Position numbers and translations under genes: made by a program. From Alkalilimnicola ehrlichii MLHE-1 (GTDB taxonomy: Bacteria > Pseudomonadota > Gammaproteobacteria > Nitrococcales > Halorhodospiraceae), in contig NC_008340.1 in the NCBI RefSeq assembly GCF_000014785.1, positions 3,000,001 to 3,032,000 of the forward strand: a stretch of 32,000 nt of DNA, given 5' to 3'. Positions 1 through 32,000 of the stretch are shown here, in pieces. The number at the start of each line of letters is the position of its first letter. Position 1 is the first letter of the stretch. The notes beneath the pieces are model-generated. The model did not search any database, was not told the DNA's origin, and saw only the letters and a list, made by a program, of their open reading frames with translations.

Positions 1-1453
1 CCGCCACGACGGTATGGGTCAGGCGATGGGGCACCCCGGCCACGGCGCTTTCCGCCACCGCCGGGTGCCGGTTGAGCACCGCCTCCACCTCGGCCGGACC
101 CACCATGTAGCCGCGCGTCTTGATCACGTCGTCGGAGCGGCCGAGGAACTGCAGCTCACCGTCCGGCAGCCGCTTCGCCAAGTCACCGGACAGGTACCAG
201 CCGTCCAAGAAGGCCTGCCGGTACCGCTCGGTGTCGCCCAGATAGGCCAGAAACTGCGACGGCCAGCCGCTGCGCACGGCAATCTCCCCCACCTCCCCAC
301 GCGGCACCCGGGTCACGCCATCGTCGCCATGGCGGACCAGAGCCACCTCGATACCGGGCACCGCCCGCCCCATGCGTCCCGGGGCCACCGGCTCATCCCC
401 GTACTGGGCGATCATGATCACCCCGGTCTCCGACTGCCACCAGCCATTGCGCGCGGGGGTACCGAAGGTCGCCTGCGACCAATGGGTGAGCGGGGCGTCC
501 AGCGGTTCACCGGTGCTGAACAACCGCTGCAGGGCGGAGAGATCCACCCCGTCGGCGATCTCGGTGCCGGCCCGACGGAGCAGTCGCAGGGCGGTCGGGG
601 AGGTCACCCAGGACTGGATGCGCTCCTGCTCCAGCAACCCGTACCAGCGCTGCGCCTCGAAGGGGGGTTCGTCGATCAGGGTGGTGGCACCGCAGAGCAG
701 CGGCACCAGCATGGCGTAGGAGACCCCGGTGACCCAGCCGAGGTCCGCCGTACACCAGTGGCGACTGCCCGGCGACAGCTCCAGCACCAGCCGCCCGGAG
801 GCGACATGGGCGGCGGCGGCCCGGTGGGCGTGCAGCACGCATTTGGGCGGGCCCAGCGTGCCACTGGTGAAGTGCAGCAGGGCGGGGTACTCCGGCCCCG
901 TGGAGACTGGTGGCACCGGCTCGGCCTGGCCAATGAACCAGTCCCAGCGCTCTGCGTCAGGGGCCTCGCCGTCGAGCAGGATCACATCCTGCAGCGCCGG
1001 GAGCTGGGCCCGGATGGGCCAAATGGTCTCCCGGTAGAGCTGTTCGGTCGTCACCAGCACCCGGGCCTCGCTCACTGTCAGCCGCTGGCGCACCGGCTGA
1101 GGGCCGTAGACGGGGAACAAGGGCGCAAAGACGGCGCCCTGGCGCAGGGCGCCAAGGCCGGCGATAAAAGGCTCGGGCCGCCTGGGTGCCAGGGTACAGA
1201 CCCGCTCACCCAGGCCCACACCCCGGGCCCGGAGGGCGCCGGCAAAGCGGGCCGAGGCCTCCAGCAGTTCCGCGTAGCTGGAGGCCCGGCGCTCGTTATC
1301 CAGCCCCCGCCAGACCAGCGCCTCGTGATCGCCACCGCCCGCCTCCACGTGCCGGTCCAAAGCCTCGTAGGCCATGTTCAGCCGACCGTCCGGCAGCCCC
1401 TTCAGCCAGTGTCGCCTGATCTCGGCCCAGGAGAATCCATCCTCAGTAGCCAC
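1..1453 (-). CDS. AMP-forming acyl-CoA ligase, acetyl-CoA-synthetase-like (N-terminal ~484 codons; C-terminus runs off the window start)
   Basis: Absent from the ORF track because it has no in-window stop. Hand translation of the minus strand (plus-strand triplets at 2,5,8...) was spot-checked as open at both ends and mid-gene. GTG start at 1453-1451 is preceded by AAGGAG (rc of 1465-1470) and an in-frame TAA (1469-1471). It reads VATEDGFSWAEIRRHW..GRLNMAYEALDRH. It also reads LLHFTSGTLGPPK (about 842-880, AMP-binding core motif) and GWWQSETG (about 430-455). At the window edge it reads GRSDDVIKTRGYMVGPAEVEAVLNRHPAVAESAVAGVP. Track ORF 14..1570(+) is its antisense shadow. Confidence 0.88.
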   Translation of the reverse strand, partial: MATEDGFSWAEIRRHWLKGLPDGRLNMAYEALDRHVEAGGGDHEALVWRGLDNERRASSYAELLEASARFAGALRARGVGLGERVCTLAPRRPEPFIAGLGALRQGAVFAPLFPVYGPQPVRQRLTVSEARVLVTTEQLYRETIWPIRAQLPALQDVILLDGEAPDAERWDWFIGQAEPVPPVSTGPEYPALLHFTSGTLGPPKCVLHAHRAAAAHVASGRLVLELSPGSRHWCTADLGWVTGVSYAMLVPLLCGATTLIDEPPFEAQRWYGLLEQERIQSWVTSPTALRLLRRAGTEIADGVDLSALQRLFSTGEPLDAPLTHWSQATFGTPARNGWWQSETGVIMIAQYGDEPVAPGRMGRAVPGIEVALVRHGDDGVTRVPRGEVGEIAVRSGWPSQFLAYLGDTERYRQAFLDGWYLSGDLAKRLPDGELQFLGRSDDVIKTRGYMVGPAEVEAVLNRHPAVAESAVAGVPHRLTHTVVA

Positions 1454-1623
1454 CTGTGCGCACGCTCCTTACCATCCAGCGTCGATGCATCATCCAAGCC
1501 TACCAGCAAGCCGGCCAGGTCACAGCCGCCCCGTACCCGACGATGGCTCTCGCCACGGCCACTCCGGTAATATATACGGTACGGCGCACGTGTTGCGTCA
1601 CCGCCCCGGGCCCCGGAGCCGCC

Positions 1624-2691
1624 ATGATCGACACCCTGTTGCAGAACACCCTCGCCATCACGCTGGCCGCCGCCCCCTGGCTGCTGCTGGGGCTGCTGGT
1701 GGCCGGCGCGGTGCGCGCCCTGATACCGGAGGACCAACTCCAGACCTGGCTGGGCGGCAGCGGCATCGCCCCCATCACCCGGGCGGCGCTGGTGGGGGCC
1801 CCACTACCGCTGTGCTCCTGCGGCGCGATCCCGACGGCGGTGGCCCTGCACCGCGGCGGGGCCTCCCGCGGGGCCTCCACGGCCTTCCTGATCGGCACCC
1901 CCGGCGTGGGGGTGGACTCCGTGATCCTCACCTGGGCGCTGCTGGGCCCCTTTATGGCCGTGGTCCGCCCCCTCGGGGCGGTGAGCACCGCCATCGCCAC
2001 CGGCCTGGCCGTGGGTCGCTTGCCCCTGCCGCGGCAGGGCGGACAGGCCGTGAAGGACGCGGCGGAATGCGGTAGCTGCTGCGGCGAGAGTTGCGCCGGC
2101 GGGGCCGGAGCTGAGGCGGCGGCGGGAACGCCCTCCTTCGGCGGGCGCCTGGCCAGGGGGCTGCGCTATGCGGTAACCGACCTGCTGGATGATATCGGCC
2201 TCTGGCTGCTGGGCGGGCTGCTGCTGGCCGGCATGTTGATCACCTGGATCCCTGCCGGTGCCCTGGCTGAATGGGGCAGCGGTCTGCCTGCCATGCTGGC
2301 GCTGGCAGCGGCCGGTATCCCGCTGTACCTGTGCGCCACCGCAGTGACCCCTGTGGCCGCCGGACTGATCCTGGCCGGGGTCTCGCCCGGCACCGCCTTG
2401 GTGCTGTTGCTCGCCGGCCCGATCACCAGCCTCGCCACCCTGGCCGTGCTGCGCCGGGAGATGGGCATGACCGTGGTCTCGATCTACCTGGCCAGCATCC
2501 TGCTCTGCGCCGTATCGGCCGGGCTGCTGGTGGATGGCGTGGTGGCGGCGCTGGAGGTGGACGTGGCCGCGCAGTCCACCGCGGCCGTGGAATGGATGCC
2601 CGACGGGCTGAAATGGCTGGCGCTGATCGTGCTAGTGACCCTGGGCATCCGCCCCCTGCGCCGGCGGCTGCCCGGCCTCGCCCTCGATTGA
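1624..2691 (+). CDS. Multi-pass permease of the COG0701 / ArsP / SO_0444-like (putative metal efflux) family
   Basis: In frame with track ORF 1456..2691. ATG 1624 follows GGAG (1615-1618). The protein is hydrophobic throughout and has the family-typical GAPLPLCSCGAIP motif plus a Cys-rich loop ECGSCCGESC. The start codon choice is an inference. Confidence 0.8.
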   Translation: MIDTLLQNTLAITLAAAPWLLLGLLVAGAVRALIPEDQLQTWLGGSGIAPITRAALVGAPLPLCSCGAIPTAVALHRGGASRGASTAFLIGTPGVGVDSVILTWALLGPFMAVVRPLGAVSTAIATGLAVGRLPLPRQGGQAVKDAAECGSCCGESCAGGAGAEAAAGTPSFGGRLARGLRYAVTDLLDDIGLWLLGGLLLAGMLITWIPAGALAEWGSGLPAMLALAAAGIPLYLCATAVTPVAAGLILAGVSPGTALVLLLAGPITSLATLAVLRREMGMTVVSIYLASILLCAVSAGLLVDGVVAALEVDVAAQSTAAVEWMPDGLKWLALIVLVTLGIRPLRRRLPGLALD

Positions 2692-4311
2692 CCCTTCCGG
2701 GGGGGCAACGCAGACCCGGTCGCGCCCCCCGCTCTTGGCAAGGTACAGGGCCTGGTCGGCGCGTTTGAGCACTGCCGCCGGACCGTCATCGGCGGTGAAA
2801 CCGGCGACACCCGCCGAGGCGGTCACGGAATAGTCGACCCCGTCGTACTCGAAGCCGTCCTCCCGCAGTCCCTGCAATACCGCATCGGCAACCTGTGCGG
2901 CCTCCTCCGAGGTGGTCTCCGGCAGCAGGGCGACGAACTCCTCGCCGCCGTAGCGGGCCAGGAAATCGGACCGCCGCAGCCGCCTGTGAATCCGCCCTGC
3001 GATCTGGGCCAGCGCCTGGTCGCCGGCGGCATGGCCGAGCCGGTCGTTGATCAGCTTGAAATGGTCCACGTCGAAAAACACCAGGGCGAGCGGGCGCCGG
3101 TGGCGCTGCCAGCGGGCGAATTCGTAGTCCAGCCGCTCCTCCCAGGCCCGTCGGTTGGGCACGCCCGTCAGGCGGTCCTCACGGGAGGAGGCGCGGGCGT
3201 CGGCCAGGCGCTCGCGCAATTGCCGCGCCTCGCCCTCCATGATCTTCATGCGCTCGCGCAGGCTGCGCAGTTGCGCCTCCAGGGCCGCCGCACGCTGCGC
3301 CTCGGCGCGGCGCCGGGCGGCCAGCTGTTCACCCAGCTTGTCCACATGCCGGCTGACGGCGGCCTTGAGGGCCTGGAGATCGCCGTACCGGGCCAGATCC
3401 GCATCCAACCCGGCCAGCTCGTCGTGCATCCACCGCCGCTCGTCCACCTGCGCCCGGCTGTGATCCCGCTCGACCCGCTCAGCGCTGGCCATCAGCTCCT
3501 CCATCTCGCCCAACCGGGTCTCCAACGCGGCCATAAAGCGCTTCAGGCCATCCCGCTCCGCCTCCAGGCGAGCGCGCACCTCGGCGGCGAGTCCCGCCAG
3601 GCTGTCGAGGATATCCGCAAGGCCGTCCAGCCCCTCGGCGTTCAGGGCATCGACCCGCTGGCCAAGACCGTCGTCCTCGTCGTCTCCCGGCCCCAGCACG
3701 GACCGCAATAGCCCCGCCAGGCTGCGCCGCAGCCGGCGAACGCTGGCTGGCTTGGTCGGGCCGGCGGTGGGCGCCGGGTCACCGGGGCCGGCCGACGGAG
3801 CACCCCGCCCGGCGCCACCGAGCAAACGGCGGAACACCCCCTCCCGCGGCAGCGGGGCTGCCGGCTGGATCGCTTGCGGCGCGGGGATACAGAGCTCGAC
3901 CACCTCCGGGGCCAGCTCGAGGGCCTCCAGCTCCGTCACCGTCTCCAGGCGCGCCCGAAGCTGCCGGGCCCGGCGCACGCCGGCGCGTCCCTGCACCCGG
4001 TCAAGCAGGCGCAGCAGGTGGCCGCGCAGCGGCTGCAGCCGGCCGTCGCGCTCCAGTCCCTGGGCACGCTGACGGATCACAGCGCTCTGTTCGGTCAGTT
4101 CGGCGCGGCCGTGGGGGCTGCGCATCGCCGCGCGCAACCGGTCCAGGGCCCGGTCCAGCTGCGGATCGCGACCGACACCACACAACGCCACCTCCCTCAG
4201 GGCAAGGCGCAGGCGCTCCTCCAGCCGGACCCAGGCGGACTCGCGCCGGTCCATCTCGGCGATACACTCCAGATAGCGTTGGCGCCAGTCCTGGCTCCCG
4301 TCCACCGGCAT
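2632..4311 (-). CDS. Diguanylate cyclase: long coiled-coil N-terminal region + C-terminal GGDEF domain
   Basis: Track ORF of 559 aa. The C-terminal part reads LTGVPNRRAWEERL..FFDVDHFKLINDRLGHAAGD..RRSDFLARYGGEEFVALLP, giving a GGEEF active site with an RxxD I-site 5 residues upstream. ATG 4311 is preceded by GAGAGGAG. The N-terminal ~380 aa are Arg/Leu/Glu/Ala-rich heptad-like sequence with no sensor domain I recognise. Confidence 0.9.
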   Translation of the reverse strand: MPVDGSQDWRQRYLECIAEMDRRESAWVRLEERLRLALREVALCGVGRDPQLDRALDRLRAAMRSPHGRAELTEQSAVIRQRAQGLERDGRLQPLRGHLLRLLDRVQGRAGVRRARQLRARLETVTELEALELAPEVVELCIPAPQAIQPAAPLPREGVFRRLLGGAGRGAPSAGPGDPAPTAGPTKPASVRRLRRSLAGLLRSVLGPGDDEDDGLGQRVDALNAEGLDGLADILDSLAGLAAEVRARLEAERDGLKRFMAALETRLGEMEELMASAERVERDHSRAQVDERRWMHDELAGLDADLARYGDLQALKAAVSRHVDKLGEQLAARRRAEAQRAAALEAQLRSLRERMKIMEGEARQLRERLADARASSREDRLTGVPNRRAWEERLDYEFARWQRHRRPLALVFFDVDHFKLINDRLGHAAGDQALAQIAGRIHRRLRRSDFLARYGGEEFVALLPETTSEEAAQVADAVLQGLREDGFEYDGVDYSVTASAGVAGFTADDGPAAVLKRADQALYLAKSGGRDRVCVAPPEGSIEGEAGQPPAQGADAQGH

Positions 4312-4416
4312 ACTCGACTCCTCTCAGGCGGGGCCCGAACCGACGCGGCCCCGAAATACCCTTCACGGATCGCAGTTTTAACGCACGAGCGGTATACTCG
4401 CGGCACAGTCACCATA

Positions 4417-5670
4417 ATGAAGTGGTGGCGGGTTCACCAGCCCGCCGCCGACCCGAACAGGCCGCCGCCCGATCTGATGAAGCCATGCCCGAGCACCACA
4501 CGACAGCTGATCCGCCTGCGTGACCGCGTGCTCGCGCGGTCCCGGCAGATCATGCTCGAGCTCAGCGGCGGCGACCCGGAGGGCATACTCTCACCCCGGC
4601 ATCACGGCCTGATCCTGCGCCGACAGCGGGCCCGCCTGTTGATCTCCCGGGTCCGGATCGTTGCCTTTGTCTTCGCCATCCTCACCCCGCTCTGGATCGC
4701 CGTGGACCTCGCCGTCTTCCCCCCGGAGATCGCCCTGCCGCTGGGCATCGCCCGGCTGCTCACCAGCACTGCCTTCTTCAGCCTGGCGTTGATGTATGCG
4801 GACTCGGATCGGGTCTGGCATGCCTGGGTCGCATTGGGGTTGATGTTCCTGATCCCCACGCTGTTTTTCCTCTACAGCCACTCACTGCTGGCGGGCACGG
4901 ACATGGAGGGGGTGTCCGCGGCGATGGCGGCCGGCTATGCCTACCTCCCCTTCGTGATGCTCTCGGGGCTGGCGGTCTTCCCGCTGACGGCGCTGGAGGC
5001 GGCGGTCTTCGCCCTCCCCGTGGTCGCCGCCCAGGCACTCACCGGTCTGCTGGGCCAGGACCTGATGGGGTGGAGCAACCAGCTGGGTGCCACCTGGCTG
5101 CTGGTGCTGATCGCGGTGGTGGCGGCGCTGGCCGGTATGAGCCAGCTGCACTTCATGGCCGAGCTGGTGCGCCGCTCCTCCCATGACGCCCTCACCGGCT
5201 GTCTCAACCGCGCCAGCGGCGAGGAGCTGGTGCGGCTGCACTTCAGCATGGCGCGGCGGACCGGTGAGCCGGTCACCGTTGTGTTCATGGACCTGGACCG
5301 GTTCAAGTCGATCAACGACCGCTTCGGCCACGATATCGGCGATGTGGTGCTCTACCAGGCCGCAAACGCCATCCGCGAGCAGCTTCGGGATACCGACACG
5401 TTGATCCGCTGGGGCGGAGAGGAGTTCGTCCTGCTGCTGCCGGGCGCCACGCGGAGCGATGCCTGTCGGGCCCTGGCCCGTCTGCAGTCCAACGGGCTGG
5501 GCCTGCGCCCCGACGGCAGGCCACTCACCGCCAGCTTCGGACTGGCCGACACCCTGACCCCCGGGGTCAGCGACGTCGACAGCCTGGTGGAGACGGCGGA
5601 TCGGCACATGTACGCGGCCAAGCGGGCCGGCGGCGACCGCATCGTGGCCGGCCTGGAGCCCACACCCTGA
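4417..5670 (+). CDS. Membrane-bound diguanylate cyclase (multi-TM N-terminus + GGDEF)
   Basis: This is the 3' part of track ORF 3874..5670; the upstream part is antisense to the previous gene. ATG 4417 opens MKWWRV..., followed by several hydrophobic helices. It then reads HDALTGCLNRASGEE..FMDLDRFKSINDRFGHDIGD..RDTDTLIRWGGEEFVLLLP (GGEEF plus RxxD). The start is uncertain; an alternative Met lies 20 codons downstream. Confidence 0.85.
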   Translation: MKWWRVHQPAADPNRPPPDLMKPCPSTTRQLIRLRDRVLARSRQIMLELSGGDPEGILSPRHHGLILRRQRARLLISRVRIVAFVFAILTPLWIAVDLAVFPPEIALPLGIARLLTSTAFFSLALMYADSDRVWHAWVALGLMFLIPTLFFLYSHSLLAGTDMEGVSAAMAAGYAYLPFVMLSGLAVFPLTALEAAVFALPVVAAQALTGLLGQDLMGWSNQLGATWLLVLIAVVAALAGMSQLHFMAELVRRSSHDALTGCLNRASGEELVRLHFSMARRTGEPVTVVFMDLDRFKSINDRFGHDIGDVVLYQAANAIREQLRDTDTLIRWGGEEFVLLLPGATRSDACRALARLQSNGLGLRPDGRPLTASFGLADTLTPGVSDVDSLVETADRHMYAAKRAGGDRIVAGLEPTP

Positions 5671-5679
5671 GGGCCGGAA

Positions 5680-7341
5680 TCACTCCGCCACCCGGGCGGC
5701 ACCGATCCCGCGCGGGTCCGAGGCCGCGTGCAGACGGCCCTCGCAGTGGTCCCAGAGCAGCGCCTGCATGTCGCCGTAGCGGCGGTTGACGTTGCGCAGG
5801 CGATGGCCTCGGCCCTGAAGGTCCGCCCGGGTGGACCGGGAGAAGGCCCCCGGCTCGTGCTGGATCTCGTCCGGCAGGTACTGGTGGTGGTATCGGGGGG
5901 CGGCAACCAGCTCGTCCAGGGGGGTGGCCTCGAGAAACCCCAGGGCACCCAGCATCACCATGGTGACGATCCGGCTGCCGCCGGGCGTGCCGTAGATGAG
6001 CGTGCGGCACTCATCCTCCAGAAAGGCGGGCGTCATGCTGGAGAGCGGGCGCTTGCCCGGCTCGATGCGGTTGGGCTCGGTGCCCAGCAGGCCGTAGACG
6101 TTTCCCTCCCCCAGCGCCGTGGCGAAGTCATCCATCTCGTTGTTCAGCAGTACCCCGGTCCCGGGCGGCACGGTGGTGGCGCCGAAGGGGTAGTTGATGG
6201 AGAGGGTGGCCGCCACCCGATTGCCCTGGCCATCCACCACGGAGAAATGCGTGGTCTGCCGCCCCTCACCGCCGGCCACCGGCACCGGCAGCTCGGTGCT
6301 GGGGGTGGCCTGCGCCATGTCGATCTCCGCTCGCAGCGCGCGGGCATACTCCGCGCTGAGCAGGCGATCCATGGGGATCTCGGTGAAATCCGGGTCGCCC
6401 AGCCAGGCCGCCCGGTCACGATAGACCCGCCGCATGGCCTCGCTGGTCAGGTGGACCCGATCCGCCCTGGACAGGGCTTGCCAGTCGTCGTCGGCCAGCA
6501 TCTGCAGGAACCCGACCAGCCCCACCCCCCCGGCCGACGGCGGTGCCGCGGCAGTGATCCGCAGATCCCCCATCCGCCCGCGCACCGGCTCGCGTTCCAC
6601 CACGCGGTACCCGGCCAGGTCATCCAGGGTCCAGATCCCGCCGGTGGCCCGCACCCCGGCCACCAGGGCCTCGGCCACCGGCCCCTCGTAGAAGCCGGCC
6701 AAACCGTGCTCGGCGATGCGCTCAAGAGAATCGGCCAGATCCGGCTGACGCAGCAGGCTGCCCTGGGGCGGCGGTATGCGGTCACGAAGGAAGATCCGCC
6801 GGGCCTCCGGGTCGGCATTCAGCGCCCGCACCCGGAACAGGGCCATGCGCCGATACTGGCTGTCCACCTGAAAGCCCTGACGGGCCAGCCGGATGGCAGG
6901 TGCCAGGCTCTCCGCGAGCGGCAGCGCCCCGTACTCCCGGGCCAGGTGGACCATCGCTGCCGGGGTGCCGGGGATGGCGGCCGCCAACCCGCCCTGCAGG
7001 GAACGCTCGCGGTCCAGTTCCCCGCTGTCATCCAGATACATGTCCGGGTAGGCCGCACCGGGTGCGGTCTCGCGCCCGTCAAGCATCACCTCATGGCCGT
7101 CCGCGGCCCGGTGCAGTAACCAGAAGCCACCGCCACCGATCCCGGAGCCATAGGGCTCCACCACCGCCAGGGTGGCGGTCAGGGTCACGGCCGCGTCGAA
7201 GGCGTTACCCCCCTGGGCCATCACCTCCATGGCGGCCGCACTGGCACGCGGATGGGCCGAGGCAACGGCCGGCGGCGGCGTCGCCAGTGCCTCGCCGGCC
7301 CAGCAAAGGAGCAGGCCGACAACCAGGGCCACCCGGCGCAT
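5680..7341 (-). CDS. ggt: Gamma-glutamyltranspeptidase
   Basis: Track ORF 5680..7347. The N-terminal signal peptide is MRRVALVVGLLLCWAGEALA. The autoprocessing/nucleophile region reads GRQTTHFSVVDGQGNRVAATLSINYPFG, followed by GTPGGSRI. I prefer ATG 7341 over the track TTG 7347. The start lies 2 nt after the coaD stop. Confidence 0.93.
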   Translation of the reverse strand: MRRVALVVGLLLCWAGEALATPPPAVASAHPRASAAAMEVMAQGGNAFDAAVTLTATLAVVEPYGSGIGGGGFWLLHRAADGHEVMLDGRETAPGAAYPDMYLDDSGELDRERSLQGGLAAAIPGTPAAMVHLAREYGALPLAESLAPAIRLARQGFQVDSQYRRMALFRVRALNADPEARRIFLRDRIPPPQGSLLRQPDLADSLERIAEHGLAGFYEGPVAEALVAGVRATGGIWTLDDLAGYRVVEREPVRGRMGDLRITAAAPPSAGGVGLVGFLQMLADDDWQALSRADRVHLTSEAMRRVYRDRAAWLGDPDFTEIPMDRLLSAEYARALRAEIDMAQATPSTELPVPVAGGEGRQTTHFSVVDGQGNRVAATLSINYPFGATTVPPGTGVLLNNEMDDFATALGEGNVYGLLGTEPNRIEPGKRPLSSMTPAFLEDECRTLIYGTPGGSRIVTMVMLGALGFLEATPLDELVAAPRYHHQYLPDEIQHEPGAFSRSTRADLQGRGHRLRNVNRRYGDMQALLWDHCEGRLHAASDPRGIGAARVAE

Positions 7342-7343
7342 GC

Positions 7344-7892
<549 letters not shown>

Positions 7893-7907
7893 TTATAAAC
7901 CCCTGGT

Positions 7908-8486
7908 TTATTCTGATTTTTGGCGTCCAGGCTCTTCCGGGCTGATCAGGGCGTAACGCACCCCGCCGGCCCGCTTCTCGCGCTGGACCGACCAGCCCGC
8001 CGGCAGCGCCGGCGGAGGCTGGTGGGCATCGCTCTCCAGATAGAGCCGCCCGCCCGGCACCAGCCATTGCCGCTCGGCGATAAGCTGCATGGCGGCCTCC
8101 CCCAGGCTGGCGCGAAAGGGCGGATCCAGAAAGACGATATCCATACTTTGTACCGGTCCGGCGAGAAAACGCAATGCATCGGTCGGGACCACGCGGCCAC
8201 GCTCCGCCGCGTCCAGGACCTGCAACTGCGCGCGCAACGCCGCCGCTACCCGCGCATTGCGTTCCACGAAGACCACCTCGGCCGCCCCCCGGGAAAGGGC
8301 CTCCAGGCCCAGGACACCGCTACCGGCAAAGAGGTCGAGACAACGGGCACCGGGGATCCGCGCCTGCACCCAGTTGAACAGCGTCTCGCGGATACGATCG
8401 CCGGTGGGTCGCAGATCCGGGCCGCGGGGCACCGCCAGCCGGCGCCCCCGCCAGGCGCCGCCGATGATCCGAAGGTGCCCGCTCAA
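7908..8486 (-). CDS. rsmD: 16S rRNA (guanine966-N2)-methyltransferase
   Basis: It reads LRIIGGAWRGRRLAVP..LRPTGDRIRETLFNW..LDLFAGSGVLGLEALSRGA..VFLDPPF. The only available start is TTG 8486, which overlaps the upstream gene's TGA stop (TTGA), suggesting translational coupling. Confidence 0.9.
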   Translation of the reverse strand: MSGHLRIIGGAWRGRRLAVPRGPDLRPTGDRIRETLFNWVQARIPGARCLDLFAGSGVLGLEALSRGAAEVVFVERNARVAAALRAQLQVLDAAERGRVVPTDALRFLAGPVQSMDIVFLDPPFRASLGEAAMQLIAERQWLVPGGRLYLESDAHQPPPALPAGWSVQREKRAGGVRYALISPEEPGRQKSE

Positions 8487-9928
8487 GGGGCCGCCTCCCC
8501 GGCACCGCCGCCCGGACCGACGTGGTCACGCTCATAGGGGGCGCCAGGCTCACCGGGTGGCGGCTCCTCCAGCGCCTCGTCATCCACCTCCTCCTCCGGC
8601 GGCCCCACCAGCACGGTCACCATGCGGTCCGGGTCGATCCGCTCACGGAGGACCCGGTGGACGCGCTCGCGGTCCAGGGCCTCCAGGCGCAAAAGGTAGC
8701 TCTCGAGCTGATCCAGAGGCAGGCCATAGAAGCCGATATCGGCGATGGCGGAGAGCAGCTGGCGGTTGCTCTCCAGCTCCAGCGGGAAGCTGCCCGCCAG
8801 GTAGCGCAGGGCCCGGTCCATCTCCTCGTCGTCGGGCCCGTCCGCCAGATAGGCACGCAGCTCCTCGTCGAGCACCTCCAACGCCTCCCCGGTCCGATCG
8901 GCCCGCACCTGGCTGCCGAGTACCACCGGGCCGGCCTTACGCATCGGCGCCAGGCCGCTGTGGCTGCTGTAAGAGAGCCCGCGCTCCTCACGCATGGCCT
9001 GGAAGATGCGGGAGACCAGCCCGGAACCGCCGAGGATGTGATCGGCCACCGAGAGCGCCAGCAGGTCCTCATCACCCCGGGCGATGGCCGGGTGCCCCAT
9101 CAGGATGCGGGTTTGGGTCCCGGGGAACGCCACCTCCACCGTGCGTGCCGGTACCCGCGGCACGGCGGGGAGGGGCGGTGCGGGATCACCCACCGGCAGG
9201 GCACGGGACAGGCGCTCGGCCAAGGCCTCGGCCTGCTCTCGGGTGAGATCGCCCACCAGGGCGATCTGGGCATTGCCGGTGGTGTAATGATCGGCGTGGA
9301 AGGCCTGCACGTCGGCGCGGGCAATGGCCCGGATACCCTCCTCGGTACCGGAGGGTGCGCGGGCGTAGGGGTGGCCCGGGTAGAGGGTCTCGAACAGCGT
9401 CCGCCACGCCATCGCGCTGGCGGACTGACGCTCGCCGCGCAGGGCGACCAGACGGCGCTGGCGCTCCCGCGCCAGGGCGTCTTCGGGAAAGTCGGGCGCG
9501 GCCAGTACGTCGTCCAGCACGGCCAGGGCCGCCTCCAGCGCCTCCTCTTCCGCCAGGCTGCGCAGGCTGACCACTGCCTGCTCCCGACCCGCGTTCACCG
9601 ACAGACGCGCCCCCTGGTCTTCCAGCCGCCGGGCAATCTCACCGGCATCCAGGCCGGCCGCCCCCTGATCGAGCAGGTTGGCGGTGACCCGTGCCAGCCC
9701 CGCCTGGTCACACTCCCGGGCGCTGCCGGCGTCGAAGGTGACCGCCACATCGATGATGGGCAGCGCGGCGCTGCGCACGAAGTAGACCGGAACCCCGACC
9801 TCGGTCTCCCAGTGCTCGATCTCGGGGATTGCGAACTCCCCCTCATCGGCCGATGCCGGCAGGGCGACCACCAGCAGCACGGCCAGGGCAACGCTCAGCA
9901 GGTGTCTTAGTGATCGGTACAGGCTCAT
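8483..9928 (-). CDS. M16-family peptidase-like protein, non-catalytic subunit type (secreted)
   Basis: It has a signal peptide, MSLYRSLRHLLSVALAVLLVVALPASA. M16 fold-like sequence runs throughout, but the HxxEH position reads GLARVTANLLDQG, so there is no zinc motif. Its ATG overlaps the upstream gene's stop (ATGA at 9925-9928). Confidence 0.85.
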   Translation of the reverse strand: MSLYRSLRHLLSVALAVLLVVALPASADEGEFAIPEIEHWETEVGVPVYFVRSAALPIIDVAVTFDAGSARECDQAGLARVTANLLDQGAAGLDAGEIARRLEDQGARLSVNAGREQAVVSLRSLAEEEALEAALAVLDDVLAAPDFPEDALARERQRRLVALRGERQSASAMAWRTLFETLYPGHPYARAPSGTEEGIRAIARADVQAFHADHYTTGNAQIALVGDLTREQAEALAERLSRALPVGDPAPPLPAVPRVPARTVEVAFPGTQTRILMGHPAIARGDEDLLALSVADHILGGSGLVSRIFQAMREERGLSYSSHSGLAPMRKAGPVVLGSQVRADRTGEALEVLDEELRAYLADGPDDEEMDRALRYLAGSFPLELESNRQLLSAIADIGFYGLPLDQLESYLLRLEALDRERVHRVLRERIDPDRMVTVLVGPPEEEVDDEALEEPPPGEPGAPYERDHVGPGGGAGEAAP

Positions 9929-11307
9929 TGCTCCTCCCCGGCGTCAGTGGACGCCTCGCGGTCGGCGGGCACCAGGCGACCCACCGTGAGCTGATCATCC
10001 ACCAGGTAGCGCCGGGCGACGCGCTGGATGTCCTCAGCGGTCACGGTCTGCACCCCCTCCAGGAAGCGCTCACCGGCCTCCCAGCCGATCCCGGTGCTCT
10101 CCAGCGCCCCCAGACGCATCGCCTGCGCCCGCATGGAGTCCTGACTGAAGAGTTCATCCGCCACGTACTGGCGGCGGGCGCGGACCAACCGCTCCTCGTC
10201 CAGCGGCTCCTCCTGCAACCGCTGCACTTCCTCGCGCAGGGCGGCCTCCAGCTCGTCCAGTCCGGCGCCGGGTGCGGGGCGGCCGGCAAGCAGGAACAGA
10301 TCCTGGAGGCGCGCGGTGGCGGAATAGCTGGCCCCGGCGCCCACGGCCACGCCCTGCTGCCGCTCCAGGCGCTCGGGCAGGATGGCCGCCTGGCCGCCGG
10401 AGAGCACGGCGCGAAGCAGCGCCAGGGCGTAGACCTCACGCAGGGCCTCCTCGTCTTCCCGGTCGATACTGCCCAGGGTGGGCACCCGCCAGCCCATGGC
10501 CAGGTAGGGGAGTTCCGCCGGGATACGCACGGTCACGGCGCGCTCACCCGGGTCGGGGATATCGCCGCCGGGGATGGGTTCGGGCCGCTCGCGGGCCGGG
10601 ACTGGACCAAAATGCTCCTCGGCCAGGGCAAAAACCGCATCCGGGTCCACGGCGCCGACGACCACCAGGGTGGCGCTCTCCGGGCCGTGCCAGCGCCGGT
10701 ACCAGTCCTCCACCTCGGACAGGCGCAACCGGTCCAGGTCCTCCATCCAGCCGATCACCGGCTGGCCGTAGGGACTGGCGCTCCAGGCCACGGCCCGGAA
10801 GCGCTCCATGAACTTGGCGGTGGGGTTGTCCTCCACCCGTTGACGGCGCTCTTCGCGCACCACCTCCATCTCACGCTCGTACTCACCCTGATCGAAGACC
10901 AGGTTCTGCATGCGGTCGGCCTCCAACTCGAAGGCCAAAGGCAGGTGCTCCACCGCCAGCTGCTGGTGGTAGCCGGTAAAATCCCGGCCGGTGAAGGCGT
11001 TCTGGCGCCCCCCACGCTCGGCGATAAGACGGGAAAACTCGCCGGTCGGGCGGGTCTCCGTGCCTTTGAACATCATGTGCTCGACCACGTGGGAGATGCC
11101 GGTCAGCGGCCGCTGTTCGTAGCTGGAGCCGACGGCAAACCAGACCATGCTCACCACCACCGGCGCCCGGTGGTCCTCGCGCACCACCACCGTCATGCCG
11201 TTGTCCAGCGTGTACTCGTGGACCGCGGGCGTGCCGGCCACCGCCGGCGGGACCAGCCAGGCCAGGCCGAGGGCCAGGCCGGTGGCCATCAGAATTCGGG
11301 CTCTCAT
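9925..11307 (-). CDS. M16-family zinc metallopeptidase (pitrilysin/insulinase-like, secreted)
   Basis: It contains GISHVVEHMMFKGT (HxxEH zinc motif). The start is chosen at ATG 11307 (MRARILMATGLALGLAWLVPPAVAG signal peptide) with GGGGAGGAA upstream. The track start at 11460 adds a non-protein-like extension. Confidence 0.9.
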   Translation of the reverse strand: MRARILMATGLALGLAWLVPPAVAGTPAVHEYTLDNGMTVVVREDHRAPVVVSMVWFAVGSSYEQRPLTGISHVVEHMMFKGTETRPTGEFSRLIAERGGRQNAFTGRDFTGYHQQLAVEHLPLAFELEADRMQNLVFDQGEYEREMEVVREERRQRVEDNPTAKFMERFRAVAWSASPYGQPVIGWMEDLDRLRLSEVEDWYRRWHGPESATLVVVGAVDPDAVFALAEEHFGPVPARERPEPIPGGDIPDPGERAVTVRIPAELPYLAMGWRVPTLGSIDREDEEALREVYALALLRAVLSGGQAAILPERLERQQGVAVGAGASYSATARLQDLFLLAGRPAPGAGLDELEAALREEVQRLQEEPLDEERLVRARRQYVADELFSQDSMRAQAMRLGALESTGIGWEAGERFLEGVQTVTAEDIQRVARRYLVDDQLTVGRLVPADREASTDAGEEQ

Positions 11308-11496
11308 CAGGCAGTTCCTCCCCGTGTTACCGCCATGCACCGCGACAGTCTCACACCGCCACGGGGGAATGATAGGATACCGGACAGCCACGCCGGGCCG
11401 GACGACCCGCCCACACCACACCCTGTGGGGGCGACCGTGCGCTGCTTCGGCCATAGCCAACCTTCATGCTCCCAACTATTGAGGACCATCGAAACC

Positions 11497-12666
11497 ATGT
11501 GGGGTTTCGGACGTAAGAAAAAGCAGCGCCGACAGGCCGAAGAGGAAGCCCGCCGCGCCGCCGAGGAGGCCGCCAAGGCGGAGACGACCCCCGGGCCCGA
11601 GGCGGAACCCGAGCCGGAGGCAGAGCCCGAGCCGGAGACGGAAACCGAGGCGGCGACGGAAACCGAGGCGGAAGCAGCCCCTGTCAGCGCTGAGCCGGCC
11701 GAGGTACCGGATGAACCGCGCAAACAGGGCCTGTTCGCCCGCCTGCGCGCCGGGCTGTCGCGCACCCGAAGCGGGCTCACCGAGGGCATTGCCAGCCTGT
11801 TCCTGGGCAGCAAGACCATCGACGACGACCTGCTGGAGGAGCTCGAGACCCAACTGCTGCTGGCAGATGTCGGGGTCGAGGCCACTCAGCGCATCATCGA
11901 CGGGCTCACCGCCCGGCTGCGCCGCGCCGAACTCAAGGACACCGACGCCCTGTTCCAGGCGCTCAAGGAGGACATGACGGCCATCCTCAGCCCCTGCGAG
12001 GCGCCGCTGGAGCTGCCCAACGAGCCGAAACCCTTTGTCATCCTGATGGTGGGCATCAACGGCGCCGGCAAGACCACCACCATCGGCAAACTGGCCCGCC
12101 GCTTCGGCGACCAGGGCAAGCGCGTGATGCTGGCCGCCGGCGACACCTTCCGGGCGGCGGCGGTGGAGCAGCTCCAGGCCTGGGGCGAGCGCAACAACAC
12201 CCCGGTGATCGCCCAGCACACCGGCGCCGACGCGGCCTCGGTGGTCTTCGACGGCTGGCAGGCGGCTAAGGCGCGCGGCTCTGATGTGCTCATCGCCGAC
12301 ACCGCCGGCCGGCTGCATACTCAGAGCAACCTGATGGAGGAGCTGCGCAAGATCAAGCGCGTGCTCGGCAAGCAGGACCCTACCGCCCCCCATGAGACCC
12401 TGCTGGTGCTGGACGCCGGCAACGGCCAGAACGCGCTGGCCCAGGCGCGGGAGTTCCACCAGGCCATCGGCCTGGACGGGGTAGTGATCACCAAGCTGGA
12501 CGGCACCGCCCGCGGCGGGGTGATCTTCGCCATCGCCGAGCAGCTCAGGCTCCCCATCCGCTTCATCGGCGTCGGCGAGTCGGCGGAGGACCTGCGTCCC
12601 TTCGTGGCCGCGGACTTCGTCGAGGCCCTGTTACAACGTGACGACCAGGGCCAGGCCACCGGATGA
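11497..12666 (+). CDS. ftsY: Signal recognition particle receptor
   Basis: This is the 3' part of track ORF 9829..12666; the upstream part is antisense to the M16 genes. The protein opens MWGFGRKKKQRRQ and has an acidic A-domain. The NG domain reads MVGINGAGKTTTIGKLA, DTAGRLH and TKLDGTARGG. Confidence 0.95.
   Translation: MWGFGRKKKQRRQAEEEARRAAEEAAKAETTPGPEAEPEPEAEPEPETETEAATETEAEAAPVSAEPAEVPDEPRKQGLFARLRAGLSRTRSGLTEGIASLFLGSKTIDDDLLEELETQLLLADVGVEATQRIIDGLTARLRRAELKDTDALFQALKEDMTAILSPCEAPLELPNEPKPFVILMVGINGAGKTTTIGKLARRFGDQGKRVMLAAGDTFRAAAVEQLQAWGERNNTPVIAQHTGADAASVVFDGWQAAKARGSDVLIADTAGRLHTQSNLMEELRKIKRVLGKQDPTAPHETLLVLDAGNGQNALAQAREFHQAIGLDGVVITKLDGTARGGVIFAIAEQLRLPIRFIGVGESAEDLRPFVAADFVEALLQRDDQGQATG
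11608..11672 (+). repeat. In-frame 18-nt periodic tandem repeats inside the ftsY acidic A-domain
   Basis: CCCGAGCCGGAG occurs at 11608-11619 and at 11626-11637. GACGGAAACCGAGGCGG[C/A] occurs at 11637-11654 and at 11655-11672 (17/18 identical). The region encodes PEPEAEPEPETETEAATETEAE. Confidence 0.8.
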
Positions 12667-13337
12667 TCCGCTTCGAGGGCGTCAGCAAGCGCTATCGCGG
12701 GGGGTTCGAGGCCCTGCGCAACCTGCAACTGGAGATCGGCCAGGGCGAGATGGTGTTCGTCACCGGCCACTCCGGCGCCGGCAAGAGCACCCTGCTGCGC
12801 CTGATCCCGCTGCTGGAACGCCCCAGTCAGGGCCAGGTGGTGGTGGGCGGCATCAACCTCTCGCGCCTGCGCAAGGGACAGATCCCCCAGCTGCGCCGCC
12901 GTATCGGCATGATCTTCCAGGACCACCGGCTCCTGTTCGACCGTACGGTCTATGAAAACGTCGCCCTGCCGCTGATCATCCGCGGCACCCCCCACCGGGA
13001 GGTGGGCCGGCGGGTGCGCGCGGCCCTGGGCAAGGTCGGCCTGCTTAGCAAGGAGAAGGCCTACCCGATCACCCTCTCCGGCGGCGAGCAACAGCGGGTA
13101 GGCATCGCCCGCGCCGTGGTCTCGCGCCCGCCGGTGCTGCTGGCCGACGAGCCCACCGGCAACCTGGACCCGGCGCTGTCCGAGGAGATCATGCAGCTCT
13201 TTCTGGAGTTCCGCCGGGTGGGCATCACCGTGGTCATCGCCAGTCACGACCTGGACCTGATCGCCCGGCTGCGCCAGCGGGTCATCACCCTGGAGCACGG
13301 CCGCCTGATCGACGACTGGCAGGGAGCCGCCGCCTGA
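12663..13337 (+). CDS. ftsE: Cell-division ABC transporter ATP-binding protein
   Basis: It reads MIRFEGVSKRY, has Walker A GHSGAGKST and the ABC signature LSGGEQQRVGIARA. The start overlaps the ftsY stop (ATGA). Confidence 0.96.
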   Translation: MIRFEGVSKRYRGGFEALRNLQLEIGQGEMVFVTGHSGAGKSTLLRLIPLLERPSQGQVVVGGINLSRLRKGQIPQLRRRIGMIFQDHRLLFDRTVYENVALPLIIRGTPHREVGRRVRAALGKVGLLSKEKAYPITLSGGEQQRVGIARAVVSRPPVLLADEPTGNLDPALSEEIMQLFLEFRRVGITVVIASHDLDLIARLRQRVITLEHGRLIDDWQGAAA

Positions 13338-14284
13338 TGCCCCGCCGCGGTCCCCGCGCCTGGCGCGAGCGCCTGCGCGTCTATTTCGCCCAGCACGCCC
13401 AGGCCCTGGTCAGCGCCCTGGGGCGTCTCTGGAGCCGGCCGCTGCAAAGCGGCATGACGGCGGCGGTGCTGGGCATCGCCCTGGCCCTGCCCGCCGGCTT
13501 TCTGCTGGCGCTGCAAAACCTGCAGACCCTCACCACCGACTGGGACGGCGGCACCCGCATCTCCGTCTACCTGGCGTTGAATGCCGATGAAGCCCGGCTG
13601 GGGGAACTGGCCGATGAGCTGAGCGCCGATGACCGCTTATCCGGCGTGCAGACCTACACCCCGGACGAGGCGCTGGAGGCGTTCCGCCAGCTCTCCGGTA
13701 TGGACGACGCCCTGGACCTGCTGGACGACAACCCGCTGCCGGCCACCCTGGTGCTCGCCCCGCGGCGCGATCTGCCCGCCGCCGCGGTGGCGGCACTGGC
13801 GGATGAGCTCGCGGAGCGTAGCGGCGTGGAGCAGGTGCAACTGGACCAGGAGTGGCTGCAACGGCTGCACGCCATTGTCGAGCTGGTGGAGCGCGCCGTC
13901 TGGGTGGTGGGGTTGCTGCTGGGGGCGGCGGTGCTGCTGGTGGTGGGCAACACCATCCGCCTGGCCATCAGCAACCGGCGCGAGGAGATCGTGATCACCA
14001 AACTCATCGGCGCCACCAATGGCTTTGTCCGCCGCCCCTTTCTCTACGAAGGCCTGTGGTACGGTCTGTTGGGCGGGGTGCTGGCCTGGCTGCTGCTGGA
14101 GATCGCCCGGCTGTGGCTCGGCGATACCGTCTCCGGGCTGGCCAGTCTCTACAGCAGTGGCTTCCGGCTAAGCGGCCCGGGCTTCACCGGCGCCCTCCAG
14201 ATCCTGGGCACCGGCATGCTGCTGGGCTGGCTCGGGGCCTGGCTGGCGGTCGGCCGCCACCTGTCCGCCATCGAACCCCGGTAG
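13337..14284 (+). CDS. ftsX: Cell-division ABC transporter permease
   Basis: It lies directly after ftsE (TGATG overlap). Four hydrophobic helices surround a periplasmic domain. The conserved stretch NTIRLAISNRREEIVITKLIGAT is present. Confidence 0.93.
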   Translation: MPRRGPRAWRERLRVYFAQHAQALVSALGRLWSRPLQSGMTAAVLGIALALPAGFLLALQNLQTLTTDWDGGTRISVYLALNADEARLGELADELSADDRLSGVQTYTPDEALEAFRQLSGMDDALDLLDDNPLPATLVLAPRRDLPAAAVAALADELAERSGVEQVQLDQEWLQRLHAIVELVERAVWVVGLLLGAAVLLVVGNTIRLAISNRREEIVITKLIGATNGFVRRPFLYEGLWYGLLGGVLAWLLLEIARLWLGDTVSGLASLYSSGFRLSGPGFTGALQILGTGMLLGWLGAWLAVGRHLSAIEPR

Positions 14285-14408
14285 GCGCCCACCACACCCC
14301 GGCCCGCCCAAGCCCGGCAATCCAGGCCTTGCGATCCCAGCCGGAATGGATTATTCATGGGGCAGCCTGCCCGCCCCGCCCACACGGCGCAACGGCTCGG
14401 CCATCACT

Positions 14409-14441
14409 GAACTTTCCCTCATGTCAGTGATCTCCTAAAAT
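14409..14441 (+). promoter_or_regulatory. Putative rpoH promoter region: sigmaE/AlgU-type GAACTT-N16-TCTCC overlapping a TAAAAT -10-like hexamer
   Basis: GAACTT sits at 14409-14414, followed by a 16-nt spacer, then TCTCC at 14431-14435. TAAAAT follows at 14436-14441. rpoH is a classical sigmaE/AlgU target in E. coli and Pseudomonas. The -10 element deviates from the TCTGA/TCAAA consensus. Confidence 0.4.
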
Positions 14442-14488
14442 AAGGCTTAGCAAGAAAAATGCCATCACTGATGGAGAGGACGAACAGC

Positions 14489-15346
14489 ATGACCACTGCA
14501 CTGGTACCGCTGAAACACGGCAACCTCCCCACTCCCGTCGGGAGCGAGGAGGCGTATATCCATGCGGTCAACCAGATCCCCGTGCTCAGCGCCGAGGAGG
14601 AGCACGAGCTCGCCGAGCGCTACCGCCTGCAGGGCGACCTGGACGCGGCCCGCGCACTGGTCCTGTCCCACCTGCGCTTCGTGGTCCACATCGCGCGCAG
14701 CTACCGCGGCTATGGCCTGCCGCTGGGCGACATCATCCAGGAGGGCAACGTGGGGCTGATGAAGGCCGTCAAGCGCTTCGATCCCGCCCAGGGGGTGCGC
14801 CTGGTCTCCTTCGCGGTGCACTGGATCCGCGCCGAGATCCACGAGTACGTGCTGCGCAACTGGCGCATCGTCAAGGTGGCCACCACCAAGGCCCAGCGCA
14901 AGCTATTCTTCAACCTGCGCAGCGGCCGCAAGCACCTGGGTTGGCTCACCAGCGAGGAGGTGGACGCCATGGCCAGGGACCTGGGGGTCAAACCCGAGAC
15001 GGTGCGCGAGATGGAAGCGCGCATGACCGGCAACGACACCACCTTCGACCCGACCCCGGGCCAGGACGACGAGGGCATTCATGCCCCGGTCGCCTACCTG
15101 GAGGACAAGCGCTACGACCCGGCCACCGCCGTCGAGGAGGCGGACTGGGAGCAGCACCGCGATCAGAACCTGCACCAGGCCCTGGCAGGACTGGACGAGC
15201 GGAGCCAGGACATCCTGGCCCGGCGCTGGCTGTCGGAGCGCAAGGCGACGCTGAAGGAGCTGGCCGAGCACTACCAGGTCTCGGCAGAGCGTATCCGGCA
15301 GTTGGAGAAAAACGCCATGGGCCGGCTCAAGACCGCCCTGGCCTGA
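14489..15346 (+). CDS. rpoH: RNA polymerase sigma-32 (heat-shock sigma factor)
   Basis: It reads [41 protein letters not shown]. The RpoH box [20 protein letters not shown] is present. The C-terminus reads [14 protein letters not shown]. The start at ATG 14489 (GGAGAGGA at 14473-14480) gives 285 aa, matching the E. coli length. The track start at 14459 is probably too early. Confidence 0.95.
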
Positions 15347-15449
15347 CCCCATCCCGAACATCCCCGCAGTCACACGCCGCCCGGCCGGACGCCCGCCCCC
15401 GGGCAGGGCCGGGTTTCTGCCGGGCGGCGCCCCGGGGCCAGCGTTCCGC

Positions 15450-15671
15450 TCAGAGCCCGTGGGGCTCCGCCGCCTCCAGCAAGGCGCCGAGCCCGGCCTC
15501 ATCCAGGCCGGCCAGGTACCGCTCGGCCTCCACCCAGTTGTCCACCGGCAGCGCCGCCTGCAGGGCCTGCCCTCCGTCGCGGGGCAGAAAGAGCGCCAGT
15601 GCCAGCCCGTAGGACTGGCGCCCCACGGTGATGTCCCACTCCCGCCCCTCGGCGTCGGTCATCGTCCTCAT
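15450..15671 (-). CDS. Small hypothetical protein (~73 aa), downstream of radC
   Basis: Track ORF 15450..15677. Codons are strongly GC3-biased like neighbouring genes. It reads MRTMTDAEGREWDITVGRQSYGLALALFLPRDGG... with no motif I recognise. The start is ambiguous: GTG 15677, ATG 15671 or ATG 15662. Confidence 0.5.
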   Translation of the reverse strand: MRTMTDAEGREWDITVGRQSYGLALALFLPRDGGQALQAALPVDNWVEAERYLAGLDEAGLGALLEAAEPHGL

Positions 15672-15714
15672 ACCCACCCCCGGCGGGCCCGCAGCCCGGC
15701 CTGTCGGTTGTTGC

Positions 15715-16389
15715 TCACATTAGGCCGCGCTCGGCGAAGGAAACCGGCCGGCCGTCACCCACCACGAAATGGTCCAATACCCGGATGTCCACCAGCCCCA
15801 GCGCCTCCTGCAACCGACGGGTCAGCGCCTGGTCAGCAACACTGGGCTCCGCCACCCCGGACGGGTGGTTGTGGGCCAGGATCACCGCCGCGGCGTTGTG
15901 CGCCAGCGCCCGCTGCACCACCTCGCGCGGGTAGACGCTGGCGGCGTCGATGGTGCCCTGGAACAGCTCCTCGTAGCGCACCACCCGGTGGCGGTTGTCC
16001 AGGAACAGGCAGGCGAATATCTCCCGCGACTGGTGGCGCAGCCGGGCGGTGAGATAGCGCGCCACCTGCTCGGGGCTGGTCAGGGCCTCGCCCCGCTCCA
16101 GCCCCGCGTGCAGGTGGCGGCGGGCCATCTCCAGCACGGCCTGTAGCTGGGTGAATTTCGCCGGCCCCAGCCCCAGGTGGTCGCAGAACCTGTCCAGGTC
16201 CGCCTCCAGCAGCGGCCGCAGCCCGCCGAAGGCCTCCAGCAACTCGCGCGCCAGATCCACCGCCGACAGCCCCTGCCGCCCGGTGCGTAGAAAGATCGCC
16301 AGTAGCTCGGCATCCGACAGCGCCCCCGCGCCCCGCTCCAGCAGCTTCTCCCGCGGCCGCTCGCCGGCCGGCCAATCCGTGATCGCCAT
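15715..16389 (-). CDS. radC: RadC-family JAB/MPN-domain protein (UPF0758)
   Basis: The protein opens [37 protein letters not shown] (HhH region) and contains the JAMM motif [16 protein letters not shown] 16389 is preceded by AAGGAGAGG. The track's 133-codon upstream extension runs through the palindromic repeat and is rejected. Confidence 0.92.
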
Positions 16390-16438
16390 TCCGTTACCTC
16401 TCCTTGGTTTCTGACCCGGCCGCCGTGCGCGCCCGGCG

Positions 16439-16657
16439 GCCTGTGGCGGTGGGGTCCTGGCGGGGCCGTGCCTGGGGTGGACCCGACTTTGGCGCACCGA
16501 GCAACGCAGGGAAAAATCGGGAAAAGCGCGTGCCTGTTCGAGCGAAGCGAGTTCACGCGCGCCGATTTTTCCCGAGTAGCGCAGGGCACCCCGAAGGGGT
16601 GCGCCATCGGAGGGTCCACCCCAGGCACGGCCCCGCCAGGACCCCACCGCCACAGGC
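16439..16657. repeat. Nested-hairpin intergenic element, copy 1 (219 bp)
   Basis: The outer inverted repeat is a perfect 46/46: 16439-16484 pairs with 16612-16657. Inner helices are 16490-16498/16598-16606 (9 bp), 16509-16520/16562-16573 (12 bp) and 16526-16532/16554-16560 (7 bp). The apical loop is 21 nt (16533-16553). A homologous copy lies at 27112-27333. Confidence 0.9.
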
Positions 16658-16786
16658 ACCCTAAACCCAGCGTCTCCTTGCGCCGGGCGAGGGGGCATCT
16701 TACCATTGCGCGTCTGAGCCGGCCCGGCCCCAGCGCCCGCGGCCGCCCACCCGTACACCACAGCACAACGGTTCCAACACCCAATC

Positions 16787-18565
16787 ATGCGTACCCACTA
16801 CTGCGGACACGTCAGCGAGACCGATCTCGATCAGGAAGTCACCCTTTGCGGCTGGGCCCACCGGCGGCGCGACCACGGCGGCGTCATCTTCATCGACCTG
16901 CGCGACCGCGAGGGCCTGGTGCAGGTGGTGTTTGACCCGGACCGCCCCGAGACCTTTGCCCTGGCCGAGCGGGTACGCAGCGAGTTCGTGCTGAAGGTCC
17001 GGGGCCGGGTACGGCGGCGCCCGGCGGGCACTGAGAACCCAGATCTGCCCACCGGTCAGGTGGAGGTGCTGGGCCTGGAGCTGGACCTGCTCAACCCGGC
17101 CAAGACCCCGCCCTTCCAGCTGGATGAGCACGAGCAGGCCGGCGAGGACGTGCGCCTGCGCTACCGCTACGTGGACCTGCGCCGGCCCGAGATGCTACAG
17201 CGGCTGCGCGCCCGGGCCCGAATCACCAGCAACCTGCGCCGCTTCCTGGACGAGCACGGCTTCCTGGACATCGAAACCCCCATGCTCACCCGCGCCACCC
17301 CCGAGGGCGCCCGCGACTACCTGGTGCCCAGCCGCACCCACCCGGGCAGCTTCTTCGCCCTGCCCCAGTCGCCGCAGCTGTTCAAGCAACTGCTGATGAT
17401 GGCGGGCATGGACCGCTACTACCAGATCGTGCGCTGCTTCCGGGACGAGGACCTGCGCGCCGACCGCCAGCCGGAGTTCACCCAGCTCGACATCGAGACC
17501 AGCTTCATGGACGAAGAGGGCATCATGCACCTGACCGAGCGCATGATGCGGCGGCTGTTTGCCGACGTCCTGCAGGTGGACCTGCCCGACCCCTTCCCGC
17601 GCATGGGCTACGCCGAGGCCATGGCCCGCTTCGGCTCCGACAAGCCGGACCTGCGTATCCCGCTGGAGCTGGTGGAGGTGGCCGACCTGATGGGCGGGGT
17701 CGAGTTCAAGGTCTTCGCCGGTCCGGCAGCCGATCCGCGTGGTCGCGTCGCCGCCCTGCACGTCCCCGGGGGCGCCGGCCTCACCCGCAAGCAGATCGAT
17801 GACTATACCCAATTCGTCGGCCGCTACGGCGCCAAGGGCCTGGCCTACATCAAGGTCAACGACCCGGCCCAGGGCCGCGAGGGGCTGCAGTCGCCGATCC
17901 TCAAATTCCTCACCGACGAGGCGGTGGACGGCATCCTGCGCCGCACCGAGGCCCGGGCGGGCGACCTGATCTTCTTCGGCGCCGACAAGGCCAAGGTGGT
18001 GAATGACGCCCTCGGCGCCCTGCGGGTCAAGCTGGGCCACGACCTGGCGATGGTGGAGGACGAGTGGCGCCCGCTGTGGGTGGTGGACTTCCCCATGTTC
18101 GAGTACGACGAGAAGGATGGCCGGCTGTACGCCCTGCACCACCCCTTCACCGCCCCCAACGTCGACGACCCGGCCGAGCTCGCCGACAAGGACCCGGAGC
18201 AGTTGGTCAGCCGGGCCTACGACATGGTGCTCAACGGCACCGAACTGGGCGGGGGCTCGGTGCGTATCCATCGTCAGGACATGCAGCAGGCGGTCTTCCG
18301 TCTGCTCGGCATCGACGAGGACGAGGCGCGGGCCAAGTTCGGCTTCCTGCTGGACGCGCTGGAGTACGGCGCACCGCCCCACGGCGGCATCGCCTTCGGC
18401 CTGGACCGCCTGGTGATGCTGATGACCGGCGCCAGCTCCATCCGCGAGGTCATGGCCTTCCCCAAGACCCAGACCGCCGCCTGCCTGCTCACCGACGCAC
18501 CGGCCGAGGTGGACATCGCCCAACTGCAGGAACTGGCGCTGCGGATCACCAAGCCGCAGGCCTGA
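16787..18565 (+). CDS. aspS: Aspartate--tRNA ligase
   Basis: 592 aa. The protein opens MRTHYCG and has an OB-fold N-terminus. Class II motifs include [34 protein letters not shown] and [15 protein letters not shown]. Confidence 0.97.
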
Positions 18566-18592
18566 GCCACCCCGCCAAGCGGCCTTTCCGAC

Positions 18593-18624
18593 GGCCCGGT
18601 TGCCCGCGCGGCGCCGGGCCTTTG
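18593..18624 (+). terminator. Possible intrinsic terminator after aspS
   Basis: GGCCCGG (18593-18599) pairs with CCGGGCC (18614-18620), followed by TTTG. The T-tract is short and the loop is long, so this is a weak call. Confidence 0.35.
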
Positions 18625-18727
18625 CATGCCGGGCGGCTGGCAGGGGCGCGGCGGATCCGCACAGGTCTTTGCATTCGCTACAATGCATATTTATGCTGCC
18701 CCCTCCCGCAGCCACCTGGGGGCCGCC

Positions 18728-19339
18728 ATGAACCCTGCCGCCCGCCTGCTTGCCAATCACCCCTTCCTCGTTCTGGCCCTGGTCCTGGTCCTGATTGTCG
18801 CCGTCCCGCGACTGCTCCCGGAGGGGGTGGACGCCCGCGATGAGCACGGCCGTACCGCCCTGATGGTCGCGGCCATGGCGGGGGACGCGGAGGCGGTGGC
18901 CCGGCAGCTGCGCCGGGGCGCCGACCCGCGGGCGCGGGAGCCCTGCGGCTACACGCCGCTGATGCGGGGTGCGCAGTCGGGCAACACCGCTGTGGTGGGG
19001 CAGCTGCTGGAGGCGGGGGCCGGGATCAATGCCGCCGATGAGGCAGGCTTCACCCCGCTGATGGTGGCCGTGCGCCGGGGGCACCTGGCGGTGGTGGAGC
19101 AACTACTGGCGGCCGGCGCCGACCCGGCGGCGATCGAGACCTCCACCGGAGGCACCGCCCTGATCCATGCGGCCCAGACCGGGCATGAGGCCATTGCGGA
19201 GAGGTTGCTGGCGGCCGGCGCGGACCCGGATCACCGGGGGCAAACACCGCGGACACCGGCGGAGTGGGCCGATCACCACGGCCACCGGGGGTTGGCCGAA
19301 CGGCTGGCGCGCGCCGCCGGCGACGGCGAAACCGAGTAA
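18728..19339 (+). CDS. Ankyrin-repeat protein with N-terminal signal/anchor helix
   Basis: ATG 18728 lies within track ORF 18626..19339. The protein opens MNPAARLLANHPFLVLALVLVLIVAVPRLL. About five ANK repeats follow: GRTALMVAAMAGDAEAV..GADP, GYTPLM.., GFTPLMVAVRRGHLAVVEQLLAAGADP, GGTALIHAAQTGHEAIAERLLAAGADP. Confidence 0.88.
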   Translation: MNPAARLLANHPFLVLALVLVLIVAVPRLLPEGVDARDEHGRTALMVAAMAGDAEAVARQLRRGADPRAREPCGYTPLMRGAQSGNTAVVGQLLEAGAGINAADEAGFTPLMVAVRRGHLAVVEQLLAAGADPAAIETSTGGTALIHAAQTGHEAIAERLLAAGADPDHRGQTPRTPAEWADHHGHRGLAERLARAAGDGETE

Positions 19340-19404
19340 GCGCTTCGCAGCCGCGGCGGGCGGCCGTGATCGCCGAGCGGCGTGACGGCCACCCCGCCGG
19401 GCCG

Positions 19405-20712
19405 TCAGGTGCTGGAGCGCAGCGCCACCGGATCCTCCTCCCCGGTCTGACGCACGGCGATCTCGTCCTCGGGGCGCACCTCCCCCTCCAGGGTGCTCGG
19501 CACCGGCAGCTCCGGAAGGTCGTCGCTGCTCGTGCTCTCACTGACCATGCCCAGCGCCTTGCGATAGAGTTCACGGGCGTCGTCCGGTCGCTCCTGAAAC
19601 TCCAGCAGGGCACCCAGGGCCATGTACACCTCCGGGCGGGCCCGGCGGGCGAGTGCCTGCTCCAGGTACTCCCGGGCCAGATCCCAGTCGTGCAAGCGGA
19701 GCGCCACCCGGCCGGCGACGTAAAGCAACGCGGCGTTGTCCGGCTGCTGGCGCAGCCAGCGCTTGAGTTGCTGCAGTTGCCACTCGGGGTCGATCTGCTC
19801 GAGCGCACCGAAACGCATGATCAGACGTTCGTCCCAGGTCTCGTCGATGCGCCCCTTCAGGACCACGGCGGCGCGATCGATCTCGTCCAGCTCCAGCAGG
19901 GCCTCGGCGTGGGTCAGCACCAGGTCGTCGTCGTTGCGCTGGGCCCGCGGCAAGCGCGACCAAGCCGACTCCAGGTCACCCAGCCCGATCCGGGCCGCGC
20001 GCCGGATCTTGTCACGCGCCACATAGCGGGCGTACTCCTCCGCCTCCTCGGAGCCGATGATGCCCTGTTTGCGCAGCGGTTTGAGCAGCCGCCCGAGCCG
20101 CTCCCAGTCCTCCAGCGCCACACAGCAATCGCGCATCATCTCCAGGGTGCGGTGGTGGTTGGGGTTGCGCTCGTAGGCCGAGGTGAGGCTGGCCAGGGCC
20201 TGTTCCCACTGGCCGGACTCCATGTAGAGCTGGGCCTGCAGCAGATTCACTGCTGACCCCGAGCCCCGGGCCGTCTGCTCGGCCAAGGCCAGGTAGCTGT
20301 CCCGGGTCTCGGTGGCATGGCGGCGCTGGGCGCACAGGGCGGCCCCGAGGTAGTTGATGAGCGGGTAGTCGCTACGCTCGACGTGCTTGAGCAGCAGATC
20401 CTCCCCGCGCCGGTAGCGGCCCTCGGCGAGCGCCAGCAGCCCCTTGGCCATCTCCCCGCGGGCCTTCTCCTTGCGCCGCCGGGTGCTCCAATGGCTCAAC
20501 ACCTTGGGCAGGCCCACGGTGCGGTCCAGGAGCACCCAGAGCACCTGCAGGACCACCAGCACCACAGCCACGGCCAGCACTGCGAAGATAAGACTGGTCT
20601 CAATGCGCCAGCCCGCCACCGACAGCACCAAATAACCGGTGTGGGGCTGCAGCCAGGCGGCGGCGGCCACCGCGGCCAGGAGCACGACCAAGGCGATCAA
20701 CAAGGCTTTCAT
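19405..20712 (-). CDS. hemY: HemY-like TPR membrane protein
   Basis: The protein opens MKALLIALVVLLAAVAAAAW..GYLVLSVAGWRIETSL, with two N-terminal TM helices followed by TPR-like repeats. It occupies the last position of a hemCDXY cluster. Confidence 0.9.
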   Translation of the reverse strand: MKALLIALVVLLAAVAAAAWLQPHTGYLVLSVAGWRIETSLIFAVLAVAVVLVVLQVLWVLLDRTVGLPKVLSHWSTRRRKEKARGEMAKGLLALAEGRYRRGEDLLLKHVERSDYPLINYLGAALCAQRRHATETRDSYLALAEQTARGSGSAVNLLQAQLYMESGQWEQALASLTSAYERNPNHHRTLEMMRDCCVALEDWERLGRLLKPLRKQGIIGSEEAEEYARYVARDKIRRAARIGLGDLESAWSRLPRAQRNDDDLVLTHAEALLELDEIDRAAVVLKGRIDETWDERLIMRFGALEQIDPEWQLQQLKRWLRQQPDNAALLYVAGRVALRLHDWDLAREYLEQALARRARPEVYMALGALLEFQERPDDARELYRKALGMVSESTSSDDLPELPVPSTLEGEVRPEDEIAVRQTGEEDPVALRSST

Positions 20713-20730
20713 GTCGCTCTCCTCCAGGCC

Positions 20731-21942
20731 TTACAGGAACGGCTTGACCGGTTCCAGGGTGGTGGCGATATCCGGCAGCTCCGGGTCGATGTCCTGACGG
20801 CGCAGGCGCGCCAGCGTGTCCGCCACCGCCTCCACATCCAGATCGCTGGTATCGAAGTGGGCCAGGACCCAGTCGTGGGCCCGCTGCAGGCTGTCCTCCC
20901 ACAGGTCCTGATCGCCCTGCAGTGCGGCCAGTCGGGCCGCCTCCAGGCGCAGCTTGAGGTTCTCGCGCAGGAAGTAGCGCTGATCCGGTGCCACCAGGGG
21001 CGGCGCGGCCTCCTCGCGCTGCACCACCACCAGCTCACCCAATCCAGCCTGGACCCGGCCGGTGGCGTCCTTCAGCCGCGCCAGCCAGACCGGGTCGCCC
21101 TCGTCCGCGGCCATGCGCGGCAGATCGATGCCGCCGGTGGCCCGCTCCGCCGGCATGGGCAGCCCATCCACCCGGCCTTCCAGGTCGGCCAGGGTGGCGG
21201 CCAGCCGGCCCACCTCGGGCGGGGCCCACTCCAGCACCTGGGTGACCGCCTCGTTGAGGGCAACGCGAGCCGGCACGCTCTCGCTGGCACCGATGTCGGC
21301 CATCAGCTTGTCTGCTGCCTGCAGGGCGCCAAGTGCGGTCTTGGGGTCGCGGTGGAAGCGCATCCGGTGGACGGCCACGGTGGCCAGGTAGGCCGCCTCG
21401 GAACGGATCCAGTTCTCCCGGTTGGCCTCGGCGCGCGCACCCAGTCGCTCCAGGCCCTCCTCGAAACCGCCCTGGCGGGCGCGCAACTCGTCCAGCTGTT
21501 CGCGCAGGGTCCCCAGGGCATCGCCGGCCTCGTCGGCCCGCTCACGGGCGGAGGCGGCGCGCTCGCCGGTATCGGTGACGCGATCCTCGAGCCGTGCCAG
21601 TTGCCGCTCGAGGGCGTCGCTGCGTTCATCCAGCCGGTCGGCACTGACCATACGCGCCTGCTCGGCGCGCAACTCGCGCATCTCGCCGGTCAGCCACCAG
21701 GTGGCCGCGGCACCCAGCACCAGGACCACGACCAGCAACGCCACGACCTGTTTCCAGGGCCCGCCCTGGCGATCCTTGTCGGTACCGTCGCCGTCCCCGC
21801 CGGCCGGCGGCGTACCGCCGCCCCCCTTGCCCGGCTCGGGCGCGGCCGCAGAGGCCGTCAGCTCCTGGCCCTGGGGGTCCTCGCCGCCGGTCTTCTCAGA
21901 CCGGGGCTTCTCCTCTTCCCGCTCGGGTTTATTTTCCTGCAT
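20731..21942 (-). CDS. hemX: HemX-like membrane protein (often annotated as uroporphyrinogen-III C-methyltransferase-like)
   Basis: It lies between hemD and hemY. It has a low-complexity acidic/Gly N-terminus, a single TM helix (VVALLVVVLVLGAAATWWL) and a coiled-coil periplasmic region. Confidence 0.85.
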   Translation of the reverse strand: MQENKPEREEEKPRSEKTGGEDPQGQELTASAAAPEPGKGGGGTPPAGGDGDGTDKDRQGGPWKQVVALLVVVLVLGAAATWWLTGEMRELRAEQARMVSADRLDERSDALERQLARLEDRVTDTGERAASARERADEAGDALGTLREQLDELRARQGGFEEGLERLGARAEANRENWIRSEAAYLATVAVHRMRFHRDPKTALGALQAADKLMADIGASESVPARVALNEAVTQVLEWAPPEVGRLAATLADLEGRVDGLPMPAERATGGIDLPRMAADEGDPVWLARLKDATGRVQAGLGELVVVQREEAAPPLVAPDQRYFLRENLKLRLEAARLAALQGDQDLWEDSLQRAHDWVLAHFDTSDLDVEAVADTLARLRRQDIDPELPDIATTLEPVKPFL

Positions 21943-21948
21943 GACCGA

Positions 21949-22734
21949 TCATCTCGTGTTGTGATGTTCTGATGCCTGATGGACCGCCTGTAACAGGTCC
22001 TCATCGGCCGGGGAGCGGGCCACCACTACGGGGCCGGTGTGGCCCGCCTGCTCCGCGTAGCGGGCGATACGCGGGCTGACTGTCACCAGCGCCCGTCGTT
22101 GAACTAATACTCTCCCGCTATCCCCCAGCATAAACCATAGATTATCCAAACCCCGCACACTGGTGATTATGACACTGTGCAAACGCCCGGCTTGCAACGC
22201 CTCAACCACCGGTTGCGCGTCCACCTGGGGCCGGACCGCCCGGTAGACGGCCAGGAACGCCACCTCGGCACCCTGCCCGCGCAGGTGCTCGGCGAGCCAG
22301 GCGCGACCGCTGTCGCCACGAACTATCATGACACGTTGCCCGCGCATGTCACCAAAGGCCGGCTCCCGCGCCAGGTCTTCGCTGGTGAAACCGGCCTGCG
22401 GTACGGCGGTGACGGACAGCCCGACCCGGTGCAGGGCCCGCTCAGTGCCCTTGCCCACGGCCGCGATCCGGGCATCCGGGCGCGGCCGGACGCCGTGCCG
22501 GGCCATGCAGGCCAGGCCGTGGTGCACGGCGTTGGGGCTGACGAAGATGAGCCAATCGGCCTCTCCAAGGGCCGCCACGGCGGCCGCGGGCAGTGCCGAT
22601 TCCGGCTGCGGCACGATCTCCAGGGTGGGCAGCGCCCAGACCCGCGCACCGGCCGCTTCCAGGGTCCGGCACAGGCCCGCCGCCTGGTGGGCCGGGCGGG
22701 TCACCAGCACACCGTAACCGGCCGGCAGCGCCAT
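21949..22734 (-). CDS. hemD: Uroporphyrinogen-III synthase
   Basis: 261 aa, lying 2 nt after the hemC stop. It reads VLVTRPAHQAAGLCRTLEAAGA...FVSPNAV..., which is typical HemD. Confidence 0.9.
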   Translation of the reverse strand: MALPAGYGVLVTRPAHQAAGLCRTLEAAGARVWALPTLEIVPQPESALPAAAVAALGEADWLIFVSPNAVHHGLACMARHGVRPRPDARIAAVGKGTERALHRVGLSVTAVPQAGFTSEDLAREPAFGDMRGQRVMIVRGDSGRAWLAEHLRGQGAEVAFLAVYRAVRPQVDAQPVVEALQAGRLHSVIITSVRGLDNLWFMLGDSGRVLVQRRALVTVSPRIARYAEQAGHTGPVVVARSPADEDLLQAVHQASEHHNTR

Positions 22735-22736
22735 GG

Positions 22737-23663
22737 TCAGTCGGCCAGGTCCGCGAGGATGCGCGCGGCCCCGCGCTCAAGCAGTTCGCCGCCCAGTCGA
22801 TCGCCCAGCTCGGCGGCCTGCGCGATGGGCCCGCGGACCTCACCACGCACGATCTCCTGGCCGTCCGGACTGCCCACCAGGCCGCGCAGCCAGATCTCCT
22901 CTCCCTGGTAACAAGCGTAGCCGGCGATGGGCACTTGGCAGCTGCCCTGAAGGCGGGCGTTCATGGCCCGTTCCGCCTTAAGCAGGGTGTGAGTGGGTCC
23001 GTGGTCCAGGGGGGCCACCAGCTCCTGCACCCGCCGGTCTTCGGCCAGGCATTCGATGCCCAGCGCGCCCTGTCCTACCGCGGGCAGGCTCTCCTCCGGG
23101 GGCAGGCGGCGGGCGATACGCTCATCGAAGCCAAGCCGGCTGAGCCCCGAAGCGGCAAGGATGATGGCGTCGAACTCGCCGGCATCCAGTTTCGCCAGCC
23201 GGGTGTTGACGTTGCCGCGCAGGGTGGAGACCCGCAGATCCGGCCGGCGCGCCTTGGCCTGGCACTGGCGCCGCAGGCTGGCAGTGCCCAGGTGCCCGCC
23301 CTCGGGCAGGTCGTCCAGGCGCCGGTAGTGGTTGGAGACAAAGGCATCGGTGGGTTCGTGGCGCTCCAGGATTACCGGCAGCGCAAAACCGTCGGGCATG
23401 CGCCAGGGGACATCCTTCATGCTGTGCACCGCGAGGTCGGCACGGCCTTCCTCCATCCCCTGCTCCAGCTCCTTGATGAACAGCCCCTTGCCGCCGATAC
23501 GTGAGAGGGCCTGGTCCAGAATTCGGTCCCCCCGGGTGACCATGGGCACCAGCTCCACCTCAAGCCCGGGGTGGTGGCGCCTGAGTTCCGCGGCCACGTG
23601 TTCGGCCTGCCACATGGCGAGCGGGGAGCGACGGGTGGCGATGCGCAGCTTGTCCTGAGGCAT
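22737..23663 (-). CDS. hemC: Hydroxymethylbilane synthase (porphobilinogen deaminase)
   Basis: The protein opens [23 protein letters not shown]. It contains [19 protein letters not shown] and [11 protein letters not shown]. The cofactor cysteine context is [11 protein letters not shown]. Confidence 0.97.
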
Positions 23664-23771
23664 AGCGGGTGTTCCCTGTGAGTCCTGTGCGAATACTCAG
23701 CGGCCCGGGGGGCCGCGCCGGCGCTTAGCATGCCACGGAAAGAGCAGTGACCGAAGGGCCCAGGCCCTGGC

Positions 23772-24503
23772 TCAGCCCTGCGCCAGCCGCCGCAGGGCAT
23801 CGCGTACCGCCGGCAGGTGCCGGCGACTGACCGGGAGCCGCAGCCCGCCCTGCAGGACCACCTGGTGGCGACCCAGGGCATCCCGCTCCAGGGCCTGGAG
23901 CCGATCCAGGGCCACCAGGGCCGAGCGGTGGACCCGCAGGAAGCGATCGGCGAAGCGCTGCTCCAGCGCCTTGAGGGAATCCTCCAGCAGCAGCTCGCCG
24001 TCGTCGTGCCCGACCACCACGTATTTGTCCTCCGCGCGCAGGCTGTGGATGCGGTCCAGTGGCACCAGACGCTCCCCACGGGTGGTGCGGCAACGCAGCA
24101 TCCCGGGATCGGCGTGGGGCCGGCGCAGGCCCTGGAGCTGGGCGCGATTGACCTGCCCGGCACGGGCCAGCGCGGCGCGCAGCCGGTCCGGACGCACCGG
24201 CTTGAGCAGGTAGTCGCTGGCCTTCGCCTCGAAGGCCGCCAGGGCGTGCTCCGGGTGGGCGGTGATGAAGATAACCCCCGGGGGCCGTTCCCGCCGGGCG
24301 ATGCGTCGCGCCACCTCCAGGCCATCCATGCCGGGCATCTGAATATCCAGCAGTATTAGGTCCGGCTGGTGCTCGCGGGTCGCGGCCAGGGCCTGTTCGC
24401 CGGTCCCCGCCTCGGCCACCACCCGGTGGCCTTGCTCGGCGTCCACCATCTCCGCCAGCCGGCGACGGGCCCAGGGTTCGTCGTCCACCACCAATACGCG
24501 CAT
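23772..24503 (-). CDS. algR: LytTR-family two-component response regulator (AlgR-like)
   Basis: The receiver domain reads MRVLVVDDEP...LILLDIQMPGMDG. The C-terminal LytTR domain reads LVPLDRIHSLRAEDKYV. It lies between the LytS-type kinase and hemC, as in Pseudomonas. Confidence 0.9.
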   Translation of the reverse strand: MRVLVVDDEPWARRRLAEMVDAEQGHRVVAEAGTGEQALAATREHQPDLILLDIQMPGMDGLEVARRIARRERPPGVIFITAHPEHALAAFEAKASDYLLKPVRPDRLRAALARAGQVNRAQLQGLRRPHADPGMLRCRTTRGERLVPLDRIHSLRAEDKYVVVGHDDGELLLEDSLKALEQRFADRFLRVHRSALVALDRLQALERDALGRHQVVLQGGLRLPVSRRHLPAVRDALRRLAQG

Positions 24504-24506
24504 GCC

Positions 24507-25547
24507 CTATCCTGCCTCCTGCCAGGGCCAACGGAGCACTACGTGGAAACGGCCGGCACGCTCTGTCACCTCCAGATCGGCCGCGGCACCGAAGGCGTAG
24601 CGCATCCGGCGCCGCACGCTCTCCAGCCCGAGGCCGTGGCCGCCGCGAAGGGAGCCACCGGCCGGGACGGGGTTTTCCAGCTCCAGCACCAGGGTATCGC
24701 CCTCCCGTCGCCCCCTCAGCCGCAGCTCACCGCCTGCGGGCAGTTGCTCGATGCCATGCACCACGGCGTTCTCCGCCAGTGGCTGCAAGATCAGCGAGGG
24801 CACCCGGGCCTGGCCCGGCAACCCGTCCCAGTCGCAGTCCAACCGCAGCCGCTCCTGCAGCCGGAGCTGTTCCAGACGCAAGTAGCGCTCGGTCAGGGCC
24901 CGCTCCTCGTCCAGCGTGGACCAACCGCCGACCTCGCGCAGGCCGGCACGAAACAGATCGGCAAGATCCAGCAGCGCCTGCTCGGCGCGCTCCGGGGCCT
25001 GGCGGAGCATCGCGGCGATGGTGTTAAGGGTGTTGAACAGGAAGTGGGGGCGGATGCGCGACTGCAGGGCCTGCATGGAGGCCCGGGCCTCGGCCTGCAG
25101 CCCCCGGCGCCACTCCCCCTGCAGATAGAGGTAGCGGAGCACCAGGGCCGCAATAATGCCGCTGATGGCCACCGACCGCAGAACCAATGCCCAGCGCTCC
25201 GCGCCCAACACCCCCCCGGTACTGCGCCAGGCCAGCTCGGCGGTCACCGCAGCCACCGCGATGATACCCAGCCAGGCCAGCAGCCCCGCCGCCTCGGGAC
25301 TGACCCGGGACAGTGGCCGGCGGGACAGGCAGAGCAGCGCCGTGCTCAGCAGCACCACCCATTGGACATAGAGCGAGATCAGCCCCAGGGTCGCCCAGTC
25401 CCACTGCGTCGCGGGCCGCGCCAGAAAGAGCACAAAGGCCAATAGCTGGCCGGCCAGCACCACGGCCAACACCGTCTGCAGGTGGCAGAAGTCGGGCAGA
25501 ATCGCCGATCGCCTGACGGACGAACCCCCTCGTTCGAACACCGCCAT
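24507..25547 (-). CDS. algZ: LytS/His_kinase-type sensor histidine kinase (AlgZ/FimS-like)
   Basis: The start is chosen at ATG 25547 (MAVFERGG...). Four or more TM helices are followed by [18 protein letters not shown] (His_kinase box) and a C-terminal ATPase region ([22 protein letters not shown]). The track start at 25736 would overlap argH. Confidence 0.88.
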
Positions 25548-25634
25548 CCCCCCTGGACTGTCAACAGGCCCCACCTTAGCGGGTACCGGGCCCGGCCGCC
25601 AATTCCGGCCCCCGACCGCGCCCGCCGGTGACGC

Positions 25635-25643
25635 TGGTATACT
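25635..25643 (+). promoter_or_regulatory. Possible extended -10 promoter element for argH (TGGTATACT)
   Basis: TG at 25635-25636 plus TATACT at 25638-25643, 38 nt upstream of the argH ATG. I found no convincing -35 element. Confidence 0.3.
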
Positions 25644-25680
25644 GGCCGGTCTCAACTCACGCCGAGACACAGGCAGCGCC

Positions 25681-27087
25681 ATGACCGATAAGAACACCAG
25701 CGAGCAACTCTGGACAGGCCGTTTCACCGAGGCCACCGATGCCTTCGTCGAGCAGTTCAGCGCCTCCGAGCACTTCGACCGCAGGCTCTACCGCCAGGAC
25801 ATCGCCGGCTCCATGGCCCATGCCCGTATGCTGGCCGAGGTGGGCGTACTCACCGCCGAGGAACGCGACCGCATCGTCGACGGGCTGACCCGGATCCGCG
25901 AGGAGATCGAGCACGGCCAGTTTCAGTGGTCCCCCAAGCTGGAAGACGTGCACATGAATATCGAGAAGCGGCTGACGGACCTGATCGGCGAAGCGGGCAA
26001 AAAGCTGCACACCGGGCGTTCGCGCAACGACCAGGTGGCCACCGATATCCGGCTGTGGCTGCGCGAGGCCATCGACGGCATCCTGGACGAGCTGCTGCGA
26101 CTGCAGGCCGGCCTGGTGGAGCTGGCGGAGCTGGAGGCGGACACCATCATGCCCGGTTTCACCCACATGCAGGTGGCGCAGCCGGTCACCTTCGGCCACC
26201 ACCTGCTGGCCTGGTACGAGATGCTGGTCCGGGACCAGGGCCGGCTGGAGGACTGTCGCAAGCGGCTCAACCAGATGCCGCTGGGCTGCGCGGCGCTGGC
26301 GGGCACCAGCTTCCCCATCGACCGCGAGCAGACCTGCAGCGAGCTGGGCTTCGACCGCCCTACCCGCAACTCCCTGGACTCGGTGAGCGACCGCGACTTC
26401 GCCATTGAATTCAACGCCGCCGCGGCGCTGGTGATGACCCACCTCTCGCGCATGGCCGAAGAGGTGATCCTGTGGGCCTCGCCCCACTTCGGCTTCATTG
26501 ACCTGCCGGACCGGTTCTGCACCGGCTCGTCCATCATGCCGCAGAAGAAGAACCCGGACGTGGCGGAGCTGGTGCGGGGCAAGACCGCGCGGGTGCACGG
26601 TAATCTCAATGCCCTGCTGGTGTTGATGAAGGGCCAGCCACTGGCCTACAACCGCGACAACCAGGAGGACAAGGAGCCGCTGTTCGACACCGCGGATACC
26701 CTCCGCGACGCGTTGACCGCCTTCGCCGACATGCTGCCGGCCATGGAGGTCCAGCGCGAGGCCTGTTACCGGGCCGCCCGGGCGGGCTTTGCCACCGCCA
26801 CCGACCTGGCCGACTACCTGGTGCGCAAGGGCGTGCCGTTCCGGGACGCCCACGAGATCGTCGGCCGGGCGGTGCGCTACGCCAGTGACGAGGGGCGCGA
26901 TCTGAGCGAGCTGGAACTGGATGAACTGCAACAGTTCTCGGGCACCATCAGCGAGGATGTCTTCGAGGTGCTCACCCTGGAGGGCTCAGTGGCCGCCCGC
27001 AACCACCTGGGCGGCACCGCCCCGGCACAGGTCCGGGCCCGGGTGGCCGAGGCGCGGGACCGGCTGCGGTTGCTGATGGGCAAGTGA
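25681..27087 (+). CDS. argH: Argininosuccinate lyase
   Basis: 468 aa. It reads [19 protein letters not shown] and carries the fumarate-lyase signature [12 protein letters not shown]. Confidence 0.97.
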
Positions 27088-27111
27088 GCGGCCCCAGCAC
27101 TGCTGGTCTGC

Positions 27112-27333
27112 TGAGTGGGCGGGTTGGCGGGTTCCGGGCGGGGGTGTTGCCGCTGGGGCGACTTATGCGCACCGAGCAACGCAGCAAAAGAGCGGAAACA
27201 AGGCGCGCCTGTCCGAGCGAAGCGAGTTCGCGCCGCCGCTCTTTTGCGAGTAGCGCAGGGGACCCCGAAGGGGTGCGCATTTGGAGCCCCAGCGGCAACA
27301 CCCCCGCCCGGAACCCGCCAACCCGCCCACTCA
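27112..27333. repeat. Nested-hairpin intergenic element, copy 2 (222 bp)
   Basis: The outer inverted repeat is a perfect 48/48: 27112-27159 pairs with 27286-27333. Inner helices are 27165-27173/27272-27280 (9 bp), 27184-27195/27236-27247 (12 bp) and 27202-27207/27229-27234 (6 bp). The apical loop is 21 nt (27208-27228). It has the same orientation and architecture as copy 1. Confidence 0.9.
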
Positions 27334-27387
27334 CCACCGTTGCAAACAACCACCTAGCGGTATCGGCCTTCCCCTCTCCGGCTCGGC

Positions 27388-27825
27388 TCACTTGTTCTTT
27401 TTCAACCGGCGCTGCTCGTTGAGCAACTCCTCCAGCACCACCAGCAGGTCCACCGCGGAGAGCATGCCGTCCAGCCGCTCCTCTTTGTTCAGCACCGGCA
27501 CCGCACCGAAGCGGTTCTCGTGCATGATCCGGGCGGCCTTGTCCACGTGGTCGTAGGTGTGCACGGCGATCACGTCCGTGGTCATGACATCGCCCAGGGT
27601 CATGTGGTCGTCCAGATAGTAGACGTGGGCAATATCCGGCGCCTCGTCCACCCAGTCCGGGCGGCGCAGATTGCGATCGGTGACCAGGCCCAACAGGTTC
27701 ATCTCGTCGTCCACCACCGGCAGGTGGCGTATCCGGTTCTGCTTCATCCGGAAGAACGCCTCCCGCAGCCCCTCCTGCGGCTGGCCCGTGATCAACTTAC
27801 GGGTCATGACCTTGGTCACCTTCAT
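27388..27825 (-). CDS. Stand-alone CBS-pair domain protein
   Basis: It reads MKVTKVMTRKLITGQPQEGLREAFFRMKQNRIRHLPVVDD..LLGLVTDRNL and MTTDVIAVHTYDHVDKAARIMHENRFGAVPVLN. AAGGAG lies 9 nt upstream of ATG 27825. An alternative ATG at 27831 is only 3 nt from the SD. The track start at 28014 is rejected. Confidence 0.88.
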   Translation of the reverse strand: MKVTKVMTRKLITGQPQEGLREAFFRMKQNRIRHLPVVDDEMNLLGLVTDRNLRRPDWVDEAPDIAHVYYLDDHMTLGDVMTTDVIAVHTYDHVDKAARIMHENRFGAVPVLNKEERLDGMLSAVDLLVVLEELLNEQRRLKKNK

Positions 27826-28005
27826 ATTCATTTGCTCCTTATGACTAGGCTTATGGTGCGGACTCCATGGTGCCGCAAAGGCTGGCACTTTGCATGCACC
27901 CCGCCACAACCCTGACGACAGTAGGAGTCGTCCTGCGTTAAGATATAACTTTAGAATTAACTTAACCTCCCCCCACCCGACACCCGCAGGCCAATCTCTA
28001 ACCGA

Positions 28006-30528
28006 ATGAGCCACCAGCTACCCGTAGAGCGCATCGTCCAGTCGAGCATACTCCACTGTGGCCCCGAGACCCCGCTCTGCCAGGCCGCGGAACGCATGGC
28101 CGAGCGTCAGTGCAGCTCCATTCTGGTGATGGAGGCGGACCGCGCGGTGGGCATCTGGACCGAACGGGACGCCCTGGCGGTGGATTTCTCCGACCCCTCC
28201 GCCATTCGCAGACCCATCCGCGAGGCCATGAGCAGCCCGGTTGCCTGTATCCCCGGGGAGACGGAGCTTGGGGAGGTGGCGATGCGCTTTCGCGCCGAAC
28301 GGTGCCGCCACTTCCTGGTGATCGACCGGGGCGGCCAGCCCCTCGGGCTTGTCTCGCAAACGGATGTGGCCCTGAACCAGGGCATGGAACCCTACCTGAG
28401 ACTGCGCGAGGTGGGCGCCGCGATGCGCACTGCGCCTCTGGTGTTGGCCGCCGACACACGATTGTCGCAGGCGGCGCGGCGCATGCGCGAATCAGAGCGG
28501 GATGCGGCCGTGATCCGCTTTGCTGACACCGACGACCTGGGCATTGTCACCGAGCGGGACCTGGTCCGCTGCATCGCCCGCTACCCCGGGGACACGCCCA
28601 TCGGTCATCTGGCCAGCCGGCCACTGCTCACCGTGGCGGCGAACGATATGCTCATCCGCGCCCGTGACATGCTGATGGACCACCAGGTCCGGCACCTCGC
28701 CGTTCTCGACGACCGGGGCCAGGTGGTGGGTCTGCTCGGCTTCCAGGACCTGCTGGCCGGTGCCGAGCAGAGCTATCTGAAGGATCTGCGTCGCGCACTG
28801 GAGCAGCGCGACAAAGCATTGGCCCAGTCGCGCAAGCACCTGCAACTGGCCGAGCGGGTCATCGACTCCTCACTGGAGGGGATCGTCATCACCGACGCCC
28901 ACGCCCGGATCGAGTTCGTGAACCCGGCCTTCACCCACCTGACCGGTTACAGCCTGGAAGAGGTGGCCGGCCGCACACCGGCAGTGCTCTCCTCCGGCCG
29001 ACACCCGCCTTCGTTCTACCGGGAGATGTGGCAGGCCCTGCAGGAGCAGGGCTACTGGCGCGGCGAGATCTGGAACCGGCGCAAATCCGGGGCCCTCTAC
29101 CTGGAACTGCTCACCATCACCGCTATCACCAATGACGATGGTGACACCACCCATTACGCCGGGCTGTTCACCGACATCACCCACATCCGGGAGAACGAGC
29201 GGCAGATCCGCCAACTGGCCTACTACGACCCCCTCACCCGGCTGCCCAACCGCCGGCTTCTGGACGACCGGCTGTCACTGGCGATCAAGCATGCCCACCG
29301 CCACCGACAGCGCCTGGCGGTAATGTTCATCGATCTGGACCACTTCAAACAGGTGAATGACACCCTGGGCCACGCCGTTGGCGACGAGCTGCTGCTGAGG
29401 GTCTCGGAGCGGCTGCGCGAGCACCTGCGCGAGGACGACACCCTCGCCCGCCTGGGTGGAGACGAATTCCTTGCCCTGCTGCCGGACCTGCAGGAAGTGG
29501 ATGAGGCCATCCGCGTCACCCAACGCCTGATTGAGGCAATCAGTCAGCCCTACACCATCGGCGACCACGACTTCCGGGTGGGTTGCAGCATTGGGTTAAG
29601 CCTCTATCCGGACGACGGGGAGAGCCCGGATGCGCTGATCCGTAACGCCGACGGGGCCATGTACCGCTCCAAGACAGAGGGTCGCAACACCTACCGGCTC
29701 TATGCGCCGGAGATGGACACCCGCGCCAAGAACCAGTTGGCGCTGGAGACGGCGTTACGCGACACCGCCGAGACCGGCGAGGGCCTTTCGATCCATTATC
29801 AACCGATTTTCGACTGGCGGACTGGCGCCCTGCATTCCGCCGAGGCGCTGCTGCGCTGGCACCACCCGACCCGGGGCGCGGTCGCACCGGGCGAGTTCAT
29901 CCCCCTGGCCGAGCGCTCCGGACTGATCATCCCGTTGGGCCAGGCGGTGATGCGCATGGTCTGCACCCAGCTCAAGCGCTGGCAGGCGGCCGGCCTACGG
30001 CCGGTGCCCGTGGCCATCAACCTCTCTGCCAAGCAGTTCTGGCAGGACGAACTGCCCGGCTTCATCCGGAAGATGCTGCAGCGTTGCGATTTAAACCCGG
30101 GGCTGATGGGTTTTGAGCTGACCGAGAGCACGCTAATGCACGATATCGAGCGTGGGCTCGACACCCTGGCGGCATTACGGGGGATGGGCTGCAGCGTGGC
30201 CATCGACGACTTTGGTACCGGCTATTCCTCGCTGACCTACCTGCAGCGGTTGCCGGTGACCACCCTGAAGATCGACCGTAGCTTCGTTAGCGACCTGGGC
30301 ACGTGCCGGAAGGGAGGCTGTGCCATCGTGGCGGCGGTCACCGGGCTGGCACGCGAACTGGAATTGCAGGTGGTGGCCGAGGGTGTGGAGACCGAGGCCC
30401 AGCTCCGCGCCCTGGACCGCTACCAGGTGGCATTGGTTCAAGGGTTCAAGACCGGCCGCCCGGTCCCAGCCGATGCCTTCAGCGAGGCCTACCTGCGAGC
30501 GATGACAAGCGGCCGGGACGGGGATTGA
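28006..30528 (+). CDS. CBS x4 - PAS - GGDEF - EAL c-di-GMP signalling protein
   Basis: 840 aa. There are two CBS pairs (aa ~1-255) and a PAS domain (IVITDAHARIEFVNPAFTHLTGYS..). The GGDEF domain reads REDDTLARLGGDEFLALLP with an RxxD I-site. The EAL domain has EALLRW, DDFGTGYSSL, KIDRSF and EGVETE. No obvious SD precedes ATG 28006. Confidence 0.92.
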   Translation: MSHQLPVERIVQSSILHCGPETPLCQAAERMAERQCSSILVMEADRAVGIWTERDALAVDFSDPSAIRRPIREAMSSPVACIPGETELGEVAMRFRAERCRHFLVIDRGGQPLGLVSQTDVALNQGMEPYLRLREVGAAMRTAPLVLAADTRLSQAARRMRESERDAAVIRFADTDDLGIVTERDLVRCIARYPGDTPIGHLASRPLLTVAANDMLIRARDMLMDHQVRHLAVLDDRGQVVGLLGFQDLLAGAEQSYLKDLRRALEQRDKALAQSRKHLQLAERVIDSSLEGIVITDAHARIEFVNPAFTHLTGYSLEEVAGRTPAVLSSGRHPPSFYREMWQALQEQGYWRGEIWNRRKSGALYLELLTITAITNDDGDTTHYAGLFTDITHIRENERQIRQLAYYDPLTRLPNRRLLDDRLSLAIKHAHRHRQRLAVMFIDLDHFKQVNDTLGHAVGDELLLRVSERLREHLREDDTLARLGGDEFLALLPDLQEVDEAIRVTQRLIEAISQPYTIGDHDFRVGCSIGLSLYPDDGESPDALIRNADGAMYRSKTEGRNTYRLYAPEMDTRAKNQLALETALRDTAETGEGLSIHYQPIFDWRTGALHSAEALLRWHHPTRGAVAPGEFIPLAERSGLIIPLGQAVMRMVCTQLKRWQAAGLRPVPVAINLSAKQFWQDELPGFIRKMLQRCDLNPGLMGFELTESTLMHDIERGLDTLAALRGMGCSVAIDDFGTGYSSLTYLQRLPVTTLKIDRSFVSDLGTCRKGGCAIVAAVTGLARELELQVVAEGVETEAQLRALDRYQVALVQGFKTGRPVPADAFSEAYLRAMTSGRDGD

Positions 30529-30547
30529 TCCGCTGCCCAAACGCAAG

Positions 30548-30572
30548 AAAGCCCCGCACAGGGCGGGGCTTT
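30548..30572. terminator. Bidirectional intrinsic terminator between the EAL gene and the csp gene
   Basis: AAAGCCCCGC (30548-30557) pairs with GCGGGGCTTT (30563-30572) around the loop ACAGG. It is flanked by AAGAAA on the 5' side and TTTCT on the 3' side, so each strand sees a hairpin plus T-run. A second hairpin, GACCCGGC/GCCGGGTC, lies at 30582-30602. Confidence 0.7.
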
Positions 30573-30614
30573 CTCAGGGCAGACCCGGCGCGCAGCCGGG
30601 TCAGTCAGCACGCC

Positions 30615-30818
30615 TTACAGCGCGGAGACGTTGGCCGCGGCCAGGCCCTTCGGGGTGTTTTGGGTCTCGAACTGGACCTGCTGCCCCTCGGCCAGGCTCT
30701 TGAAGCCGGAGCCGTTGATGGCGGAGTGGTGGACGAACACGTCCTTGCCGCCGTCGGTGGGGGTGATGAAGCCGAAGCCCTTAGCGTCGTCGAACCACTT
30801 AACAGTACCGGTGATCAT
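30615..30818 (-). CDS. Cold-shock protein, CspA family
   Basis: 67 aa. It reads [20 protein letters not shown] (RNP1) and DVFVHHSAI (RNP2). ATG 30818 lies within track ORF 30615..30929. Confidence 0.95.
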
Positions 30819-30940
30819 GGATAGTCTTTCCTCGTTTGATCGTATCTTGCGGTGTTGCAGGTGTTGCTGAAGGACAAACGGGAGTGACGACCACGGTGGG
30901 GTACTGCCGAACGCGCTACAGAACATCAACTGCAGGTCCG

Positions 30941-30980
30941 ACTATACCCGCTGCGCCGGGAAACGCAAACATTTTTTTTG
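30941..30980 (-). promoter_or_regulatory. Putative csp promoter (TTTGCG-N17-TATAGT with an upstream A8 tract), implying a ~115-nt 5' UTR
   Basis: On the minus strand the -35 TTTGCG is rc of 30964-30969 and the -10 TATAGT is rc of 30941-30946, with a 17-nt spacer. An A8 tract (rc of 30972-30979) lies upstream, like an UP element. Long 5' UTRs are typical of cspA-type genes. Confidence 0.35.
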
Positions 30981-31105
30981 CTCCGGAGTACAATAGGCAT
31001 TTACCATAAATGACAATGGGTTTTCAGCTATCCCCGGAACCGGATAGCCCCTGTTGCGGCGCCAACCCCGCTGGGGCCCAACAGGTCAGCAGGAGGCAGT
31101 GCGCC

Positions 31106-32000
31106 ATGTCGCCCAACCCCCCCGGCGCGGAACCGGCCCAGGTTCTGCCCGGACGAAACGATCAGGCAGCGTTCGGTGGCCGCGCGCTGGTCCTCGCGCT
31201 GTGGGCGGAATCCCAGTACGCCCTGCGTGACGGCACCTACAGCTACTGGTCCCGGTTGCCGGCGCCGTTCGAGCGCGATGCCATTTACCGGCTCGCCCAC
31301 AAACTGTGCCACGAGCCCCTGCCACCCGAGCGCCAGCACCAGCTGATCGAGGCCGGCCGAAAGATCCATGCCCACGAAGGCCGATTCGCCGACGCCCCAC
31401 CGGTAGGCGACAATATGGAGCTGGAGTTCTACGGTCGCCTGCTGCGCAGCCTGGAGCGGGTAGTCGACGACCACTACCGGGGCGAGAACTCCTTCACGCC
31501 TCCGCCGAAGGGCCGCCTGATCGTGGGCGCACGGGTACCACTCGGAATGCCCGCCAGCGAGTCGCGCCGGACGCTGCAGGCCTTCACCGACCGGCTGGTG
31601 CAGAGCGCTGAGGTGAGCAAGGTGCCGCTGCGGCTGTTCGACAACGACGGCCTGCCCTGCGACCTGGACGCCCATGCCCTGGGCCGTTACCTGGATCGGG
31701 CGGAGGGCAAGCCCAGCCTGACCATCCTGATGGGCTACAACCGCCACCTGGACCCGCTGGACCCCCAACCCTCTCTCTATCGCGACAGGCTGGTGCAGCT
31801 AACCGCTCAGGCCGATGTGATCTTCAAACCCCTGCGGCCCCACGTGGTGGTCACCACCGATTTCGTGCCTCAATTGCTGCGCCGTGGCAACGTCCCGTTG
31901 TGGAACCGGGACACCCTGCTGAGTGACGACGACGCCGCCGTGCTGGAGCAACTGGGTGTGCAGCTGTTCGAAGAGGAACGCCCGCGGTTGCTCGAATCCC
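31106..32000 (+). CDS. Hypothetical protein, N-terminal 298 codons (continues beyond the window)
   Basis: It is not in the ORF track because it has no in-window stop. I translated it codon by codon and found it open from ATG 31106 (AGGAGG at 31091-31096, 9-nt spacer) to 32000. Codons are strongly GC3-biased. It reads MSPNPPGAEPAQVLPGRNDQAAFGGRALVLALWAESQYALRDGTYSYW...HVVVTTDFVPQLLRRGNVPLWNRDTLLSDDDAAVLEQLGV. I recognise no family. In-frame ATGs at 31010 and 31016 are possible but lie in the AT-rich promoter patch. Confidence 0.7.
   Translation, partial: MSPNPPGAEPAQVLPGRNDQAAFGGRALVLALWAESQYALRDGTYSYWSRLPAPFERDAIYRLAHKLCHEPLPPERQHQLIEAGRKIHAHEGRFADAPPVGDNMELEFYGRLLRSLERVVDDHYRGENSFTPPPKGRLIVGARVPLGMPASESRRTLQAFTDRLVQSAEVSKVPLRLFDNDGLPCDLDAHALGRYLDRAEGKPSLTILMGYNRHLDPLDPQPSLYRDRLVQLTAQADVIFKPLRPHVVVTTDFVPQLLRRGNVPLWNRDTLLSDDDAAVLEQLGVQLFEEERPRLLES

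Follow-up and report, generated by a model that had tools for sequence, protein, structure and literature searches.

Correia/NEMIS elements in Neisseria and ERIC/IRU elements in enterobacteria are co-transcribed as long hairpins that can be cleaved by RNase III or RNase E (general review PMC2229807). Both are intergenic palindromic units of 100-200 bp whose own terminal inverted repeats are conserved between copies, Correia elements having in addition a TA target duplication. REP and BIME sequences are extragenic, multi-copy and GC-rich, form single-strand hairpins with compensatory changes and occur as inverted doublets or mosaics of two repeat types, a REP being defined as an imperfect palindrome of 20-40 nt with a conserved GTAG or GTGG at the 5' foot of its stem (PMC2817692). 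They are mobilised by RAYT transposases, whose gene the repeats often flank. Single-strand initiation signals and G4-type origins are multi-hairpin ssDNA folds of 100-150 nt which carry C(GNA)G mini-hairpins and are recognised by proteins (PMC13037366). They sit at fixed places on phages and plasmids. An inverton is a segment bounded by inverted repeats and flipped by a site-specific recombinase encoded nearby; it has a promoter inside it and is observed in either orientation. Spacer inversion is also an outcome of template switching or gene conversion across quasi-palindromes, a known route to arms that stay identical while their sequence drifts.

The element described here lies in Alkalilimnicola ehrlichii MLHE-1, within a window of 32,000 nt (NC_008340.1, positions 3,000,001 to 3,032,000), the term denoting the whole stretch of DNA that was analysed and to which all coordinates refer. 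It is a 219-bp hairpin (copy 1, 16439-16657) in the spacer between radC and aspS, and it belongs to a family of structured repeats in which the helices covary, the fold is specific to one strand, the arms of five long-armed copies behave alike, and the core is inverted between two species. The repeat behaves most like REP/BIME/REPIN elements and nested-hairpin MITEs, yet it lacks what defines each of them and is a member of neither. Copy 1 is probably one of a family of structured, non-coding repeats, dispersed between genes and apparently without a name, which would be non-autonomous and fold as a single strand, with arms homogenised at the DNA level.

A palindrome in the radC-aspS spacer

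The start codon of radC lies at 16389 on the minus strand, 49 nt from the start of copy 1, and that of aspS at 16787, 129 nt past its end, confirming the distances given in a preliminary description of this DNA; the two genes are divergent. RadC is 100% identical to a protein listed under the name Alkalilimnicola ehrlichii. The arms are fully complementary, as had been reported, and no match to the arm appeared in 100 shuffles of the window, the G+C content of which is 70%. Folded as RNA, the plus strand of copy 1 reaches -188 kcal/mol (z -14.1) and the minus strand -183.4 kcal/mol (z -13.6), the ssDNA fold reaching -108.8 kcal/mol (z -13.9). Translation bears out that open reading frames (ORFs) of both strands encode one shared 15-residue peptide, which they do because of the palindrome; the ORFs running across the elements are artefacts of this kind, and no gene explains the sequence. 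The earlier judgement that a terminator role is unfit also stands, because no T-tract follows the element and its genes are divergent. Terminator-like sites (a GC-rich hairpin with a T-run) were absent from both window copies on either strand, and a scan for consensus promoters in or near both copies found none.

The setting had been described as a divergent promoter region, which is true of copy 1 but is not a property of the element, as copy 2 lies between convergent genes, a copy in a third organism (L126) lies upstream of bioB, and the paired modules of relatives show no context preference. A tentative 9-bp extension of the outer stem (16430-16438 with 16681-16689) is complementary here but has no counterpart in a sister species, here called species B, and is most likely due to chance. 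Outside the element, species B shares without change a 41-nt block (16691-16731) whose minus strand reads TGGTAAGAT. It could represent the promoter of radC, in which case copy 1 would lie entirely in the radC leader, placing a long duplex there with consequences for processing. Copy 1 is not regarded as a dedicated regulator of radC or aspS, the locus offering no evidence of such a role. Short-read assemblies break at these sites because of the arms.

Anatomy of the conserved core

For the 127-nt core enclosed by the arms (Table 1), taken with its closing stem, an alignment of 127 cores supports the order P1, P2, YGAGCAACGCAG, P3, P4, CUGUYUGAG, P5, CGAGUUC, the 3' strands of P4 and P3, CGAGUAGCGCARGGAA, P6, and the 3' strands of P2 and P1. 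P2, P3, P4 and the 21-nt apical loop were all found at the positions first proposed for them. Their original arrangement as four coaxial helices with a 10x24 asymmetric loop and a plain loop as cap, however, needs to be redrawn. The 3' side of the asymmetric loop contains P6, and because P6 is conserved and covaries in relatives, the core is better described as a three-way junction than as four coaxial helices. The junction joins P2, P6 and an arm of P3, P4 and P5 with a CUGUYUGAG/CGAGUUC internal motif. The apical loop, for its part, contains a conserved motif with the mini-hairpin P5. The junction strings YGAGCAACGCAG and CGAGUAGCGCARGG are near-invariant across modules, and the apical strings CUGUYUGAG and CGAGUUC are at least 90% conserved in 86 modules that the search pattern had not picked out.

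Table 1. Features of the two window copies (positions in the window) and the long-armed copies compared with one another
Feature	Position or locus	Strand	Description
Copy 1 left arm	16439..16484		G-rich 5' side of the greatly lengthened closing stem P1; pairs perfectly over 46 bp with 16612-16657
Copy 1 conserved core	16485..16611	+ (sense)	covariance model R1 82.9 bits, E 5e-18, + strand only; aligns with 125 cores of other genomes
P2 5' strand	16490..16498	+	TGGCGCACC; pairs with 16598-16606; compensatory in copy 2, ATGCGCACC / GGTGCGCAT; covaries in the family (helix 2)
Junction string	16498..16509	+	CGAGCAACGCAG; 80-99% conserved in 86 pattern-unselected modules
P3 5' strand	16509..16520	+	GGGAAAAATCGG; pairs with 16562-16573; strongest covariation among the family helices (helix 4)
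P4 5' strand	16525..16531	+	GCGCGTG; pairs with 16553-16559; compensatory changes in copy 2 and species B
Apical region, 21 nt	16532..16552	+	CUGUUCGAG, then P5, then CGAGUU
Mini-hairpin P5	16541-16547	+	GC-GAA-GC; covaries (helix 8)
P4 3' strand	16553..16559	+	CACGCGC
P3 3' strand	16562..16573	+	CCGATTTTTCCC
Junction string	16573..16586	+	CGAGTAGCGCAGGG; 80-99% conserved in pattern-unselected modules
P6 side hairpin	16587..16601	+	CACCCC-GAA-GGGGTG; in the MFE fold; the equivalent in relatives covaries (helix 10)
P2 3' strand	16598..16606	+	GGTGCGCCA; first 4 bases alternatively close P6
Copy 1 right arm	16612..16657		3' half of P1; C-rich
Copy 2 left arm	27112..27159		48-bp perfect complement of 27286-27333
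Copy 2 core	27160..27285	+	R1 82.1 bits; 84% identity to copy 1 core; compensatory changes in P2, P3 and P4
Copy 2 right arm	27286..27333		48-bp perfect complement of 27112-27159
W1	A. ehrlichii, radC-aspS spacer		arms 46 bp, perfect
W2	A. ehrlichii, after argH		arms 48 bp, perfect
B1	species B, radC-aspS spacer		arms 37 bp, perfect
B2	species B, after argH		arms 36 bp, perfect
C1 (L126)	third organism, upstream of bioB		arms 34 bp, two G.T positions

Covariation and the strand that folds

Covariation was assessed on an alignment of 127 cores with 45 pairs, in which pairing holds for 86.8% of the cells; sliding the partners by 1-3 columns lowers this to 39-44%. Compensatory changes on both sides occur in 35 of the 45 pairs, and none of 500 shuffles attains the observed covariation values, a count not to be read as a probability, the aligned cores being kin to one another. 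Both junction strings are invariant in this alignment by construction, as they form the search pattern; in the 86 partner modules unselected by the pattern, junction and apical strings are kept at 80-99%. Six pairs in P3, P4b and the apical motif each show G.U in excess of A.C by about 10:1 or more (for instance 45:1 at the apical pair, 15:0 in P4b and 48:4 in P3), and over all 45 pairs the counts are 259:138. This excess of G.U in the best-aligned helices indicates that one strand, the sense strand as aligned, does the folding.

GNA triloops account for 154 of 199 P5 loops (77%), and most loops of P6 and of the tail hairpins found in relatives are likewise C(GNA)G triloops. Mini-hairpins of the C(GNA)G type are extraordinarily stable as DNA and much weaker as RNA (PMC13037366, PMC3201870), and this, taken with the lack of promoter or terminator signals and of any orientation preference, leans slightly towards a core active as ssDNA rather than RNA. 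A functional RNA would be served just as well by the strand-specific tolerance of G.U, the GA-rich internal motifs and the near-invariant junctions. The sense strands of both window cores (n = 2) lie on the C-rich strand, taken here as the leading-strand template. For these two copies, such placement runs counter to the preference expected of an IS200/IS605-like ssDNA mechanism.

A family across Beta- and Gammaproteobacteria

A scan of one genome per species for the pattern CGAGCAACGCAG-N48-78-CGAGTAGCGCAG matched at least 120 genome loci. Among the matches listed, most fall in Dechloromonas, Azonexus, Ferribacterium and Azospira, and others in Chromatiaceae, Sedimenticola, tubeworm endosymbionts and Lysobacteraceae. 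The aligned cores served to build an HMM, which recovered 222 modules in the fetched loci, spanning Rhodocyclales, Chromatiales, tubeworm symbionts and Lysobacterales, and all copies seen are intergenic. With a second copy in the window and these modules elsewhere, copy 1 is not a lone local palindrome. It is conserved at this locus in species B, and no named family could be matched to it: when the window and seven related loci were compared with Rfam 15, nothing reached the gathering score, 16380-16800 gave no match at E<=10, and a beta-type pair gave chance-level matches only. Literature searches by sequence string, organism and topic returned no description of the repeat. No copies were present in the viral contigs or the PLSDB plasmids searched, and a viral or plasmid origin was rejected on these grounds.

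What had been taken for a palindromic element is indeed real, multi-helix and multi-copy, but it is the 127-nt core that is conserved across bacteria, the 46-bp palindrome being lineage-specific and unconstrained in sequence. Outside Alkalilimnicola, the longest perfect flanking complement measures 5-9 bp and P1 is an imperfect closing stem; because this stem is only 8-10 bp in relatives, the long arms are regarded as a lineage-specific extension of P1. Modules of relatives bear a 3' tail of small hairpins and are mostly paired; the 87 adjacent pairs are all head-to-head (5'-to-5'), their gaps have a median of 102 nt, and their central spacers are poorly conserved. A pair usually consists of one type A and one type B module. 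Whole pairs (~540 nt) at separate loci of one genome are 80-90% identical and have unrelated genes as neighbours, and near-identical copies (>95%), which would be a sign of recent spread, were not seen; it is the dispersed, multi-copy distribution that suggests mobility.

Clustering of the ORFs within +/-3 kb of ~120 loci revealed no recurrent neighbour protein family or transposase. Some pairs are split, enclosing LysR and DUF3422 (L006) or HigB/antitoxin cassettes (L074), and held no transposase within the partial genome coverage inspected. No autonomous transposase partner emerged from either the clustered neighbours or the split pairs. A bias in gene context was rejected, as pairs lie in 31 tandem, 15 convergent and 12 divergent settings, against a background of 190, 85 and 84 by heuristic gene calls. 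The polarity of A+B pairs shows no significant bias relative to either transcription (11:6) or GC skew (17:27, p = 0.17).

Long-armed copies and the evolution of their arms

Model R1 finds exactly two copies in the window, both on the plus strand, which justifies the numbering of copy 1 in the preliminary description. Copy 2 (27112-27333) follows argH between convergent genes, and its arm sequence differs from that of copy 1. A protein search with an 80-aa ORF spanning copy 2, meant to locate further long-armed copies, gave no matches, and one 6-kb contig extending the genome past the window held no further copy. A metagenome scan for the window-type core found two loci, and look-ups of RadC and ArgH homologues brought the set to five long-armed copies in three genomes (Table 1). 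In species B, RadC and ArgH are 90% and 96% identical to those of the window, and B1 and B2 are assigned to one species because their two contigs overlap at 99.6% identity; relatives more distant than species B have no element at the radC-aspS or argH locus. The five elements measure 196-222 bp, are all single rather than doublets, and show no abutting direct repeat of >=2 nt that could represent a target-site duplication.

Core identity among the five copies is 83-91%, and arm identity is 52-67% in every pairwise comparison. Orthologous arms (W1-B1 58%, W2-B2 61%) are no closer than unrelated arms, which indicates that the arm sequence drifts freely and only the pairing is maintained. Wobble pairs make up 2 of 201 arm pairs, where about 9.4 are expected at the frequency of the core helices (P = 0.005), a scarcity that argues for copying and not for RNA-type selection. 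In CP184336.1, which is near-identical to the window sequence, and in SRR32701048, G16629 of the copy 1 right arm is A and the left arm is unchanged, a strain-level polymorphism of one arm only; arm mismatches thus do arise and must later be removed. The cores of the paralogues B1 and B2 are 91% identical, against 85% for the orthologues B2 and W2, which hints at sequence exchange between element copies. An origin of the arms in flanking target DNA was rejected, given that all arms are G-rich and the flanks are not, and that the arms differ at orthologous loci with similar aspS-side flanks.

At the radC-aspS spacer of species B, the element occupies the same point, with the aspS-side flank alignable up to the arm, and the core is reverse-complemented relative to the window. 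At the copy 2 locus, core orientation is the same in A. ehrlichii and species B. SRR32701048, the sole sample in which both junctions are readable, shows the window orientation only; inversion polymorphism within this sample was rejected, as both junction contigs match that orientation. Independent insertions in opposite orientations into the same spacer may also account for the apparent inversion.

Comparison with described repeats

The repeat shares with REP/BIME/REPIN elements (RAYT, tyrosine HUH-Y1) its extragenic, multi-copy and GC-rich nature and its hairpins with compensatory changes, and the mostly A+B pairs of relatives, with their tails of small REP-like hairpins, recall BIME doublets. 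In contrast to the short GTAG- or GTGG-footed hairpin of a REP, however, the core is a three-way junction of 127 nt; CGAGTAGCGCAG does contain a GTAG, which is separated from the foot of P6 by about 10 nt. Each window copy stands alone, no RAYT gene turned up in the neighbourhood of any copy, and REPs are without the variable, perfect closing stem of 34-48 bp found here. As in MITEs, the element is small (196-222 bp), non-coding, intergenic and multi-copy (two copies in 32 kb), and like Correia/NEMIS and ERIC/IRU units it is palindromic and folds into a long hairpin. It is set apart from MITEs, and from Correia and ERIC as these are described, by arms only 52-67% identical between copies and by the lack of a target duplication.

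The likeness to invertons, in which inverted repeats surround a segment found in both orientations, extends here to a difference between species, but no internal promoter or nearby invertase accompanies the element, the arms are not conserved between copies, and what the arms enclose is a conserved, folded repeat in its own right. Correction of quasi-palindromes is a process rather than an element family, and it leaves unexplained why the stem lengthened in this lineage. Compared by description, single-strand initiation signals and G4-type origins differ in that the present family is chromosomal, dispersed and absent from the viral and plasmid collections searched.

Competing explanations

The core may instead be a functional structured RNA, either cis-acting in mRNA or processed into a stable, protein-binding or catalytic molecule, with the long arms acting as a dsRNA handle for RNase III that releases the core or sets mRNA ends. 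This is rather unlikely, even though strong covariation with strand-specific tolerance of G.U, GA-rich internal motifs, near-invariant junctions with tandem GA motifs kept across beta- and gammaproteobacteria, and a very stable RNA fold of both strands all speak in its favour. All the long-armed copies point the same way as a neighbouring gene (aspS, radC in species B, argH or bioB), yet the bioB case alone is informative, because between divergent or convergent genes any orientation suits one neighbour. Set against unchanged neighbouring genes, the core has opposite orientations in the two sister species, pairs show no preference of orientation or context, and the arms are without the wobble pairs that selection at the RNA level tolerates. 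Neither an Rfam family nor a conserved promoter or terminator accompanies the core, the central spacers of pairs are poorly conserved, and the loops are GNA triloops, not the GNRA or UNCG tetraloops that are the usual loops of RNAs.

An invertible DNA switch, in which the arms serve as recombination sites and flipping of the core alters the expression of radC or aspS, would account for perfect inverted repeats bounding a short segment and for opposite core orientations at the same site in two close species. It is nonetheless improbable: the core contains no promoter-like site, gene calls over +/-10 kb include no recombinase, copy 2 is flanked by convergent genes and has one orientation in both species, the core is conserved as a single-strand fold in genomes without long arms, and the sample with both junctions readable shows a single orientation. 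A DNA structural signal for replication or chromosome biology, such as a single-strand initiation (priming) site or a cruciform protein-binding site, is scarcely probable. The unbiased pair polarity with respect to GC skew and the placement of the sense sequence of both window copies on the C-rich strand count against it. In its favour are the stable ssDNA fold, the CCGAAGG within P6 of copy 1 and the likeness, by description, of the C(GNA)G mini-hairpins to those of G4-type origins and of ssiA of RSF1010 (PMC13037366). That the palindrome arose locally by chance borders on the impossible; short complementarities are common in a window so rich in G+C, the 9-bp outer extension being one, but the folding score (z = -14), the lack of arm matches in 100 shuffles, the second window copy, the 222 related modules and the covariation all contradict it.

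A probable non-autonomous repeat with arms proposed to be homogenised

If copy 1 is, as preferred here, a dispersed and non-autonomous repeat, the functional unit would be the 127-nt core folded as a single strand (the plus strand for copy 1), presumably recognised in its folded state by a trans-acting factor. In Alkalilimnicola, the short P1 would have grown into a palindrome of 34-48 bp whose arms hold no sequence information, complementarity alone being kept. Recombination or gene conversion between the arms, or replication template switching across the quasi-palindrome, may be what keeps them complementary, and the same processes could also flip the enclosed core. Homogenisation at the DNA level predicts perfect identity, absence of wobble, rapid drift of both arms together, indels included, and an occasional flip of the core, which fits the behaviour of the arms. 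The element itself would be a selfish or neutral repeat. Transcription from either side would put a hairpin of ~-185 kcal/mol with a perfect duplex of 46 bp into the transcript, and this hairpin could be a substrate of RNase III, which is regarded as a side effect.

A bolder reading, possible if on the doubtful side, is that the core represents an undescribed class of folded element, a protein-recruiting ssDNA or RNA module or a ribozyme-like RNA, that has spread through Beta- and Gammaproteobacteria in heterotypic head-to-head pairs, and that the Alkalilimnicola form is a self-homogenising, flip-flopping cassette with arms recopied from each other. Such a cassette would represent a new way in which bacterial repeats are maintained and, possibly, move.

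Implications

Genome annotation now leaves stretches of this kind blank or puts spurious ORFs through them. If the present reading is true, a large and widespread structured repeat family, with a covarying three-way junction and at least 222 modules in the fetched sample, is missing from Rfam and from the literature searched. Its long-armed variant would provide a natural palindrome whose sequence is free while its perfection is maintained, in which homogenisation of DNA and selection at the level of structure can be tested against each other. The near-invariant junctions would, in turn, point to a trans-acting partner, be it a nuclease, a transposase or an RNA-binding protein.

Second copy and strand composition

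The second copy of the folded repeat lies in a convergent gene arrangement, starting 24 nt after the argH stop codon and ending 67 nt before the stop codon of a convergent CBS-domain gene, with no T-run terminator present there for either gene. The window (1-32000) has a G+C content of 67-71% and a GC skew on the + strand that is negative throughout (-0.04 to -0.05), and the sense strand of the core, the one taken to fold, is the C-rich strand in both window copies.

Features of the window
Feature	Position	Description
Copy 2 of the element	27112-27333	48-bp perfect arms and 126-nt core
41-nt block in the radC-aspS spacer	16691-16731	GGGGGCATCTTACCATTGCGCGTCTGAGCCGGCCCGGCCCC; 100% identical in species B

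Arm polymorphism and assembly breaks

The perfect palindrome of copy 1 is broken in the strains represented by CP184336.1 and sample SRR32701048 (L001, L002, L135) by a polymorphism in one arm, position 16629 of the right arm being G in the window and A in these strains, with a left arm that is the same as that of the window. Every one of the Logan short-read contigs L002-L004, L135 and L136 terminates within an arm, either of copy 1 or of copy 2. De Bruijn assemblies are broken by the palindromic arms, and such long-armed elements are therefore probably under-represented in short-read MAGs.

Modules, tails and cassettes in relatives

Adjacent modules, the core-type units of the family, share a strand in only 2 pairs, compared with 87 head-to-head pairs; one of the former (L093, 939-1176) has its modules in tandem (+,+), 1 nt apart. 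At a split pair (L074, 1282-3102), two genes lie between the modules, one for a HigB-like toxin and one of an antitoxin family. The centre of a pair may act as an insertion site for small cassettes. In the beta-type form found outside Alkalilimnicola (L009, L013 and other loci), the tails 3' of the cores carry an A/T-rich hairpin, TACTTTCTTTTG-GCGAAG-CAAAAGAAAGTA, followed by 1-4 serial REP-like hairpins, GCCCGC-N5-7-GCGGGAAMC. The family is a mosaic of several hairpin units.

Lineage range and promoter context

The adjacency of radC and aspS, together with the element, is confined to the lineage of A. ehrlichii and its sister, species B. In Alkalilimnicola sp. S0819 and in CAI21, a genome labelled A. 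ehrlichii whose RadC is only 75% identical (L129, L130), radC adjoins dfp/coaBC across a 115-nt spacer without the element.

Immediately upstream of a long-armed copy preceding bioB (L126) stands TTGACG-N17-TAGCAT, and this copy may lie inside the bioB 5' leader. In the radC-aspS spacer, the 41-nt block is conserved in species B, unlike the rest of the spacer, which has diverged. Its - strand contains TGGTAAGAT, which resembles an extended -10 element, and the block is a candidate radC promoter. If it is, copy 1 would lie wholly within the radC leader.

Follow-up and report, generated by a model that had tools for sequence, protein, structure and literature searches.

A bacterial family of dispersed, self-folding non-coding elements with a covarying core and, in Alkalilimnicola ehrlichii, a locus-specific palindromic stem

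Location and fold of the two copies

The DNA analysed here, referred to as the window, is a stretch of 32,000 nucleotides from the complete genome of Alkalilimnicola ehrlichii MLHE-1, a cultured strain, and it contains two copies of one element, both on the + strand. Copy 1 (219 nt; 16439–16657) is situated between radC (- strand) and aspS (+ strand), upstream of the latter and on its strand with a spacing of 129 nt. Copy 2 (222 nt; 27112–27333) lies between argH and a CBS gene and, judged from folding and sequence, has a rod-like fold with a three-way junction, an architecture shared by copy 1. The first-pass annotation had placed the start of copy 2 24 nt past the argH stop (27087) and its end 54 nt from the point at which the convergent CBS gene stops (27388), and we recovered both boundaries.

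Both copies are predicted to fold into rods of about 220 nt with energies of -181.6 and -182.7 kcal/mol, compared with around -103 for shuffled sequences (z = -15.7 and -16.9; 0 of 200 shuffles equally good), and they score 128 and 134 bits with the covariance model of the family (E ~1e-34). The outermost helix, P1, is formed by a G-rich 5' arm of 48 nt (27112–27159) and a C-rich 3' arm of the same length (27286–27333); rechecking showed it to be fully paired in each copy, as had been claimed (48/48 in copy 2 and 46/46 in copy 1), with a locus-specific sequence that is not common to other copies. Inside P1, the conserved 5' side of J1/2, GACTT (27160–27164), stands opposite TTGGA (27281–27285) and is followed by P2, whose 5' arm consists of ATGCGCA plus CC (27165–27173) and whose 3' arm is TGCGCAT (27274–27280). 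The additional CC covaries in the family with positions 27258–27259, located one A beyond the R block described below. P3 is built from GCAAAAGAGCGG (27184–27195) and its partner at 27236–27247, P4 from GGCGCG (27202–27207) and 27229–27234, and the rod ends in an apical module (27208–27228) composed of CCTGTCCGAG, a C-GAA-G mini-hairpin (27218–27222) and CGAGTT. The third arm of the junction is P5, a CCCC-GAA-GGGG side hairpin (27263–27273) that is 99.8% paired in the family.

It had been proposed from the letters alone that the helices of the two copies differ and stay paired while the segments between them are kept, and this was borne out on re-examination: P2 differs by two double substitutions and P3 by four, with 12/12 positions paired in each version of the latter, P4 reads GGCGCG/CGCGCC in copy 2 and GCGCGTG/CACGCGC in copy 1, and GACTT, GAGCAACGCA, the apical segment, GAGTAGCGCAGGGSACCCCGAAGG and TYGGA are conserved between the copies. 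What did not stand is the unpaired status of some of these conserved segments, as the two GAGNANCGC blocks pair with one another. The L block GAGCAACGC (27174–27182) is the antiparallel partner of the R block GAGTAGCGC (27248–27256) in a symmetric helix with the order G-C, A.G, G-C, N-N', A.A, N-N', C-G, G.A, C-G, and 876 of the 886 cells at its Watson-Crick positions are paired in the family alignment. A reading of the two blocks as a target duplication was rejected because they covary as complements, not as copies. Likewise, the 21-nt apical "loop" is conserved but not wholly single-stranded, given the mini-hairpin inside it, the stem of which is longer and covarying in other copies and is capped by a GNA triloop; a K-turn reading of this module was discarded since the consensus spacing does not fit. 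GNA triloops closed by C-G, which are classic ultra-stable DNA mini-hairpins, occur three times per full unit. The conserved core of about 125 nt consists of P2, P5 with its GNA loop, the symmetric L:R helix with its non-canonical pairs, P3, P4 and the apical module.

Family members and selection on the core

More than 150 further copies were found in Variovorax, Limnohabitans, Hydrogenophaga, Silvimonas, Halopseudomonas, Sedimenticola, Ectothiorhodospiraceae, Desulfocapsa and Nitrospirales. The genome scan gave at least 120 loci, and the covariance model 159 matches in 100 sources plus 43 in 26 further sources; the consensus was unchanged in copies detected solely through the model and not through the search pattern. 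In the metagenome scan, a regular-expression screen recognised a core in only 7 of 110 matches to the 18-mer. There are many copies per genome, and they are found at unrelated loci, for instance next to mutS/fdxA, cytochrome c/engB and the sox and liv operons; some occupy conserved spots inside operons (soxB-soxD in two genomes). The unrelated contexts of the two window copies had been taken to indicate a dispersed element instead of a gene-specific leader, and the unrelated loci of the copies elsewhere agree with this.

The family seems to have escaped previous description. At the gathering threshold of Rfam 15 neither the window nor the element at 18 related loci gave a match, and in E-value mode copy 2 matched only plant and animal miRNA-precursor models (57.9 bits against a threshold of 137), no more than a generic long hairpin would give. 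A loose two-motif pattern gave 24 matches in viral contigs, all of them unrelated cGAAg mini-hairpins, while the phage collection gave none and the plasmids a single weak, unannotated match on a V. paradoxus chromid. The element is not described in the literature that we searched on its loop sequence, repeats of Variovorax and Comamonadaceae, MITE and REP elements, ncRNA, bacterial triple helices and Alkalilimnicola. The window copies are members of a large, uncatalogued, non-coding and non-autonomous family of dispersed self-folding elements. A HARP/Rnl3 pair has been reported in A. ehrlichii, and the 178 known bacterial HARP instances occur in far fewer taxa than those carrying the element.

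Covariation was tested on 150 aligned copies against shuffles and against partners slid out of register. Changes on both sides were observed in 43 of 46 pairs, 84.7% of the cells were paired compared with 58.7% in shuffles, and the covariation score was 0.582, against 0.155 in shuffles and 0.085–0.107 with slid partners; none of 500 shuffles matched the observed value on any of five measures. RNAalifold independently gives P2, L:R, P3 and P5 together with two extra covarying pairs. Across the more than 150 copies, stem changes keep pairing and the loops are conserved well beyond the first two copies. Conservation was also evident when the argH locus was compared with its orthologue in a sister taxon (ArgH 96% identical): four-fold degenerate sites are only 71.7% identical and GGGGCGACTTATGCGCACCGAGCAACGCAG is identical at 30/30 positions, with the other conserved segments differing at few positions.

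The mismatches that do occur are strongly asymmetric. G.U exceeds A.C by 96 to 11 in P2 and P3 and by 302 to 27 in the long outer stems, and one pair on top of P4 is mostly G.U (51 G.U, 36 G-C and 27 A-U). This excess indicates that the fold is selected on one strand, and the same asymmetry disfavours a protein-bound cruciform in double-stranded DNA, one of the identities suggested earlier. The core fold is selected in single-stranded form and in one polarity only, corresponding to the + strand of the window for both copies. The earlier proposal of a selected RNA or ssDNA structure is therefore upheld by the loops that are kept, the stems that are compensated and the strand-specific wobble across the family.

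Outer stem, unit pairs and neighbouring genes

P1 behaves differently from the core. In the Alkalilimnicola/Alkalispirillum lineage it is a perfect inverted repeat of 36–48 bp that is specific for each locus. A comparison of the window with locus L149 reveals a symmetric 3-nt indel and substitutions in both arms, and at L253 a core near-identical to that of L149 is enclosed by an unrelated, yet perfect, P1. Neither G.U pairs nor mismatches are present in the 130 bp of P1 in the window copies and L149, an outcome not expected from RNA-level compensation alone. At the radC-aspS locus in the isolate genome of Alkalispirillum mobile, moreover, the core is reverse-complemented relative to copy 1 between colinear flanks, and the same inversion is found in an independent metagenome contig. 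Each locus has a single orientation in two A. ehrlichii strains and in three samples of the L149 lineage, and no recombinase gene was found near the inverted core or the window copies. The locus specificity, the symmetric indels and the flipping of the core point to a DNA-level process that would copy one arm of P1 from the other and keep the two identical.

The perfection of the outer stem had been read as a sign of a selected structure; for these reasons it is poor evidence of compensation at the RNA level in P1, and the case for the core is unaffected. Conversely, a functionless palindrome or a recent fold-back duplication, the latter raised as an alternative at the same time, with pairing as a by-product and loops that are alike through youth, comes close for P1 only, where the arms are perfect and kept so at the DNA level and where one strain has a fresh, uncompensated G-to-A change in one arm. 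For the core it is refuted: the loops persist, with covarying stems, from Gammaproteobacteria to Nitrospirales, their conservation in sister taxa far exceeds that of four-fold degenerate sites, and the wobble bias is strand-specific. As an account of the whole element it is hardly credible, and it is valid only for how P1 stays perfect.

We found no indications of transcription signals belonging to the element. Promoter and terminator scans of the window copies and of Desulfocapsa-type loci gave nothing above the shuffle background, candidate promoters noticed by eye (TTGACN-N17-TTTACT) failed the promoter scan, and no U-tract follows the hairpins of the window copies. The last point also bears on a gene-specific role in cis, as a terminator or attenuator of argH or a leader of aspS. 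Such a role would suit the position of copy 2 shortly after argH on the shared strand, between convergent genes otherwise devoid of terminator-like sites, as well as that of copy 1 upstream of aspS on its strand. However, the core adjoins unrelated genes elsewhere, it is absent 3' of argH in relatives with 78–79% ArgH identity, and at the aspS locus of A. mobile it is inverted although the aspS-proximal flank is conserved, and we consider this explanation quite improbable. A secondary effect of copy 2 as a terminator or stabiliser of the argH mRNA is possible.

Enzymes that could mobilise the element were sought in the surrounding genes. No transposase or reverse transcriptase (RT) is present near the window copies, clustering of the ORFs within 3.5 kb of 128 copies revealed no recurrent transposase or RT, and no transposase, Rep, integrase or RT adjoins any copy. 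One large ORF cluster in this survey was made up of spurious ORFs reading through the element. In three wide pairs of units, the ORFs between the units encode YoeB/YefM, a protein of the MerR type and unknowns, and none of them is a transposase gene. Target-site duplications were found neither at the window copies nor at Halopseudomonas dyads; in relatives with 78–81% identity, the comparison with empty sites met argH intergenic DNA that was unalignable or a different synteny around aspS.

These results weigh against a REP/BIME-type element mobilised by RAYT (TnpA_REP), which had been put forward as a candidate identity and which we now regard as very improbable. The element is indeed intergenic, palindromic and repeated, it forms inverted unit pairs elsewhere as REPINs and BIMEs do, and the window copies contain GTAG within GAGTAGCGC. 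However, a unit of 150–250 nt with at least five helices is not a hairpin of 20–40 nt, and GTAG falls on the variable N of GAGNANCGC, the motif being GAGNAN and other copies having GAGCAG, GAGAAG or GAGGAG. REPs are species-specific, whereas the loops described here are conserved across phyla, and no Y1 transposase is present in the 32-kb window or beside any of about 200 copies, with no RAYT gene in the window or within 3.5 kb of 128 copies.

Most copies elsewhere belong to divergent two-unit dyads. Among short-range pairs of units, 44 are divergent, with the 5' ends facing each other, and one is convergent, and a pair never combines two units of one subtype. A 3' tail with two U-tracts and one A-tract, which is missing from the window copies, occurs in relatives with a short P1. 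In 30 of 36 parsed tails (14+10+5+1; tails counted only if parseable), the single C of the first U-tract is in register with the G of the A-tract in the parallel, Hoogsteen sense, as a mirror of the Watson-Crick strand, and the complementary register was seen in 0 of 36. A pseudoknot-like hairpin follows these tracts. The tail of one subfamily is a G-rich mirror repeat, for which a triplex of the purine motif would be required, a structure well documented for DNA and disfavoured for RNA.

The orientation of the units shows no preference relative to the flanking genes. The upstream gene of solo units shares their strand in 30 cases and lies on the opposite one in 23, and the genes flanking paired units read into the pair in 34 cases and away from it in 29; these counts derive from a codon-usage gene caller that reproduces known annotation, two crude GC3-based callers having proved unreliable. 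Together with the flipping of the core, this implies that a module dependent on read-through would be antisense about half of the time, and a DNA-level or self-transcribed element hence fits better. Solo units lie on the C-rich strand in 57 cases against 30 (p=0.005), or 39 against 25 when counted per locus (p=0.10).

Several of these observations would suit a function as ssDNA. A non-autonomous mobile element would then use the fold as a signal resembling an end or an origin, to be recognised by an ssDNA-acting enzyme such as an HUH-type transposase or Rep, by an integrase that works on folded strands or by a primase-type 'ssi' system; in a dyad, each strand would then have a correctly folded unit at its 3' side. 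The dispersal of many copies per genome over unrelated loci, the independence from flanking genes, the lack of a detected promoter or terminator and the excess of divergent pairs of unlike subtypes, which resemble two-ended mobile DNA, are in line with this, as are the C-G-closed GNA triloops, the G-rich mirror repeats of some tails and the possible C-rich-strand bias of solo units. Moreover, G.T is the best-tolerated mismatch in DNA hairpins too, so the wobble asymmetry does not separate RNA from ssDNA. Against it stand the missing transposase, Rep, integrase or RT beside the copies and inside the three wide pairs, the missing target-site duplications, the results for phages and plasmids (no match and one weak match, respectively), the copies at the conserved soxB-soxD position, and the conserved G.U position and the pseudoknot-like element, which are more typical of RNA. 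We therefore hold an ssDNA function to be possible, if rather unlikely.

Possible function and comparison with known systems

The explanation that we favour, with moderate confidence, is a dispersed, structured RNA module, non-coding and non-autonomous, that is bounded in A. ehrlichii by an invertible DNA palindrome with arms kept identical. The functional strand is most likely RNA. Copy 2, which lacks both a promoter and a terminator, would form the 3' end of the argH transcript, and copy 1 would be transcribed from the divergent region between radC and aspS. The near-invariant unpaired and non-canonical modules may bind a conserved partner, and the long basal duplex would mark the ends of the RNA and shield them by blocking exonucleases. 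This duplex would probably also be a substrate for RNase III, which would release the core hairpin; with 46–48 perfect base pairs, it is long enough for a processing stalk of this enzyme like those around rRNA (at least 20 bp, near-perfect). In relatives with a short P1, the predicted triple-helix 3' tail and the pseudoknot may replace the basal duplex. The perfection of P1 would be kept at the DNA level by template switching or recombination between the arms, and the same arms may mediate the inversion of the core.

More tentatively, the core may represent a phylogenetically broad new class of multi-copy structured RNA, an RNP scaffold or a ribozyme, that travels between genomes with one of two interchangeable end devices. 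The first would be an encoded U.A-U/C+.G-C triple helix plus pseudoknot, and the second a long duplex that doubles as a self-correcting DNA palindrome able to invert.

Should the core be a functional RNA, it would constitute a large unrecognised family with very strong covariation that extends over Beta-, Gamma- and Deltaproteobacteria and Nitrospirales, and its near-invariant non-canonical modules imply a conserved partner. If instead it functions as ssDNA, it points to a mobilising enzyme. The family also offers a natural palindrome whose arms appear to co-evolve by templating around a flipping cargo, and a heterotypic two-unit dyad architecture shared by no known bacterial repeat. A third feature is a candidate for an end-protecting RNA triple helix in bacteria which, if true, would be of a stand-alone kind that has no bacterial listing in a 2026 review (PMC13541005).

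Some systems that depend on folded nucleic acids can be set apart from the element by their partners or boxes. Retron msr/msd units have an adjacent RT, and none is present at the window copies or near the 128 copies; nor is there a tnpA or tnpB nearby, as for IS200/IS605 PATE or omega-RNA elements, and the paired units are on opposite strands, unlike the left-end and right-end hairpins of those elements, which share a strand. Integron attC sites are recombination sites conserved in their single-strand fold and often have toxin-antitoxin cassettes close by; a toxin-antitoxin pair is also found near the element (YoeB/YefM between the two units of one pair, L036). However, it is the fold and not the sequence that is conserved in attC, whereas the loop sequence is near-invariant here; the consensus has no R''/R' boxes (RYYYAAC/GTTRRRY), and neighbouring units are opposite instead of forming arrays of the same orientation.

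Closer in habit are the small intergenic repeats. REP/BIME/REPIN elements of Enterobacteria and Pseudomonas, associated with RAYT, are likewise intergenic, repeated and hairpin-forming, often occur as inverted pairs, and may act in part through hairpins at RNA 3' ends by which the upstream mRNA is stabilised. The unit described here is 5–10 times larger and has a three-way junction, and its loops are conserved, even across phyla, while its stems vary, the reverse of what is seen in REPs. ERIC/IRU, Correia (NEMIS), RUP and BOX are non-autonomous intergenic palindromes of 100–250 bp that occur in either orientation and are co-transcribed with their neighbours; in the RNA, their hairpins are cleaved by RNase III or affect how stable the mRNA is. 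Conserved terminal inverted repeats, target duplications and confinement to a narrow taxon characterise each of them, whereas the present family is least conserved at its termini (P1), shows no target duplication and has a core that occurs in several phyla. The earlier statement that this is not an ordinary MITE is in keeping with these differences: the outer arms differ between copies, even at orthologous loci, and there are no flanking direct repeats at the window copies and Halopseudomonas dyads.

Flip-flop palindromes and invertible segments, such as parvoviral ITRs, segments between long inverted repeats and promoter invertons, also consist of an asymmetric core between perfect inverted repeats that is found in both orientations, and the radC-aspS copy is such an inverted-repeat-flanked segment. 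The inversion observed here is between species, no gene for a site-specific recombinase is adjacent and the core has no recognisable promoter. The tails of the relatives, a feature that the two window copies do not possess, resemble the RNA triple helices of ENE and MALAT1 in having two U-tracts and an A-tract with a C/G interruption in mirror register. Such U.A-U/C+.G-C triplexes protect the 3' ends of eukaryotic, viral and transposable-element RNAs, and the bacterial examples cited in the 2026 review are triplexes of riboswitches and group II introns only (PMC13541005). Compared with ENE and MALAT1, the connectivity of the predicted triplex is entirely local, running from U1 over a short linker to U2, a loop and the A-tract.

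Two window copies of a dispersed element

Copy 2 spans 222 nt on the forward strand (window 27112-27333, +), starting 24 nt past the argH stop and ending 54 nt before the stop of a convergent CBS-domain gene, and copy 1 lies on the same strand at window 16439-16657, between radC (-) and aspS (+). A repeat finder returned the long inverted repeats I1 and I2 and the shared blocks D3 and D11 in the window, and each copy folds as a single rod (-181.6 and -182.7 kcal/mol; z = -15.7 and -16.9), with 0/200 shuffles folding as well as either. The stem counts of the first-pass annotation were reproduced: the outer stem P1 pairs 48/48 and 46/46, P2 and P3 carry two and four double substitutions, P4 differs between the copies with pairing kept in both, and the loop blocks are identical at 5/5, 10/10, 20/21, 23/24 and 4/5 positions. 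The surrounding genes are housekeeping (ftsYEX, rpoH, radC, aspS, hemCDXY, argH and c-di-GMP enzymes). AspS shows 100% identity to its counterpart in Alkalilimnicola ehrlichii MLHE-1. Genes for transposases, reverse transcriptases or recombinases are absent from the window, and a scan beside the two copies detected neither a sigma-70-like promoter nor an intrinsic terminator. Another direct repeat of the window, D6 (70% identity, 5374-5443 / 29416-29485), corresponds to the conserved core of the GGDEF domain in two paralogous genes for diguanylate cyclases.

Labels beginning with L denote loci or contigs from outside the window. A second strain (L001) is 99.85% identical to the window over 8 kb compared without gaps and has one uncompensated G-to-A change in a copy 1 arm. 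In L004:2046-2300 (Logan SRR9436229), argH and the left half of copy 2 are fused at the apical loop to the right half of a third copy, whose P3 and P1 differ; the genes beyond it (DUF6763, endonuclease V) are unrelated. Hence the genome has at least three copies. This contig reflects either chimeric assembly across the conserved core or genuine rearrangement between copies, which means that either assemblers or cells recombine there. Contigs L002 and L003 end within a P1 arm.

The element belongs to a very large family. A scan of one genome per species with a pattern of the three loop blocks gave at least 120 loci, and among the matches listed are Variovorax (many copies per genome), Limnohabitans, Hydrogenophaga, Silvimonas, Janthinobacterium, Halopseudomonas/P. 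neustonica, Sedimenticola, Thiohalomonadaceae, Halorhodospira, Thiohalospira, Cellvibrionaceae, Desulfocapsa and Nitrospirales. A further search used a covariance model of 69 representatives, which matched 159 times in 100 sources and 43 times in 26 further sources. The copies adjoin mutually unrelated genes (mutS/fdxA; cytochrome c/engB; the soxB-soxD gap; upstream of liv-type ABC genes), which bears out the earlier reading of a dispersed element. Rfam searches of the window and of 18 related loci gave no family matching the element, phage and plasmid collections hold essentially no copies, and a search of the published literature found no description of it.

A core fold maintained by selection on one strand

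Covariation across further copies, set beforehand as a test of the structure, was borne out, as the stems vary with compensation. In a 150-sequence alignment, which was fitted to the covariance model and hence is biased towards structure, 84.7% of cells are paired against 58.7% in shuffles, 43/46 pairs are changed on both sides, and the covariation score is 0.582 against 0.155 in shuffles and about 0.1 with slid partners; 0/500 shuffles reach any observed measure. RNAalifold on a plain MAFFT alignment recovers the same P2, P3 and P5 (a side hairpin, CCCC-GAA-GGGG in copy 2), and the consensus is unchanged in copies found by the covariance model alone, which are free of search-pattern bias.

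The segments first described as unpaired are indeed conserved, but part of them is not single-stranded. The 5' GAGNANCGC block pairs with the 3' GAGNANCGC block in the order G-C, A.G, G-C, N4-N6', A.A, N6-N4', C-G, G.A, C-G, where the Watson-Crick positions are paired in 876/886 cells and all four pair types occur at N4/N6'. According to RNAalifold, two bases 5' of the left block also covary with two bases 3' of the right block plus one A, so that P2, P5 and this helix make a three-way junction. Similarly, the apical loop keeps its conserved sequence but is not wholly open: it consists of UGUYUGAG, a mini-hairpin and CGAGUU, in that order. Most copies have C-GAA-G as the mini-hairpin, and others have CC-GCA-GG, CCC-GCA-GGG, GGC-GCA-GCC or CGATC-GGA-GATCG; since the stem varies with pairing kept, this is a genuine helix with a GNA triloop at its tip. 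Arrays of short cGAAg hairpins (CCCCCGAAGGGGGG, GAGCGAAGCGAGG) alternating with ACTAGATGTAGTAT-like spacers occur in viral contigs L005, L009, L012, L017, L018 and L025; these are unrelated to the element and show how common C-GAA-G mini-hairpins are as building blocks. Across phyla, the unpaired and non-canonical core modules are under strong purifying selection.

Wobble pairs reveal which strand is selected. P2 and P3 together hold 96 G.U against 11 A.C cells, in the Variovorax and Ectothiorhodospiraceae type the long outer stems have 302 G.U against 27 A.C single mismatches, and for one pair at the apical end of P4 the plurality state is G.U. Such asymmetry would be absent from a site in double-stranded DNA or from a symmetric cruciform, and the protein-bound cruciform proposed in the first-pass annotation is therefore disfavoured. 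The element is dispersed, non-coding and non-autonomous, and its core fold is maintained by one-strand selection; the asymmetry fits RNA and also fits a folded DNA strand.

The outer stem and the 3' tail

In the sister taxon L149 (ArgH 96% identical) the element occupies the same site after argH, where it is absent in relatives with 78-79% ArgH identity. One contig at 78% ArgH identity (L152:5400-5700) carries a different palindromic repeat in this spacer, whose arms, GGTGGGTTACGCTTCGCTAACCCACCCTACATTGG / CCAATGTAGGGTGGGTAGAGCGCAGCGTAACCCATC, are separated by about 190 nt; this suggests that repeats land at the spot recurrently. The window and L149 share 71.7% identity at four-fold degenerate sites, the 30-nt stretch GGGGCGACTTATGCGCACCGAGCAACGCAG is identical at 30/30 positions, and the other conserved segments show few differences, one making an A.G mismatch in P2. 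P3 and P4 have been replaced, with the L149 P3 resembling that of copy 1, and P1 has undergone substitutions and indels, including the symmetric change TGAGTG/CACTCA versus TGGATTGTG/CACAATCCA, with pairing still 48/48 and 36/36. A metagenome copy (L253) has a core near-identical to that of L149 and an unrelated, perfect P1 of 34 bp. These comparisons indicate that P1 is locus-specific and the core exchangeable.

The perfection of the outer arms, earlier counted among the marks of a selected RNA or single-stranded DNA structure, is confirmed (130 bp of P1 in three copies, with zero G.U pairs and zero mismatches), but given the locus-specific P1, the symmetric changes and the lack of G.U it is best explained if one arm is templated on the other, rather than by compensation in RNA. 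Furthermore, the radC-aspS copy of Alkalispirillum mobile (L264:1160-1370; AspS 95% identical) has its whole core reverse-complemented between colinear flanks, as does an independent soda-lake contig (L160), implying that the P1 arms allow the core to flip. The argH copy of apparently the same sister lineage (L149, a different assembly; ArgH 96%, AspS 95%) keeps the window orientation. The outer duplex of the Alkalilimnicola lineage is thus a DNA palindrome specific to each locus, with arms that co-evolve and content that can invert.

Variovorax and Ectothiorhodospiraceae, including the window copies, have a P1 of 30-85 bp and no tail. In many other taxa P1 is just a few pairs and a tail of about 80 nt follows the core, in the order CCUUUUCUUU; a hairpin, e.g. 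GGUUAC-UUUCUUUU-GGCGAAGC-AAAAGAAA-GUAAC; and a pseudoknot-like UCGGCC-GCCGGG-CCGA-AA-CCCGG. At L047:5926-6010, L074, L120, L038 and about 30 other short-P1 loci we find U-tract 1, a linker of 4-6 nt, U-tract 2, the loop GGCGAAGC and the A-tract. In 30/36 parsed tails the single C of the first U-tract has the register of the A-tract G, read 5' to 3', and mirrors the Watson-Crick U-tract (14 x (3,4)/(4,3)/(3,4); 10 x (4,3)/(3,4)/(4,3); 5 x (3,3) throughout; 1 x (4,2)/(2,4)/(4,2)); the remaining six have one tract off by one base, and in 0/36 does the first U-tract show the complementary register in place of the mirror one. The interruption flips between (4,3) and (3,4) in the three strands together, even among copies of one genome. 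A parallel Hoogsteen strand (U.A-U with one C+.G-C) requires just such a mirror register, which an alternative Watson-Crick pairing would not produce, and the tail appears built for a predicted intramolecular triple helix.

Halopseudomonas-type units have a G-rich tail (L046:3400-3630(-), L085:5740-5830, L142, L146; left units of L102/L109/L127/L103), with a run such as AGGGGG 5' of the hairpin GGGGGCAT/ATGCCCCC. It is also a mirror repeat, e.g. GAGGGGGGG versus GGGGGGAG, and would fit a purine-motif (G.G-C) triplex, which is better known for DNA than for RNA. Each Halopseudomonas-type dyad combines one G-type and one U-type tail.

Paired units, the selected strand and known systems

Outside the window, units mostly occur in pairs with their 5' ends facing and model matches 28-185 nt apart; 44 pairs are divergent and one is convergent (L142:1668-2293). 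The two members always differ in N4/N6 subtype, e.g. GAGGAGCGCAG/GAGCACCGCAG with GAGCAGCGCAG/GAGCAGCGCAG, as in the divergent dyads L117:4006-4439, L038:2907-3229, L125, L053 and about 40 more. Three wide dyads, 0.65-2.9 kb apart (L036:3955-6904, L064:2978-3635 and L040:6495-7260), enclose small genes, namely those of the toxin-antitoxin pair YoeB/YefM, of a protein with weak NlpC/P60 resemblance and of unknown proteins 170-172 aa long, with no transposase among them; in each, a sense-oriented unit lies 3' of one enclosed gene.

Orientation was counted with a codon-usage gene caller that reproduces the known window annotation. Solo units show no preference relative to the upstream gene (30 same strand, 23 opposite) or the downstream gene (33 same, 45 opposite), and flanking genes enter and leave pairs about equally (34 versus 29). 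By GC3 skew, solo units more often have the C-rich strand as their sense strand (57 versus 30, p=0.005; L029-L148 and the window), unexplained by the local coding strand (45 versus 42), but at one unit per locus the bias weakens (39 versus 25, p=0.10) and is taken as a lead only.

Dyad polarity and the independence from host gene orientation favour the main rival reading, a selected DNA strand, in which each unit would be one end, in folded form, of a mobile element with two ends, or else a signal of the priming or origin-like kind, as do the lack of promoters, the GNA/C-G mini-hairpins and the G-rich mirror-repeat tail of one subfamily. However, no enzyme is associated with the units, target duplications are absent, phages and plasmids are essentially devoid of copies, and positions between the genes of an operon are kept across genomes; we consider this reading rather unlikely. 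We lean towards a selected RNA strand, read by neighbouring transcription, which would form a partner-binding rod with duplex-protected ends. Copy 2 would be read as the argH 3' end, its RNA would fold as a rod whose conserved modules may bind a conserved partner, and the long duplex, a plausible RNase III substrate, would define and shield the RNA ends; in other taxa the predicted triple helix and pseudoknot tail would replace it. Three other readings are disfavoured, each contradicted by tests in this analysis: membership in REP/RAYT, a leader or terminator specific to one gene, and a fold-back without function. HARP, a protein-only RNase P homologue encoded by A. ehrlichii, Halorhodospira and Thioalkalivibrio, shows no pre-tRNA cleavage in vitro and co-occurs with the circularising RNA ligase Rnl3 (PMC12153264); nothing in this analysis ties it to the element, and its taxon range differs from that of the element.

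That the core represents a categorically new RNA class has a real, though clearly less than even, chance. The element works in the manner of known structured repeats between genes (REP, ERIC and Correia) but lacks the defining features of each, and it likewise lacks those of attC sites, retrons and IS200/IS605 derivatives. Its further features, found in none of these systems, are loop sequences shared across phyla on freely varying stems, a symmetric helix with non-canonical pairs, heterotypic dyads, a predicted triple helix and an invertible, self-correcting basal palindrome.
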